DNA from: an uncultured bacterium
GTDB lineage: Bacteria > Omnitrophota > Omnitrophia > Omnitrophales > Aquincolibacteriaceae
Direction of reading: 5' to 3'
Assembly: GCA_964511315.1 (NCBI GenBank)
Contig: CAZEFF010000007.1
Location: 1-60,219 of the forward strand
Length of the DNA stretch: 60,219 bases
Shown here piece after piece: positions 1-60,219 of this stretch; the first letter of the stretch is position 1; every line of letters begins with the position of its first letter. The notes under the pieces are model-generated. The model saw only the letters and a list, made by a program, of their open reading frames with translations, ran no database searches and was not told where the DNA came from. The translations under genes and the position numbers were made by a program.

Positions 1-4
1 GAAA

Positions 5-3000
5 TTGGAATATTCTAAAAATGGATTTTCAGATGAGCTGCAGACATTTTCCATTACAGCTTCAACGCCGAACAATGGAAGCTTCGCTTGGACGGTTCCG
101 GATGCTATTGGCAGCACCGTTAAAGTACGGGCTAGTGATGCCGCGGACTCAACGGTTAACGATACCTCCAATGCTAATTTTACGATTAAAGGTTCTTTGA
201 CCCTTACTTCGCCAAATGGTACGGAACTTTGGAAGGTTGGGGAGAGCCGAAATGTTACATGGAATCGTACTGGAAGCATCGCGAATGTGAAATTGGAATA
301 TTCCACTGACGGCGGTTCTAATTATTCTTCCACGATCATTGCTTCAACGGATGCCGGCACAGGAACTTATTCTTGGACCGTACCGGACGCAATTGGCACG
401 CAGCTTCGCGTCCAAGTTTCAGATGTGACAGACGCTACCGTTAAAGACGGATCAGACGCTAATTTTGAAATTAGAGGCACGGTTACGCTTGTCTCTCCGA
501 ATGGCGGAGAAGTTTGGATTGTCAATTCACAGCACAATATCACCTGGACCAAAACAGGAACTTTTGCGACGGTGGCGTTGGAGTATTCCACAAATGCCTT
601 TGCGGATGAATTGCAAACGACGACCATCGCGACAGGGGTTGACTCTGTTACAGGCACGCCGTATTTATGGACGGTTCCCGATACCATTGGCTCCGCGCTG
701 CGTGTCCGTGTGACCAATGAGGCTAACACGCTCGTTAAAGATCTATCTGACCTGAATTTTAAAATCGCGGGTTCATTAACCCTGACGGCTCCAAATGGAG
801 GCGAAAATTGGGGCGTGGGGACTCAGCAAACAATTACCTGGAATCGAGTCGGCTCCATAGCGAACGCGAAATTGGAATACTCAATTGATGGCGGTTCAAA
901 CTACGGAAATGTGATCGCGGCTTCAACCGGAGCTGCGGCGGAAGCTTACCTCTGGACGATTCCGGATTCTATCGGTGCGAATAGAAAAGTAAAGATATCG
1001 GACGCGACGGATGCAACTGTGCTCGATGTTTCTGACGCAAATTTTACAATTATGGGCACTTTTGATGTGACGGCTCCGAATGGTGGTGAAGTTTGGACTG
1101 TCGGAAGCGGTCAATCTCTTGCTTGGAACACAACGGGAACAGTTTCGAATGTGAAACTAGAATATTCGACGAATGCCTTTTCGGATGAGCTTCAGACAAC
1201 CGTTATTACCGCGAACACGGCTAACTCAGGGACTTATTCTTGGACGGTTGCTGACGCGATTTCCAATCTTGTGAAAATTAGAGTCAGTGATGTTAACAAC
1301 GCGAATGCATTTGATGTTTCGAACGCGATTTTTAAGATTCGCGGTGCTCTTTTAGTCACATCGCCTAATGGCGGCGAGCCGTGGGAAATTGGGACAAGCC
1401 ATAATATCGCGTGGACCCGAACAGGCTCGATTGCTAATGTTAAAGTGGAGTATTCCACAAACGCTTTCGCGGATGAACTGCAGACGGATGTGATTATTGC
1501 TTCAACCGCAGCTAGTACCGGAACTTATGCTTGGACTATTCCGGATAATCCTTCAGTAACGGTTAAGGTGCGCGTTACTGATGCCTCCGACGCGACAGTT
1601 CTTGATACATCAAATGCTAATTTTACGATTAAAGGCCGTTTGGTTCTGTCAGTTCCAAATGGCGGTGAAATTTGGACGGTTGCCGGGGTTAACAATATTC
1701 AATGGACTAAATTCGGAAGTATTTCTAACGTAGCGCTGTACTACTCAACGGATAGCGGAAATACATGGCCCGGCGGTGCCAATCAAATCGTTTCGTCAAC
1801 GGCAGCAGATCCTGCTCCCGCTGATAATATCGGTATTTATTCTTGGACCATTCCGGACGCGATTGGAACTCAAGTGCGCGTTCGTGTCCAGGATGCTTTG
1901 GATCCGTCAACTTATGACGACTCTGACGCTGATTTCAAAATTCGCGGTTCTATCACAGTGACATCCCCTAATGGCGGCGAAGTTTGGGTGGTTTCTGCCA
2001 ATCAGAATATTACTTGGACCAGCACCGGAACGTATTCAAATGCGAAACTAGAATATTCAACCAACGCATTTGTTGATGAAAATCAAGTTTTCTCAATTAC
2101 CGCGGCGACCCCGAATAATGGAAGCTTCGCGTGGAGCATTCCGGACGCGATCAGCAGCACCGTCCGTGTCCGCGCGAGCGATGCTTCGGATTCGACCGTG
2201 AACGATATATCCAACGCGAATTTCACCATTAAAGGGGCGTTGACCTTAACCTCTCCGAACGGAACCGAAATTTGGAAGGTGGGGGAGAACCGGAGTATTA
2301 CCTGGAATCGAACCGGCAGCATCGCGAATGTGAAATTGGAATATTCCACTGATGGCGGATCATCTTTCCCCAACACGATTATTTCTTCTACGGATGCTTC
2401 CACGGGTACGTATTCCTGGACGGTTCCGGATGCGATCAGCTCTCAGCTCCGGGTCCAAGTTTCTAATGTGACCGATGCGACGGTAAAAGATTCTTCTGAC
2501 GCGAATTTTGAAATTAAGGGCACCATTCTTTTGACGGCTCCCAATGGCGGAGAAGTTTGGACAGTGAACGCATTAAAGAACATCACATGGACCAAAACCG
2601 GTACCTACGCGACGGTGGCGCTGGAATATTCAACCAACGCGTTCGCGGATGAGCTACAAACTACAACCATTGCGACCGGGGTCGATTCTGTGACCGGAAC
2701 ACCGTACGCTTGGACGGTCCCTGATACTATCGGATCCGCTCTCCGGGTTCGCGTGACAAATGAATCCGATGCCGCGGTAAAAGATGCTTCTGATCTCAAT
2801 TTTAAAATTGTTGGTTCGCTGACGCTTACAGCGCCTAATGGCGGAGAAAATTGGGCGGTTGGAAGTTCAAAGACGATTACATGGAACCGGGTCGGTTCCA
2901 TTGCGAACGCGAAATTGGAATACTCAATTGATGGCGGTTCAAACTACGGAAATGTGATCGCGGCTTCAACCGGAGCTGCGGCGGAAGCTTACCTCTGGAC

Positions 3001-6000
3001 GATTCCGGATTCCATCGGAGCGAATAGAAAAGTAAAGATTTCAGACGCGACAGATGCCACTGTCTCAGATGTTTCAGACGCGAACTTTACAATTATGGGC
3101 GCGTTTGCGATTACCGCGCCGAATGGCGGAGAAGTTTGGACGGTCGGCAGCGGTCAGCTGCTTACATGGAATACTACGGGTTCTGTCTCTAACGTTAAAC
3201 TTGAATATTCCACAAACGCGTTTTCAGATGAACTGCAAACCGGGGTTGTTGTGGCGAATGTCGCGAATTCAGGAACATATAACTGGACGGTCGGTGACGC
3301 GATTTCCAATCTTGTCCGTATTCGTGTCAGCGACGTGAATAACGCGGTCGCGTATGATACCTCAGACGCGAGTTTTAAAATTCGAGGCGCCCTTTTAGTG
3401 ACGTCACCTAACGGCGGCGAGCCCTGGGAAATCGGAACTGTGCACAATATTGCTTGGACCCGCACAGGTTCAATTGCCAATGTGAAATTAGAATACTCGA
3501 CGAACGCATTTTCAGATGAACTGCAAACGGCCGTTATTATCGCCTCAACTGCGGCAGATCCGGCGCCCGCGGATAATGATGGAACATACGCGTGGACGAT
3601 TCCGGATACTCCGTCAGTCACGAATAAAGTAAGAGTTTCAGACGCTTCAGACGCGACCGTGCTCGATACTTCGAACTCTAACTTTATTATTAAAGGCCGC
3701 TTGGTGATGTCGATTCCGAATGGCGGAGAAATTTGGACTGTCGCGGGCGTTAACAATATTCAATGGACTAAATTCGGTTCGATTTCAAATGTTCAGCTGC
3801 AATATTCCACGGACAGCGGTTCTACCTGGCCGATCGGTAATTTGATTGTGGCTTCGACCGCCGCGGATCCTGCTCCCGCTGATAACATCGGTGTTTATTC
3901 TTGGACCATTCCGGACGCGATTTCTACAACGCTTCGGGTCCGTGTTCAGGATACAAGCGATTCGTCAACTTATGATGATTCTGACGCGGACTTTAAGATT
4001 AAAGGCGCCATCACCGTGACATCACCGAATGGCGGAGAAATTTGGATTGTAGGAACAAATCAAAATATTACTTGGTCTTCAGCGGGATCATTTTCGAACG
4101 TAAAATTAGAATACTCTACGGACGCGTTTTCAGATGAACTTCAAACTTTCTCAGTAACGACAGCAACGCCGAACAATGGGTCTTTCAACTGGACGCTTCC
4201 GGATGCCATCGGATCAAGTGTCAGAGTCCGGGCCAGTGATGCCGGAGACAGCTCCGTCGTAGACGTATCCAACAGTAATTTTACGATTAAAGGCGCTTTG
4301 TCATTGACCTCTCCGAATGGCGGGGAAGTTTGGAAAGTGGGTGAAACGCGCGCCATCACTTGGAATCGTTCCGGCAGCATCGCGAATGTTAAATTAGATT
4401 ACTCTGTAAACGGCGGTTCCGGTTACGGAAATGCCATCGTTGCTTCTACAAGCGCTGCCTCGGGTACGTACAACTGGACCATCCCGGATGCTATCGGGAC
4501 TCAGGTTCGCGTTCAGGTTGCGGATGCTTCTGATTCAACAGTAAAAGATACATCCGATGCCAACTTCTCTATTAAAGGAACAGTCTTATTGGTGACGCCC
4601 AATGGCGGCGAGCAATGGGCCGTGAATACCGCGAATAATATTACCTGGACGAAGACCGGTACTTACTCAACCGTTGCGCTTGAATATTCCACAAACGGGT
4701 TCGCGGATGAATTGCAAACTACGACAATCGCGACAGGAGTTGATTCAGTAACAGGAACGCCGTACGCGTGGACAATTCCGGATACGATTGGCGCGTCTAA
4801 CAAAGTCCGGGTTAGCAATGAATCAGATGCCACGGTAACAGATAAATCAGATAACACATTTAAGATCGTGGGTTCATTAACTTTGACAGCGCCGAACGGG
4901 GGAGAAAGCTGGAATGTTGGCGCTTCGAAAACCGTTTCTTGGAACCGTGTCGGTTCGATCGCGAACGTTAAATTGGAATATTCGACCACCGGAGCCAGCC
5001 CTTATCCAAACTTGATTGTTTCTTCCACATCGGCCGGTGCCGGTGCTTATTCTTGGACGGTTCCCGATGCTATCGGTACTAACTTGAAGGTCAAAGTTAC
5101 GGATGTTACCGATTCCACCGTCTATGACGAGTCTGACGCGAGCTTCGCGGTTGTCGCGACGTTTAACATTACCCAGCCTAACGGCGGAGAAGTTTGGACC
5201 GTTGCCTCAACTCAAAACATTACTTGGACCACAACGGGTTCGGTCGCGAATGTTAAACTCGAATACTCGGTTGATAATGGCACGGATAGCTATGCAAACG
5301 TCATTGCGAATACGACGCCCAATAACTTGACTTACTCGTGGACGATTCCGGATACGATTAGCACATTGATGAAAGTACGTATCAGCGATGTGAATAACGC
5401 TAATGGTTTTGATACCTCCAATGCTGTCTTTAAAATTCGCGGTGCATTGACGGTTGACGCTCCGAATGGCGGCGAAGCTTGGGGAATTGGAACAGCCCGC
5501 AATATTCAATGGACCCGAACCGGTTCTATCGCGAACGTGAAATTAGAATATTCCACAAACGGATTTTCGGATGAATTGCAAACCGCGCTGATTATCGGTT
5601 CCACGCCCGCGGATCCTGCGCCGGCCGATAATATCGGTATTTATTCATGGACTATTCCTGACGTGCCTTCTACAACTGTGAAAGTCCGCGCGACCGATGT
5701 GGCTGATGCGACCGTGCTCGATACTTCTAACTCGGTATTCAGCATTAAAGGTTCATTAACGATTACGGCGCCGAATGGCGGCGAGAATTGGATTGTGGGA
5801 ACTCCGTACAATATTACATGGATCAAAGGCGGTGCTATTTCGAATGTGAAACTGCAATATTCCACTGATAGCGGTAACACATGGCCGGATCCCAGCAAAC
5901 TGATTATTTCATCCACGAGCGCGGGATTCTTAAGCTACACATGGACAATTCCCGATGACATTAACAATAAAGGCCGCGTGCGCATTCTCGACGCGAATGA

Positions 6001-9000
6001 CCCAAGCGTTAACGATGCTTCTGATGCTGATTTCGCCATCAAAGGTTCATTGCATATTACCTCACCGGACGGTACTGAAATTTGGACGGTTGGAGATGCT
6101 CATGCCATTACATGGACGAAAACCGGTACCATCGCTAACGTTAAACTCGACTATTCTGTTGACGGCGGCAGCAGTTACACGGGCACGATTACGGCTTCGA
6201 CCGGCGCTGCGGCAGGGACTTATAACTGGGTGGTACCTGATGCGATTTCAACCCAGGTTCGAGTTAAAATTACCCAGACGAACGACTCTTTTGTCACCGA
6301 TGAATCAGACGCGGACTTTAAAATCCGCGGTTCCATAACCGTCACTTCTCCCGCAGGCGGTGAAGTTTGGAAGGTCGCGGATAATCAGCCCATTACTTGG
6401 ACGAAAACCGGAACTATCCCGACTGTGGAAATTAAATACTCAACGAATGGCGGCTCCAGCTATCCTAATTCAATTGCGACAGCCGTGGATGGGTCATCCG
6501 GAAGTTATTCTTGGACGATTCCGAACGCGATCACGACCAATGGACGTATTAAGGTTATCAATGAGAGTGATACGACGGTGTATGGCGAATCAGCCGCTGA
6601 TTTCAAGATCGCCGGTTCAGTGACGGTGTTGACTCCTAATGGAGGCGAAAAGTGGCCGATTGGATCAAGCCAAAATATTACTTGGAGCATTACGGGATCA
6701 ATCTCCAGCTTGAAATTGGAATATTCTACAACCGGGGGAGCGCCATACAGCAACCTTATCACGTCTTCTGTGACGGCGAGTTTAGGAACCTATGCGTGGA
6801 CGATACCTGATGCGCCGACGACCCAAGGCCGAGTTTTGGCCACCAATACTGCAGATGCGACTGTGTTCGACGCATCCAATAGCAATTTTAAGATTCAAGG
6901 TTCTGTGACGCTGACATCTCCTGTGGGCGGTGAAACTTGGAATGTCGGTGATTCTCACAATATTACCTGGACCAAAAACGGATCCTTCACGAATGTGAAG
7001 CTTGAATATTCAACGGATAGCGGAAGCACTTATTCTGGCGTTATTATCGCGTCAACTTCCGCTGACAGTCTTGCTTATTCATGGACCGTGCCTGACAGTA
7101 TTTCTTCCGGAGTCAGAGTTAAAGTTAGCGATACGGGAGATATTGAAGTTGCTTCTGAATCGGCATCTGATTTTACGATCCGCGGGACATTAACAGTGAC
7201 CGTTCCGAACGGTGGGGAAACATGGCGCGTTGGACAGGCTCAAAATATTACTTGGAGCAAGACGGGATCCATTGACGAAGCTAAGTTAGAGTATTCCACC
7301 AATGGTTTTGCTAACGAAACTCAAACAACCGTGATCGTGGCGACGACACCCGCGTCTAATTTAAGCTACGCGTGGAATATACCGGATGCGATCAGCAATA
7401 CCGTCAAAATCCGGATCACCGATGTTTCCGGTGTTTCTGTCGGTGACGTTTCGAATGGTAATTTCTCAATTAAAGGCACGGTAACGCTGACCTCACCGAA
7501 CGGCGGTGAATCTTACGGTGTTGCCAGCGCTCAAAATATTACTTGGACTCGGACAGGATCTTTCGCGAATGTAAAACTCGAATATTCGACGAATGGTTTC
7601 GCGGATGAAAGCGTGTCTTACTTGATCACTTCTTCGACGCCCGCGGATCCAGCTCCCGCGGATGATAATGGAACATATGCTTGGACCGTTCCTGACGCGA
7701 TATCTCAAACTGTAAAAGTCCGCGTAACGGATGCGAATGATGCCGCGACCACTGACGTTTCAAATAACACCTTTACGATTCGCGGTATTTTAACCATTAC
7801 TTCTCCGAATGGCGGAGAAAAATGGATCGTGGGTACCGCGCAGTTAATTTCGTGGGACCGGTTTGGTTCAATCGCCAATGTCCGTTTGCAATATACGACT
7901 AATGGTTCGATTTATACGGATATTACCGCGTCGACTCCCAATACCGGAACTTACGCGTGGACCGTTCCAAATTCTATTACCACAACAGGTAAGGTCCGAA
8001 TTTATGATGTGAATAATGCCACGGTGACAGATGATTCAGACGCTAACTTTAAGATCCAAGCCGGTTTCACTCTCACTTCACCGAATGGCGGCGAAGCTTG
8101 GCTTGTCGGCAGCACCCAAACAATCACATGGAATACTTCAGGCACAGTAAGTTTCATCCGGCTTGATTATTCAACCGATAGCGGCAGCAATTATTCAAAC
8201 GTGATTTCTAGTTCGACCGGTAATACGGGTAGCTATGACTGGGTCATCCCGGACAGCCCTTCTCCGACAGTCAAGGTGAAGGTATCGGATACCAATGACG
8301 CGGAAGCCTTTGACGCTTCGAATGCCGACTTGCGTATTCGTGTCGCGTTCACGCTTGTCTCTCCAAATGGTTCTGAACAATGGCGCGTCGGACAGACAAA
8401 AAATATTACCTGGGTTACCGTTGGAACTATTGCGAATGTTAAGATTATCTATTCCCGGGATGGTTTCTTAGCTGATAATCAAACGATTTCAGCTGCCGCT
8501 CCCGGCACTGGGACGTACGCGTGGACGATTCCTGACAGTATTTCAAATACGGTCCGGGTCAAAATATCAGATCCAAATGATATTGGCGCCGCCGATACCT
8601 CGAACGGAGACTTTAGAATTACAGGCGACTTTACAGTCACGTCACCCAATGGCGGAGAAAAGTGGGATGTTGACTCAGATCACGCGATTACATGGGCTTA
8701 CGCGGGATCTGTCCCTAACGCTTCAATTGAATATTCAACAAATGCCGGCGGAAGCTGGAGCTCAGTCGCGGGTCTGACGCCTAATAACGGAAGCTATAAC
8801 TGGACAGTTCCGGATACCATTAGCGCTAATAGCCGCGTTCGCTTAAGCGATCCCAATGACGCGACCGCGAATGATATTTCAGACGCGAATTTCAAAATTA
8901 GAGCCGGATACACACTTACAGCGCCAAATGGCGGGGAAATATGGACTGTCGCGGATGTTCACGCGATTACTTGGACCAATACCGGAACGGTTGCGAATTC

Positions 9001-10054
9001 TAAATTGTGGTATTCGACAGATTCCGGATCAACGTTCCCCAATGTGATCATCGCTTCGACGGCTAATACCGGCACCTATAATTGGACTGTGCCGGACGCG
9101 ATTTCTACTTTAGTGCGCGTCCGTGCCGGAAGCGCGACGGATGTGGACGCTTATGACGATTCGAATGCTGATTTGAAAATCCGCGGCGCTTTCCATGTCG
9201 TGACTCCGGATGGAGCCGAACAGTGGAAAATCGCGCAGAATTCGAATATTACATGGACGACGACAGGTACGATTTCCAATGTGAAACTTTATTATTCTAC
9301 CGATTCAGGAAGCAACTTTTCGAATGTGATTATCGCTTCAGTGGCTAACACGAACAGCTATACTTGGAATATCCCGGACGTTCCTACGACGATGGCTCGT
9401 GTCCGTGTGGAAAATCCGTTAGATGCGACGGTTTTTGACGATTCCGATGCCGATTTCAAAATTCAAGGTAACTTTATCATGGTTTCCCCGAATGGCGGAG
9501 AATCCTGGATCGTAAATTCTTCTCACAATATCACTTGGGATTGGGGCGGAACCATTCCGAACGTGAAGCTGACGTATTCAACCGACAGCGGATTAAATTA
9601 TAATAGCACGATCAGCGCTTCCGCTCCGAATGGCTCAGGCAGTGCCGGAACCGCGAATTATGCTTGGACAATTCCTGATAATATCTCAACCCAAGTCCGC
9701 GTAAAAATCGAAGACCCGAATGACGCTACGGTCAACGATTCTTCAAACGCGAACTTCAAAATTCGCGGGGATTTAGTTTTAACATCGCCTAATGGCGGTG
9801 AACGCTGGGTAACGAATGAGACTCACGCGATTACATGGAATACCACTGGAACTATCCCTAATGTGAAGTTGACTTATTCTCATGATGACTTCTCAACATC
9901 AACAACCATTATGGCCTCGGTCTCTAACACGAATACCTATAATTGGGTTGTTCCTGATCCGGGAGTGAATAATATTCCGAAGACAACAAAGGTTCGCGTT
10001 GAAGATGTGAACGACTCGAATGTTTTTGACGACTCCGACGCGGCGTTTAACATT
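5..10054 (+). repeat. Tandem array of 35 Ig-like coding repeats with a 7-domain higher-order period (~2.05 kb)
   Basis: Counted PNGGE/PDG/PAG/PVG motifs. Equivalent W-K-V codons at 230, 2273 and 4331 give periods of 2043 and 2058 nt. Confidence 0.9.
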
Positions 10055-11728
10055 GACTACTATTATGTTACCTGGGATATCCGCGACTTGTTGACGAATG
10101 CCGCATTGAGTGAATTGACGGTTAAGCAAACCAAAAACAGTGATGAAACTTTTGTTCAATGGCAGGAAACCGGTGTGACAACAAATCCGCCTAGAATTCA
10201 GCCGACTCCTTACGGAGTGTGGGGAACCGTTTGGAAGAAAACAGGGTATGGTGATCTTGTTGTGGTTGTCGAAGCGGATCATGATCAAAGCTTCCAGCTC
10301 TTCATGGAAACCACTGTTATTCACTTGTGGTTAGCGGATACCCGTACATCTTTTAACCCTACGACAAAACAGTTGGATGTCCAAGGCTGGTTGTCCCGTG
10401 ACGGTTCGTTAACGAGCGGTGCCGTTAGCGCGACATATAAAATTTATGACGGCCCGACTCTTATCGGAACATATGCGCTTGATAAAGTTTTAGACCCGGG
10501 GCTTATTAGCGGAACGAACCCGGATGGATTTACGGGTTATTTCCATAAGACCATCGATGGTTCGGCGTCTGGAATTAATCTTCAGACCGGTAAAGTTTAC
10601 ACCACGCTCTGCGAAATGCCTATTGCCTCTGGCGGTTCCTTTAAAACGCCTTCGAGCTTTGAAATCACGACTCCGTCAACCTTGCAGTCTGTGAGCGATA
10701 CCGTTAACACGATGCTCGACAAACCGCTGTCACAAGTTGAATCAAATATCCGTACGGATATGAATAATCAGCTAACTGATGTTAAAAATGTCGTGACGGA
10801 TAAACTGGATAACCAAACGGCGATTGTGACGAGTAAATTGGACAATCAAACCGCGGTTGTTACGCAGAAATTGGACGAACAAACGACCCTTATTTCAGAC
10901 GCGATCACGGACTTTACGGAAAAGTCAGATGCGGCCGTTTCCCGCATGCAGGATGAAATTACGCGGGGTTCGATTCGCATGATTCTTCCTGATTCCGTTA
11001 AGCTCGGTTCATCAGTGACCATCCGTCTTGCCACTGCTGAAGGCGTTTCTCCGACAGTCGATATTATGTGCCCGGATGGAAGTTTAATTGCCGGCGGGCT
11101 TGCGTTGTCGGCGACAGCGAGCGACCCCAGTATTTATACGGTTGATTTCCAGTTTACGGCGCAAAATGCTAAATGCGCGATCGCGAAGGCGGTTACGATT
11201 GTCGGATCTGCGACGATTGCCAGCAATAACCCTAATGAGGGTCCCTTTGTAGCAACAGCGGTCGGCAGTATGGCCGTGACGTCAACGGATCTTGATACGA
11301 TTCAGGGTCTTGCGGCCGCCGGCTTGAATGCTGAAAAGGCCGCTAAGGATGCTAAAGATGCCATTATGGACGTGGTGAAGAGCTTGCAAGGGGACGGCAG
11401 TATCCAGGATTCTATTGCCCGTCTGCAGGAGAAGGTTGACCGCTTGCCCGCTCTCATGAATAAGGGAGAAGATGGCCAAGCACAAATGCGCAATACTTTG
11501 GAAGATGTTGCCGATAAACTAGATACCTTTGTGGGTAAAGAAGGGTATGATTTAAGAACGATCTTGAAGCAGGAAATTGGAGAAGGCATGAAGGGCGTAC
11601 GCAACAAGGTTGAGCAGATGAAAGCTTCGTCGGACATTGTGAAAGAAATTGTTGAGAGAAAAGTCGGTAAATCCGATGAACCTATTATCCAAACCTTTTA
11701 CGAAATTGGTGATGCGGGTGTTCAATGA
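5..11728 (+). CDS. Giant repetitive Ig-like surface protein/adhesin, 5'-truncated by the window (>3907 aa)
   Basis: The frame is open from the window edge and begins mid-repeat (KLEYS...). It has 34 complete plus 1 partial ~97-aa repeats (T-S-P-N-G-G-E-x-W...ITW...NVKLEYST...YxWxVPD...RVRVSD...D-x-S-D-A-N-F-x-I), resembling Ser/Thr-rich Kre9/KNH-like beta-sandwich domains, followed by a ~555-aa unique C-terminus with coiled coils. Confidence 0.9.
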   Translation: MEYSKNGFSDELQTFSITASTPNNGSFAWTVPDAIGSTVKVRASDAADSTVNDTSNANFTIKGSLTLTSPNGTELWKVGESRNVTWNRTGSIANVKLEYSTDGGSNYSSTIIASTDAGTGTYSWTVPDAIGTQLRVQVSDVTDATVKDGSDANFEIRGTVTLVSPNGGEVWIVNSQHNITWTKTGTFATVALEYSTNAFADELQTTTIATGVDSVTGTPYLWTVPDTIGSALRVRVTNEANTLVKDLSDLNFKIAGSLTLTAPNGGENWGVGTQQTITWNRVGSIANAKLEYSIDGGSNYGNVIAASTGAAAEAYLWTIPDSIGANRKVKISDATDATVLDVSDANFTIMGTFDVTAPNGGEVWTVGSGQSLAWNTTGTVSNVKLEYSTNAFSDELQTTVITANTANSGTYSWTVADAISNLVKIRVSDVNNANAFDVSNAIFKIRGALLVTSPNGGEPWEIGTSHNIAWTRTGSIANVKVEYSTNAFADELQTDVIIASTAASTGTYAWTIPDNPSVTVKVRVTDASDATVLDTSNANFTIKGRLVLSVPNGGEIWTVAGVNNIQWTKFGSISNVALYYSTDSGNTWPGGANQIVSSTAADPAPADNIGIYSWTIPDAIGTQVRVRVQDALDPSTYDDSDADFKIRGSITVTSPNGGEVWVVSANQNITWTSTGTYSNAKLEYSTNAFVDENQVFSITAATPNNGSFAWSIPDAISSTVRVRASDASDSTVNDISNANFTIKGALTLTSPNGTEIWKVGENRSITWNRTGSIANVKLEYSTDGGSSFPNTIISSTDASTGTYSWTVPDAISSQLRVQVSNVTDATVKDSSDANFEIKGTILLTAPNGGEVWTVNALKNITWTKTGTYATVALEYSTNAFADELQTTTIATGVDSVTGTPYAWTVPDTIGSALRVRVTNESDAAVKDASDLNFKIVGSLTLTAPNGGENWAVGSSKTITWNRVGSIANAKLEYSIDGGSNYGNVIAASTGAAAEAYLWTIPDSIGANRKVKISDATDATVSDVSDANFTIMGAFAITAPNGGEVWTVGSGQLLTWNTTGSVSNVKLEYSTNAFSDELQTGVVVANVANSGTYNWTVGDAISNLVRIRVSDVNNAVAYDTSDASFKIRGALLVTSPNGGEPWEIGTVHNIAWTRTGSIANVKLEYSTNAFSDELQTAVIIASTAADPAPADNDGTYAWTIPDTPSVTNKVRVSDASDATVLDTSNSNFIIKGRLVMSIPNGGEIWTVAGVNNIQWTKFGSISNVQLQYSTDSGSTWPIGNLIVASTAADPAPADNIGVYSWTIPDAISTTLRVRVQDTSDSSTYDDSDADFKIKGAITVTSPNGGEIWIVGTNQNITWSSAGSFSNVKLEYSTDAFSDELQTFSVTTATPNNGSFNWTLPDAIGSSVRVRASDAGDSSVVDVSNSNFTIKGALSLTSPNGGEVWKVGETRAITWNRSGSIANVKLDYSVNGGSGYGNAIVASTSAASGTYNWTIPDAIGTQVRVQVADASDSTVKDTSDANFSIKGTVLLVTPNGGEQWAVNTANNITWTKTGTYSTVALEYSTNGFADELQTTTIATGVDSVTGTPYAWTIPDTIGASNKVRVSNESDATVTDKSDNTFKIVGSLTLTAPNGGESWNVGASKTVSWNRVGSIANVKLEYSTTGASPYPNLIVSSTSAGAGAYSWTVPDAIGTNLKVKVTDVTDSTVYDESDASFAVVATFNITQPNGGEVWTVASTQNITWTTTGSVANVKLEYSVDNGTDSYANVIANTTPNNLTYSWTIPDTISTLMKVRISDVNNANGFDTSNAVFKIRGALTVDAPNGGEAWGIGTARNIQWTRTGSIANVKLEYSTNGFSDELQTALIIGSTPADPAPADNIGIYSWTIPDVPSTTVKVRATDVADATVLDTSNSVFSIKGSLTITAPNGGENWIVGTPYNITWIKGGAISNVKLQYSTDSGNTWPDPSKLIISSTSAGFLSYTWTIPDDINNKGRVRILDANDPSVNDASDADFAIKGSLHITSPDGTEIWTVGDAHAITWTKTGTIANVKLDYSVDGGSSYTGTITASTGAAAGTYNWVVPDAISTQVRVKITQTNDSFVTDESDADFKIRGSITVTSPAGGEVWKVADNQPITWTKTGTIPTVEIKYSTNGGSSYPNSIATAVDGSSGSYSWTIPNAITTNGRIKVINESDTTVYGESAADFKIAGSVTVLTPNGGEKWPIGSSQNITWSITGSISSLKLEYSTTGGAPYSNLITSSVTASLGTYAWTIPDAPTTQGRVLATNTADATVFDASNSNFKIQGSVTLTSPVGGETWNVGDSHNITWTKNGSFTNVKLEYSTDSGSTYSGVIIASTSADSLAYSWTVPDSISSGVRVKVSDTGDIEVASESASDFTIRGTLTVTVPNGGETWRVGQAQNITWSKTGSIDEAKLEYSTNGFANETQTTVIVATTPASNLSYAWNIPDAISNTVKIRITDVSGVSVGDVSNGNFSIKGTVTLTSPNGGESYGVASAQNITWTRTGSFANVKLEYSTNGFADESVSYLITSSTPADPAPADDNGTYAWTVPDAISQTVKVRVTDANDAATTDVSNNTFTIRGILTITSPNGGEKWIVGTAQLISWDRFGSIANVRLQYTTNGSIYTDITASTPNTGTYAWTVPNSITTTGKVRIYDVNNATVTDDSDANFKIQAGFTLTSPNGGEAWLVGSTQTITWNTSGTVSFIRLDYSTDSGSNYSNVISSSTGNTGSYDWVIPDSPSPTVKVKVSDTNDAEAFDASNADLRIRVAFTLVSPNGSEQWRVGQTKNITWVTVGTIANVKIIYSRDGFLADNQTISAAAPGTGTYAWTIPDSISNTVRVKISDPNDIGAADTSNGDFRITGDFTVTSPNGGEKWDVDSDHAITWAYAGSVPNASIEYSTNAGGSWSSVAGLTPNNGSYNWTVPDTISANSRVRLSDPNDATANDISDANFKIRAGYTLTAPNGGEIWTVADVHAITWTNTGTVANSKLWYSTDSGSTFPNVIIASTANTGTYNWTVPDAISTLVRVRAGSATDVDAYDDSNADLKIRGAFHVVTPDGAEQWKIAQNSNITWTTTGTISNVKLYYSTDSGSNFSNVIIASVANTNSYTWNIPDVPTTMARVRVENPLDATVFDDSDADFKIQGNFIMVSPNGGESWIVNSSHNITWDWGGTIPNVKLTYSTDSGLNYNSTISASAPNGSGSAGTANYAWTIPDNISTQVRVKIEDPNDATVNDSSNANFKIRGDLVLTSPNGGERWVTNETHAITWNTTGTIPNVKLTYSHDDFSTSTTIMASVSNTNTYNWVVPDPGVNNIPKTTKVRVEDVNDSNVFDDSDAAFNIDYYYVTWDIRDLLTNAALSELTVKQTKNSDETFVQWQETGVTTNPPRIQPTPYGVWGTVWKKTGYGDLVVVVEADHDQSFQLFMETTVIHLWLADTRTSFNPTTKQLDVQGWLSRDGSLTSGAVSATYKIYDGPTLIGTYALDKVLDPGLISGTNPDGFTGYFHKTIDGSASGINLQTGKVYTTLCEMPIASGGSFKTPSSFEITTPSTLQSVSDTVNTMLDKPLSQVESNIRTDMNNQLTDVKNVVTDKLDNQTAIVTSKLDNQTAVVTQKLDEQTTLISDAITDFTEKSDAAVSRMQDEITRGSIRMILPDSVKLGSSVTIRLATAEGVSPTVDIMCPDGSLIAGGLALSATASDPSIYTVDFQFTAQNAKCAIAKAVTIVGSATIASNNPNEGPFVATAVGSMAVTSTDLDTIQGLAAAGLNAEKAAKDAKDAIMDVVKSLQGDGSIQDSIARLQEKVDRLPALMNKGEDGQAQMRNTLEDVADKLDTFVGKEGYDLRTILKQEIGEGMKGVRNKVEQMKASSDIVKEIVERKVGKSDEPIIQTFYEIGDAGVQ
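860..3012 (+). repeat. Exact 110-bp direct repeat pair (860-969 and 2903-3012)
   Basis: Base-by-base identical, offset 2043 nt; the flanking codons differ at synonymous sites. Confidence 0.9.
10793..10891 (+). repeat. Three 33-nt (11-aa, hendecad) coiled-coil repeats
   Basis: VTDKLDNQTAI / VTSKLDNQTAV / VTQKLDEQTTL starting at 10793, 10826 and 10859. Confidence 0.85.
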
Positions 11729-12570
11729 AAAGAATAATTCTGTCCACGTTTTTGCTTGTTGTTTTTCTAAGTCCCGCCGGATTTTGCGCGGATAAAAACA
11801 GCATTAAGCTTCGGGTGGTTGCGGTCAACCCTTCGGCTGAAAAAACACAGAAAGTTCCTATCAAGATTTATCTGCCTAAAGAAATTATTCCCGATGACAT
11901 CATTAATATGGGCGAGCTGAAAGTCGGTTATGATACCGACAAGAGCCTTTATTACGCGTACAGCGACGGCGCGGAGCTGAAACCGAAGGAAACCCGCGTA
12001 TTCGAAGTTGCCCTTGAGGATGTCTGGAAGGTTAAAGATGAAGAATTAGATAAGCTTCGAAGCCAGACAGCGCTTGCTTTAAAGCATCTTGAAAAAACCC
12101 CTTATTATGACCAGGCCAAAACCATTGTCACCTCAATTGAAAACCGTTTTACAGAAATCCTCGCGAAGCAGAATGACTCAGGAATTTCCCGTGAAGAACA
12201 TATTGGCGCTTACCGCATCAATCTTAAGGTTATGGAAGAGGTCAAGTCGGACATTGCCCTGATTGAAAAAATGCTTCAAACAAGCGGCGGTCCTCCGTCA
12301 GTGCAATTTTTGAAAGACACTGTTTTTGAGCGCAAAGATGATTTGGATCGTGTTACGGCTTGGAAGCTTATCCTTGGAATCATCGGGTTTCTCGCGCTTC
12401 TTGGAGTCGCGTTTTACGTGAAGTGGTTTTTTGCCATCAAATCGCGCCGTGCGGCCCGCGCTGATGAAGCGGCAATTGGAACGGATACTATTCCGTTTAT
12501 TAGTGAAAATGTGGAGGAGCATGTTGGGCTTTCCCGCGATAAGTCCGAAAAAGATCGTAAAGTAGGCTGA
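11725..12570 (+). CDS. Secreted/periplasmic single-pass membrane protein of unknown function
   Basis: N-terminal signal peptide (MKRIILSTFLLVVFLSPAGFCA), beta-rich domain, helical segment and C-terminal TM (LILGIIGFLALLGVAFYV). ATGA overlap with the giant gene. Confidence 0.8.
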   Translation: MKRIILSTFLLVVFLSPAGFCADKNSIKLRVVAVNPSAEKTQKVPIKIYLPKEIIPDDIINMGELKVGYDTDKSLYYAYSDGAELKPKETRVFEVALEDVWKVKDEELDKLRSQTALALKHLEKTPYYDQAKTIVTSIENRFTEILAKQNDSGISREEHIGAYRINLKVMEEVKSDIALIEKMLQTSGGPPSVQFLKDTVFERKDDLDRVTAWKLILGIIGFLALLGVAFYVKWFFAIKSRRAARADEAAIGTDTIPFISENVEEHVGLSRDKSEKDRKVG

Positions 12571-12577
12571 TTCCCGC

Positions 12578-12823
12578 ATGTTCCAAGTTCTCATTCTTAA
12601 ATCCCGCCCCAAAGATTCAGACGAAATTATCTTTCAAGGCCAGGCAGGAAGTGTGTCTCTACCTGGCTCTGAAGGAGAATTCGAAGTTTTAAATTTCCAT
12701 AAACCCATCTTAAGCCGGCTGAAAAAGGGGACCATTGTGGTCGATAATACTAAAGAGTTCCCTGTAACCGGAGGTATCGTAAAAATGGCCTCGCAAAGCC
12801 TTGTCGCGATTATTGATGGCTAG
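12578..12823 (+). CDS. atpC: F-type ATPase epsilon subunit, N-terminal beta-sandwich only (81 aa)
   Basis: VSLPGSEGEFEVLNFHKPILSRLKKG matches the epsilon N-domain motif; the C-terminal helical hairpin is absent. Confidence 0.8.
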   Translation: MFQVLILKSRPKDSDEIIFQGQAGSVSLPGSEGEFEVLNFHKPILSRLKKGTIVVDNTKEFPVTGGIVKMASQSLVAIIDG

Positions 12824-12838
12824 GAGCAGACAACGTTT

Positions 12839-13066
12839 ATGAAGAATTTTGCAGTTATTCTCATTATGGCGCTTGGAACCATCGGACCGTCGATCGTTAT
12901 CGCGGCTGTGGGGTTTTCCAGCATTATGGCGCTTGGACGAAATCCATCGGCGGCGCCAAAAATTATGCTCGCGATGATTATCGCGCTTATTTTCGCGGAA
13001 GCAATTGCGGTGATCGCGCTTCTTGTTGTGTTTCAAGTGTTTACGCCTGCGGGCGGAGGAATCTAA
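12839..13066 (+). CDS. atpE: F-type ATPase c subunit (divergent)
   Basis: Two hydrophobic helices, GRNP loop and the conserved carboxylate in FAEAIA. Confidence 0.9.
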   Translation: MKNFAVILIMALGTIGPSIVIAAVGFSSIMALGRNPSAAPKIMLAMIIALIFAEAIAVIALLVVFQVFTPAGGGI

Positions 13067-13068
13067 AG

Positions 13069-13815
13069 ATGATCTGGGGTGTTATATTATTTCAGGGCAT
13101 TATCTTTGCCGTGCTCATATTTGTCCTCCGGCATTTTATGCAAGGACATGTTTCCGGCGCGGTTGGACATTTAGAGAAGCTAAATGAAGAGTTGCTAAAG
13201 CAGCAGGCGGAGCTAAAGGCTAAAATTTCAGAAGCGGAAAAAGAGTATGATTCGAAGATGGCGAAAGTTCAGCAGGAAGTCACTGCGAGGCAAAGCCAGG
13301 TTCGGCAGGAAGCGAATAAAACTCTGGAAGAAGCCAGGGCGCGCGGGCAGGAGGAGCGGGAAAAACTCATTAAAGAAGCGATTGATACGCGCGACAAAAT
13401 CAAGAATGAAATTATGGTTCAAATGGAAGAAAAAGCCGTGGATTACTCAAAGGAAGTCATCGCGCAATTTCTATCCGGCGACATCCGGAAATTTGTTCAT
13501 GAAACGCTTGTCAAAGAAGTCCTTGATGGAATTAAGGATATGCCGATTGAACATTTTCAAATTGATAGCCCAACAGCAGAATTCATATCCGCCGAACCTT
13601 TAAGTGACAGTCTTAAAAAACAGATCTATTCTGTTTTAAAAGAAAAGATTAAGCAGGATGTTCAATTTAAAGAGGATGTGGATTCTGCGCTTGTCGGCGG
13701 AATTATTCTTAAGTTTGGAAGCTTTGTTATTGACGGCAGCCTTGCGAACCGCCTCAAAGAAGCAACGTCAAAAATAAAGGTGGAAACAAAACGGAAGTAT
13801 TTAGGGAAAACCTAG
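13069..13815 (+). CDS. atpF: F-type ATPase b subunit fused to a delta/OSCP-like C-terminal domain
   Basis: N-terminal TM, long charged coiled coil, and C-terminal SAEPLS...VDSALVGGIILKFGSFVIDGSLANRL typical of delta. Confidence 0.85.
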   Translation: MIWGVILFQGIIFAVLIFVLRHFMQGHVSGAVGHLEKLNEELLKQQAELKAKISEAEKEYDSKMAKVQQEVTARQSQVRQEANKTLEEARARGQEEREKLIKEAIDTRDKIKNEIMVQMEEKAVDYSKEVIAQFLSGDIRKFVHETLVKEVLDGIKDMPIEHFQIDSPTAEFISAEPLSDSLKKQIYSVLKEKIKQDVQFKEDVDSALVGGIILKFGSFVIDGSLANRLKEATSKIKVETKRKYLGKT

Positions 13816-13821
13816 GCGGAT

Positions 13822-15315
13822 ATGGCATCTGAATTAGAAAATCCCAACCCTTCTCTAAAGCCCAAAATTGAAATCCGTGAAATTGGACATGTGCGTGAAA
13901 TTCGCGAATCCATCGCGCGGGTGGAAGGCTTGCCTTCAGTTATGAACGGGCAAATTGTTCATTTTGGCCATGAAGGTAAGGGGATGGTGATGGGTTTTAC
14001 CGAAAAAGAAGTGCTCGTTCTTATGTTTGGCGGTAAGGAAAAAGTAAAAGCGGGTGATGAGGTTTGGAGCCGGGGAGAAAGATTTGTTTTGCCCGCGGGA
14101 GAAAAATTCATCGGCCGCATTGTCAGCGCTTTGTGTGACCCCTGTGATGGGAAGCCCCCGATTGAACCCGATGAGTATATTCCTGCTTTTTCTGTCGCGC
14201 CTGGCGTTATGGAACGTAAACCTGTTTACGCGCCTTTGGACACAGGAGTGAAGATTCTGGACGCGATTATCCCTGTTGCCAGGGGACAGCGGCAGCTGAT
14301 TATCGGTGACCGCATGACCGGAAAGACAACGATTTGCACGGATACTATTCTCGCGCAAAAAGGAAAAGATATTATTTGTATTTACTGCTGTGTGGGCCGG
14401 AGTTACTCCAATTTATTAAAAGTAGTCGAAATTTTTAAAGATCATGACGCTTTTAAATATACCATTATTGTCGCAGGGACGGCGTCCGCGCCGGCTGGCG
14501 AACAATTTCTGTCACCATATACGGCTTGTGTTTTGGGCGAGTATTTCATGATGCGCGGAAAAAATGTTTTTGTGGTTTTTGATGACTTGACGAAACATGC
14601 TTGGGTTTACCGCCAACTATCGCTTTTGCTCGATCGTCCTCCAGGCCGTGAAGCTTATCCCGGCGATATTTTTTATATTCATTCGCAGCTTGTTGAGCGG
14701 GCCGGCCAGATGAGTGATGAAAATGGGGGAGGGTCGATGACCTTTTTCCCTATTTGCGATACTTTGCAGGGAGACGTAACGGGGTATGTGCAGACCAATT
14801 TAATTTCTATGACGGATGGTCAAACCGTTGTGAGCTCAGCGCTTTTTAATCAGGGGGTTAAACCCGCGATTGATTTTGGACTTTCTGTTTCCCGTATTGG
14901 AAATAAAGCAAGCGTTCAAGCGATGAAGAAACTCGCGGGTAAACTGCGCTTGGAATATCTGCAATATAAAGAACTTGTGCGTATGACTCAGTTGAAAACA
15001 ACGCTGTCAGATGAGGCTTCCGCCCGTCTGCGCCGTGGGGATGTCATTACCGAGATGCTTATGCAGAATAAACAGGAACCTTCTCCCATTGAAGAGCAAA
15101 TTTTGCACTTGTACGCGCTTCGCCAGGGTGTGCTGGACCCATTATCCAATACAACGCTTAAGCGCTTCAAAAAGGAAATTCTCGGCTACGCGAATAAAGA
15201 GTTTTCGAGCTTGATGACTGAGCTCACGACAAAGTGGGAGCTCAATGATAGTACGTCAAAAGGCATGGACGAACTTTTTAAGAGTTATTTTAATAGTCTA
15301 AAAGAAGGGGCTTGA
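13822..15315 (+). CDS. atpA: F-type ATPase alpha subunit
   Basis: Walker A GDRMTGKT, DDLTKHA, RPPGREAYPGDIFY, ISMTDGQ, and arginine finger SVSRIG. Confidence 0.95.
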   Translation: MASELENPNPSLKPKIEIREIGHVREIRESIARVEGLPSVMNGQIVHFGHEGKGMVMGFTEKEVLVLMFGGKEKVKAGDEVWSRGERFVLPAGEKFIGRIVSALCDPCDGKPPIEPDEYIPAFSVAPGVMERKPVYAPLDTGVKILDAIIPVARGQRQLIIGDRMTGKTTICTDTILAQKGKDIICIYCCVGRSYSNLLKVVEIFKDHDAFKYTIIVAGTASAPAGEQFLSPYTACVLGEYFMMRGKNVFVVFDDLTKHAWVYRQLSLLLDRPPGREAYPGDIFYIHSQLVERAGQMSDENGGGSMTFFPICDTLQGDVTGYVQTNLISMTDGQTVVSSALFNQGVKPAIDFGLSVSRIGNKASVQAMKKLAGKLRLEYLQYKELVRMTQLKTTLSDEASARLRRGDVITEMLMQNKQEPSPIEEQILHLYALRQGVLDPLSNTTLKRFKKEILGYANKEFSSLMTELTTKWELNDSTSKGMDELFKSYFNSLKEGA

Positions 15316-15322
15316 TCTAAGC

Positions 15323-17597
<2,275 letters not shown>

Positions 17598-17599
17598 TT

Positions 17600-18040
17600 A
17601 TGGCGATACGTATTGGTGAATTGCTCATTAAAAAAGGTTTGGTGAATCCCGATCAATTGGAAACCGCCCTTCGTGATCAAGCGACTTCAGGAGAATTTCT
17701 CGGTAATATTCTGATTCGGCTTGGGTATATTACCGAGGAAAATCTTCTTACGGCGCTGGCTGAACAATTTCAAACGCGTTTTGTAAGTTTAGAAAAAGTT
17801 TACGTCAATCCTCAGGTGATTAAAATGGTCCCGGGAAATTTGGTCCGCGAATATAAATTCCTGCCCATCGAAATGCGGTCGGGTGTGATGCTGATTGCTG
17901 TGTCGAATCCATTGGATATGTGGCCAATGAGTGTTTTGCATCAGCGAATCGAGCTTTCTGAAATTACGATTGTTTTAGCTAAAAAAGATGATATTCAAAA
18001 AGCGATACAAAAGCATTATGGCGCCGAAGGCGTCCTTTAA
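17600..18040 (+). CDS. Stand-alone MshEN/T2SSE_N domain protein (probable c-di-GMP receptor)
   Basis: Tandem motifs RIGELLIKKGLVNPDQLETALRDQ and FLGNILIRLGYITEENLLTALAEQ; no ATPase domain. Confidence 0.85.
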   Translation: MAIRIGELLIKKGLVNPDQLETALRDQATSGEFLGNILIRLGYITEENLLTALAEQFQTRFVSLEKVYVNPQVIKMVPGNLVREYKFLPIEMRSGVMLIAVSNPLDMWPMSVLHQRIELSEITIVLAKKDDIQKAIQKHYGAEGVL

Positions 18041-18054
18041 GCGGGAGAATTAAC

Positions 18055-19776
18055 GTGGCAGATAATTTGATTGAAATGCTTCTGAAGCGAAACTTGGTAA
18101 AAAATGATCAAGTGGAAGAAGCTACGGAAGAAAAGAAAAAAACGGGAGAGCCGCTGGCCCGGATCTTGGTCCGCAAAGGCCATCTTCGTGAAGAAGATCT
18201 GGCGAGAACGCTAGCGGATCAGTTTAAAATTCCGTTTATCCGCTTTGGAAAGTTTTTAATCGAAAAAGATGTGATCGATAAAATTCCGGCAAAATTAGCC
18301 CTGCATTACCGCATGATTCCCATTAAAGGCACCGCGAATACGCTTACGGTTGCCATTTCTGACCCGCAGAATATCCGCGCGATTGATGATATTAGTGTTG
18401 CCCTTAAAAATAAGTACCGTGTTGAGCCGGTTCTAGCGACGGAATCTGATATTTTGGGCGCGATTAAAAAATATTATGGTCTCGGCGCGGAAACGGTTGA
18501 GGGGATGATAACTTCCCGCGCGGGAGATGGGAGCGCGGTTGATTCTGGGGAAGAAGCACAGATTGATGACATCGAAAAAATGGCGGGAGACGCCTCGATT
18601 GTTAAGTTGGTGAATCAAGTGATGCTTGAGGCTTGGAAAAAGCGAGCGACCGATATTCATATTGAGCCGTACCGTGAAAAGCTGGCCCTTCGATACCGTG
18701 TAGACGGTATCCTTTATCCGGCAGAAGTGCCTGAACATATCCGCAGATTTTTACCCGCCATCATCTCGCGTATTAAAATTATGTCGAACTTAAATATTGT
18801 TGAGCGGAGACTTCCTCAGGACGGCCGCGCTTCGATTAAAGTTGGGAATGAAAAAATGGATCTGCGTATTTCCATTCTCCCGACACCGCATGGAGAAAGC
18901 GTTGTGATCCGTATGCTGCCGACCTCCAAGTCGATCAAAATGACCGATTTGGGTTTAACGGAAGAGCATCAAAAAATTTTGGAAGAATTAATTCTGAAAC
19001 CTTACGGAATTATCTTTGTGACGGGGCCTACCGGGGCGGGTAAATCAACAACGCTTTACGCGAGTCTTTCAAAAATCAATACGCCGGAAAGAAAAATTAT
19101 CACGATTGAAGATCCGATTGAGTATGAGCTTGAGGGGGTAACGCAAATTCAGGTGATGCCCCAAATTGGCCTTACATTCGCGCAGGGCCTTCGCAGTATG
19201 CTGCGCCATGATCCTGACGCGATGATGGTCGGAGAAGTGCGCGACTTTGAAACGGCTGAGCTTGCTATCCGCATTGCTTTGACGGGTCATCTTGTTTTTT
19301 CAACACTTCATACCAATGACGCGGCTAGCGCGGTCACGCGTTTAATTGATATGGGAGTAGATCCCTTTTTGATTGTTTCTTCGGTAGAATGTTTCATCGC
19401 GCAGCGGCTTATCCGTCTTATATGTAACAAATGCAAAAAGGAGGATAAGCGCGCGATTACCCCTGAAATTGAGCAGGAGCTTCGAGGCTGCCAAAAAGGG
19501 AAGGGCGGGGACATTAAATTATGGATTGGTGAAGGGTGTGAAGACTGTAACCACCTGGGTTATCGTGGGCGGACAGGCATCCATGAATTTTTACTGCTGA
19601 CGCGGCCCATCAAAGATCTCATTATGAAAAAATCGTCCGCGGATGATATCAAGCGTGCCGCGATCCAGAATAATATGCGGACACTACGGCAGGCGGGTTG
19701 GGAGAAAGTGCTCGAGGGTGTTACGACGATTGATGAAATTCTTCGCGTAACTCAAATTTCCGCGGATGAAGAATAG
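18055..19776 (+). CDS. gspE: T2SS/type IV pilus assembly ATPase GspE/PilB
   Basis: GPTGAGKST, TIEDPIE, GEVRD, GHLVFSTLHTND, CxxC...CxxC; GTG start. Confidence 0.95.
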   Translation: MADNLIEMLLKRNLVKNDQVEEATEEKKKTGEPLARILVRKGHLREEDLARTLADQFKIPFIRFGKFLIEKDVIDKIPAKLALHYRMIPIKGTANTLTVAISDPQNIRAIDDISVALKNKYRVEPVLATESDILGAIKKYYGLGAETVEGMITSRAGDGSAVDSGEEAQIDDIEKMAGDASIVKLVNQVMLEAWKKRATDIHIEPYREKLALRYRVDGILYPAEVPEHIRRFLPAIISRIKIMSNLNIVERRLPQDGRASIKVGNEKMDLRISILPTPHGESVVIRMLPTSKSIKMTDLGLTEEHQKILEELILKPYGIIFVTGPTGAGKSTTLYASLSKINTPERKIITIEDPIEYELEGVTQIQVMPQIGLTFAQGLRSMLRHDPDAMMVGEVRDFETAELAIRIALTGHLVFSTLHTNDAASAVTRLIDMGVDPFLIVSSVECFIAQRLIRLICNKCKKEDKRAITPEIEQELRGCQKGKGGDIKLWIGEGCEDCNHLGYRGRTGIHEFLLLTRPIKDLIMKKSSADDIKRAAIQNNMRTLRQAGWEKVLEGVTTIDEILRVTQISADEE

Positions 19777-19787
19777 GGCAAGCGCGC

Positions 19788-21038
19788 ATGCGATTTATTT
19801 ACAAAGCAAAAAAGGGCCCCGGAGAAATCATTCAAGGGGAGGTCGAGGCTGATAATGAAGACGCGGCGCTTGGAAAAATTACAGCAGCCGGTCTTGTCCC
19901 TGTAAAGCTTACACCGATCGGTCTTGAGATCCCTTCCCCTGCTTCGGGAAAAAGGGAGGGCATTGCCGAAACGGCTCCGGTCAATTTTAACCGCCAGCAA
20001 GTCCGTATCACACACCGGGACCTTAATGTTTTTACCCGTCAATTCGCCATTCTCTCAAAAGCGAGTGTTCCGCTTTTGAAAATTTTTGACGTCCTTTCTA
20101 ACCAAACTCAAAATCTAAAGTTCCGTTCCGTGCTTAAAGAAATTCAGAAAAAACTTCAGGACGGCGGCGGGCTTTCAGAAACTTTGGCGATATATCCGAA
20201 AATATTTTCTCAAATTTATGTGAGCTTGATTCATTCCGGAGAAATTAGCGGAACTCTCGATCAGGTTTTGGCAAAGCTCGCGGAGTTCGCTGAAAAGGAG
20301 GCGGAGACGCGGGCGAAAGTTCAATCCGCGATGATTTATCCCGCGTTCCTTTTTCTCGTTGGGATTGGCACGGTATTTATTCTGATGACCTTTGTGATGC
20401 CTCGTCTCATGGGGCTTTTTTCGGATCTGGGCACACCGCTTCCCGGCATTACGATTTTTATGATGAGTATCAGCCGCTTCCTTCAGCGTACCTGGATTTT
20501 TATCGGGGCCGCCATTGCCGCCGTTGTTTTTTGGCTTAGGACCAAAGGGCTGAGTGATTCGCAGCAAAGACAGCTTGACCATTTTCTCGCGCACGCGCCC
20601 GCAATTGGGAAGGTGGTCGAAAAATCCGAGGTGGCCCGGTTTCTGCGGTCTATTGAGCTGCTTTATGAAAATGGAATTCCGCTTTATAAAGCGGTGAGTA
20701 TCGGCGCGAAGACAGTGACCAATGTTCTTATCCGTGAACAGCTTGAAAAAATCCCGGACCTATTAGAGGGCGGCGCGACTTTGGCAAAAAGTCTTGAGCA
20801 GGCACCGTTCGTTTCACCCTTTGTGTGCCAAATGGTTGCGGTAGGTGAAGAGTCGGGGGCTCTGACTTCTGCCCTTCGCGAAACGGCTTTGTTCTATGAA
20901 CAGGAAACGGATCAATTTGTAAAGCTCGCGACGTCGCTTCTGGAGCCTTTTATGATTTTAAGTATTGGGATTGTTGTCGGATTCATTGTTATTTCTATGC
21001 TGCTGCCTATCTTCGAAATTCATGTTGCCGCGCAATAA
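19788..21038 (+). CDS. gspF: T2SS/T4P inner-membrane platform protein GspF/PilC
   Basis: Two GspF domains (FTRQFAIL...SGEISGTL; GEESGAL...EP) and three TM segments. Confidence 0.92.
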   Translation: MRFIYKAKKGPGEIIQGEVEADNEDAALGKITAAGLVPVKLTPIGLEIPSPASGKREGIAETAPVNFNRQQVRITHRDLNVFTRQFAILSKASVPLLKIFDVLSNQTQNLKFRSVLKEIQKKLQDGGGLSETLAIYPKIFSQIYVSLIHSGEISGTLDQVLAKLAEFAEKEAETRAKVQSAMIYPAFLFLVGIGTVFILMTFVMPRLMGLFSDLGTPLPGITIFMMSISRFLQRTWIFIGAAIAAVVFWLRTKGLSDSQQRQLDHFLAHAPAIGKVVEKSEVARFLRSIELLYENGIPLYKAVSIGAKTVTNVLIREQLEKIPDLLEGGATLAKSLEQAPFVSPFVCQMVAVGEESGALTSALRETALFYEQETDQFVKLATSLLEPFMILSIGIVVGFIVISMLLPIFEIHVAAQ

Positions 21039-21056
21039 AACAGTGAAAAGCCGCTT

Positions 21057-21536
21057 GTGAAGAATGAAGTGAAAACCCCAAAAAGAATAAAAACTCTATC
21101 AAGAAATTTCCGCCATTCGCTTTTCATTTTTCGTGCTTCAAATGGTTTCACGCTCATAGAAGTTCTCGTCTCAGTGATTATTCTTGCCTTTGGGCTTGTG
21201 CTTGTTGCGGAGGGAATGAGCCGAACGGAGCAAGCGTACCGCATCTCCCAAAACGCGGTCATCGCGAGCCAAATTGCCGATGAAAAACTGATGGAATCTG
21301 AAATCGAAGTCCGGCAAAGGCACAAGCTTAGATATTCGTTTGATGATGGCCAGGAAAAATTTCCCGGAAAATTTTTTGACTGGAAGCGCGAAGTCAGAGG
21401 CTATTCGCACGAATCGATTTTGGATGAAACAAAGCTTAGCCGGGTGGATGTTACGCTGGACTGGAAAGACGGAGCCGTCCGGAATAACTCCGAAGTTTTT
21501 TCAACGCTTGTGATGAACAGAGAAAAAGAGAAATGA
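21057..21536 (+). CDS. Minor pseudopilin, GspI/PilV-like
   Basis: Prepilin cleavage motif G|FTLIEVLV; the start codon is uncertain. Confidence 0.75.
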   Translation: MKNEVKTPKRIKTLSRNFRHSLFIFRASNGFTLIEVLVSVIILAFGLVLVAEGMSRTEQAYRISQNAVIASQIADEKLMESEIEVRQRHKLRYSFDDGQEKFPGKFFDWKREVRGYSHESILDETKLSRVDVTLDWKDGAVRNNSEVFSTLVMNREKEK

Positions 21537-22228
21537 TGAAAATTTTATCTGTCCAGCTCCGGGTTCAGAGGCAAAACGGCTTTACTCTTCTTGAAACCCT
21601 TCTTGCGATTACGCTTTTCGCGATTGTGATTAGTTCCAGTTATGGAATTTTTAGTATGGGGATTCAGATTTGGAAAAGATCCCAAGGCCGCTCTTTGGTC
21701 GAGCGTAAGGCGACGCTTGCCTTGGAGCGCATGGGGCAGGATGTGAGGAATGCAATCTTTACGGTATCAAGCGGTGAGGCGGGGCTATCACAAGCTGAGC
21801 CCGAATTTAGCGGAAATGAAAAGTCTTTTAGTTTTCCCGCGATAGTGGCCGCTTCGGATAAAAAAGGCCGCGTCATGAATCAATATGGCGCTGTCATTTA
21901 TGAATGGAATAGTGGGGGAGACCTATGCCGGCGGGCAAAGTCAGCCACCGACTTATATTTAAGGAGGGATTCGGAATGCCGTGTTTTGGCGCAGGGGATT
22001 AAGAAGCTAAAATTCGAATATTTGCTCTATCAAAGGATTACGAAAAGTTTGTCTTGGTATAATAGCTGGGACTTGAAGGATGGAATGCCTCAGGCAGTGC
22101 GCGTGAATTTGGAGCTCGAAGAAAAAATGAAAGGCGAGCGCAGAGGAATCGTTAAGAAGTATCAAAGGACTTTTCTCGTCCCGGTCGCTGAAAACCCCGT
22201 GAATGACGGGGGAGGCGAGAATGTTTAA
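21533..22228 (+). CDS. Minor pseudopilin, GspJ-like
   Basis: G|FTLLETLL motif; position between the I-like and K-like genes. Confidence 0.75.
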   Translation: MMKILSVQLRVQRQNGFTLLETLLAITLFAIVISSSYGIFSMGIQIWKRSQGRSLVERKATLALERMGQDVRNAIFTVSSGEAGLSQAEPEFSGNEKSFSFPAIVAASDKKGRVMNQYGAVIYEWNSGGDLCRRAKSATDLYLRRDSECRVLAQGIKKLKFEYLLYQRITKSLSWYNSWDLKDGMPQAVRVNLELEEKMKGERRGIVKKYQRTFLVPVAENPVNDGGGENV

Positions 22229-23267
22229 GCGGCTTAAGGATGATCGGGCCAGTGTGCTAATTGCGGTGATCTGGATGCTGGCGATACTGGCCGTTTTTAC
22301 TGTCGCGGTCAACCGGCAAGCGTCTCAAGAACTGATGCTGGGATCCTGGATGAAAGATAAAATTGAAGCGAGTGCTTTAGCGCGTGCTGGAATTGCCCGC
22401 GCGGTCTTTGAACTTCAACAGGATAAGTTCCGGACATTTGACGCGCTGAATGAGAATTGGGCTTCCAATGAACGGGCGTTTAGCAATATTGCGTTAGGAC
22501 CGGGGACTTTTTCGGTTGAGTGCCGGGAAGCCGGTCCTGAGAAAACGAATGGAAAAAATTCGAGTCCGCGTTATGGTCTTTGCGATGATTCCGGGCGCAT
22601 TAATATCAATAAGGCTTCTGAAATTGTGCTGACCAAACTTTTAGCCGCCGCCTCAAGCGATATCAGTCCGGAAAAAGCCGGACATATCGCGCAAGCCATT
22701 ATTGATTGGAGAGATCAGGATGATAACCCGCTTCAAAACGGAGCGGAATCATCATACTACCGGTCGCTGTCCACTCCTTACAGCGCGCGCAATAAAAACT
22801 TTGATAGCGTAGAAGAGCTTCAGATGGTGAAAGAGATCGACCCTAAAATTTTTAAAGCCCTGAAACCTTTTGTGACGATCTATGGGGACGGTGTTCTAAA
22901 TTTCAACACAGCTTCCGCGGCCGCTCTGCAGGCGGTGGGTTTAAGCTCAGAGCTGGCTCAAGCGCTTATGGAATTCCGGGGGGGAGCGGACAGGGTTTTA
23001 GGAAACAAAGATGATGAAATCTTTCAAGATGCAGGAGAAATTGTGTCATCGGTCAGCTCCTCGATTACCCTAGGTGCGGATGATCACGCAGCCCTGGAAA
23101 ATGCGGTCGCTCAAAACCTTATAGGCACCAAATCAAATACCTATAGAATTCACTCAGTTGGCCGTTTAAAGAAAGATAGCCATGCCTATGAACATTGGGT
23201 TACATCTGTAGTGACCCGCGAAGGAGCGGTTTTGTATTGGCATGAAGGAGAAGGGGGAGAGGATTGA
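22221..23267 (+). CDS. gspK: Minor pseudopilin GspK
   Basis: ASVLIAVIWMLAIL N-terminus, RININKAS, IIDWRDQD, GAESSYY, NFDSVEEL. Start moved to ATG 22221, which follows GGAGG. Confidence 0.88.
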   Translation: MFKRLKDDRASVLIAVIWMLAILAVFTVAVNRQASQELMLGSWMKDKIEASALARAGIARAVFELQQDKFRTFDALNENWASNERAFSNIALGPGTFSVECREAGPEKTNGKNSSPRYGLCDDSGRININKASEIVLTKLLAAASSDISPEKAGHIAQAIIDWRDQDDNPLQNGAESSYYRSLSTPYSARNKNFDSVEELQMVKEIDPKIFKALKPFVTIYGDGVLNFNTASAAALQAVGLSSELAQALMEFRGGADRVLGNKDDEIFQDAGEIVSSVSSSITLGADDHAALENAVAQNLIGTKSNTYRIHSVGRLKKDSHAYEHWVTSVVTREGAVLYWHEGEGGED

Positions 23268-24853
23268 GTAAGACGGCGTTTAAATTTGAGGGACTCAAAA
23301 AGATTCCGCTGCCCGCGATGACTTTGCCTTGGACCCGTAAAAACTATGTTCTTTTAGTTGAGATCACGGATGAAAATCTTAAATTGGCGGGCGTTCTCGA
23401 TGAGGGGAAAAAACGGAAGTGGCTTTGGGCCGTATCGGATTCCGTTGTCGATTTGAATGAGATTCAGATCAGCCAAAAAATCCATCAAATTTTAAAAGCC
23501 ACCTTTTTTAAGCCGACTAAAGTGGTGATTGTTCACCCGACCAAACAGCTCACGACCCGTGTGCTTTCGCTCCCTTCTGTGGATGACCGAGAAATTAAGG
23601 ATATCCTGGATCTGCAAGCGGTCAAACAGACGCCTTATACCAAAGATGAAATTACGACAGGTTTCCGGCTTATTGACCGTTCCGGCGCTGGATATTCTCA
23701 GGTGCTGCTCGCTATTTCGCACCGTGACATTTCTACTCGGTACTGCCGTATTTTGGAGATCGCGCGGCTCATTCCTGATCAAGTCACCACATCCATCGAG
23801 GGCCTTTGGGCCTGGTTCCTCCAAGCTAAAGCAAAGGATGCCATCGCGGAGACAGATATTATTTTGTTTCTTGATATTGATTGGGGAAGCACGGATCTTA
23901 TGATTTTTGGCGGGAAAAAACTTCTTTTTAATCGAAATCTGGGCATTGGCGGAAAACAGCTTCAGGATGGAGGCGAAAGCGCCCAGTCCGATTTTGAGCG
24001 CGAAGTGGAACGTTCTGTTGAATTAGGCGCTCCCGAGCTTAAAAATATGAAAGTGAGTCATGTGGTTTTGGGCGGGATTGCGGGAAGGTTTAAAGACGTC
24101 GCCGCGGTGATATCACGCGAGCTGAATGTGCCCTGCGAAATTCTTCCTGTTTTTCAAAGCTTTCCCGGACAGGCGCCGGCATCCATTGCCCAGGCTGGCG
24201 AGCCAACCGACTTGGGGCAGGTTTCGTGGGCTGGGATTGCTGGGCTTGCGCTTGATCCCCAAGCGGGACAAATGAATCTACTTCCCGGAGAAGCGAAGCT
24301 CCGAAAAAATTTGCAGGACCGCGGCAAAGATTTGGCTATGTTTGGGACCCTATTAATGGCGCTTATCATGATGATTTCAGGGGCTGTTTTTACGCGGTTT
24401 TATAAAAAAACTTCTTATCTGAATAATCTTAAAAAAATGTACATTTCGATCAAAGGAGAGTCGGAAGGCATCGAGCGGACAGTCGCGAAAATGAAAATCG
24501 CTCAGGAACAGATGTCAGCCAACGGCAGTTTTTTGGATGTCTTCCGCGATATACAAATAGTTTTACCTCCAACGATCAGTCTGACTTCATTTGAGTATCA
24601 GGCGAAAGATAAAACGGTTGTGATCCGCGGAATTTCTGAAGAGATGTCCACGATTTTTCAATTTCTCTCGACGCTGGAAGCTACGCCTTATTTGGAATTT
24701 GTGAAGACGCGCAATGTGAGCAAACGCAAAGTGGAAGAGAAAGAGCTCGCGGAGTTTGAGATGATTGCCAATATTGAAACGAAAGCTGCGAATGCGGCGC
24801 CCCCAAAAGGGGAGACACGCCCAGCGGCCGATAGTCTGAAGGGGGAAAAATGA
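23264..24853 (+). CDS. PilM-like actin-fold domain + TM + PilN-like domain (GspL-type architecture)
   Basis: FLDIDWGSTDL (degenerate actin-fold motif), QMNLLP before a TM, C-terminal ferredoxin-like periplasmic domain. Confidence 0.7.
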   Translation: MSKTAFKFEGLKKIPLPAMTLPWTRKNYVLLVEITDENLKLAGVLDEGKKRKWLWAVSDSVVDLNEIQISQKIHQILKATFFKPTKVVIVHPTKQLTTRVLSLPSVDDREIKDILDLQAVKQTPYTKDEITTGFRLIDRSGAGYSQVLLAISHRDISTRYCRILEIARLIPDQVTTSIEGLWAWFLQAKAKDAIAETDIILFLDIDWGSTDLMIFGGKKLLFNRNLGIGGKQLQDGGESAQSDFEREVERSVELGAPELKNMKVSHVVLGGIAGRFKDVAAVISRELNVPCEILPVFQSFPGQAPASIAQAGEPTDLGQVSWAGIAGLALDPQAGQMNLLPGEAKLRKNLQDRGKDLAMFGTLLMALIMMISGAVFTRFYKKTSYLNNLKKMYISIKGESEGIERTVAKMKIAQEQMSANGSFLDVFRDIQIVLPPTISLTSFEYQAKDKTVVIRGISEEMSTIFQFLSTLEATPYLEFVKTRNVSKRKVEEKELAEFEMIANIETKAANAAPPKGETRPAADSLKGEK

Positions 24854-25392
24854 TCAGTTTGCCTAAAAAACTGACTCCTCGTGAACAGAAGATTTTGTTC
24901 GTGACCGTTTTTTTTGCGGTCATTGCCGCCGGATATTACGGTGTTTGGCGTCCCGCTTTGGCCAAATTTCTTAGTCTTGACGATGAGATTTTTGCGATGG
25001 AAATGAAGCTTCGAAAATCCAAGATTTTTCTGCGTCAAAAAGATGAAATTATGGCGGAAGCGAAAAAATATCCTAATCTTGCTCAAATGGATGCTGGGAA
25101 GGACGAAGAAGAAATTGCCCGGCTGCTCAATCTGATCGAGCAAACAGCCCGCAAAGCCGGCGTTTCTCTCTCTGATGTTAAGCCCCAGCAAGTTCAGTCC
25201 GACAAAGTCTCTAAGCGTTTCGCAGTAGAGCTTCACGCGGAATCAACACTTGAACAGCTGACAATATTTCTTTACAACATTCAGGTTTCTTCGGAGCTTC
25301 TGAAAGTGGAACAAGTGCAGACTGCGCCTAAAGAAGAAAAATCTCAAATATTGCGTTCTTTTTTAACTGTGACGAGAATGGTTGTTAAGTGA
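24850..25392 (+). CDS. PilO/GspM-like alignment protein
   Basis: LTPREQKIL + TM + coiled coil + ferredoxin-like domain; ATGA overlap. Confidence 0.75.
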   Translation: MISLPKKLTPREQKILFVTVFFAVIAAGYYGVWRPALAKFLSLDDEIFAMEMKLRKSKIFLRQKDEIMAEAKKYPNLAQMDAGKDEEEIARLLNLIEQTARKAGVSLSDVKPQQVQSDKVSKRFAVELHAESTLEQLTIFLYNIQVSSELLKVEQVQTAPKEEKSQILRSFLTVTRMVVK

Positions 25393-25405
25393 TAAGGAGT
25401 AAAAA

Positions 25406-25831
25406 ATGAAAAAAATGAATTTTGAAAAAGGGTTTACGTTGATTGAAATTCTTTTGGTGGTTATTATTATTGGAATTTTGGTATCGCTTGTAGCGCCGCG
25501 TCTAGCTGGCCGGTCTGAAGAGGCGCGGAAGCAAGCTGCTAAGGCGGATATTGAGGGGGGGCTGGCGCTTTCACTTGATTTATTCGAAGTTGATAATGGG
25601 AAATATCCCGCCACGCTTGATGAGCTTTTGAACAAGCCTTCTGATGCCTCAAATTGGAAAGGGCCTTACTTAAAGAAAGGTTTGCCTAAGGATCCTTGGG
25701 GAAATCCGTATGTTTATAAGATACCCGGGACGCATAATACGAGCAGCTATGATCTTTATTCGTTAGGGCAGGATAAACAGGAAGGTTCTCAAGACGATAT
25801 TGTAAACTGGAAAAATGAAAATCCCTATTAG
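25406..25831 (+). CDS. gspG: Major pseudopilin GspG
   Basis: G|FTLIEILLV, DNGKYP, WKGPYL, KDPWGNPYVY, YDLYSLGQD...EG..DDI. Confidence 0.95.
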   Translation: MKKMNFEKGFTLIEILLVVIIIGILVSLVAPRLAGRSEEARKQAAKADIEGGLALSLDLFEVDNGKYPATLDELLNKPSDASNWKGPYLKKGLPKDPWGNPYVYKIPGTHNTSSYDLYSLGQDKQEGSQDDIVNWKNENPY

Positions 25832-26616
25832 GACGATGAGTCTTCGCGTGACACTTCAACCGTGTCTTTTGCCTGAGAATAAGTGTAACCAATAGCGTTC
25901 ATGAGAGTGATAATTAACTCTTCCCGGCCTGAAGCGCCTCGGAGAAGTTCGTTCACCTCGTCCACATTTCTGCCCTGCTGTATAAGCCTTGTCGCAATAA
26001 TGTTTTTATCCATTTCAAAATTATGGGCTTCTCCTTCCGGAGCCGCCTGGCCAAAATAAAAAGGATTGTTTGAAAGGGAGGGAGCCAGGGTATCTGCACT
26101 GCCCGTTTTTTGACTTCCTGCTGTTTCATTTCCCGCCGTAAGAGTGGATGTCTGATTTTTCTTTTTCTCGGCATCCTCGTAGATTTTATCGGTCATGAGC
26201 TCGAATGTGCTATTGCGTCCGTCTTGCCGGTTTTTGTCGGGGCCCTGAGACGCCGGATCGGGTTCAATGATCGTTTCTACTTTGGGTCCTTGATTTTTGA
26301 GTTTAGGAATAGGTGCCGCGACTAGTTCAAGCCTTGCTGCCTCTTCTGCTTCAGCTTCAGCCTTGGCTTCAATCCGATTTTCAGCATCTTGGTCAGAGAC
26401 ATAGGTCCGGTTAGAATCGGCGGGATCAATGTCCATAATAGCATCGACACGTCTTTGATAAGGATCTTGAATCGAGGTATTGCCTGTTGCGGTGTTCAAA
26501 TAGGCTAATTTGTCCGGGCTATCGATTTCGTTGCGCGCTTGTATAGGAAGGGAGAAGGTGAATAAAAGTATGGATACTGCCGGGACAATCCGGATTAAAA
26601 AATGACGAGGGCTCAT
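25828..26616 (-). CDS. Hypothetical secreted protein (262 aa)
   Basis: Long ORF with a signal-peptide-like N-terminus; convergent 4-nt overlap with gspG; no recognised domain. Confidence 0.6.
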   Translation of the reverse strand: MSPRHFLIRIVPAVSILLFTFSLPIQARNEIDSPDKLAYLNTATGNTSIQDPYQRRVDAIMDIDPADSNRTYVSDQDAENRIEAKAEAEAEEAARLELVAAPIPKLKNQGPKVETIIEPDPASQGPDKNRQDGRNSTFELMTDKIYEDAEKKKNQTSTLTAGNETAGSQKTGSADTLAPSLSNNPFYFGQAAPEGEAHNFEMDKNIIATRLIQQGRNVDEVNELLRGASGREELIITLMNAIGYTYSQAKDTVEVSREDSSS

Positions 26617-26818
26617 ATCTTTCTCCAGGGCCTATTATTTTTACGTTAAAGAAGTTTAATTCTTTACGGCAAAATTATATCATAGACTTTATTCGGGTTA
26701 AAGCTTTGAGCAGGAATAAGTTAGGAAAGCTTAGGGTTAAGCTTTAGGGGGCGCGGGCCGATAATTTGGAAGGCCATTTAAGCATGAAATTAGCCGGCCT
26801 AAGCAGTTGAAAGGGCTT

Positions 26819-28048
26819 ATGAACTCAATTAAATCAGTTCTTATTTTTTTTCTTATCCTCGGGGCTTCAGTTCAGGTGGTTTGGGCGGAAGATATTCAAG
26901 ACCGGTTTATCCGGATGCGCCAGGAAGAGCTGGATGCTAAACAGCGCCGGGCTGATGATACCGCTAACCGCATTTCTGTGATGCAAAAACAGCTGGAAGA
27001 AGAACGGAAAGAAGCGGTCGCCGCTCAAGAACATATTTGGAAGGATTTTTCGGCCTCGCTTGAAGTGGAAAGAAAAAATTTAAAAGATCAGCTTGCGGCA
27101 ATTGATGACCGGAGCCGTTTGTTCGAAAGTGAAATGGAAAAGAAAAGGCAGCAGGACAGCCTGAGCTTGACGGACAAGGAATCAGAAATAAACCGGCTTA
27201 TGATGGAAATGAACCGTTTGAAGGCCGAGCTTACCGAGGACCGCAAAGTTCTGGATAAGCGCATCCAAGAAATTAAAGCCATGCCTAGGCCCTCAGCTGA
27301 AGCGAATGGGGCAGCTTCTTCTCAAGACCTCAACGCTGAAAATTTAAAAAACAATACTGTCAAAATCACAGGAATGAAAGGGCGCGAGATCATAGGGAAC
27401 GAGCCCTTCGCTTCGAGGTCTATTGAACCGCAATATTACTTAGAAATCGGAGATATCATCGAGCTTGATGTGTGGCGGGTTCCCGATTTAACGCGCACTG
27501 TGACTGTTCGTCCGGATGGCCGCATTTCGCTGCCCCTTGTCGGCGACATGGAAGTTGTAGGGATGACACTTGTCGAAATTAGAGATGCTTTGACAAGAAA
27601 ATTCAGCGAGTATGTTTTGAATCCGCAAGTGTCAATATCGGTCCGGCAATTTGGCGGCCGCAAATTTATTATTCTTGGAGAGGTTCAGGGCCCTGGGGTT
27701 TACCGCTATCAGCAGGAGATTTCTTTGATTGAGGGGATCGCTCTTGCAGGCGGATTTAATGACAAGGCTAAGCGCGGCAAGGTGATGATTATTCGCGGGG
27801 ATGTAAGGAAGCAGGCCCAAGTTAAGATCATTACTTCGAACGTGGAAAACTTATTGAAAAAAGGCATGCTGACGGAAAATTTAACCATTATGCCGAACGA
27901 TATTATTTATGTCGGCAAAGATCTGTTAACCGACTATAACGACATCATTAACAATCTTATCAGCCCAACAGTTGACACCGCGCTTGATTATTATGTTGTT
28001 AAGAGCGCGCGCAGAACCGATCGGCGCGCTGAGGCTGTTTTTAACTAA
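26819..28048 (+). CDS. wza: Polysaccharide export (OPX/Wza-like) protein with an N-terminal coiled-coil extension
   Basis: Poly_export motif (YYLEIGDIIELDVWRVPDLTRTVTVRPDGRISLPLVGD), SLBB (ILGEVQGPGVY...IALAGGF), ~150-aa coiled coil after the signal peptide; ATG 26819 preferred over TTG 26807. Confidence 0.85.
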   Translation: MNSIKSVLIFFLILGASVQVVWAEDIQDRFIRMRQEELDAKQRRADDTANRISVMQKQLEEERKEAVAAQEHIWKDFSASLEVERKNLKDQLAAIDDRSRLFESEMEKKRQQDSLSLTDKESEINRLMMEMNRLKAELTEDRKVLDKRIQEIKAMPRPSAEANGAASSQDLNAENLKNNTVKITGMKGREIIGNEPFASRSIEPQYYLEIGDIIELDVWRVPDLTRTVTVRPDGRISLPLVGDMEVVGMTLVEIRDALTRKFSEYVLNPQVSISVRQFGGRKFIILGEVQGPGVYRYQQEISLIEGIALAGGFNDKAKRGKVMIIRGDVRKQAQVKIITSNVENLLKKGMLTENLTIMPNDIIYVGKDLLTDYNDIINNLISPTVDTALDYYVVKSARRTDRRAEAVFN

Positions 28049-30042
28049 TGACCGACACGCAAATTACGCCCGTTGCTCAAGCACAGCCCGTTTTTTCACG
28101 GTCCTCGTCTGATTCCCAGCGGTATGAACTAACTCTCTCTGATTATTGGCGCATTCTGATTAAGCGCCGCATGATTATCATTGTCTCGTTTATCATGATT
28201 TTGATCGCGTCCATTGTATATACCAATGGGAAGACACCCATGTATGAAGCTGGATCCGAAGTCCGGATTTCAATGGGGCCGCGCGCTTTCCAATATGATG
28301 GCGGAATGTTTGTCCCGCAAAATACTCTGCCCGTTTACGCAAGCATGGTTACGAGTGATGAGGTTGTCCAAAGGGTAGTGATCAAGCTCGGTCTTTTAGG
28401 GCCGGACGCGACAGCTCAAGACTTAGCAGACAAAGCGGCTGAAATAAGAGGTGCTATCTCAACCGGAACGGATGATATTAATAATTCCATAAGTATTTCA
28501 GTCGTGTATCCAAACCCTGAGCTTGCTGCCGCGATCGCGAATCAAACAGCGCAAGTTTTCATCGAAGTGGATTTGCTGGAAAAAACGAAGCAAGCCCGTA
28601 AGCTGCGGGGTTTTATCGAGGAGCAGCTCAGTAATTTTACAAAAAAACTTCAATCGACCGAAGATAAGATGCGCGAATTCCGTCAGTCAGGAAGGGCTTT
28701 GGGCATCGCGGCGGGGATGGAACAGCGTCTTTCGGATCTTGAAAAAGATAAAAATATTTTGCTTAAGCAATTCACCGAAAAACATCCTGATGTGATAAAA
28801 ATTAACGCGCAAATTGAAAATATCCGCGAGCGAATTCGTAAATTGCCATCCGATGAATTGGAGCTGGCCCGTCTTCAGCGGGAAATGGAGCTGAATGACC
28901 GCGCGTACCGGGCGATGAAAGATAAATATGAGTCGGCACGCCTCGCCGAAGCGGAAAAGGTAAGTGACGCGACAATTGTGGCGACGGCAGCTGTTCCCAC
29001 CGTTCCAATTTCGCCTCAGAAAACCTTAAACAAACTAACAGGCGCGGCCGTTGGGCTGATTGTCGGAATCATTCTTGCATTTGTGAATGAGAATATGGAT
29101 ACATCCATCGGAACAATTGAAGACGTCGAAAAAATTGTCAGATTGCCCGTGATCGGCATCATTCCTTATTTTGAGAGAAATGAAAATCAGGATTTGCCTT
29201 GGTGGAGGTTTGATAAAACGCTATTTGGGTTTTTATCGATCAAAAGGGACATGCCTCCGGACGGATCATTTTTAATTATGAATCAAGACACGCTTTCAAG
29301 TTTGTCTGAGTCCTACCGCATTTTACGTACCTTTGTGGAATTCATCGTCGGACGTAAAGAGGGGGAAGGTAAGATTCTTGTGCTGACAAGTACAGGGCCG
29401 CAGGAAGGTAAAACGCTTACAACCTGTAATCTCGCGATCGCGCTGGCCCAAGCGGGTAAAAAAACACTTCTTATTGATGCGGATCTTCGCCGCCCGACAT
29501 TGCATCGTCTTTTTGGATTATCCCGCTCGCCGGGTTTGACGGATTTGCTTTTGGGAACCTCAACGTTTGAAGAAACGCGCCGAACGATGGGAGACATTCT
29601 CGTTGGAGATACTTCGCAATGGGATCATGTTTTAACATCCCGAATGCTTGACCGCCTTGAAATCCTAACATCGGGTACGCATACTACGACTCCCGCAGAG
29701 CTTTTGGAGTCAGACTCAATGAAGCGTTTGCTTGAGCGGGCAAAGCAGGAATATGCCTATGTGCTGGTGGATACACCGCCGGTTCTTCCAGTAACTGATG
29801 CGAGGACTTTGGGAATTATCGCGGATTCAGTATTCTTTGTTTACCGCTCGGGTAAGACTGCCCGCCGCGCCCTGACCCGCGCTAAAGATGAATTGGCGCT
29901 TGCCGGCGTAAAAGTTAAGGGAATTATCCTTAACCAAGCCACGCCTGAAACTACCCTCACGGACGCTTATTACTATCAGTATTACGGTGAGAAGAAGGCG
30001 TCCAAGAAAGCAGCCTCGGAACAAGTTTCGGACAAAAAATAA
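28048..30042 (+). CDS. wzc: Polysaccharide co-polymerase/BY-kinase Wzc
   Basis: Two TMs around a coiled coil; Walker A STGPQEGKT, IDADLRRP, VDTPP, C-terminal Tyr cluster DAYYYQYY. Confidence 0.93.
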   Translation: MTDTQITPVAQAQPVFSRSSSDSQRYELTLSDYWRILIKRRMIIIVSFIMILIASIVYTNGKTPMYEAGSEVRISMGPRAFQYDGGMFVPQNTLPVYASMVTSDEVVQRVVIKLGLLGPDATAQDLADKAAEIRGAISTGTDDINNSISISVVYPNPELAAAIANQTAQVFIEVDLLEKTKQARKLRGFIEEQLSNFTKKLQSTEDKMREFRQSGRALGIAAGMEQRLSDLEKDKNILLKQFTEKHPDVIKINAQIENIRERIRKLPSDELELARLQREMELNDRAYRAMKDKYESARLAEAEKVSDATIVATAAVPTVPISPQKTLNKLTGAAVGLIVGIILAFVNENMDTSIGTIEDVEKIVRLPVIGIIPYFERNENQDLPWWRFDKTLFGFLSIKRDMPPDGSFLIMNQDTLSSLSESYRILRTFVEFIVGRKEGEGKILVLTSTGPQEGKTLTTCNLAIALAQAGKKTLLIDADLRRPTLHRLFGLSRSPGLTDLLLGTSTFEETRRTMGDILVGDTSQWDHVLTSRMLDRLEILTSGTHTTTPAELLESDSMKRLLERAKQEYAYVLVDTPPVLPVTDARTLGIIADSVFFVYRSGKTARRALTRAKDELALAGVKVKGIILNQATPETTLTDAYYYQYYGEKKASKKAASEQVSDKK

Positions 30043-30104
30043 CACCCTCCTTTTTAAATAGCGGTATTTAGCACTGCCCCCGAACAACAATATTTTTCTT
30101 CACT

Positions 30105-30809
30105 TTGATCCTTAATGCCGAGATAATCAGCACTATGTCAAAGAATGGTCTCATTCAGCTTTCCATGCACCGGCCCTTAAAAGTCTGTTCGCCAGGATTG
30201 CTCCGCAAAGCTAAAGCGCATTTTAAAAAGTATGACTTTCTTAAGCTCCCCAAATTCTTTTCTGAACATACGCTTTCATTTATAAAAAATACGCTTCCAA
30301 AAGCTTCGTTTGAACATAAGCGGCACAAAGGGATCGCGACCGAGCTTTGCATGAAAACAAATCTGCTGATGGGGATTTTGACTTATCTGGTGAATGATTA
30401 TGAGCTGTTCCGGTGGATCCAAGAGGTTACGGGAAGCAGACCCCTTGGATGCTTTACCGGAAGGGTTTACAGAATGAAACCGGGTGATCATTATGACAGC
30501 TGGCATGACGACTGGCGCTATGGCCGAAAGATTGCGCTGAGCGTTAATTTCAGCGAAGAGATTTATGAGGGCGGCTGCCTCATGTTGAGGCATAAAAAGA
30601 GGCCCAAGCATATTGTCCATGTCACTAATGCAGGATTTGGTGACGCGATTATTTTTCGTTTGGGGGCTGAATTGGAGCATCAGGTTTCCGGTTTGAAAGG
30701 GACCGCGGCAAAAACCGCATACGCGGGATGGTTCCGCAGTTATCCGGATTATTTTAAAAATGTCAAAAAAATAAAAATTATCCCGTCAAAGTTTACCGCA
30801 AAGCGATGA
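30105..30809 (+). CDS. 2-oxoglutarate/Fe(II)-dependent oxygenase (prolyl-hydroxylase-like)
   Basis: HxD (WHDD) ... distal His (EHQV), YEGGCL, terminal GWF; start uncertain (TTG 30105). Confidence 0.75.
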   Translation: MILNAEIISTMSKNGLIQLSMHRPLKVCSPGLLRKAKAHFKKYDFLKLPKFFSEHTLSFIKNTLPKASFEHKRHKGIATELCMKTNLLMGILTYLVNDYELFRWIQEVTGSRPLGCFTGRVYRMKPGDHYDSWHDDWRYGRKIALSVNFSEEIYEGGCLMLRHKKRPKHIVHVTNAGFGDAIIFRLGAELEHQVSGLKGTAAKTAYAGWFRSYPDYFKNVKKIKIIPSKFTAKR

Positions 30810-32074
30810 CTCTTTTTTTGGTTTTTCTCCTCGCGCTGATTCCCCGTGCAATTTATTTATTTTTGTTTACGGATCTAACCATTAATCCAGGTTGGAGTGC
30901 TCATTGGAACTTGGCCACCGGGATTTTGAAATATGGAACTTACGGTTATCACGGAGAACGCGTTACTAATATTGAACCGGGATATTCCTTTTTTCTGGCG
31001 TTGGCGCGGGGCCTATTTCAGGAGCGGTTGACCGGTGTTCTGCTTCTTCAGGTTGTTGTTGCTGCACTTGGCGCGGTAGGGCTCTTCCTTTTAGCTATGG
31101 AGCTCTTTGGCAGCCGTAAGACTGCTTGGATAAGCGCCTCCTTATATGCCTTCTATCCCTATTTAATTGGACAGTCTGTCTCTTTGATTGAAGTGCCCAT
31201 TTTTATGACTTGCCTGATAGGCGCGGTTTATTTTTATGTTAAAGCGGATAAAGAAGCAAAGGAGACTGTTCTCGGAGGTGTTTTAACAGGAATGGCTTTT
31301 GGGGTCACGATCCTCGTTCGGAGTATGGTTTTGCCGGCCGCAGCCGTGTGTTTCTGTTTGTTCGCGATCAAAAGGAAGATGCTAACCTTTGTTTTCTCTT
31401 TACTGGCATTCTTAATTGTGGCGGGGCCATGGTTTTCGCGAAGCCACAGTGTTGACGGTTCCTGGATTCCGCCAAGAGGAGGATGGAATTTTCTACAGGG
31501 TAATTGCCCGTATTCCGATAAAATTATTCCTCAGTATAATCCTGATTTGCTCGATGCTTATGTCTCCGAACTTTTAGAAAAAGAAAGGCCGGATTTAATT
31601 AAAGTAGAAAGAGAAACAGACGCCGCTGAATCCGACCGATTTTTTAAAGAGAAGGCTTTTTCATTTATAAAAGAACATCCGTGGCGGACGGCTTTGCTGA
31701 AATTTAAAAATATTCTGTATTTGTTTTATCCTCGGATTGTTCCATTTAAATCCATGAATGAAAACACGCGGATCCATTTCCTGGGGCCTGAAGAATTTGA
31801 GGTTGAAAATATTCCAAACCGCGGGATTTGGCGGGAATTATCTTATAGTCTCACGTATACGCCTATTTTTTTATTAGGTCTTGGCGGGCTTTATTTAAGG
31901 AGAAAAGAAATTTGGCAAAACTTGGTTTTTTATGCAGTTATGATTAACTTTACGGCCGTTTACGCCCTTTGCTGGCCTGCTACGCGGCTGAGGGTCCCTA
32001 TGGATTTTATTTTCATGCTGTTTGCTGCTTACACATTAAGCGTATGGAACAAAAAAAACTGCCCGGCGGATTGA
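30806..32074 (+). CDS. GT-C fold (ArnT/PMT-like) membrane glycosyltransferase
   Basis: Multiple TMs, IEPGYSFFL loop, YAFYPYLI, RLRVP near the C-terminus. Confidence 0.65.
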   Translation: MTLFLVFLLALIPRAIYLFLFTDLTINPGWSAHWNLATGILKYGTYGYHGERVTNIEPGYSFFLALARGLFQERLTGVLLLQVVVAALGAVGLFLLAMELFGSRKTAWISASLYAFYPYLIGQSVSLIEVPIFMTCLIGAVYFYVKADKEAKETVLGGVLTGMAFGVTILVRSMVLPAAAVCFCLFAIKRKMLTFVFSLLAFLIVAGPWFSRSHSVDGSWIPPRGGWNFLQGNCPYSDKIIPQYNPDLLDAYVSELLEKERPDLIKVERETDAAESDRFFKEKAFSFIKEHPWRTALLKFKNILYLFYPRIVPFKSMNENTRIHFLGPEEFEVENIPNRGIWRELSYSLTYTPIFLLGLGGLYLRRKEIWQNLVFYAVMINFTAVYALCWPATRLRVPMDFIFMLFAAYTLSVWNKKNCPAD

Positions 32075-32760
32075 CCTGCTTTTTCCCTTGTTTTAATGAT
32101 GCCCGCACTATCACGGGGCTTGTTAAGAAGGCTGCGTCCGCGGCTGAAAGGAATGCGCCTGATTTTGAAGTGCTTGTTGTTGATGATGGGAGCAGCGATG
32201 GGAGCCGTGAGATTCTTAGAGCATTAGCTCGGGAGCACGCTTATTTGCGCGTTATTTTTCATGAGAAGAATCTTGGGTATGGCGCCGCTCTGCGCTCGGG
32301 ATTTCGGCATGCTTCAAAAGAATTTATCTTTTATACGGATGGAGACGGACAGTATGACCCGTTAGAACTTGAAAAACTTATTCCGCTCATGACCGGAAAA
32401 GTTGATCTTGTGAATGGGTATAAGTTGACCCGTGAAGATTCCTTGATAAGAATAGTCTTAGGGAATATTTACGCGACGATTGTCCGGAATGTTTTTTCTC
32501 TAACTATTAAAGATCCTGATTGCGACTTCAGGCTCTTTCGACGGGCGGCTTTGCCGGCAGAGCTTAAATGCTCCAGCGGGGCTGTTTGTGTTGAACTCGT
32601 GAAGATGATTCAAAGCGGGGGCGGGGATACCGCGCAATGCCCAGTGAGTCATTTTGGGAGAGAATTTGGGCGGTCTCAGTTTTTTAATTTATATTCAATT
32701 TTCCGCACTTTTCGTGAGCTTGTCGCGCTGAGGAGAAATTTGACGGTGTATGGAGGATAA
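32044..32760 (+). CDS. GT2 glycosyltransferase (polyprenol-phosphate sugar synthase-like)
   Basis: FFPCFND, VVDDGSSDGS, NLGYGAAL, YTDGDGQYD, DPDCDFRL; start moved to ATG 32044. Confidence 0.88.
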   Translation: MEQKKLPGGLTCFFPCFNDARTITGLVKKAASAAERNAPDFEVLVVDDGSSDGSREILRALAREHAYLRVIFHEKNLGYGAALRSGFRHASKEFIFYTDGDGQYDPLELEKLIPLMTGKVDLVNGYKLTREDSLIRIVLGNIYATIVRNVFSLTIKDPDCDFRLFRRAALPAELKCSSGAVCVELVKMIQSGGGDTAQCPVSHFGREFGRSQFFNLYSIFRTFRELVALRRNLTVYGG

Positions 32761-33502
32761 CGAATACCAGGCAATGTATATGTGCGAGGATTCGCATTGG
32801 TGGTATGACGGACTGCGCCGGATATGGAGCCAGTCATTACGGGGCCATGTCCCAGAATGTTCCGGCTTTCGGATTGCGGATATTGGGTGCGGAACTGGGG
32901 GCAATATTGCATCTGCCGTGCGTGAACTATCAGCAAAAATGGTGGGCGTTGACGCGAGTCCTCTAGCAATTTCCCTCGCCTCACGCAGGCCGGAATGCGG
33001 CATGATCGCTCAGGCCAGAGCGGAAAGCTTGCCGTTTCGATCTCAGCTGTTTGACGCCGTGCTTTCAACGGATGTGCTGTATATCCGGGGGATCGATGAA
33101 AAAAAAGCGCTTCGAGAAATGTACAGAATCTTAAGGCCGGGCGGTCTTTTGTTGATCAACTTACCCGCATTTGAATGTTTACGGGGACGGCATGACCAAA
33201 AAGTACATACACAAAAGCGATATGAAAAGACCGCGCTTACGGCTTTATTACATGATTCAGGATTTAATATCGTTAAAATGAGTTACTGGAACTTTTTTCT
33301 TTTTCCGCTGGTTTATCTTCAAAGGAAATGCTCCGTTATTTTTTCCAAAAATAAAACCGCCGCCGCTTCAGATGTTAAGCTGCCGGGTCATTTGATGAAT
33401 CGGTTTTTAAAAAATCTCTTAACGATGGAAAGATTCTTTTTTTTAAAAACAGGACTTCCTTGGGGCAGTTCGATATTTGCTATCGCGCAAAAACCCGCTT
33501 AA
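32750..33502 (+). CDS. Class I SAM-dependent methyltransferase
   Basis: ADIGCGTGG, GVDAS, AESLPF, RILRPGG. Confidence 0.88.
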   Translation: MEDNEYQAMYMCEDSHWWYDGLRRIWSQSLRGHVPECSGFRIADIGCGTGGNIASAVRELSAKMVGVDASPLAISLASRRPECGMIAQARAESLPFRSQLFDAVLSTDVLYIRGIDEKKALREMYRILRPGGLLLINLPAFECLRGRHDQKVHTQKRYEKTALTALLHDSGFNIVKMSYWNFFLFPLVYLQRKCSVIFSKNKTAAASDVKLPGHLMNRFLKNLLTMERFFFLKTGLPWGSSIFAIAQKPA

Positions 33503-34424
33503 TATCTTTTTGCAGTTTTTTCTGGAGCAGCCCAATTTTTTTTAAATCCATTGGATATGAAACTGCCCGGATAGGGATTCGCTGAACAAGTTTAGAAGTA
33601 AAGCGCAGTTGTTGCTGAAGTCGTGCTGAATCCTGCAATACTAAATTGTGGGAAGATTTAATCAGGGCAATAACGCTGTCTTTTGGCTTCAGATTTTTAA
33701 TCCTAATGGAACCGCCCGTTTTGAAGCGGGGCCAGAGTACATAGATTAACCCTACCCGAATGCTTTTTCGGCTCATATCGCCAGGTTTAAGGCGGAAAAT
33801 CAATTTTTTCGCGATAGGGCTCATTTTGCCCGCGGGAACAATGTGTTTAAGAAATTTTTTAGCCGGCGTAGGCCATAGCTTGATTTGCGGTACTCCTGGC
33901 GGTGTCCAAAATGAACCAGACCGCTTTTGAATAGCAAAAATGTCATCTGTTAACAGATCAAATTTTTCCCGAAAAAAACACGCGGCTAATGTCGATTTCC
34001 CATAGCCAGATTCTCCCAGAAACGCGACCGCTTTATCTTCAAACTTGACCGCGGAAGCATGGAAAGCCTCATAGCCGAGCTTAATTAAACTGAAGGATAG
34101 AACATTTGTTTGTAAAAAGATAATGGGAGGGACGTGAGGGGCGGCGGCATTTTGTTTTGAAGGAATTTTCTCATGAAATATAAGGCGGCCGTTTTTTGAA
34201 ACCCAGAAACGCAAGCGGTCAAAAAACCGGATATAAACGCTTCCATCGTCTAGCAGCTGATAGTCAATCGGATGCTCCGAAAATTGCGCTCCCGACTTTA
34301 AAATAAGCTTATGAAAAAAACGGGAGGGAGCCCTTCGGATTGAGATTTGGGGATATTTCGCTTTTACCAGGGGAGCGTTAAGCTTAAGGTCGCTCTTAAC
34401 GGGTAAACCATAAAGTTGATACAA
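33480..34424 (-). CDS. HPr-kinase-like lasso peptide kinase
   Basis: FHASAV (conserved His), Walker A GESGYGKST, LLTDD; immediately downstream of the precursor; TTG start. Confidence 0.82.
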   Translation of the reverse strand: MYQLYGLPVKSDLKLNAPLVKAKYPQISIRRAPSRFFHKLILKSGAQFSEHPIDYQLLDDGSVYIRFFDRLRFWVSKNGRLIFHEKIPSKQNAAAPHVPPIIFLQTNVLSFSLIKLGYEAFHASAVKFEDKAVAFLGESGYGKSTLAACFFREKFDLLTDDIFAIQKRSGSFWTPPGVPQIKLWPTPAKKFLKHIVPAGKMSPIAKKLIFRLKPGDMSRKSIRVGLIYVLWPRFKTGGSIRIKNLKPKDSVIALIKSSHNLVLQDSARLQQQLRFTSKLVQRIPIRAVSYPMDLKKIGLLQKKLQKDIKRVFAR

Positions 34425-34437
34425 GCAAAACGGTGCC

Positions 34438-34590
34438 TTAGGTTGTTCCTGACCGGGTTTTGTTGGCTACCGCGGTACTGCCAAGATCATTTGCCCGAGT
34501 CCGTGTTCCAAGGGTCAGTTTTTTGAATGAACCGTATTTAATCAGGCTAGGCGAATTGTACTTCTTTTTCGAGTTCTTTTTTTCCTTCAT
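34438..34590 (-). CDS. Lasso peptide precursor, 50 aa: MKEKKNSKKKYNSPSLIKYGSFKKLTL / GTRTRANDLGSTAVANKTRSGTT
   Basis: Hand-translated and absent from the ORF track. GGAG 6 nt before ATG; exact YxxPxLxxxGxxxxxT leader; Thr at -2, Gly at +1, Asp at +8; sits between cyclase and kinase. Confidence 0.92.
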   Translation of the reverse strand: MKEKKNSKKKYNSPSLIKYGSFKKLTLGTRTRANDLGSTAVANKTRSGTT

Positions 34591-36445
34591 GAAAAGCTCC
34601 TTGATTGAATTGTTGAAGCATGTAATCGGTAGAGATTAAAAACCAAAGTTCAAAGCGCCAATCTTTATTACCAGCAAGATATTCATCGGCCAGCCGTTTG
34701 ACTCGATCCAAGCTTGCGTATTTTTGCATCATTCCTGAGCGGTTACAAAGAACCTCAGGATTTTCTCGGTTAAGCAGCAAATGAAGCGCTTGGTCAGTTT
34801 CTAAAGTGCAATTCCCTTTATCTTTGCGCGAGACAATACTGTCCGGAACAACACCCTTCATGGCTTCTTTGAGAATGAGTTTCCTTGTGCCGCTTGCCCT
34901 AAGCTCCCAGGGCAGAGAGAGCATGAATTGAATGAGACGGCTGTCAAAGAAGGGGCAGCGCAATTCAATGCCATATAGCCCCCAAGCGCGTTCATCTAGC
35001 TCAAGCTTCATGACTTGATAAGGGCGGGTTACCTCAAAATAAGTTGCCGCTTGGCTGTATGATTTGAATCGCGGGCGCTTATCGGAGCGTAGAACACGGG
35101 ATTTGAAGCCCATTTTATGAATGGTGTTTCGATTTAGCCAGCGGGCGGGAACAGTTCCCGCAAGTCCGCGCCGGAGATTCAAAAGACTTTCAGGGATCAT
35201 TTGGAGAATCGATTCTCTCATGTAATCTAAGGGGTTATCATTGAATTCATCAGAGAATGATTTTGATTTGAGAATGAACTCAGGAATTCTAAAATGCGCG
35301 AGGAGATCGGCCCCAAATCCAAATTCATCCAGCACTTGATCTCCGCCTTCTCCGTTTATCGCGACGCGAATTCCCCGGTTTTGAAGGAATTCATACGGCT
35401 CTAGATTCCGGCTTACGTTAATCATGGGCGCTTCTACATTATTTAGAAATGATCCTAAGCCTGAAATGAAATCACGAGTTTTTCCGAAAAGCGCGTGCAT
35501 GGGAATGCCGGCTGCTTCTGCGACGATGCGCGCGTATTTGCGCTCATCCGCGAGAGGATCATCAGAGTAAAGGTTTACTGCCTCGATTTTCGGCGCGGAG
35601 GATGATTTTTTGAGATGAGCTGCAGCGGTTGAAACGATCGCTGAAGAGTCATGCCCGCCGCTAAGGAAAGCCGCCATATTGGTCCTGGAACGAAGTCTGC
35701 ACTGTACGGCTTTATCAAAAATCCTTTTAAACTGCTCGATGTATTCATTCGGGTTCTTAAACTGCAATTGAGTTTCAAGATCCCACGATGCGTAGCGCTC
35801 AACCTTCAGTTTACCTTCCTTTAGAGTAAGACAATGGGAAGGCGCTAGGCGGTTAACTTTGTCAAAAAAGGTCCGTGTATGGTCTTCGTCTTTAAAGTTT
35901 CTGAATGAAAGAAAAGATAGAATCATTTCATCGTCAAAAGAGGGTGTGCCGCCCAAGACTTTGAGAAGGGGTTTTATTTCTGAGGCGAAATAAAAATTAT
36001 GGCCATCCCAAATATAATTAAAAGGTTTGAGACCGACTCGGTCGCGCCCCGCAAAAAGCAGATTTTCCTCCTGATCCCAAAGGGCAAAAGCAAATTCGCC
36101 GATTAGATGCTTAAGGCAATCTTTGCCCCAGAGTTTGTAGGCGTGAATAAAAACATCGGTGTCAGGTGCCGAGATAAGAGCAGGGAAGTGAATAAGCAAA
36201 TCTTCACGATTATCGATCCGGCCGTCCCAGACGAGTTTAAACCGATCCTTCATTAGTGAAGTGACAGGGGCTTCATTTTCTGACTCAGGGGTGGTTTTTA
36301 ATAGGCATGAGCCTAAAGCGATTTTATTTTCAGTCCAGAAGGCTTTGCCGTCAGGCCCGCGGTGAATCATGCTTTCAATCATGGATTCTATAACAGGAAT
36401 TTCAATCGAAGAATGGGAACGATAAATGCCAGCGATGCCGCTCAT
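34547..36445 (-). CDS. Lasso cyclase (asparagine-synthetase-like), copy 2
   Basis: MSGIAG (catalytic Cys2 of AsnB replaced), SGGHDSS PP-loop, GEGGDQ, CPFFDSRL; AGGAGGT RBS. Confidence 0.88.
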   Translation of the reverse strand: MSGIAGIYRSHSSIEIPVIESMIESMIHRGPDGKAFWTENKIALGSCLLKTTPESENEAPVTSLMKDRFKLVWDGRIDNREDLLIHFPALISAPDTDVFIHAYKLWGKDCLKHLIGEFAFALWDQEENLLFAGRDRVGLKPFNYIWDGHNFYFASEIKPLLKVLGGTPSFDDEMILSFLSFRNFKDEDHTRTFFDKVNRLAPSHCLTLKEGKLKVERYASWDLETQLQFKNPNEYIEQFKRIFDKAVQCRLRSRTNMAAFLSGGHDSSAIVSTAAAHLKKSSSAPKIEAVNLYSDDPLADERKYARIVAEAAGIPMHALFGKTRDFISGLGSFLNNVEAPMINVSRNLEPYEFLQNRGIRVAINGEGGDQVLDEFGFGADLLAHFRIPEFILKSKSFSDEFNDNPLDYMRESILQMIPESLLNLRRGLAGTVPARWLNRNTIHKMGFKSRVLRSDKRPRFKSYSQAATYFEVTRPYQVMKLELDERAWGLYGIELRCPFFDSRLIQFMLSLPWELRASGTRKLILKEAMKGVVPDSIVSRKDKGNCTLETDQALHLLLNRENPEVLCNRSGMMQKYASLDRVKRLADEYLAGNKDWRFELWFLISTDYMLQQFNQGAFHEGKKELEKEVQFA

Positions 36446-36482
36446 GAAATACCTCCTGAATACGTTGATTGATTAGAGTTAA

Positions 36483-36511
36483 ATTATATCGTCCGCTATA
36501 GTTAAAGTCAT
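36483..36511 (-). promoter_or_regulatory. Candidate internal sigma70 promoter for cyclase 2 - precursor - kinase
   Basis: On the minus strand: ATGACT (36511-36506), 17 nt, TATAAT (36488-36483), then AGGAGGT before ATG 36445. Confidence 0.5.
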
Positions 36512-38235
36512 TAAGAAAAACGGTTTCCCCAATGAAGTTCAAGCCAGTTGGCTAGACGAACTAAACGCCATAGGAGAGGGTAGTTATGAAACCGGAGTTG
36601 AGGGTTTAAAAGCTGCTTTTTTAATACCTCATAATCCACATAATCATAAATTAAGCGCTTTGAATTGGATAAATATTGGGCAATCACGGGCAACTCGAGT
36701 TTTATTCGCGCCGCGCGGTCTTTGAAAGGAATATAAGCGCGTTCATCATCCTTGATCCTCGTGGGGATTGGCATGATAGAGGCAAGGGCTTGCTGGATGA
36801 AATTTTTCCTGTAACCGCCTTCCATCTTTATTTCGACGGGAATAGATAAGAAAAATTCAATCAATGGAAGGTCCAAAAAGGGATGACGGATACCCATCCC
36901 CTGTGTTTGAGCACCCTCTGCCATTTGGGTTAGATTTATTGGGATGATGGGTTCAAAAAGCGTATGAAATGTTTCGTTCTGCGACAACTTTTTAAAGGGG
37001 CGGAGACGCGTAGGCGGAAGCGGAGCCATTTGTTTTCTAAATTCGGGACGGAGCCAGAGCCGATGATTGATCCGGTTTTGGCGGATTAATTTTCTGATCC
37101 AATAAGGTGTTTTTTCCCGCAGCGTTTCCATGAAAAGCATTGTTTTTACCGAGTTCCCGGAAATGTTCATGCATTCAGCGAGACGTTCACATTCGGATGA
37201 AAATTTTTTTAATTTAAAACCCAAAAGAAGGTCTTCCAAATATCCAAATTCCATTAAATTGCTGTATTCATTAGCCCCATATCCGGTTAAAACCGTTTGG
37301 CAGCCTTTGTCAGCCAATCTTTTGAGAAGCAGAGGAACCGTCAGAAAGGCATCGTAATGCGGAGTGTCGGTAGGCTCTAAATAGACTTCAAATATATTTT
37401 GATGTTCAGAATAATAGTCGATGACATCGAGGGATGGATCAAAGCGTTTCATGAATGCATCCAAAGAAGCTTTGTCTTCTTCCAAAAAACCCTCCGGAAT
37501 GATGCAAACTGAATTTAAAGCGGGCAGGCGCGTATCCTTTTGGCGAAGGGTGTGAGCCATTGAGCCGATTTGAGTTGAGTCCAGACCCCCGCTAAAGAGA
37601 AGGCCTGCCGGCGAATTCCCCTTTATCCGATTGCGAACTGATCTTTCAAATAGCCGGTAAAACTCATCAAGATATTGCTGCTTATTCGGATAAATTTCGA
37701 TCTTGTTTGTATTTGGCGCCCAAAATCGGGTTAGATGAGATTCGCCGTTCACTTGGAATGTGATCGTGTGGGCAGGCGGGACTTGTTTGATGCCCTGAAA
37801 GAATGTGGACTCGTAGTCTAAAAATTCACCCATGAAAAATTGACTGAGCATGGCGGTATTCGGTTTTTTAGAAAGAGAAGATTCTTTGAAAATCTGTTTG
37901 ATGCTGGAGGAAAAGATAGTTTTTTCGGAGTCTTGATAATAAAAGAGCGGTTTGACTCCCAAAGGATCACGGGTAAGAAGCAGCTGGTTGTTTTTTCCGT
38001 CCCAAACAGCTATGGCAAAATCGCCTTGAAGGTGAGATGCGAAAGAAGCTCCCCAAATTTTAAACGCGGTAAGAACGGCTTCCTGATCGTTAGTTGAAGC
38101 TGGGAAGTTTTGGGATTTAAAAATTTTATCGAGTTCTTCGCGGTTATCGATATAGCCATTTAATGAAACGATAATGTCCTGATTTGAAGCTGGAAAAGGC
38201 TTCTCAAAATAAAATGAGCCTTCGAAATTATTCAT
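36511..38235 (-). CDS. Lasso cyclase-like asparagine-synthetase homolog, copy 1
   Basis: No N-terminal Cys; RDPLGVKPLFY, SGGLDST, TGYGANE (D->N), HPFLDLPL. Confidence 0.85.
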   Translation of the reverse strand: MNNFEGSFYFEKPFPASNQDIIVSLNGYIDNREELDKIFKSQNFPASTNDQEAVLTAFKIWGASFASHLQGDFAIAVWDGKNNQLLLTRDPLGVKPLFYYQDSEKTIFSSSIKQIFKESSLSKKPNTAMLSQFFMGEFLDYESTFFQGIKQVPPAHTITFQVNGESHLTRFWAPNTNKIEIYPNKQQYLDEFYRLFERSVRNRIKGNSPAGLLFSGGLDSTQIGSMAHTLRQKDTRLPALNSVCIIPEGFLEEDKASLDAFMKRFDPSLDVIDYYSEHQNIFEVYLEPTDTPHYDAFLTVPLLLKRLADKGCQTVLTGYGANEYSNLMEFGYLEDLLLGFKLKKFSSECERLAECMNISGNSVKTMLFMETLREKTPYWIRKLIRQNRINHRLWLRPEFRKQMAPLPPTRLRPFKKLSQNETFHTLFEPIIPINLTQMAEGAQTQGMGIRHPFLDLPLIEFFLSIPVEIKMEGGYRKNFIQQALASIMPIPTRIKDDERAYIPFKDRAARIKLELPVIAQYLSNSKRLIYDYVDYEVLKKQLLNPQLRFHNYPLLWRLVRLANWLELHWGNRFS

Positions 38236-38660
38236 GACCAGCTGTTTGGGGAGGGCGATAAAACCGAGTAGGCGGCCGATTCGTCATCGATTTCCAGCTG
38301 AATTCCGTCAATCTCAAGCCAGGAATGGGCGCGTAAACCATTATTTTGTCTCACGACGCCCACTCTGAGCGTGGGGGCCTTGCCAAGCTGGCAGAATAGG
38401 CTTCCTAACGCTAAAGTGCGCCGCAGGCATGAAGGCTTCCAGCCTAAACGCCGGTCAACAGCTTCTATGAGACTGATTAGCCTTGTCCGCTTTAGGTTTT
38501 GAAGGGAGGAAAGAAAGAAGGATGGTTTTGACGCAGGTGTCAGACTTTGAAGGCGTTTAAGGATTGCGCTAGATGAGGCTAACCGGATCGAGATATCCGC
38601 CCATATAAGGGAGATCATGGAAACAACAATGGGGTACAGCTCTTCTTTTTTAACCCTCAT
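38232..38660 (-). CDS. Lasso leader peptidase B2 (transglutaminase-like)
   Basis: SCLRRTLAL...RVGV...AHSWLE (Cys/His catalytic pair); start at ATG 38660 preferred, ORF track gives 38687. Confidence 0.88.
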   Translation of the reverse strand: MRVKKEELYPIVVSMISLIWADISIRLASSSAILKRLQSLTPASKPSFFLSSLQNLKRTRLISLIEAVDRRLGWKPSCLRRTLALGSLFCQLGKAPTLRVGVVRQNNGLRAHSWLEIDGIQLEIDDESAAYSVLSPSPNSWS

Positions 38661-38982
38661 GGACCTGAATGAGGCCGTTTTTTTCAAGGTTTGTTATGAA
38701 CTTTAAAAGATCTTCGCGGCAAGTTTTCGGATCAACATCATAATGCTTAAGCAGGTAGTCGGCAATTTTCCCAATCTGCTTTTCCTTTTGCATAATATTC
38801 CAAGTCGCTGTTCCCGTCTCGTCCAAACCAAAGTAAATTCCCGTTTCGATATTCAACAGGACAGCTTCGCCCTGCATTTCACGAAAGAGTATTTGGTCGG
38901 AAAAGGTAATTTTGGAAGATGGGCTTATCGCAGTCATGGAACGAGTATACGGGATTTTATTTTTTACATCAAGGTTTGCCAT
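38650..38982 (-). CDS. PqqD-family RiPP recognition element (lasso B1)
   Basis: EAVLLNIETGIYFGLDETG..TW...YDVD...DLLKFITNLEKNGLI; true start may be ATG 38937. Confidence 0.9.
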   Translation of the reverse strand: MANLDVKNKIPYTRSMTAISPSSKITFSDQILFREMQGEAVLLNIETGIYFGLDETGTATWNIMQKEKQIGKIADYLLKHYDVDPKTCREDLLKFITNLEKNGLIQVHEG

Positions 38983-39037
38983 TCAAGCAGATTGGTGATC
39001 AAAAATTTGTTGTGAAGACTCGATCTTGCGTCTGAAT

Positions 39038-41152
39038 CTATTCGACAGCCATTGAAAGGCCTGAAAATGATAGATGATTATAAAATGAGATGCTTTTAAG
39101 AAGGGCGCTTTTGTAACCGTACCAAATGTCGAAGTTTCGGGCGCCATAAGTCGCATCTTTTTGAAAAAGCTGGGGCAAGCGTTCAATCCAATCGGAAACT
39201 TTTTGCGGGTCACGCCCAAGCTTTTCCCGTAATTTCCAGCCAACGCCCCAATAAAAGTTTTTGCGGTATTTATCCGGGATTCTTTGTTCCGCCTGTTTAA
39301 TTTCATTGATGCGGTCAGAGTAAACATAAATGCTGCCGTATGAATGGTCCAATAAAGAGCTTCCGATGCCTCTGTAATACCAACATTTTTCTTCATCGCT
39401 AAGATTTATAGAAAGGTCGCGAGCTTTTAAAGCTTCTTCGCCGGGAGGAAAGCTTGATCGAGCAACTTTTCCTAGTCCCCAAGCGGCCCAATGCCGAGAA
39501 GCGGGTGATAATTTATTTAAAAAGTCCTGATTTTTTTCGAATTCATCAAACCAGTATCCTTCGAAAAATGTTAAGAAACCTTTGTAGAAATAGGGCCGGT
39601 ATTGAGCCGGAAACCGGCCGTCTTGATTTAAAAGATCTTTCAGGGTGTGCTTTTCCGAGCTTAAGTAATAAAATGCAGAGAATTCGCGCGCTATGAAAGG
39701 CCGGTAATCTTCTGGGATAGTCTCGAATGAATCGGGTAGCCCAAGATGAACATTATTTTCCCACTTGGTTTGGCGAAGTAAAGACCAGAAAAAAATGCGC
39801 CTGTCTCTGGGCGTGAAATAAGAGGCTAGTTTACTGATTTGAGGATATAGATCCTTTGAAGCGTCTAAAAGCTGGAGCCAATCAATTCCCAGTTGGGCAT
39901 AGGAGTAGCCCTTGTATCGAAAACCTTGGCCGAGGGGGGAATTGAAATATAGAGGAGATGGGGCGATCAAACTTAAGGCAACTAGCGACAAAATTAAAAA
40001 TTTTGGAATTCGAGCATTGCCCAATGCGATTCCTAGAAGGATAAAACCAAAAAAATAAATAGGGGTATAGTATCGAAATGTAATCGCGTAGTAATATTTT
40101 TCAGGTATGTCCATTCCGCTCATAGCGTATATGGCGATGAAAACGACGGGGTAGATTAAAAAAAACAAGAGTTTTTGAAAAAATGATTTTTTAATAAAAG
40201 GGCGCTGGATTTTACCTGCTAAAAAAATCCCAATTGCCGTGACGCATAAAATGAAATAGCCGTAGGCTCCAGGAATTCGCAAAAAATGATCCCTTTGCAG
40301 GAATGAAAAGGACCTTGGCAGTGAAAAGAAAATTAACCTTAAAAACCGTTTTAGCATAATAAATACTGAGCACGAAGCGTCATGAAAGAGGAAGGCGCCT
40401 AAAAACTTTAAGCCTTGGTAAGGGTGAATGAGATTGCTAATGTACCAAGGCATCAGCCCGATTACAAAAGCCAATAAAAACAGGAAAGTGCTTTTTGAGA
40501 AAAAATTCTGGGGGCGGACAGCGATCCAAACAATCAGACAAGTTAAGCATGTGATTCCGGTTCCATAAAAAAACCAACAGCCAAATCCGCTTAAAACACC
40601 GAAGATTAGAAGATTGGTGGTCTTCCGGTGTTTCGTGAATAAATAGGCGTAAAAAAAAGATAAAATGCCAATGCTGAAAAGTAGGGCTTCGGAGTGTCCT
40701 GATTGCACCAGAAGGTAATGGGATATCACAATCGGAGGGCAAAAGATGAAGAAAAAAGCGGTCCAAATTGATGCCCGGTCCCCGAAATAACGTTTTACAA
40801 AAAATGAGGAAGTTAATATCGTTGCTATTGAAATTAAGAAAGTAGGGATTTTAAGTGCGAGCAGATTTTGTCCCAACAAAAGAAAGAAGGGAATAATGGC
40901 AAGTCCTAGCACTAAAGACTCGCCGGAGTAAAAATCTAGTTGAAAATTCCAAAACGGACAAGGAGTTCCGCGGATAATTTCCCGTGCGATGGTTCCCATG
41001 GAGAGGTCTTCTTTCCAGGATACGCTTTCAATGGATGTTAAGAGGATTAAAACTCTTGAAATAATAAAAACTGCCAATAAAACAACCAATAGGATGTTAG
41101 TCTTATTAATGGGGGGATGGTATTTGGTAGCGGCGGCGCGATTGATTGGCAT
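39038..41152 (-). CDS. GT-C-fold membrane protein with C-terminal helical repeat domain (paralog, SWxE type)
   Basis: VSWKEDLSMG, FQLDFYSGES, SGHSEA, FRYYTP, YKGYSY, FYWGVGW. Confidence 0.7.
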   Translation of the reverse strand: MPINRAAATKYHPPINKTNILLVVLLAVFIISRVLILLTSIESVSWKEDLSMGTIAREIIRGTPCPFWNFQLDFYSGESLVLGLAIIPFFLLLGQNLLALKIPTFLISIATILTSSFFVKRYFGDRASIWTAFFFIFCPPIVISHYLLVQSGHSEALLFSIGILSFFYAYLFTKHRKTTNLLIFGVLSGFGCWFFYGTGITCLTCLIVWIAVRPQNFFSKSTFLFLLAFVIGLMPWYISNLIHPYQGLKFLGAFLFHDASCSVFIMLKRFLRLIFFSLPRSFSFLQRDHFLRIPGAYGYFILCVTAIGIFLAGKIQRPFIKKSFFQKLLFFLIYPVVFIAIYAMSGMDIPEKYYYAITFRYYTPIYFFGFILLGIALGNARIPKFLILSLVALSLIAPSPLYFNSPLGQGFRYKGYSYAQLGIDWLQLLDASKDLYPQISKLASYFTPRDRRIFFWSLLRQTKWENNVHLGLPDSFETIPEDYRPFIAREFSAFYYLSSEKHTLKDLLNQDGRFPAQYRPYFYKGFLTFFEGYWFDEFEKNQDFLNKLSPASRHWAAWGLGKVARSSFPPGEEALKARDLSINLSDEEKCWYYRGIGSSLLDHSYGSIYVYSDRINEIKQAEQRIPDKYRKNFYWGVGWKLREKLGRDPQKVSDWIERLPQLFQKDATYGARNFDIWYGYKSALLKSISFYNHLSFSGLSMAVE

Positions 41153-41187
41153 TAGATATATATTTTCTCCAGATCTGATTTCCTGGG

Positions 41188-42882
41188 TTAATTTTTTCTT
41201 AGTTCATATTCAAACGACGGCTTACCATAGTCTTCGGCAAAGGCTTTTAGACCATTGAGGCCATAAATCTTCATATTCGAGGGAAAAGTTTCAATCCAAT
41301 CGAGTCCGCGCTTAAGATCTTCACGGTGAATTGCCCAGACTGCTGAGCCAAGCCCTCGGTAAAAAGGGGGGTATTCTTCAGGTGTGAGATTTTTAATTAC
41401 TTTCTGAACCTGACGGTTAAATAAAGTATTGGAGTCCCAAATAACGCGAAGCTGCGCTAATGCGAGGTTTTCAGCCTTGGATTTTGAGCTGGGCGGGTGA
41501 ATCCATTCGCTGTGATAAAGATTAGCGTATAAGTTTTTACTGTCTGCACTCGCCATGCCCCAAAGTAGAAAATAGGCATTCTCCGGATTCCGTTTTGAAA
41601 GCGCACGTGCCAAATCATCATTGGTTTTTACCGCAGGTGAAAAAGTGTGGACCCACTGTGTTCCGACGCGGTAATAGGAATATCCTTTATATTGCTGCGC
41701 TCGGCCGATGGGTTCCTTAAATAGAAGGGATGACTGGCCTAAAAATCCAATCAATAGGCAAAAAATAAGTATTAGGCGGTAAGCCGAAGAGAGCAAAATT
41801 GCCGCCAGGAGTAAGCTAATGAATTGTAGGGGCGCTAGGTACCTGTACCCAATATAGCCAATATCCGCAGCGATATCAAAATAGGACAGTGCGAACATGA
41901 TGACAAAAACTATGGGGAAAATAAGGAGCGGTAGGAGCTTAGCACTTCGGCCCTGCTTAGCGGCGAGGAAAATGATCGGGATATAAGCGATGCAGAAATA
42001 AATCCAAGAGCATATTTTTTCATGAATCCCGAAAGCGGGAAAAAAAGAGAAAGAGTTTGGGAGGTGAAGGAGTAATAGTTTGACAGCTTTTTTTGAGAGA
42101 TAAGCGAGAGAACTAAGGTTTTCAGCGGTTTGCGAAAAATTTGTTAAAGTGAAAGCAAGCCCCTCCATCCGGTAATAAGAAATGTAACTGAACCATGGAG
42201 TGAGCCCGAACACAAGGCCCGCGAAAAAAACAAGAAAAGCGCGGCTGAAAAATGATTTTCTGTCCAAAATCAGCCAGCTAACCATGCAAGTAAGGGTCAT
42301 CATGATATTTTGGTTGAAGAACCAGAAGCCGAATCCAGACAGTACGCCAAATAAAAAAAGATGGGAATTTTTTTTTGCTCCAAACAAGTAGAGATAAAAG
42401 AAATAGAGGCTTCCGAGACTGAAAGCTAAGGCTTCCGCGTGTCCGCTCAAGCCTGCCAAAGAAAACTGAACAAAAGATGGCGGTGCAAAAATTAAAAGCA
42501 GGGCTCCCGCAATTGCTGCCCTCCGGCTGAAATGATTCAGAAGAAAAAAGAAGCTGATAATGAATGTGATTATCGCGAAAATGAGTGATGGGATCTTGAC
42601 AGCTAAAAGCGTCGGCCCAAGCAGCTTCACAAAGGGAACTGCCAGGGCGCCTAAAACGATGGATTCTCCTCCGTATGGATCCATCTGATAATGCCAGAAG
42701 GGAAGGCGGGGGCCTTCAATCCAATCTTTCGCGATAACGCCAAGATCGAGTTCGTCATAATGAGACACTCTTTCAACAGCGGTGAAAACTGGAAGAAGCC
42801 GTGAAAGTGTGAATAATAAAAGGAGCCCTCCAAAAATATAAAAAAGAGGCACTGATTTTTTGGGTTCTGCGTTTGTCTTCAT
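41188..42882 (-). CDS. GT-C-fold membrane protein (paralog, HYDE type)
   Basis: ERVSHYDELDLG, YQMDPYGGES, SGHAEA, GYRYLAP, YKGYSY, FYRGLG; start at ATG 42882 (ATGA overlap). Confidence 0.7.
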   Translation of the reverse strand: MKTNAEPKKSVPLFYIFGGLLLLFTLSRLLPVFTAVERVSHYDELDLGVIAKDWIEGPRLPFWHYQMDPYGGESIVLGALAVPFVKLLGPTLLAVKIPSLIFAIITFIISFFFLLNHFSRRAAIAGALLLIFAPPSFVQFSLAGLSGHAEALAFSLGSLYFFYLYLFGAKKNSHLFLFGVLSGFGFWFFNQNIMMTLTCMVSWLILDRKSFFSRAFLVFFAGLVFGLTPWFSYISYYRMEGLAFTLTNFSQTAENLSSLAYLSKKAVKLLLLHLPNSFSFFPAFGIHEKICSWIYFCIAYIPIIFLAAKQGRSAKLLPLLIFPIVFVIMFALSYFDIAADIGYIGYRYLAPLQFISLLLAAILLSSAYRLILIFCLLIGFLGQSSLLFKEPIGRAQQYKGYSYYRVGTQWVHTFSPAVKTNDDLARALSKRNPENAYFLLWGMASADSKNLYANLYHSEWIHPPSSKSKAENLALAQLRVIWDSNTLFNRQVQKVIKNLTPEEYPPFYRGLGSAVWAIHREDLKRGLDWIETFPSNMKIYGLNGLKAFAEDYGKPSFEYELRKN

Positions 42883-43874
42883 GAGGTTTTGATTTGAAAT
42901 AATCGGCAAAAAGCGTGATACGCGGTTTTCGCGGCAATAACCCAAGGGTGGAGAAAGATCCATGCCCAGTAGCCGGTCTTAGAAGAGATGCCTCGATGAA
43001 TTTCGAGTTCAAGCGGAGAGGGGGCTAGTTTTTCGCGAAGCAGCCGTAATTTGCCTTGAAACCTCGGATACCCAAGCCATGTGAAAAAATAGCTCACCTT
43101 TGGCTGGGGAGCTTCGGTCACTAGACGTTTTAAAAATGAAAACAAGATTTTTCTTCCCGGGGATTTGGGGGTCAGTTCCAAAAGAAAGTCTTCAGGGAGT
43201 TTAGACAGTCCATTTTGAATAGCATAAGAAAGACCGTGGAATAGAAAAGTTTCGAGTTTTAATGATTGTATCTTTTGGGCAATCCTTGTCCAATCTATCA
43301 ATCGACTTTCTTTTTCTAAAAAAACGTTAAGATCCCGGACGAAAGTTGAAGAAAGAACGCCCCTATGGGCGGCCGTGTAAGCTGTGAGATAAATAAACTC
43401 ATCTTCGGGATGCAGCAATTGTATCGGGGCCCCCCGAAAAGGGTGACGGATCGAATTCTTCCAAATGCCGGCGGTCTCTTTAGAGTTTATGAAATACCAG
43501 AAATCCCAAATGATGTCGAGATTGATGCTACGGTCGGCATTTACATAAGTTAATCCCTCATCTGGTTCACGTATCAATCCCTTTTTTTCAAAAAAAGCCA
43601 TAACTTTTCGAATGTCTTTTGATTGTATAAGAAGATCCATGTCTGCCATAGAGCGCATTCCAGCGGAAGGATAAGCCCGGATTAAAAGGCTTGCGCCTTT
43701 GAGGGGGATTATCGGAATTTCAGCTTCATTCAGTTCCCGGGATAACTGGGCAAGATATTCAAGCTGAAAATGATTTCTCTTTGTGGTTTTTTCGAACTGA
43801 TTGAGAAAAAGATCAAAAGCCTCAATGCTGTTACTATCGGCTAAGGGCTGATTCGCGGAAGAAGAGGCTGTCAT
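42879..43874 (-). CDS. Nucleotidyltransferase (NTP_transf_5-like, lasso-cluster type)
   Basis: IPLKGASL...YP...RSMADMDLLI; first gene of the minus-strand block. Confidence 0.82.
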   Translation of the reverse strand: MTASSSANQPLADSNSIEAFDLFLNQFEKTTKRNHFQLEYLAQLSRELNEAEIPIIPLKGASLLIRAYPSAGMRSMADMDLLIQSKDIRKVMAFFEKKGLIREPDEGLTYVNADRSINLDIIWDFWYFINSKETAGIWKNSIRHPFRGAPIQLLHPEDEFIYLTAYTAAHRGVLSSTFVRDLNVFLEKESRLIDWTRIAQKIQSLKLETFLFHGLSYAIQNGLSKLPEDFLLELTPKSPGRKILFSFLKRLVTEAPQPKVSYFFTWLGYPRFQGKLRLLREKLAPSPLELEIHRGISSKTGYWAWIFLHPWVIAAKTAYHAFCRLFQIKTS

Positions 43875-43995
43875 TAGAGTTCATCATAGCACGCGGTTTA
43901 TTTTAAAATCAAACAGGAGCTTCATTTATCAGGGGCCTTTGTATATACTAACGAACCATGCGTAATTTTTTCCACTCTCTTTTGATTAGCCCTGT

Positions 43996-45444
43996 ATGAA
44001 ATTGCCGGCGCTTAACAGAGATAGCTGGTTTTTTTTAATCGGAGCCGCGGTTTTTACCCTTCTTTATTTCTTGTTTTATCCTTCAATCTATTCTTTTCGC
44101 GATGAGGCGAGTTATCTTTCGATGGCAACTTTGCTGAAATCGGGAAGGTTTTTTATTGGCGGATATGATATCCCATTTCAGTCTTGGGTAGAATCCAGGG
44201 GGCATCGTGCCTTTGACTACCCCATTGGGATGCCTCTCTTTCTCCTTCCTTTTATATATGCGGGCTGGCAGGCAGGTTTTGGGGGGGTGCTGCTTTGCCA
44301 TCTTGCGGGTGCCTTATATTTTGATAGGCTCTTGAAGGTTTTTAAGCTGAATCAGCCCTTTCTTTTCATGATTTATCTCTTTTACCCGGCGTCGGTATTT
44401 TATTCCCGGACCCTTATGAGTGATATCCCAGCCGCTGTCTGTTTTTTAGCGGGTGTTTATTATTACTATACAAATGACCGTTTGCTTAACTGGAAGATGG
44501 GCCTTTTTTTCGGGCTTAGCATTTTGCTGCGGCCAAGCGGATTGATTTATGAATTGCCGTTTCTCGCGGTGGGATTTTTTAGAAACGTGAAAAGGGACAA
44601 AACAGCTGCCGGTCTTTTTGCTGCGGCTTTCACGTGCCCGCTGGCGATATTGTTCGCGGCTCAATATTTTTTTTACGGGGCCCCGTTTGTGCCCGCGCAT
44701 GTGCTTCAATTCTCTCAGTTCAGTAATTTTTCCATCCATTATTTCTTGAGAAATGCGAAGCACTATCTGCCCGCGCTTATTTTGTCTTATCCTTTTATGC
44801 TTTTCGCGCCGTTAAAAGTTTCCGTAACGAAAAAAACTGAAATGCTTAGCGCTGTCTGTGTGGGGCTTGTTTTTTTTAGTCTTTATTCATTTCATGATCA
44901 ATTTCAGACGCCGTTGCAAACATGGATTTTAGGCGTGCGTTTTTTGTTGCCTGCCGTCGCTCTTTTGCTGCTTATGTACGCGGAAGTGCTGAATTGTGCT
45001 TTTGGTTTTTTAAAGCAGGAGCAGCGGATTTTATTTTTTTTGGTTTTGATCTTCGGATTGATTTGTTCCGGCTTTTATATTCATAAGCGGCACCAATTAG
45101 TTCTTCAAGATCAGTTGGCCATGAAGAAAGCCATTTATGAGGTGACGCCCGAGAATGCTATTCTGCTATACGACTTAAATGCGGCTGAACTTATGCAGGC
45201 ATCCTGGGGAAGACGGCAATATGTTGATTGGAGAATTTGGGGTAAAGATATGACGTCTTTTCTCGAAAGCGCAGATTTTAATCGGGGTGTTTTTGTTGTT
45301 AAGCGGGATGGTATGCCGGGAGATTTTAGTTTGGAATGGATGTCTGATAGTGATATCGATAGAATAAGAAAACGGTATCAAGTGAGACAAACCGCGAAAC
45401 AAGGCGGCGTGGAGATTTTTCAGTTTTATGAACCAAATCGTTAA
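43996..45444 (+). CDS. GT-C-fold membrane glycosyltransferase
   Basis: SFRDEASY acidic loop, YPIGMP, many TMs, GVRFLLP. Confidence 0.65.
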   Translation: MKLPALNRDSWFFLIGAAVFTLLYFLFYPSIYSFRDEASYLSMATLLKSGRFFIGGYDIPFQSWVESRGHRAFDYPIGMPLFLLPFIYAGWQAGFGGVLLCHLAGALYFDRLLKVFKLNQPFLFMIYLFYPASVFYSRTLMSDIPAAVCFLAGVYYYYTNDRLLNWKMGLFFGLSILLRPSGLIYELPFLAVGFFRNVKRDKTAAGLFAAAFTCPLAILFAAQYFFYGAPFVPAHVLQFSQFSNFSIHYFLRNAKHYLPALILSYPFMLFAPLKVSVTKKTEMLSAVCVGLVFFSLYSFHDQFQTPLQTWILGVRFLLPAVALLLLMYAEVLNCAFGFLKQEQRILFFLVLIFGLICSGFYIHKRHQLVLQDQLAMKKAIYEVTPENAILLYDLNAAELMQASWGRRQYVDWRIWGKDMTSFLESADFNRGVFVVKRDGMPGDFSLEWMSDSDIDRIRKRYQVRQTAKQGGVEIFQFYEPNR

Positions 45445-47482
45445 AGCCAAATCGGGGTGGGTGCTAGGGATCCTAGTGGGGTTATTTATTCTCTTGAGGC
45501 TGACTGTTCTGTTAAGCGGCGGGCTCCACGCGTTCGAAGACGAAGAGCTTTACCGCGGTACGATTGGCAGGGAAGTGATTAATGGTCTCAAGATGCCCCT
45601 TTTGGACTATCAGGCGGATCATTATTCGGGCGGGTCTTTGCTTGTCGGAGCTGCTTCGGCGCCTTTCTTTCTTTTATTTGGGCCAAGTTTATTTTCGCTG
45701 AAACTCTCTCCGCTTTTATTTGCCCTCATGACGCTTCTTGTTCTATGGAATTTCATGAAAAGAAATTTTGGTTTTTCGGCAGCAGTTTTGGCCGCGCTTC
45801 TTTTTGTTTTTGCCCCGCCGTCTTTTGTCCGACTTTCACTTGTTGCTATGGGCTTTCATTCTGAATCCATTCTATTTACGATTTTGAGTTTTCACTTTTT
45901 TTATGTTTATTTCTACGGCGGGCGGAAACCGCTTTTTTTATTTTTATTCGGCGTTGCATCGGGGCTTGGTTTTTGGTTTTGTCACATCGCGATTATTGCT
46001 CCTTTCTCGTGTATTCTCGCTTGGCTGGTTCAAGACAGCCGTTCTTTGAGCAGCCGAAGAAATGTTATGACCTTGGGAATGGGTGGTTTGGTAGGGCTAG
46101 CACCATGGATTTTTTATAATTTGACGCATGGATTTGAAGGGCTTGGATTTATTTTGAAAGTGCTTTTGCGGTTCAGAGGGCATTCAGGCGGCTTGGAACC
46201 GTCGGCATTCAGTTTTGATTTTAACAGGCTTTTTCTCTTGGTCTTCCGTGCCGTCCCAATGTCGTTTGCTTTTGAAGATGTTTGGTTTCTCCCTCGAAAC
46301 ATTACCGGTCTTGTTTATTCTGTAGCGCTGCTCTTTCTTGTTGCTCCGATTTACTTTTTTGGGTTCAAAGGTCTATTTATGAAGGAAAAGGACCATGCTC
46401 AATCAACATTATTGCCATTACTGCTTATGCCGCCTGTTTTTATCGCGGTTTATTGGCTGAGCTCGGTTGAAATTAATGCGGTGACTGAATCAAACTTATT
46501 TTATCTTTTTTTTGATGACTGCCGGTATTTCATACCGCTGCATTTTTCGTTGCTGATGCTCGGGGCAATTGCCGCTGTTAGGGGGAAGGGAAGATGGTTT
46601 TTTTCTATTTTAATCGTGTTTGGCCTCTACGGTTTGTCGGGGATCTCATTTGTGGAGCCATGGGGGAGCGTTCTCCGTTACAAGGGGTATTCCTACGCGC
46701 AACTTGGCTCAATCCGCGGGCATATTTGGCCTAAACACTATCCTAGCTTCGAATCTTATCTAAAAGACCTTAACCGCTACCGGATGCCTGACCGATATTA
46801 TGTTTCCTGGTATTCATTTTATGGACTTCAATTTGAAAAAGACCTCGCGAGCCGGGAAAAGGTTAAGAGGCTGATGGATGCCGTGCCGCCATCGCTTATG
46901 CCGCAAATCGTCCAGGGTATTGGCTATGGGATTGGTGCTCAGCAGGCCACTGATTTTGATCCCGATAGCCCTTGGATGGCGGCCATTCCGGGGAAATATC
47001 ATAAGTTTTTTTATTTGGGATTTGCTGATGCGGCAATGGGAGGCGGAATCGCGACGATTGATCAGGTTCTCGAATTTGGAGATAGACTTTCCGCTGAAGA
47101 ACGAGGGGGCTTTTATTTTTTGCTGGGGCAAATTTGTCCTTATGAAAAGAAGCCGGGCGGTTTGGATGCTATTTTAAAACATAGTGCCCCGGGGATTGTC
47201 CCTAATTTCAAATCTTTTTTTCAGGGAATAGGGATCCGCTGCTCAATTAATTGGACGCTTGAAGGTTACGCTTTTCCGAAGGCTGTTAAGAATTTGGGGT
47301 TTGAAATTCCGGCTGAATTTCTTGATGATTTATATTTTGGGGTGGGATGGGGAATACGGACGCAGTTTGCCGAAGACAGAATCCGTGGGCTGGATGTTCT
47401 AAAAGAAATTCCGGGAGATCGAAGAGCGCAGGCTCTTGCGGGGTTCGAGGCATGTGAAAAAACCTATGCGATTCCGGTCTAG
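45428..47482 (+). CDS. GT-C-fold membrane protein with C-terminal helical repeats (paralog)
   Basis: FEDEELYRG, YQADHYSGGS, GFHSES, CRYFIP, YKGYSY, YFGVGWG. Confidence 0.7.
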   Translation: MNQIVKAKSGWVLGILVGLFILLRLTVLLSGGLHAFEDEELYRGTIGREVINGLKMPLLDYQADHYSGGSLLVGAASAPFFLLFGPSLFSLKLSPLLFALMTLLVLWNFMKRNFGFSAAVLAALLFVFAPPSFVRLSLVAMGFHSESILFTILSFHFFYVYFYGGRKPLFLFLFGVASGLGFWFCHIAIIAPFSCILAWLVQDSRSLSSRRNVMTLGMGGLVGLAPWIFYNLTHGFEGLGFILKVLLRFRGHSGGLEPSAFSFDFNRLFLLVFRAVPMSFAFEDVWFLPRNITGLVYSVALLFLVAPIYFFGFKGLFMKEKDHAQSTLLPLLLMPPVFIAVYWLSSVEINAVTESNLFYLFFDDCRYFIPLHFSLLMLGAIAAVRGKGRWFFSILIVFGLYGLSGISFVEPWGSVLRYKGYSYAQLGSIRGHIWPKHYPSFESYLKDLNRYRMPDRYYVSWYSFYGLQFEKDLASREKVKRLMDAVPPSLMPQIVQGIGYGIGAQQATDFDPDSPWMAAIPGKYHKFFYLGFADAAMGGGIATIDQVLEFGDRLSAEERGGFYFLLGQICPYEKKPGGLDAILKHSAPGIVPNFKSFFQGIGIRCSINWTLEGYAFPKAVKNLGFEIPAEFLDDLYFGVGWGIRTQFAEDRIRGLDVLKEIPGDRRAQALAGFEACEKTYAIPV

Positions 47483-47491
47483 AGGAGAAAT

Positions 47492-49492
47492 GTGAATAGA
47501 AGAATACGGCTGTTCTTTACGGGCTTGCTTTTTTTGCTTTGTGTTTTGCGGCTAGGAATTATTCTCACATCCATTGAACGCGTGTCTCATTACGATGAAC
47601 TGGATCTTGGAACAATTTCGCGGGAATTAGACCGCGGATTGAAAGTGCCGTTCGAGTTTTTTCAGCTGGATGCCTATTCCGGAGAATCCTTTATTTTAGG
47701 GCCTATGGTGTTGCCGTTCGCCAAGCTCTTTGGCCAAAATTTATTCGCAATTAAAATGGTTCCGTTCTTTTTTTCGATTTTAATGCTTGGGGCCGGCTAT
47801 GCCTTTATGCTGAGGTATTTCGGGACCAAATCCGCAATTGGGACCGGACTATTGTTCGTTTTTTCTCCGCCAGGATTTGTGCAACTCTCATTGGCTGCCA
47901 TGGCCGGACATTCTGAAGCCTTCTTTTTTGGTTTTCTCGCGCTGTTCTGTTTTTACGAGTTTCTCTTTAAACAAAAATCTTTGGTTCTGCTCGCCTTGTT
48001 CGGGGCCTTATCGGGTTTCGCTGTCTGGTTTTATTACGCGAATGCCATCATCGTATTTTCATGCTTAGCCGTTTTTTTCATTACGGACCGAAAGTTCTTT
48101 TTTAAATCATTGCCTCTTTTTTTTGCCGCGTTTCTAATCACTTTCTCGCCATGGATTATCTCAAATCTTCGTAATGACTTTTTAGGGCTTGAGCTTGTCA
48201 GTGAGAATTTGGCCGGGTTTGATTGGCCTCGCGTGATCTATACGCTTAAAAAGCCGATCAGATTTTTTATTATGAATCTGCCCCTTTCATTTTTCACTAC
48301 CCCGGTATTTGGAATTCCTAAGGCCTTTTCCTCTTACGTTTATTATCTTCTTTTACTGCTTTTGGTTTTGCCCGTGGTTTTTGCTCAAACCAAAGGTTTG
48401 TTAGAGAGACGAATTGACGGCCGATTTTTATTTTTTCTAATCTATCCTCTGATTTATACGGCATGCATCACTTTTTCCCACTTTGATGTGGATAGGGATA
48501 TTGGGTTTGTTGGGTACCGTTATGTTACCCCGATGGTATCCGTTCTTCTTTTGCTTGGAGGAGTCGGCTACGCTTTTTTCGAAAATCGTAGAGTTTTTTT
48601 TTACGGGCTGCTGCTTTTGGGGTTTGCCGGGCAAGCAGGCATGCTTTTTCAAGAGCCCTTCGCCCGTGCTTTTCAATACCAAGGATATTCCTACTATCAG
48701 TTGGGAACACGCTGGCACTTTAATCTTGCCTGGGCTTTTAAAAACTATGAAGATTTTCAGCAAAAAACCGCTCATTTTTCAGTGAATGAGCGGCGATACA
48801 TTCTCTGGGGCATGGCGCAAATGGCTCAATGGAATGAGCAAGAGATGCTTTTTGAATCGCGTCAGAAGCAGGGAGATGATCTTAAGGTCTACACGATGAC
48901 GGCTAAGGAACCCGAAGAGTACGCACCCTTTTCCTATGAATGGCTGGGTGGGCTGCCGCGATTTCGTCCTCCCGAAGGTCTTGAAAGCTTCCGTCAAATC
49001 AGCGAAACCATTCCCATTTCTTCTAAGAAATATTTTTGCCAAGGCTGGTTATGGGGAACGGAGACCTCGCGAAGTTTTATCGACTGCCCGGACTGTTATA
49101 TCGGAAAAGATGTTTGCGATATTCATCAGCTTGACCGCGTGATGGTCTATCTTTTTGATCTTTATCAGGATAATGGGCCCCGCCGTATGAAGCAAATTTC
49201 TCGTTTTGGCAGCGAAGAAAGAAAGCTGGCTTATCGAGGGGTAGGGCATACGCTTTTTCTTACCGAAAACATTCTGAATCCATTATCGAAATCACCGATG
49301 CCAATTTATACGGGCCCTATTGCGAAAGAAGATATGGCCGAAGTTTATTGGGGGGTGGGCTGGGCGATCCGCGAAAAATTTCGTGAAGACCGCATTCGTG
49401 CTATGGATTGGATTGACCGGCTTCCGGCAGAGGCTAAAGATTCGGCCGCAAAAGGTTTAAAGGATTACGATCAATGGTACATGCTGAATTAA
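47492..49492 (+). CDS. GT-C-fold membrane protein with C-terminal helical repeats (paralog, HYDE type)
   Basis: ERVSHYDELDLG, FQLDAYSGES, AGHSEA, GYRYVTP, YQGYSY, YWGVGW; GTG start. Confidence 0.7.
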   Translation: MNRRIRLFFTGLLFLLCVLRLGIILTSIERVSHYDELDLGTISRELDRGLKVPFEFFQLDAYSGESFILGPMVLPFAKLFGQNLFAIKMVPFFFSILMLGAGYAFMLRYFGTKSAIGTGLLFVFSPPGFVQLSLAAMAGHSEAFFFGFLALFCFYEFLFKQKSLVLLALFGALSGFAVWFYYANAIIVFSCLAVFFITDRKFFFKSLPLFFAAFLITFSPWIISNLRNDFLGLELVSENLAGFDWPRVIYTLKKPIRFFIMNLPLSFFTTPVFGIPKAFSSYVYYLLLLLLVLPVVFAQTKGLLERRIDGRFLFFLIYPLIYTACITFSHFDVDRDIGFVGYRYVTPMVSVLLLLGGVGYAFFENRRVFFYGLLLLGFAGQAGMLFQEPFARAFQYQGYSYYQLGTRWHFNLAWAFKNYEDFQQKTAHFSVNERRYILWGMAQMAQWNEQEMLFESRQKQGDDLKVYTMTAKEPEEYAPFSYEWLGGLPRFRPPEGLESFRQISETIPISSKKYFCQGWLWGTETSRSFIDCPDCYIGKDVCDIHQLDRVMVYLFDLYQDNGPRRMKQISRFGSEERKLAYRGVGHTLFLTENILNPLSKSPMPIYTGPIAKEDMAEVYWGVGWAIREKFREDRIRAMDWIDRLPAEAKDSAAKGLKDYDQWYMLN

Positions 49493-51495
49493 ACAGGCAA
49501 AAAAGCAAGGAACTTTTTATTCTTGTTGCCGCTATTTCGGCTTATATTTTCTTTAGATTCCTGACGTTGCTCACGGCCATTGAAAATGTTTCATGGACTG
49601 AGGAATTAGGTATCGGAACCATTGCCCGGGAACTTATCCTGGGTCTTAAAAAGCCGTTTTTCGCTTATCAAATCGACTGCTATGCCGGAGAATCTCTGAT
49701 TTCGGCGTTACTCACAGCGCCATTTTTTAAAGTCTTCGGCTCCCATTTGCTTGTTTTAAAAGCGGTGACGCTCATTTGTTCAGCGCTTACCGTGCTCACC
49801 GCGGCCAATTTTCTTAATCGGCATTTCGGGATTAAAGCCGCTGGCTGGACGATTTTCTTTTTAACTTTTTCACCGCCCGCGTTTACCGCGCATTCGTTAA
49901 TTCCCATGAATGGGCACTCAGAATCGCTGCTGTGGTCAGTACTAATGCTGACTGCTTTCTACGAGTTTATTTTTTCTGAACAGAAGAGTGCTGTTTTTTT
50001 GTGTTTATTTGGAGCGCTAGGCGGTTTCTCATTCTGGTTTTATTACGGATGCGGAATTGCATTTGCGGTATGTCTGATGGTTTGGTTTTTTACAGATCGA
50101 TCCTCGCTCTTTTCCAAGAAGGGTGTATTCGCGATTTTATCATTTTTGGTTGGATTTAGCCCTTGGCTCATTGTTGGGCTAGCGCATTCTTTTGACGGCG
50201 GCAGGTATTTATTTTCAATTTTTCGGAACCCTGATCTTCTCAATTTCGCGCGGTTTTTTACGCGCTTATTTCAGCAGCTATTTCTTTCCCTTCCTCGGGC
50301 ATTCGCATTTCTTCCCCCAGATAATCAATGGCGGGAACTTGGCGCTTACGGATATTTCATATGCTTCATTCTGATATTGGCGTCTTTTTTCCGATTTAAA
50401 GGGCAGAATAAAAAGAATCTTTTCTTTCTAATTTATCCGCTCACATTTTTATTCACGTACGCTATCACGGATTTTGCGATACCCCAGGAATATCCTCAGG
50501 GAACCGTTGAGTTTCGGTACTATACGCCGCTTTACTTTTTCGGGGTGATGCTGCTGGGGCTCTCTTTGAATTCTTGGAATCCAAAAAAGTGGTTTCTTTA
50601 CCCGCTTCTCATTTTTAGCTTAACAGCACAAGGGAATGTTTTTTTTAAAGAGGCATTTGCTGAAGGGATGCGCTACAAAGGCTATTCTTATATCGAGCAT
50701 GGCGTCCGATGGGAAACGGCTGCCAGTAGCGGGAGCCCCTTTTCTGGAGTTGTTAAAAGAGCTTTCGCGTTTCCAGATCCTGAAAGCCGATATTTTTTTT
50801 GGGGCAGGGTTATCGGATGGGAAGGGAATTCCCGCGAGAAAAATCCGCATGATGATCTTTTAAACGAATCTTCGATGCGCGAGATCCCTCTTTCTTGGCG
50901 GCCCCTTGCCGTTGAGGTGATATCATCCTTCCTGACTTTTCATCACGACAAATCAGTTAAAGAGCTGCTCCGGATTGCGGACGCGGTACCTGCCGAATTG
51001 AGAGGGTATTTTTACAAAGGGATCTTTGAAGATTTTATGAGCCGTTCGATTGGGGAAATTCTTGAGGATCCAAAAATTCTAGATCCTGTGGGAACTGAGA
51101 ACCAAAACTGGTTTTATTGGAGTCTTGGAAGCCATTTGGGATACCAGTTTTTTGAAAGTAAAAAAATCAATCCCGATGTCATGGTATTTATTAACCGGGC
51201 AAATACGGAGGCGCAGAAATGGTTTTACCGAGGTCTCGGTAATGCGGCGTTTGGCACGGATCAGCCTACTTTTTTTATTAATACAGATTTTATGCGTCAG
51301 TCAGAAGAAGTGCGGAAAATTGTGCCGAGTGGCTACGAAGGTGATTTCTATTGGGGGGTTGGCTGGGTCATAAAGCTTTTTTTCCGTGAAGACCGTTCCC
51401 GCGCGCGCGATTGGCTGCAGAGAGTCCGTAATCCTTTCAGAGAAAGCGCTGCTCAAGGTTTTGCGGCTTGTGAGGTCTGGTATGGTCTTAACTGA
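49474..51495 (+). CDS. GT-C-fold membrane protein with C-terminal helical repeats (paralog, SWxE type)
   Basis: VSWTEELGIG, YQIDCYAGES, NGHSES, FRYYTP, YKGYSY, FYWGVGW. Confidence 0.7.
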   Translation: MVHAELNRQKSKELFILVAAISAYIFFRFLTLLTAIENVSWTEELGIGTIARELILGLKKPFFAYQIDCYAGESLISALLTAPFFKVFGSHLLVLKAVTLICSALTVLTAANFLNRHFGIKAAGWTIFFLTFSPPAFTAHSLIPMNGHSESLLWSVLMLTAFYEFIFSEQKSAVFLCLFGALGGFSFWFYYGCGIAFAVCLMVWFFTDRSSLFSKKGVFAILSFLVGFSPWLIVGLAHSFDGGRYLFSIFRNPDLLNFARFFTRLFQQLFLSLPRAFAFLPPDNQWRELGAYGYFICFILILASFFRFKGQNKKNLFFLIYPLTFLFTYAITDFAIPQEYPQGTVEFRYYTPLYFFGVMLLGLSLNSWNPKKWFLYPLLIFSLTAQGNVFFKEAFAEGMRYKGYSYIEHGVRWETAASSGSPFSGVVKRAFAFPDPESRYFFWGRVIGWEGNSREKNPHDDLLNESSMREIPLSWRPLAVEVISSFLTFHHDKSVKELLRIADAVPAELRGYFYKGIFEDFMSRSIGEILEDPKILDPVGTENQNWFYWSLGSHLGYQFFESKKINPDVMVFINRANTEAQKWFYRGLGNAAFGTDQPTFFINTDFMRQSEEVRKIVPSGYEGDFYWGVGWVIKLFFREDRSRARDWLQRVRNPFRESAAQGFAACEVWYGLN

Positions 51496-52471
51496 CAAAA
51501 TTAAAAAGGGTATTTTATTGCTAATTTCTTTTGCCGCGGCGCTGATTTTGTGCGAGCTCTATTTGCGGTGGAATCCGCCCATTGGAGTTTATATGGCGAC
51601 CCGCAATATTGTTCAGCTGACGCATTCTGAATTATCTCCGGATTTGATGCTGGGCTATATTCCTAAAGCGGGAATAGCGAAGCCTTTTCGCAACCGTGAA
51701 TTTAATGTTATGGTAAAAATTAATTCGATGAATTTGCGCGATAGAGAATATTCACTCCAAAAGCCTGAAGGTATTGAGCGCATTGCTGTGATGGGGGACT
51801 CTTTTGTTTTCGGCTGGGGCGTTGAGAATGACGAGGTTTTTACAGAGGTTCTTGAAAATCAATATTTAAAAAATACAGAAGTTCTAAATTTCGGGGTATC
51901 CGGTTACGCGGCTTTTCAGGAATTGGAGCGATTAAAAAATGAGGGGCTTCGTTTTCATCCTGATAAAGTGCTTTTTTTTCTTTATGGGACGCCTGAGGGT
52001 TACGTGGATTATGGTGCGGAACAGGAGGAGTTTCAACCAACATTGAAACAAAAGTTTGTTCGGTTTCTCGAGAAAGTATCATATCTTTTCGTGCTCATTC
52101 AGGAAGCTCGAGGATATCTTCAGGTAAGCAAGTTTCCGCCTTCTGATTCGGCGAAATTTGAGGAGCAAGTTAAAAAAGGGTGGGAGGTTTTGGCTGAATT
52201 GAAAGCGCTGGGAGATCAAAACCATTTTGTTCCGATGGTTGTTTATATTCCGACAAAAGATTCGGCGAAAATCGGAAAAGATCCGGATGCTTCCGAAGTT
52301 GCCGAATATTGCCGTGAACGGAGTTTGCCATTTCTGGATTTAACCCCCATGCTTCATGATAGCTGGATAGCAAAGGGAAAATCCCCTTACTTTCGCATTG
52401 ATGATCATTGGAATCGTGAAGGTCATAAGATTGCTGCGATGGCGTTAGAACAGTTTCTTAAAGGAGATTAA
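51482..52471 (+). CDS. SGNH/GDSL hydrolase-fold protein (possible glycan acyl-modifying enzyme)
   Basis: N-terminal TM, GDSFVFG, NFGVSGY, DDHWN; start moved to ATG 51482. Confidence 0.85.
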   Translation: MVLTDKIKKGILLLISFAAALILCELYLRWNPPIGVYMATRNIVQLTHSELSPDLMLGYIPKAGIAKPFRNREFNVMVKINSMNLRDREYSLQKPEGIERIAVMGDSFVFGWGVENDEVFTEVLENQYLKNTEVLNFGVSGYAAFQELERLKNEGLRFHPDKVLFFLYGTPEGYVDYGAEQEEFQPTLKQKFVRFLEKVSYLFVLIQEARGYLQVSKFPPSDSAKFEEQVKKGWEVLAELKALGDQNHFVPMVVYIPTKDSAKIGKDPDASEVAEYCRERSLPFLDLTPMLHDSWIAKGKSPYFRIDDHWNREGHKIAAMALEQFLKGD

Positions 52472-52496
52472 GCTCGGTAATCGATGAGGCTTGTAA

Positions 52497-53045
52497 TCAA
52501 CCGTGTTTTTGCCGTGAATACGGTTTAAATCCCAGCGCAAGGCTTAGCAATGTGCCTAATAAGATTGAGGCTCCGCAAAAACCGATATCTTTCGCGTCTC
52601 CCCATCGCATAGGGATCCAAAGCTGCATGAATTCATCCACAGCGCCTACAAAAAGAGTCAGTAAGGCGGGCCAGAAGTAATATTCCCACGGCGCCCAATC
52701 ATCCGGAAGCGATTGCTGAATCATAATCACCAGAATGGAAAAGATGATGAGATGGAAAAACTCCGTTTTAACCGCGAGAGTATGATAAAAATAAAAATAG
52801 CAGGCTGAAATGGCCGCCAGCAGTCCAAGACTTTTGGGGGTTATTCGCTTTCTATTTTTCCAAATGAGAAATAGTCCAGCGCATGTAAAAATGGTAATTG
52901 CTGCGTAAAGCATGGGGAAAGTGATTCCGAGCGGGTCCAGTATATCCAAAAGGGGGCGGGTTCCAAATGCCATGGAAAGAATGAAGGCAGAGAAGCAAGC
53001 CGGCACAATCCAAAAGTAGGGTTTCAATCTTCGCCATAGTGCCAT
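52497..53045 (-). CDS. VanZ-like membrane protein
   Basis: EFFHLIIFSIL...GAVDEFMQLWIPMRWGDAKD. Confidence 0.72.
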   Translation of the reverse strand: MALWRRLKPYFWIVPACFSAFILSMAFGTRPLLDILDPLGITFPMLYAAITIFTCAGLFLIWKNRKRITPKSLGLLAAISACYFYFYHTLAVKTEFFHLIIFSILVIMIQQSLPDDWAPWEYYFWPALLTLFVGAVDEFMQLWIPMRWGDAKDIGFCGASILLGTLLSLALGFKPYSRQKHG

Positions 53046-53103
53046 TTTAATTATTTACGGCTAACTTCAAAAATCCCTTAAAAAGACGATACTTTTTATA
53101 CCT

Positions 53104-54054
53104 ATGGTTTCTTTCAAAAAAATTTGGCGGCTCAAAGGCCGTGTTTTCTGTATTGCGGCAGTCATGGGTATGTCAGCATGGTCATTTTGGTCGTGGCGCC
53201 ATGTCCGTTATCAGGCGGACGCGATTGTGGCCGTTCAAATCTCCGGCGGTGTTTCTGAGCATTCGAATGTTTTATCTCTCGCCAAAAAAATTTCAAGTTA
53301 TCCGCAAATTGAAAAAGTCGCCCGCGTAATAAACCGGTCAAAGACTAACACAGAAAAAACTGAAGGCGGGCAGTGGAGTGTCCAAATTCTTCAATCAAAA
53401 ATCGATGTTATCCCTCAGGCGGGAACCGGAATGATTATCGTCCGCGCTTACGATCCTAATCAAGCTATCGCGGTTAGGTTGGCAAATGAGGTTGCCCGTC
53501 AGGCAGCCGAGATAAAAGATGTGTCGCTCGAGAATAATCCGGATACAAAAATTAAGTGGAATGAGGCTCAAATTAAAGCAAGTAAGGCTAAAATAGAAGC
53601 GCTTGAGAAAGAAATTTTCGAGTTTCAAAAGAAATGGAGCTGGGCATCTGGTAAAGCAAGGGTGGAAAGCCAGATTATGGCAAAGCAGGGAGAGAGGGCA
53701 TTGCTCTTAGAGAAATTCACGAGCAAGCATCCTGAAATTTTGCGGATCGATGAAGAAATTGAGCAGCTGCAAAAAGAACTTGTGCAAGAAAATTTCCTGG
53801 GTAAGGAATTCGAAGCTTTGGCAGAGCAGCTCAAAAAGGAGCAGAATAATTATTCTCAGGCAGTTCAGTCGGTGGAGCAGGCTCAATTTGAACGGATTTC
53901 TCAGCCTGCCTCAATACGCTTGGTAAGCGCGGCGGCTAGAGCCCATAAAGCTGTGATACCGCCGTCGACCCCGATTATTTGCTTTGCCCTCCTGTTTTGT
54001 CTCTGCGTAGGGGTTGTTACGGCTATTCTTACCGGTTCCAACCGCATTTCCTGA
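53104..54054 (+). CDS. Wzz/GumC-like co-polymerase without a kinase domain
   Basis: Two terminal TMs, coiled coil with FTSKHPEI (cf. Wzc FTEKHPDV), PP before TM2. Confidence 0.7.
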   Translation: MVSFKKIWRLKGRVFCIAAVMGMSAWSFWSWRHVRYQADAIVAVQISGGVSEHSNVLSLAKKISSYPQIEKVARVINRSKTNTEKTEGGQWSVQILQSKIDVIPQAGTGMIIVRAYDPNQAIAVRLANEVARQAAEIKDVSLENNPDTKIKWNEAQIKASKAKIEALEKEIFEFQKKWSWASGKARVESQIMAKQGERALLLEKFTSKHPEILRIDEEIEQLQKELVQENFLGKEFEALAEQLKKEQNNYSQAVQSVEQAQFERISQPASIRLVSAAARAHKAVIPPSTPIICFALLFCLCVGVVTAILTGSNRIS

Positions 54055-54122
54055 GTTTTCTCCCTCCGAGAGCACGTCCCAATGATTCATATTGACTATA
54101 AATGACAATAGATTTTTATTAT

Positions 54123-54167
54123 TGTTAGTTATTGCAATACTAACATTTGTTAGGTATACTTCGTTAG
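54123..54167 (+). promoter_or_regulatory. Sigma70 promoter with overlapping inverted-repeat operator candidates
   Basis: TTGCAA (54132-37), 17 nt, TATACT (54155-60). CTAACA-tt-TGTTAG at 54140-53; TGTTAG at 54123; CGTTAG at 54162; palindrome TATTGCAATA at 54130-39. Confidence 0.65.
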
Positions 54168-54212
54168 TGAACAAAGAATAGGTCATGTTTGTAGGCCCTT
54201 TGTTTAACTACT

Positions 54213-54425
54213 ATGAGCGGATTAACAGATAGACAGAAAGAAGTTCTTAGCTACATCGGCACCTACGCTGGTTCCCACGGTTTTCCTCCTACTCTTCGTG
54301 AAATTGCCCTGCATTTTAGTATCGCGCCGACATCGGTGCTTGGGCATTTGCATGCGTTGGAAAGCAAGGGGTTTATCAGACGTCAGCCGGCAAAATCGCG
54401 CTGTTTGGAAATTGTAAAGCGTTAG
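54213..54425 (+). CDS. LexA-like winged-helix DNA-binding domain only (70 aa)
   Basis: LTDRQKEVLSYI...GFPPTLREIA...TSVLGHLHALESKGFIRR...SR; stop codon before any linker or S24 peptidase domain. Confidence 0.85.
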   Translation: MSGLTDRQKEVLSYIGTYAGSHGFPPTLREIALHFSIAPTSVLGHLHALESKGFIRRQPAKSRCLEIVKR

Positions 54426-54492
54426 ATCAGCTAAGAATCGAAGATCTGTCAGCCCTGAGGTCGCAAGCTTTTCTGTGACTGAGAGGGCGAAG

Positions 54493-54769
54493 CCCCGTTC
54501 GAGACAAATTTATGTACTATGTTTACGTGATACAAAGCGTGAAAGATAACAAGTGGTATACAGGAGTTACAGTTGATTTACGGAACCGATTTAAACAACA
54601 CCAGGCGGGTGAAGTGTCGTCGACGAAAAGCCGAGGTCCTTTCAAGTTGATCTACTACGAAGCGAGCATTGATCGAGAAGACGCCTATGCCCGAGAGCTG
54701 TATTTGAAATCTGGGTTAGGGAAACGGTATCTTAAGAAACGTTTAAATCGGTTCCTGTCTCAAACGGGG
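54493..54769 (+). mobile_element. 277-bp GIY-YIG cassette 1 bounded by terminal inverted repeats
   Basis: CCCCGTTCGAGACA (54493-506) / TGTCTCAAACGGGG (54756-769), 13/14 complementary; flanked by direct repeat CGAAG. Confidence 0.75.
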
Positions 54770-54784
54770 CGAAGCCTCGTATAA
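54512..54784 (+). CDS. GIY-YIG nuclease (UPF0213-like), copy 1
   Basis: YYVYVIQ...WYTG.T.DL..R...H...G...TK.RGP..L.YYE...ARE..LK. Confidence 0.9.
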   Translation: MYYVYVIQSVKDNKWYTGVTVDLRNRFKQHQAGEVSSTKSRGPFKLIYYEASIDREDAYARELYLKSGLGKRYLKKRLNRFLSQTGRSLV

Positions 54785-54844
54785 ACGATGCAGAATTTTG
54801 AAACTCGAAATCAAACAATAAAACCTAACCACGAGGTCTAAAAA

Positions 54845-55558
54845 ATGAAAGTTGTTATTTTATGCGGAGGTAAGGGGACGCGGCTTAAAGAAAAAACGGA
54901 GTCCATGCCTAAGCCTTTAATCGAAATCGGGGGGAGATCAATCCTTTGGCATATTATGAATATTTATAAGGCTCAGGGATTTAAAGAGTTTGTCCTATGC
55001 CTGGGATATAAAGGGCAAATGATCCGGGAATGTTTTGAAAAAGATATGAATAAAGAAGGATGGAAAATCGAATTTGCGGAAACGGGGGAAGATACTCAGA
55101 CGGGCGGACGCGTTAAAAAAATCGAGTCTTTCATTCGTGATGAAAATTTCATGCTGACTTACGGAGACGGCGTTTCGGATATTGATTTGAGCCGGCTCGT
55201 TCAACATCACCAAAAGCACGGCAAAATCGGAACCGTGACAGCCGTGAATCCGCCTTCGCAGTTTGGCCTTCTTGAAATTCAGGGAAATTCTCATGTGAGT
55301 TCTTTTCGTGAAAAACCCACGACAGATCAGTGGATCAATGGGGGGTTCTTTGTTTTTAAAAAGGACTTTTTCAAATATTTAACTGAGGAAGATGTGCTCG
55401 AGAAAAAACCGTTAGAACGTTTGGCGAAAGAAGATCAGCTTGTTGCTTTTCAGCACCGTGGTTATTGGAAGTGCATGGATACCTATAAAGATACAATCGC
55501 GCTTAATGAAATATGGGGCAGTGGTAAGGCTCCATGGGCCCCGTTAGAGACAAACTAA
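54845..55558 (+). CDS. rfbF: Glucose-1-phosphate cytidylyltransferase
   Basis: ILCGGKGTRL...PKPLIEIGG, LCLGYKG, TQTGGRVK, LTYGDGVSD, WKCMDT, KAPW. Confidence 0.88.
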   Translation: MKVVILCGGKGTRLKEKTESMPKPLIEIGGRSILWHIMNIYKAQGFKEFVLCLGYKGQMIRECFEKDMNKEGWKIEFAETGEDTQTGGRVKKIESFIRDENFMLTYGDGVSDIDLSRLVQHHQKHGKIGTVTAVNPPSQFGLLEIQGNSHVSSFREKPTTDQWINGGFFVFKKDFFKYLTEEDVLEKKPLERLAKEDQLVAFQHRGYWKCMDTYKDTIALNEIWGSGKAPWAPLETN

Positions 55559-55815
55559 TGTACTATGTCTATGTTCTGCAGAGTTTGAAAGATAAAAGGT
55601 GGTATACGGGATTTACGGGTGATTTGCGGAACCGATTTAAGGAGCATCAATCGGGCAAAGTGTCTTCAACAAAAGGAAGAGGTCCGTTTCGTTTGATTTA
55701 TTATGAGGCAAGTCTGAATCAAAGGGATGTATCAAACCGGGAAAAATATCTTAAAACAGGGATGGGGAAACGATATTTAAAAAATCGATTAAATCGGTTC
55801 CTGTCTCTAACGGGG
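55539..55815 (+). mobile_element. 277-bp GIY-YIG cassette 2 bounded by perfect 14-bp inverted repeats, inserted in the rfbF 3' end
   Basis: CCCCGTTAGAGACA (55539-552) / TGTCTCTAACGGGG (55802-815), a perfect complement; same length as cassette 1. Confidence 0.8.
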
Positions 55816-55827
55816 TGGAAAGGATAA
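55558..55827 (+). CDS. GIY-YIG nuclease (UPF0213-like), copy 2
   Basis: 63/86 aa identical to copy 1 by hand count; ATG overlaps the rfbF TAA. Confidence 0.9.
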   Translation: MYYVYVLQSLKDKRWYTGFTGDLRNRFKEHQSGKVSSTKGRGPFRLIYYEASLNQRDVSNREKYLKTGMGKRYLKNRLNRFLSLTGWKG

Positions 55828-55828
55828 T

Positions 55829-56812
55829 ATGGGTAAATCAAATCATTTTTGGTATGGCCGTCCGGTCCTTGTAACCGGTATTACCGGGTTTGTTGGGGCG
55901 AATCTTGCGGGAGCTCTTGTGCGTAAAGGAGCCCGCGTGGTTGGAATTTACCGGGATGATGTCGCGGGTTCCGCGCTCGAAGTACTTGGTTTAAAAGAGC
56001 GGGTTACGCTTGTCCATGGTGATTTGCGTGACATTCAAATAATTGAACGGACTTTGAATGAATATTCTATTGAGATTGTATATCACTTAGCAGCTCAGGC
56101 GATAGTTGGAGTCGCGAATCGGTCGCCCATTGCGACATTCCAATCGAATATTGAAGGGACATGGAATTTGCTCGAAGCTTGCCGGCATCAGCAAGGCATC
56201 GAGGCGATTGTCGTTGCTTCGAGTGATAAGGCTTATGGTTCTCACAAAAAACTGCCATACGATGAGACCTTTCCGCTTCAGCCCGAATTTCCTTATGACA
56301 CATCCAAGGCTTGTGCCGATTTAATCGCGCGGAGTTATTTCAAAACTTACGGCCTTCCAATCGTGATTACGCGTTTCGCGAATATCTACGGTCCGGGAGA
56401 TATGAATTTTTCAAGAATCATTCCAGACACCATCCAGAATATTTTGAAGGGGGAGGCTCCGATCATTCGAAGTGACGGAACGCCTGAGCGGGATTATTTA
56501 TACGTCGAAGATGTCGCGGGCCTTTATCTTCTTCTTGCGGAAAACATTGAAAAAGCAAAAGGAGAAGTTTTTAATGCCGGGCATAAAAAACCGTACAGCG
56601 TGAAATTCGTTGTCGACGCACTGCTTAAAATTGGCGGAAAGAAAAAGCTGAAGCCGGTCATTGAAGGAAAAGGGAAGCTGCATGGAGAAATTGACCGGCA
56701 GTGGATGGACGGAGCTAAAGTAAAAAAAATACTCGGCTGGGAGCCCAAAGTATCTCTGGGGGCGGGTTTGAAAAAAACTTTTGCATGGTATAAAGCTTGG
56801 CTGAAGCCCTGA
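55829..56812 (+). CDS. rfbG: CDP-glucose 4,6-dehydratase-like NAD-dependent epimerase/dehydratase
   Basis: VTGITGFVG, HLAAQAIV, SSDKAY, PYDTSKA, NIYGPGD; adjacent to rfbF. Confidence 0.75.
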   Translation: MGKSNHFWYGRPVLVTGITGFVGANLAGALVRKGARVVGIYRDDVAGSALEVLGLKERVTLVHGDLRDIQIIERTLNEYSIEIVYHLAAQAIVGVANRSPIATFQSNIEGTWNLLEACRHQQGIEAIVVASSDKAYGSHKKLPYDETFPLQPEFPYDTSKACADLIARSYFKTYGLPIVITRFANIYGPGDMNFSRIIPDTIQNILKGEAPIIRSDGTPERDYLYVEDVAGLYLLLAENIEKAKGEVFNAGHKKPYSVKFVVDALLKIGGKKKLKPVIEGKGKLHGEIDRQWMDGAKVKKILGWEPKVSLGAGLKKTFAWYKAWLKP

Positions 56813-57951
56813 AAATTCTTTTAGTTACGCACGCGCCGAAAAATGACCGAACGGCTGTCTATCATGCGGCGATTTTACGTGCGAACTATGCCAGGAGTAT
56901 TGGGTGGGAAGCTGAGGTCCTTTGCCCCGGAGATTTATGGTTATCCGCGCGCGCCGGACGCTTTATGCCCATGATCTATCCGATCGAGACAGCGTTATGG
57001 ATGCTTTGCGGGAAAAAGAGATTTGATTTAGTCGTGTTTCATAGTTATTCCGGATGGGTGTTTAATTTAATTAAACGCTTCTTTTTCAGGCAAGGTCCCG
57101 CAGTGATAACCTCTTTTCATGGAGTGGAGGAACTCTATTTTAAAGAGTTGAAGAAAGAAGCTGAGATATCAGGAAAAGAATTGAGCCCCGCGTTTCAATT
57201 TTTCTATTTTAAACTGATGAATGAATGGATCCGCCTCAGTTGCCGGCTATCCGACAAAGTGTTTTGCCTTAATCCGGAAGAAAAAGATTTCTTAATCCGT
57301 GAAGGCTACGTGCCTGGCTCAGATTTGGCCGCCATCCATAATGATGTTGCTCCTGATTTCTTCACTCAAAGAAACTATGCTGAAAAGGTAAAAGTGATTT
57401 TGTATGCCGGACAGTGGCTCCCCATGAAAGGCACCCGCTATCTTGTTGAAGCTTTCGAGTCTATTGCGCGTGAATGCCCCGAAATAGAACTGCATTTGGC
57501 GGGGACATTGGCGGCTGAAGCTCAAGTGCTGAGGGATTTTTCAGTATTCGCGCGGGAGCGCGTCAAAGTGATTCCCTCATTGCCCCATGAAAAAATGCTC
57601 GAATGCTATGGAACTGCTGATCTTTTGATTTTTCCAAGCCTTTATGAAGCGTTCGGCCGCGTTGCCGCGGAAGCGATGGCAGCCGGACTTCCTATCGTTT
57701 CAACAAGGGTCGGAATTGGGCTTGAGATTTTTGAAGATAAAAAAAACTGCATGGTTATTCCTCGAAGGGATGCGGCCGCGATTGTCAGCGCGGTAAAAGT
57801 TTTGCGCGGCGATTTCGCATTGCGCAAAAAGATTGGACAGGCCGCGAAGGTTTCTATCGAGCCCTTCCGCACCGAAATTGTTCTGAAGCAAATCTTCGAT
57901 AAATTTTTATGCACAGTCAAAGAAAGCCGGCTGCGGTATGAACGAAAATAG
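56797..57951 (+). CDS. GT4 (GT-B fold) glycosyltransferase
   Basis: MKG..YLVEA, FPSLYEAFGRVAAEAMAAGLPIVST. Confidence 0.9.
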   Translation: MAEALKILLVTHAPKNDRTAVYHAAILRANYARSIGWEAEVLCPGDLWLSARAGRFMPMIYPIETALWMLCGKKRFDLVVFHSYSGWVFNLIKRFFFRQGPAVITSFHGVEELYFKELKKEAEISGKELSPAFQFFYFKLMNEWIRLSCRLSDKVFCLNPEEKDFLIREGYVPGSDLAAIHNDVAPDFFTQRNYAEKVKVILYAGQWLPMKGTRYLVEAFESIARECPEIELHLAGTLAAEAQVLRDFSVFARERVKVIPSLPHEKMLECYGTADLLIFPSLYEAFGRVAAEAMAAGLPIVSTRVGIGLEIFEDKKNCMVIPRRDAAAIVSAVKVLRGDFALRKKIGQAAKVSIEPFRTEIVLKQIFDKFLCTVKESRLRYERK

Positions 57952-58825
57952 CGCGCTGATCAAGCCGAACCCTGTTTTGGAACTCGGGCGGAAAGTGGCT
58001 CAGCGTCTGCATTGCTGTCATGACGTCATTTCGCTCGATCATACCGCGGTGATCAAAAAGCAAAAAGAATTGGGCGTGCATAGGTTTCCAGGCGGGAAAA
58101 AAAACGGGGAAGAGCCTGTTTTTTTGCTGCGAGTGGATGATTTGCCATCGCCCCATGGAGAGCTCAAGGATTTTTTGCGCTTCCACGAACTTTTGAAAAA
58201 ATATCAGCTGCCTTACTTGTTAGCCGTAACCCCGTTTTGGCAGGGCAGAGCCGCGTTTACGAATGAGGAGGCGGATGTTTTGAAGCGAATTACGCGGGAA
58301 GGGGTTGAGCTGGCCTTGCATGGATTTACCCATCAAAAAATATCCTTGAACATCGCGAGTGAGCTGCTTGGATTGTCTGAGGGATCTCTCAAATTGAAGA
58401 TTAAGTCCGCGGTCGAATACCTTTCTACTTTAGGATGTGACCCGAAGGTGTTTGTGGCCCCTTACAATTCCTATGACCCCGCGACAATACCTGTGCTTTC
58501 AAAATGCTTTTCTGTGCTTTGCGGCGGGCCCGAATCTGTCCGCTCGTTTGGGTACCGTATTCCTTCTTTTTTTCAGGGGAGCTTCTATTTACCGTCCTAT
58601 CGGTATGCGTATGATTTGCGTGATAATCAAATGAAAACGTTTGACCGGTTGATTCAAGCGGCCTCGGGACTAGTGATTCCAATCACCATGCATTGGGCGA
58701 ATGAAGTTAAAGACGGGTTTAAAACCCTTGAGAAAATTATTTTCCGCGTAAAGGGGCGAGTGATTTCTTGGAATGAATTTCTTCAGTCGGTTGACGCAAT
58801 GAAGAGTGCGAAAAATGATGAATAA
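57938..58825 (+). CDS. Polysaccharide deacetylase-like (NodB/DUF2334-type)
   Basis: LRVDD, LALHGFTH, FVAPYN, MHW. Confidence 0.75.
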   Translation: MNENSALIKPNPVLELGRKVAQRLHCCHDVISLDHTAVIKKQKELGVHRFPGGKKNGEEPVFLLRVDDLPSPHGELKDFLRFHELLKKYQLPYLLAVTPFWQGRAAFTNEEADVLKRITREGVELALHGFTHQKISLNIASELLGLSEGSLKLKIKSAVEYLSTLGCDPKVFVAPYNSYDPATIPVLSKCFSVLCGGPESVRSFGYRIPSFFQGSFYLPSYRYAYDLRDNQMKTFDRLIQAASGLVIPITMHWANEVKDGFKTLEKIIFRVKGRVISWNEFLQSVDAMKSAKNDE

Positions 58826-59405
58826 TTTGACCCATTATTTGGCTTGGTGTCTGGGACTGGCAAAGCCTTGGACCTATTATTCTGAGGCGGAATGCGGACT
58901 GCTTGAAAAGTACGCGCGAAATAAAAAGCGGTTAGTCGAAATCGGCTGCTGGCAGGGAGTGAATACGGCAAGGCTCCGCAAGGCAATGCCGCCGGAAGCC
59001 GTATTCTACGCGGTGGATCCTTACCCTAAAGGGAGGTTTGGTGTAAATTTCGCGCAATGGATCGCGGCGAAAGAAGTTGAAAAAATAAAGAATGGAACTC
59101 TGATCTGGGTTCAAAAAACAGATTTAGAGGCGGCCACTTGGATGAAATCTCAGAAAGCCGCTTTGCTGGATTTTATTTTCAGTGATTCGTGTAATTCATA
59201 TGAAGGGTTTAAGGCTTGCTGGGAAGCTTGGAGTCCTTTGCTGGCATCGCAGGGGATTTATGTGCTGGCGAACAGCTGCTCGGACAGTTCAGGGAAAATC
59301 GAAAATGCGGGTAGTGTAAGGTTTACGCGGGATGTGATCATGAAAGATGAGCGCTATGAATTTCTCGAGTCGGCCGGAAGCTTTACGATCATGAGAAAGC
59401 GATGA
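58815..59405 (+). CDS. Class I SAM-dependent methyltransferase (Methyltransf_24-like)
   Basis: VEIGCWQG, YAVDPY, LDFIFSD..NSYE. Confidence 0.72.
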   Translation: MMNNLTHYLAWCLGLAKPWTYYSEAECGLLEKYARNKKRLVEIGCWQGVNTARLRKAMPPEAVFYAVDPYPKGRFGVNFAQWIAAKEVEKIKNGTLIWVQKTDLEAATWMKSQKAALLDFIFSDSCNSYEGFKACWEAWSPLLASQGIYVLANSCSDSSGKIENAGSVRFTRDVIMKDERYEFLESAGSFTIMRKR

Positions 59406-60163
59406 ACTCATTTTCAAAAACTCTGGATACATGCCCCTTTCTCTTTCGCCGGCATAAATTCGTGAAACCGCTTCTCGCTTTATCCTTATGCGGACCTATC
59501 CAAGAGATTGAATTCAATGACGGGGCAAGGCTGTACGGGGATATCCGCGAACCCTTTCCGCGAAGCTATTTTTTAACAAAGTTTTACAATACGGAATATT
59601 GCGCGTTGGCCCGCGCGTTTATGGCGAAAGGCGGCCATTATTTTGATATTGGAGCCAATTATGGATTCTGTTCTTTCGGGATTCTTGGAGATGGAACCCT
59701 TTTAAAGGATGCTGAGCTTCATCTTTTCGAAGCTAACCCCGCAATGGCTGAGCTGCTGCAGCGTTCCGCGAAGATGTTTTATCCGAGGCATTCGATTCAT
59801 ATTGAAAACGCGGCAGTCTGTAATCGAAATGGGGAGTCCGGTTTTTTTCTTAAAAATGGACATCTTGGAGGGTCGTATTTATCGGCTGAGGGCAAGCTGA
59901 AAGTCCGTAACGTGACTTTGGACGGCTATTTCGAGTTCAATAAAATTCACGAAGCCGTGTTCATGAAAATGGATATTGAGGGCGCTGAATCCCTTGCCTT
60001 AGACGGCGGGAAGAAAATTTTTTCCGAAGGCCGTGTCCGGGCTCTTTATATTGAAGTCGCGGCTGAAACGCTCAAGAAATTCAATACGGCTCCGGATCAG
60101 CTTATCAATAAAATCTATTGTCGCTCAACTTATGAACTCCATTCTTGTGCCAACAATCACTAA
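59402..60163 (+). CDS. FkbM-family methyltransferase
   Basis: FDIGANYG, FEANP, ENAAV, TLDGY, KMDIEGAE. Confidence 0.88.
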   Translation: MNSFSKTLDTCPFLFRRHKFVKPLLALSLCGPIQEIEFNDGARLYGDIREPFPRSYFLTKFYNTEYCALARAFMAKGGHYFDIGANYGFCSFGILGDGTLLKDAELHLFEANPAMAELLQRSAKMFYPRHSIHIENAAVCNRNGESGFFLKNGHLGGSYLSAEGKLKVRNVTLDGYFEFNKIHEAVFMKMDIEGAESLALDGGKKIFSEGRVRALYIEVAAETLKKFNTAPDQLINKIYCRSTYELHSCANNH

Positions 60164-60219
60164 TATTTATATTGAAAAGAACCTGTTTGAAGTGAACGGA
60201 CTCGTTTACGATGTCTTTT

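Follow-up and report, generated by a model that had tools for sequence, protein, structure and literature searches.

A probable minimal mobile element with a GIY-YIG nuclease: insertion and tail exchange at the 3' end of rfbF in an uncultured Omnitrophota bacterium

The rfbF gene studied here shares the last base of its stop codon with a small nuclease gene, which in turn ends just before the next gene of the operon. The question is whether this nuclease gene is a regular member of the operon or an insertion which has exchanged C-termini with rfbF, as proposed in the initial annotation. By the window we mean the whole stretch of DNA that was analyzed, 60,219 nt from an uncultured bacterium of the Omnitrophota. 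The features of the locus are as follows.

54845-55558, forward strand: rfbF (glucose-1-phosphate cytidylyltransferase), native through codon 231 (55537), its last six codons and stop derived from the element, judging from the TIGR02623 match and the tails of homologues
55535-55538, forward strand: left copy of the target duplication, TGG, or TGGG if read as a 4-bp duplication with one mismatch
55539-55815, forward strand: copy 2 of the element (277 bp, from C-run to G-run), inside the 3' end of rfbF; the interval 55538-55815 (278 bp) counts one extra G
55539-55552, forward strand: 5' arm of helix P1 (left end), CCCCGTTAGAGACA, coding in the rfbF frame for the new tail (A)PLET
55558-55827, forward strand: nuclease ORF of copy 2, 89 aa, of which the element supplies 86 and the flank WKG; GIY-YIG type with intact catalytic residues, PF01541 E 3e-13
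55628-55640, forward strand: 5' arm of helix P2, GGAACCGATTTAA, codons R-N-R-F-K around the catalytic Arg
55789-55801, forward strand: 3' arm of helix P2, TTAAATCGGTTCC, codons L-N-R-F-L, abutting the 3' arm of P1
55802-55815, forward strand: 3' arm of helix P1 (right end), TGTCTCTAACGGGG, coding for the last nuclease residues LSLTG
55816-55827, forward strand: right copy of the target duplication (TGG/TGGA) and displaced rfbF tail AAA GGA TAA, which now terminates the nuclease ORF
55829-56812, forward strand: rfbG-like CDP-glucose 4,6-dehydratase, its ATG one base past the shared stop

The sequence bears out the proposed exchange. The Trp231 codon of rfbF is TGG (55535-55537), and TGG is found again at 55816-55818. 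When the insert 55538-55815 is removed together with one TGG, the reading AAG GCT CCA TGG AAA GGA TAA (KAPWKG*) is restored. With the insert in place, rfbF reads GCC CCG TTA GAG ACA AAC TAA (APLETN*), a tail which is supplied by the left arm. Its TAA (55556-55558) overlaps the nuclease ATG (55558-55560), the last A being common to both. Also as first noted, the nuclease ORF (55558-55827) meets no stop within the element, and it is closed by the old rfbF stop (...LSLTG-WKG*). The AAGGA of the displaced tail doubles as the Shine-Dalgarno sequence of rfbG. The duplication is probably the 4 bp which are typical of the family (TGGA), with one mismatch on the left side (TGGG); the reconstruction is not affected.

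The match of RfbF to profile TIGR02623 covers residues 1-231 and stops at profile position 252 of 255, because the tail has been replaced; it scores 276.9 bits, the cut-off being 300.25. The consensus tail of 119 RfbF homologues is APW-K-x-W. None of the 119 ends in APLETN, and PLETN, which was looked for as an ending of orthologous rfbF genes, is not found in any of them either. To judge from the sequence, RfbF function is probably intact despite the new tail, since tails vary among close relatives.

A second copy of the element is found about 1 kb upstream, in the spacer which precedes rfbF.

54488-54492, forward strand: CGAAG target duplication of copy 1, left
54493-54769, forward strand: copy 1 of the element, in the LexA-DBD/rfbF intergenic spacer
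54493-54506 and 54756-54769, forward strand: P1 arms of copy 1
54512-54784, forward strand: nuclease ORF of copy 1, 90 aa, PF01541 E 4e-17
54582-54596 and 54741-54755, forward strand: P2 arms of copy 1
54770-54774, forward strand: CGAAG target duplication of copy 1, right

As was suspected, this copy also borrows its stop from the flank: the ORF runs four codons outward (...LSQTG-RSLV*). The two window copies are only 73% identical and are therefore old; they may no longer be active.

Empty versions of both sites are found in related loci. The syntenic loci L163 and L164, which come from a different species (RfbF identity about 70%), have the same gene order (LexA-DBD, rfbF, rfbG, glycosyltransferase), and both copies are absent from them. 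At the rfbF site they read ...CCG TGG AAA GTC... without interruption. In a third syntenic locus, L162, the 278 bp are also absent and the sequence is ...CCC TGG GTT AAA.... The place which corresponds to copy 1 in L163 contains one CTGAGAGGGCGAAGC with a single CGAAG, so the CGAAG duplication is verified against an empty site. These comparisons were made by direct reading of the sequences, as the MAFFT alignment misplaced the diverged flanks. A metagenome scan for exact patterns, in which third positions were degenerate, gave no matches to the reconstructed rfbF/rfbG junction of an empty site. A metagenome scan for the P2 variant of the window gave none either; the sub-lineage of the window is therefore rare, and the scans brought up no empty site from the same species. 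An exact-protein look-up of the window RfbG found only the same filled arrangement, in SRR16481187. No transposition event, excision product or filled/empty polymorphism within one population was seen. We read 55538-55815 and 54493-54769 as two sister copies of one selfish mobile element of minimal size. Taken as a whole, it is likely that a mobile element was inserted here, that it exchanged tails with rfbF and that its family is built for the boundaries of genes.

The only ORF of the element codes for a GIY-YIG nuclease; a transposase of any known class (DDE, HUH, serine or tyrosine) is absent. The nucleases of the window score 62.8 and 50.3 bits against PF01541 (cut-off 22.6), which is the sole domain match above cut-off in the 86 aa. 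Residues Y5, Y16, G18, R26, H30 and E62 are invariant in 45 members and N76 is kept in at least 90% of them; all seven are present in both window copies. The structure model (pLDDT 93.8) has the order E-E-H-E-H-H, with the three-stranded GIY-YIG sheet flanked by helices. Its nearest folds are 1ZG2 (UPF0213 BH0048), Slx1 and I-TevI. The closest sequence match among solved structures is UPF0213 BH0048 (E 1.6e-11, 40% identity over the N-terminal 63 residues), and B. subtilis yazA is 44% identical to the family. The match to TIGR01453 is weak: 21.8 bits with a cut-off of 56, at profile positions 4-82 of 215. Neither the profile match nor the model includes a DNA-binding domain beyond the 86-aa catalytic core. 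By sequence and predicted fold, the protein is a single-domain GIY-YIG nuclease of the UPF0213/Slx1 type. GIY-YIG enzymes are, to our knowledge, hydrolases, and we know of no strand-transfer activity in them, so the joining step lacks a known catalyst.

The ends of the element had been labeled as terminal inverted repeats. They are indeed complementary, forming an end-to-end helix (P1) of 13-15 bp which is 99% paired in 70 copies. The label falls short in one respect, as P1 is only one of two covarying helices. The second, P2, has 13 bp and pairs a segment within the nuclease gene with the stretch just to the left of the right end. In copy 2 all 14 positions of the P1 arms are complementary, and all 13 of the P2 arms. 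The P1 arm motif occurs four times in the window, with 0.6 occurrences expected. Two 9-mer arm matches at 32358 and 55408 are attributed to chance: such matches are expected about once, and both lack a partner arm.

Taking both helices together, 97.1% of 1820 cells are paired, and compensatory changes are found in 14 of 26 pairs. No shuffle out of 500 gave pairing as high, and controls in which the arms were slid did not exceed 49%. Synonymous third positions covary across a distance of 165 nt (AAA:CGT in some copies, AAG:CGC in others). Substitutions which change amino acids in the LSLTG arm are mirrored by changes in the non-coding left arm.

Could these helices act in the mRNA? They might loop the cassette out, or gate either translation of the nuclease or RNase III processing, with mobility a separate matter. 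The RNA fold does recover both P1 and P2, as a 28-bp stack. In the TGAA class of insertions the host Shine-Dalgarno sequence lies to the left of the element and the ATG to its right, and P1 would rejoin them; the absence of P2 from most miniature copies is also what a role in ORF expression would lead us to expect. However, departures from pairing of the G:U type (about 28) are not in excess over those of the A:C type (about 25). Their near equality argues against a purely RNA structure, although it does not prove a DNA structure. The fold z-score is also stronger with DNA parameters (-4.2) than with RNA parameters (-2.5), and Rfam 15 gives no match at the gathering threshold in the whole window. 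Finally, miniature copies which code for nothing keep P1, so P1, if not P2, is a cis site for mobility. We regard a role confined to mRNA as rather unlikely, while giving it more weight than any of the other alternatives.

The family to which the element belongs is large. A single scan gave at least 406 confirmed stretches. Homologues of the nuclease fall in 6048 protein clusters; among the matches listed, most have exactly 86 aa and end in RFLSLTG, and the rest have variable read-through tails. Proteins with 65-77% amino acid identity are found in Patescibacteria, Omnitrophota, Planctomycetota, Desulfobacterota, Nitrospirota, Elusimicrobiota, Bdellovibrionales, a gammaproteobacterium and a Clostridia MAG. 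The 73 copies which we have examined span more than ten phyla, mostly in small, gene-dense genomes. Some genomes contain several copies: the genome of the window, and those with L017/L041 and L043/L060. A tblastn search with the family consensus gave no match in cultured phages, and in plasmids it found only yazA-type genes with less than 50% identity. Our literature search found the element undescribed: the nearest items are the paper on Ssn nucleases discussed below and a text that mentions GIY-YIG transfer from Patescibacteria in passing. The family is very widespread and, apparently, has not been described.

The initial annotation also suggested that the element is shaped to insert at gene ends. 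When insertion positions were tabulated for the 73 copies, a very strong bias in boundary and orientation was found. The downstream gene is co-oriented in 63 cases and opposed in 5. Its start codon lies between -1 and +20 nt from the right end in 54 of 73 copies (74%), and exactly at the end in 27. The nuclease stops directly past the last codon of the element in 51 of 72 copies (71%); the other 29% read through into the flank, and both window copies belong to this minority. On the left side, about 25 upstream ORFs stop inside the arm, 16 of them on the TAG of CCC CGT TAG. In three copies checked by hand (L025, L042, L043) the nuclease takes the original stop of the upstream gene, a C-terminus swap as in rfbF. 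About ten copies without an ATG of their own start on a duplicated host ATG. A further case is an ORF6N gene, which is split just 5' of an internal ATG in five lineages, while its relatives read CTT ATG GCC unbroken.

Both arms can be read as codons: the left one has a TAG in one frame, and the right one codes for the last five nuclease residues. The element usually has neither promoter nor terminator, and it often lacks a stop of its own and sometimes a start. The signals it borrows are a duplicated host ATG and either a host stop or the TGA within a duplicated A|TGAA. We considered whether, as a rule, the left arm and the nuclease are translated in one frame and rejected this, as the length of the linker between them has no preference modulo 3 (28/25/19).

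Junctions were compared in 71 copies. Direct repeats of at least 4 bp are found in 27, with a permutation mean of 9 and maximum of 16. Counted by length, duplications have exactly 4 bp in 25 copies and 3-6 bp in 33. The sequences of the repeats are diverse: TGAA is usual, and TGAG, TTTA, TCAA, TTGA, CTGG, CGAAG and TTATGA are also found. In all 18 copies with a TGAA duplication the preceding base is A. Sequences such as GCTCCATGGAAAGGATAA or xxATGAAx would represent empty targets. A further class comprises 29 junctions without repeats, with TTYA or CTYG as left flank and TRAA as right flank; a single fixed-stagger mechanism therefore cannot cover all copies. Several single rules were tried, namely a fixed 4-bp duplication, a TA duplication, a TTYA|TRAA palindrome center and an IS608-like scheme (left flank as target, right tetranucleotide as part of the element). 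Each of them fits only a subset.

In principle this distribution might be what remains after near-random insertion. The position at gene ends would be left over from purifying selection in compact genomes, and nothing in the element would be shaped for it. Small, gene-dense hosts tolerate insertions only at boundaries, TGAA and TAAA are frequent where DNA is AT-rich, the permutations already give a high background of matching flanks, and the linker shows no frame preference. Against this, in 27 of the 73 copies the right end falls exactly, to the base, on a host ATG, and the 71% of nuclease ORFs which stop at the next codon compare with 5-10% under a rough, uncomputed expectation. The 63:5 orientation is found although the ends are symmetric, and A precedes TGAA in every one of those duplications. 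Some copies have lost their own start and use that of the host, and the arms double as codons and stop. Insertion at random is thus an improbable account of the whole pattern. The claim that the element is shaped for gene ends is supported by the bias, and neither of the two outcomes which the initial annotation named as refuting it (PLETN endings in orthologous rfbF genes, no gene-end bias) was obtained; within the bias, the share of target choice ((A)TGAA / TRAA) cannot be separated from that of purifying selection.

Miniature copies without an ORF also belong to the family. We have found 17, with 47-126 bp and ends identical in kind, and about half are flanked by 4-bp direct repeats. Most lack P2 and keep P1, so P2 is not required in cis for their movement. 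These copies bear on the idea that the nuclease is a free-standing homing endonuclease gene, which enters only cognate empty alleles by double-strand-break repair and whose paired ends are incidental. Homing would agree with the same site being filled in different lineages (the ORF6N gene in five, and L028/L040/L066), with the downstream gene which L005, L011 and L016 have in common, with the 29 junctions without duplication and with the fold itself, which is the classic one for homing endonucleases (the weak TIGR01453 match, the I-TevI fold match). On the other hand, the element is found in dozens of unrelated sites with diverse 4-bp duplications, the CGAAG duplication is real when compared with the orthologous empty site, and ORF-less miniature copies are scattered nearby. 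There is no DNA-binding domain beyond the 86-aa core, and the complementarity of the ends, which homing does not need, is under strong selection. We consider homing quite improbable. As to a resident repair gene of the rfb operon (UPF0213/YazA type) with the inverted repeat as a local regulatory feature, its best solved-structure and cultured matches are indeed UPF0213 proteins, but it is absent from syntenic operons, has two copies 1 kb apart in unrelated positions, lies beside unrelated genes in 70 other genomes, is flanked on both sides by target duplications and truncates the conserved RfbF tail, so the comparative data refute this reading and we give it practically no weight.

The most far-reaching reading is that of an undescribed class of prokaryotic mobile element, to which we would give slightly less than an even chance in its full form. 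It would be the smallest autonomous one known (about 277 bp), with an 86-residue structure-specific GIY-YIG nuclease whose substrate would be branched single-stranded DNA formed by the ends and an internal coding segment. It would target host start and stop codons ((A)TGAA / TRAA) and behave as a codon-compatible 'cistron parasite', borrowing promoters, ribosome-binding sites, starts and stops from the host. It would have spread horizontally over more than ten phyla, above all in the candidate phyla radiation, and would have given rise to the miniatures.

The mechanism might be as follows. The nuclease would recognize the branched P1/P2 structure in single-stranded DNA, like its Ssn and Slx1 relatives, and cut at the base of the helix and at targets of the T(G/A)AA type. 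Host repair would finish the insertion, commonly with a 4-bp duplication, and ORF-less miniatures, having only the ends, would be moved in trans. This single-strand cutting scheme is tentative, and on our analysis its chances are somewhat poorer than even. At rfbF, in the likely account given above, the element landed in ATGGAA, which resembles the usual (A)TGAA target, two codons ahead of the stop. The gene lost KG* and gained APLETN* out of the left arm, with the nuclease starting over the new stop and ending on the old one, one base 5' of the rfbG start, and with the rfbG Shine-Dalgarno sequence intact. The element contains no terminator and no convincing promoter, and from this and the overlapping stop and start codons we infer that the insertion is without polarity, as initially proposed. 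The operon would be kept as a single transcript, ribosomes would be passed from gene to gene, the cost for the host would be low and the nuclease would be expressed for free.

If this is true, an 86-residue nuclease with neither a DNA-binding domain nor known strand transfer sustains a mobile element in thousands of genomes, and the recently found Ssn-type single-strand nucleases would have a plausible ancestral lifestyle. The way in which the element would be harmless is distinct: it sits at codon boundaries, its arms can be translated, and it swaps stops and starts with its neighbors. The dense operons of tiny genomes could thus carry it and keep their function. For annotation, the element would account for odd C-terminal tails, short N-terminal extensions, split genes such as ORF6N and the 'excinuclease ABC subunit C' mislabels in candidate-phyla genomes. 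As to technology, a compact nuclease with a freely covarying, programmable-looking stem is the type of reagent which the Ssn authors proposed for single-stranded DNA tools.

Among known systems, Ssn/NTS comes closest. In Neisseria meningitidis, SsnA (NMB0047) is found in NTS-ssnA-NTS units, in which inverted-repeat stem DNA brackets the gene, an arrangement its authors call 'identical to insertion sequences' (Chenal et al. 2025, PMC11893778). SsnA binds the stem only in single-stranded DNA and cuts beside it, and the stem may be supplied as two strands; Ssn-family GIY-YIG proteins of this size are hairpin-guided nucleases specific for single-stranded DNA (PMC11893778). Like Ssn, our nuclease is a single-domain GIY-YIG protein of about 90 aa (here 86) without a separate DNA-binding domain, and both stems begin with YCCCG...CGGGR. 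In contrast, the two halves of our stem are the ends of the unit, 250 nt apart, while in Ssn each side has its own local hairpin; our coding sequence includes the right half of the stem and the second helix. The Ssn SRM motif HGTCWY...RNCYNB is not found in the window nor within 150 nt of about 70 copies, and it occurs once in 333 kb of flanks. The window shows no array of solo repeats such as Ssn has genome-wide, and the hosts are mostly candidate phyla rather than Pseudomonadati. Insertion at start and stop codons, target duplications and miniatures are undescribed for Ssn, and the nearest solved relative of our nuclease is UPF0213.

The UPF0213 proteins (BH0048, YazA, YhbQ) and the Slx1 domain are closest to the nuclease in sequence and fold. 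Slx1 is a structure-specific nuclease for branched DNA, a preference which fits a branched P1/P2 substrate. UPF0213 genes are, as far as we know, single-copy and resident, and we know of none with paired ends on either side. A C-terminal helix, KRYLKNRLKRFLSLTG, is coded for by the helix arms and is a specific trait of the element family. Phage homing genes (Seg, Mob, I-TevI) are also wedged between conserved genes, co-transcribed, often with overlapping stop and start codons, and have a common catalytic fold. Phage GIY-YIG homing endonucleases have 200-250 aa, comprise a linker and a DNA-binding domain as well, and each home to a single cognate site. Unlike the element, these genes have no paired ends, target duplication or miniature derivatives.

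With IS200/IS605 and REP/RAYT the element shares a very small size, ends structured in single-stranded DNA, a strong orientation bias, short oriented target words by the left end, some junctions without duplication, and gene-less repeats mobilized or generated in trans. IS200/IS605 elements have a HUH/Y1 transposase (TnpA) with covalent strand transfer, subterminal hairpins at each end and no terminal inverted repeats. Our element has no HUH ORF: it has a GIY-YIG hydrolase, its ends pair together, and about 40% of its copies have 4-bp duplications. Like the element, classical insertion sequences have terminal inverted repeats, occur several times per genome and have non-autonomous derivatives. 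MITEs and Rickettsia palindromic elements (RPEs) are likewise short and palindromic, with terminal inverted repeats and short T/A-rich duplications. Reading frames tolerate RPEs because these can be translated, as can the arms of our element. MITEs and RPEs are non-coding, whereas the miniatures described here coexist with a full copy which carries the candidate mobilizing nuclease.

Copy 2 of the element interrupts the 3' end of rfbF, while copy 1 lies between rfbF and a gene for a LexA DNA-binding domain protein. We have read the region 54300-56400 of the window directly and listed its ORFs, which bears out all sequence statements of the initial annotation. The features concerned are:

54213-54425, gene for the LexA DNA-binding domain protein
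54493-54769, copy 1
54845-55558, forward strand, rfbF ORF
55538-55815, copy 2
55558-55827, nuclease ORF of copy 2

The Trp231 codon of rfbF (TGG, 55535-55537) is followed by a G and by the left arm, CCCCGTTAGAGACA, at 55539-55552. The right arm, TGTCTCTAACGGGG at 55802-55815, is its exact reverse complement and precedes TGG AAA GGA TAA T ATG. Excision of 55538-55815 plus one TGG restores the proposed ending, ...GKAPWKG*, with the rfbG ATG one base past the stop. With the insert, rfbF is translated across the left arm (APLETN) up to a TAA at 55556-55558, of which the final A also opens the nuclease ATG. Within the element the nuclease frame contains no stop; it terminates at the displaced KG* of rfbF, and that of copy 1 reads four codons into the flank before its stop. 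Four occurrences of the arm motif were counted in the window, where 0.6 would be expected. Copy 2 went into ATGGAA, which differs from ATGAA by one base; this target precedes the rfbG ribosome-binding site, AAGGA, and lies eight bases before the true rfbG start.

The NCBIfam profile for the glucose-1-phosphate cytidylyltransferase equivalog matches residues 1-231 of RfbF, ending at profile position 252 of 255, and residue 231 is the exact insertion junction. None of the 119 RfbF homologues retrieved ends in APLETN, so the suggested exchange of C-termini stands. In these homologues A-P-W is mostly followed by K/R-x-W, plus 0-9 further residues, and the consensus Lys is retained in the reconstructed KAPWKG*. 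The event at rfbF is a small tail swap, probably a harmless one.

Two contigs, L163 (a 114-kb MAG contig) and L164, encode the RfbF homologue P0128 (70% identical) and share the gene order of the window: chain-length determinant, LexA-DNA-binding-domain protein (76 aa), rfbF, rfbG, glycosyltransferase. Neither has a nuclease gene at either window insertion position. At the copy 2 site L163 reads GCG CCG TGG AAA GTC TGG..., with TGGAAAG intact, and a 77% relative, L162, is likewise uninterrupted. Where the window carries copy 1, with CTGAGAGGGCGAAG to its left and CGAAGCC to its right, L163 shows only one CTGAGAGGGCGAAGC; CGAAG, present on both sides of copy 1, is therefore a genuine target duplication. 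All these comparisons are between species, as L162, L163 and L164 come from species other than the window organism. No same-species empty site was found by an exact-protein look-up of the window RfbG or by a metagenome scan for the reconstructed rfbF/rfbG junction. One sequencing run, SRR16481187, contains both L164, which is syntenic, has about 70% RfbF identity and carries neither cassette, and L081, a window-like contig with both, so carrier and non-carrier populations coexist.

The LexA-type protein is a stand-alone DNA-binding domain of 70-76 amino acids without a peptidase domain, encoded immediately upstream of rfbF. Its gene is kept in the window and in the syntenic relatives (L163:1148-1378; L164:581-811); it is not a product of the insertion and is possibly a dedicated regulator of the polysaccharide cluster. 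This surface-polysaccharide cluster (51386-60163) includes an ORF at 51386-52471, a Wzz-like chain-length protein, rfbF, rfbG, a glycosyltransferase, a possible deacetylase and two methyltransferase-like ORFs. Among these genes the Pfam scan covered rfbF, rfbG and the LexA-type ORF; the Wzz-like and glycosyltransferase labels come from synteny with Pfam-tagged L163 genes, the others from reading translations.

A family scan with one genome per species gave at least 406 confirmed stretches, the best 80 of them with 65-77% amino acid identity. Hosts among these 80 include Patescibacteria, Omnitrophota, Planctomycetota, Desulfobacterota, Nitrospirota, Elusimicrobiota, Bdellovibrionales and others, as well as a gammaproteobacterium and a Clostridia MAG. 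No close relatives were found in cultured phage or plasmid collections, and full-text literature searches found no published description of the family. All of them share the same ends: [C/T]CCCGTTAGAG...CTCTAACGGG[G/A]. With the element boundary set at this terminal Y-R pair, exact 4-bp direct repeats flank 25 of 71 distinct junctions and repeats of at least 4 bp flank 27, against a mean of 9 and a maximum of 16 when flanks are permuted among loci. The repeat is TGAA in 18 copies and elsewhere TGAG, TTTA, TCAA, TTGA, CTGG, CGAAG or TTATGA; this diversity indicates that it is target DNA, not element DNA. Junctions without a repeat (29/71) have TTYA or CTYG as left flank and TGAA/TAAA as right flank. 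Some copies are nested or in tandem (L017:3240-3260; L051:700-725; L047:918-1039; L080:2960-2980; L050:2970-2981): either one copy sits in, or abuts, the right arm of another, or a full copy has a remnant of a right end, CTCTAACGGGATGAAT, at its left edge. This suggests that junctions of the elements are themselves good targets.

The initial annotation suggested that the element is shaped to insert at gene ends and to stay translationally coupled. A census of the boundaries of 73 copies shows such a bias and, as far as sequence can tell, supports this view. The downstream flanking gene is on the same strand in 63 cases vs. 5, the upstream one in 52 vs. 9. In 54 copies the start of a co-oriented ORF (60 codons or longer) falls between -1 and +20 nt of the right end; in 27 it coincides with that end (+0 or +1). 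In these 27 the junction reads ...ACG GGA TGA Ax: the host ATG is rebuilt from the last base of the element and the duplicated TG, and the TGA within ATGA ends the nuclease. In two copies the last G of the element has turned the host ATG into GTG. The first codon beyond the element is the nuclease stop in 51 of 72 copies (TGA 35, TAA 14, TAG 2), against 5-10% for an AT-rich flank, a rough estimate rather than a computed value. About 25 upstream co-oriented ORFs end within the left end, 16 of them at the TAG of CCC CGT TAG. In three hand-checked loci (L025, L042, L043), the upstream gene regains its original stop (TAA/TGA), located at the right junction, once the element is removed. The stops have been exchanged, the nuclease taking that of the host and the host the arm TAG, and this is the commonest form of the rfbF swap.

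About ten copies lack an ATG at the usual place and begin their frame at the duplicated ATG of the host, six bases to the left of the element; examples are L023, L034, L073, L079, L028, L040 and L066 (left junctions). Their frame crosses the left arm as MNPVRD.../MNTVRD..., so the element is open from end to end, with neither start nor stop of its own. The ATG in CC ATG G of rfbF (55534; window 55534-55560), in frame with the copy 2 nuclease, opens a 97-aa ORF, MGPVRDKL-MYYVY..., which mirrors these MNPVRD starts; the copy 2 target thus resembles a pseudo start codon. At the right junctions of L013 and L070, which have TTT/TTTA duplications, the frame of the nuclease continues into the downstream gene for another 188 and 126 codons, and nuclease-host fusion proteins are predicted.

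A further case is an ORF6N-domain gene, split at the same internal position just before a Met (...AIRxL / M.PPE.PK...) in five lineages (L007:2513-3019, L008, L015, L019, L071:2519-3358), with MAG labels Planctomycetes, Syntrophales, Scalinduaceae, Schekmanbacteria and Desulfacyla. The uninterrupted relatives L082 and L083 read CTT ATG GCC CCG. A C-terminal remnant of 31 codons begins immediately behind the nuclease stop and is probably translated on its own. Either gene and element move together as a composite, or this site is re-invaded. No terminator or promoter signals were seen in a sequence scan of the element. Target choice and selection may each contribute to the gene-boundary bias.

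From an alignment of 70 copies, RNAalifold gives two helices. P1 pairs the two ends of the element, and P2 pairs the codons R-K-R-F-K, around the catalytic Arg, with the codons L-K-R-F-L. As their 3' arms are one base apart, they form a stacked rod of about 27 bp, with a loop of about 150 nt; a bulge of about 85 nt from one strand holds the ribosome site, the ATG and the first 23 codons. In this structure 97.1% of cells are paired, and 14 of 26 pairs show compensatory double changes (178 cells). None of 500 shuffles was as good, and slid partners pair at most 49%. Covariation includes synonymous third positions 165 nt apart (AAA/CGT, AAG/CGC; CGC/AAG, CGT/AAA), and the Ser of LSLTG changes to A, F, V or T with matching changes in the non-coding left arm. 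What is conserved is the pairing, not the peptide. Departures of the G:U type (about 28) and of the A:C type (about 25) are about equal, and the fold z-score is -4.2 with DNA parameters vs. -2.5 with RNA parameters, which leans towards a DNA structure. The two window copies, 73% identical over 278 nt, are mutual nearest relatives in the alignment (72.7%), and two compensatory P2 pair states are found in them alone: they are old sister copies.

The loci also contain 17 miniature copies, 47-126 bp long, that lack an ORF and share the paired ends of the full element; many lie beside or nested in full copies, and about half have 4-bp direct-repeat flanks. None is in the window.

Miniature copies, by locus
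L003: 100-146
L006: 2283-2329
L010: 3428-3521
L017: 1980-2076, 2873-2974, 3253-3359, 3396-3504
L022: 1547-1617
L039: 2029-2094
L047: 918-1039, 1394-1496
L048: 1634-1754
L051: 722-847
L061: 2830-2943
L066: 3565-3680
L072: 2864-2928, 4340-4407

They are non-autonomous derivatives, as expected for a transposon family. Since they keep P1 and usually lose P2, P1 is the site that acts in cis for mobility; P2 either draws the distant arms of the long copy together or serves expression. In the L051 miniature copy both P2 arms survive as a local hairpin.

Both window ORFs match the GIY-YIG domain (E 3e-13 for copy 2, 4e-17 for copy 1). Most of the best 120 of 6048 homologue clusters have exactly 86 amino acids, ending in ...KRFLSLTG; the remainder end in unrelated tails (2-38 residues) or are slightly extended at the N-terminus. 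Y5, Y16, G18, R26, H30 and E62 are invariant in 45 family members, and N76 nearly so. The nuclease has no second domain. AlphaFold predicts its fold with confidence (pLDDT 93.8), and among solved structures the model comes closest to the UPF0213 protein BH0048, the Slx1 nuclease domain and the I-TevI catalytic domain. By sequence, too, BH0048 is the top match among solved structures (E 1.6e-11). Sequence and modelled fold point to UPF0213.

In summary, members of the family insert at codon boundaries, in the direction of the host genes, and duplicate the target; the family has non-autonomous derivatives and a wide horizontal distribution, and combines an intact nuclease gene with a selected single-strand pairing of its ends. 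Slx1 recognises branched DNA. We suggest that the nuclease is made from host transcripts through translational coupling and that, by analogy with Slx1 and with the Ssn nucleases and their NTS hairpins, it would recognise the branched P1/P2 structure in single-stranded DNA. Its cuts may fall at the base of the helix and at targets of the T(G/A)AA type; filling and ligation by the host would follow, duplicating 4 bp in many events. This proposal leaves aside the joining chemistry and the junctions without duplication.

Three known kinds were rejected: integron cassettes, IS200/IS605 elements (the HUH protein is missing) and classical homing endonuclease genes (the family lacks a DNA-binding domain, occupies many sites and shows duplications). 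Among published systems the Ssn family comes closest. Its members are single-domain GIY-YIG nucleases of 94 aa that act on ssDNA; their genes lie between hairpin repeats, and they recognise NTS hairpins that may come as two strands. The authors who described them remarked on an IS-like look and proposed domestication (PMC11893778). In contrast, the stem is here split between the two ends of the element and overlaps coding sequence, solo-repeat arrays are absent, and so is the SRM motif (0 matches in the window and 0 within 150 nt of about 70 copies). The insertion-site behaviour of the present family is not described in that work. We rate the family as Ssn-like, a selfish GIY-YIG unit. The value of the rfbF case lies in showing how this minimal mobile element, very abundant and apparently undescribed, operates.
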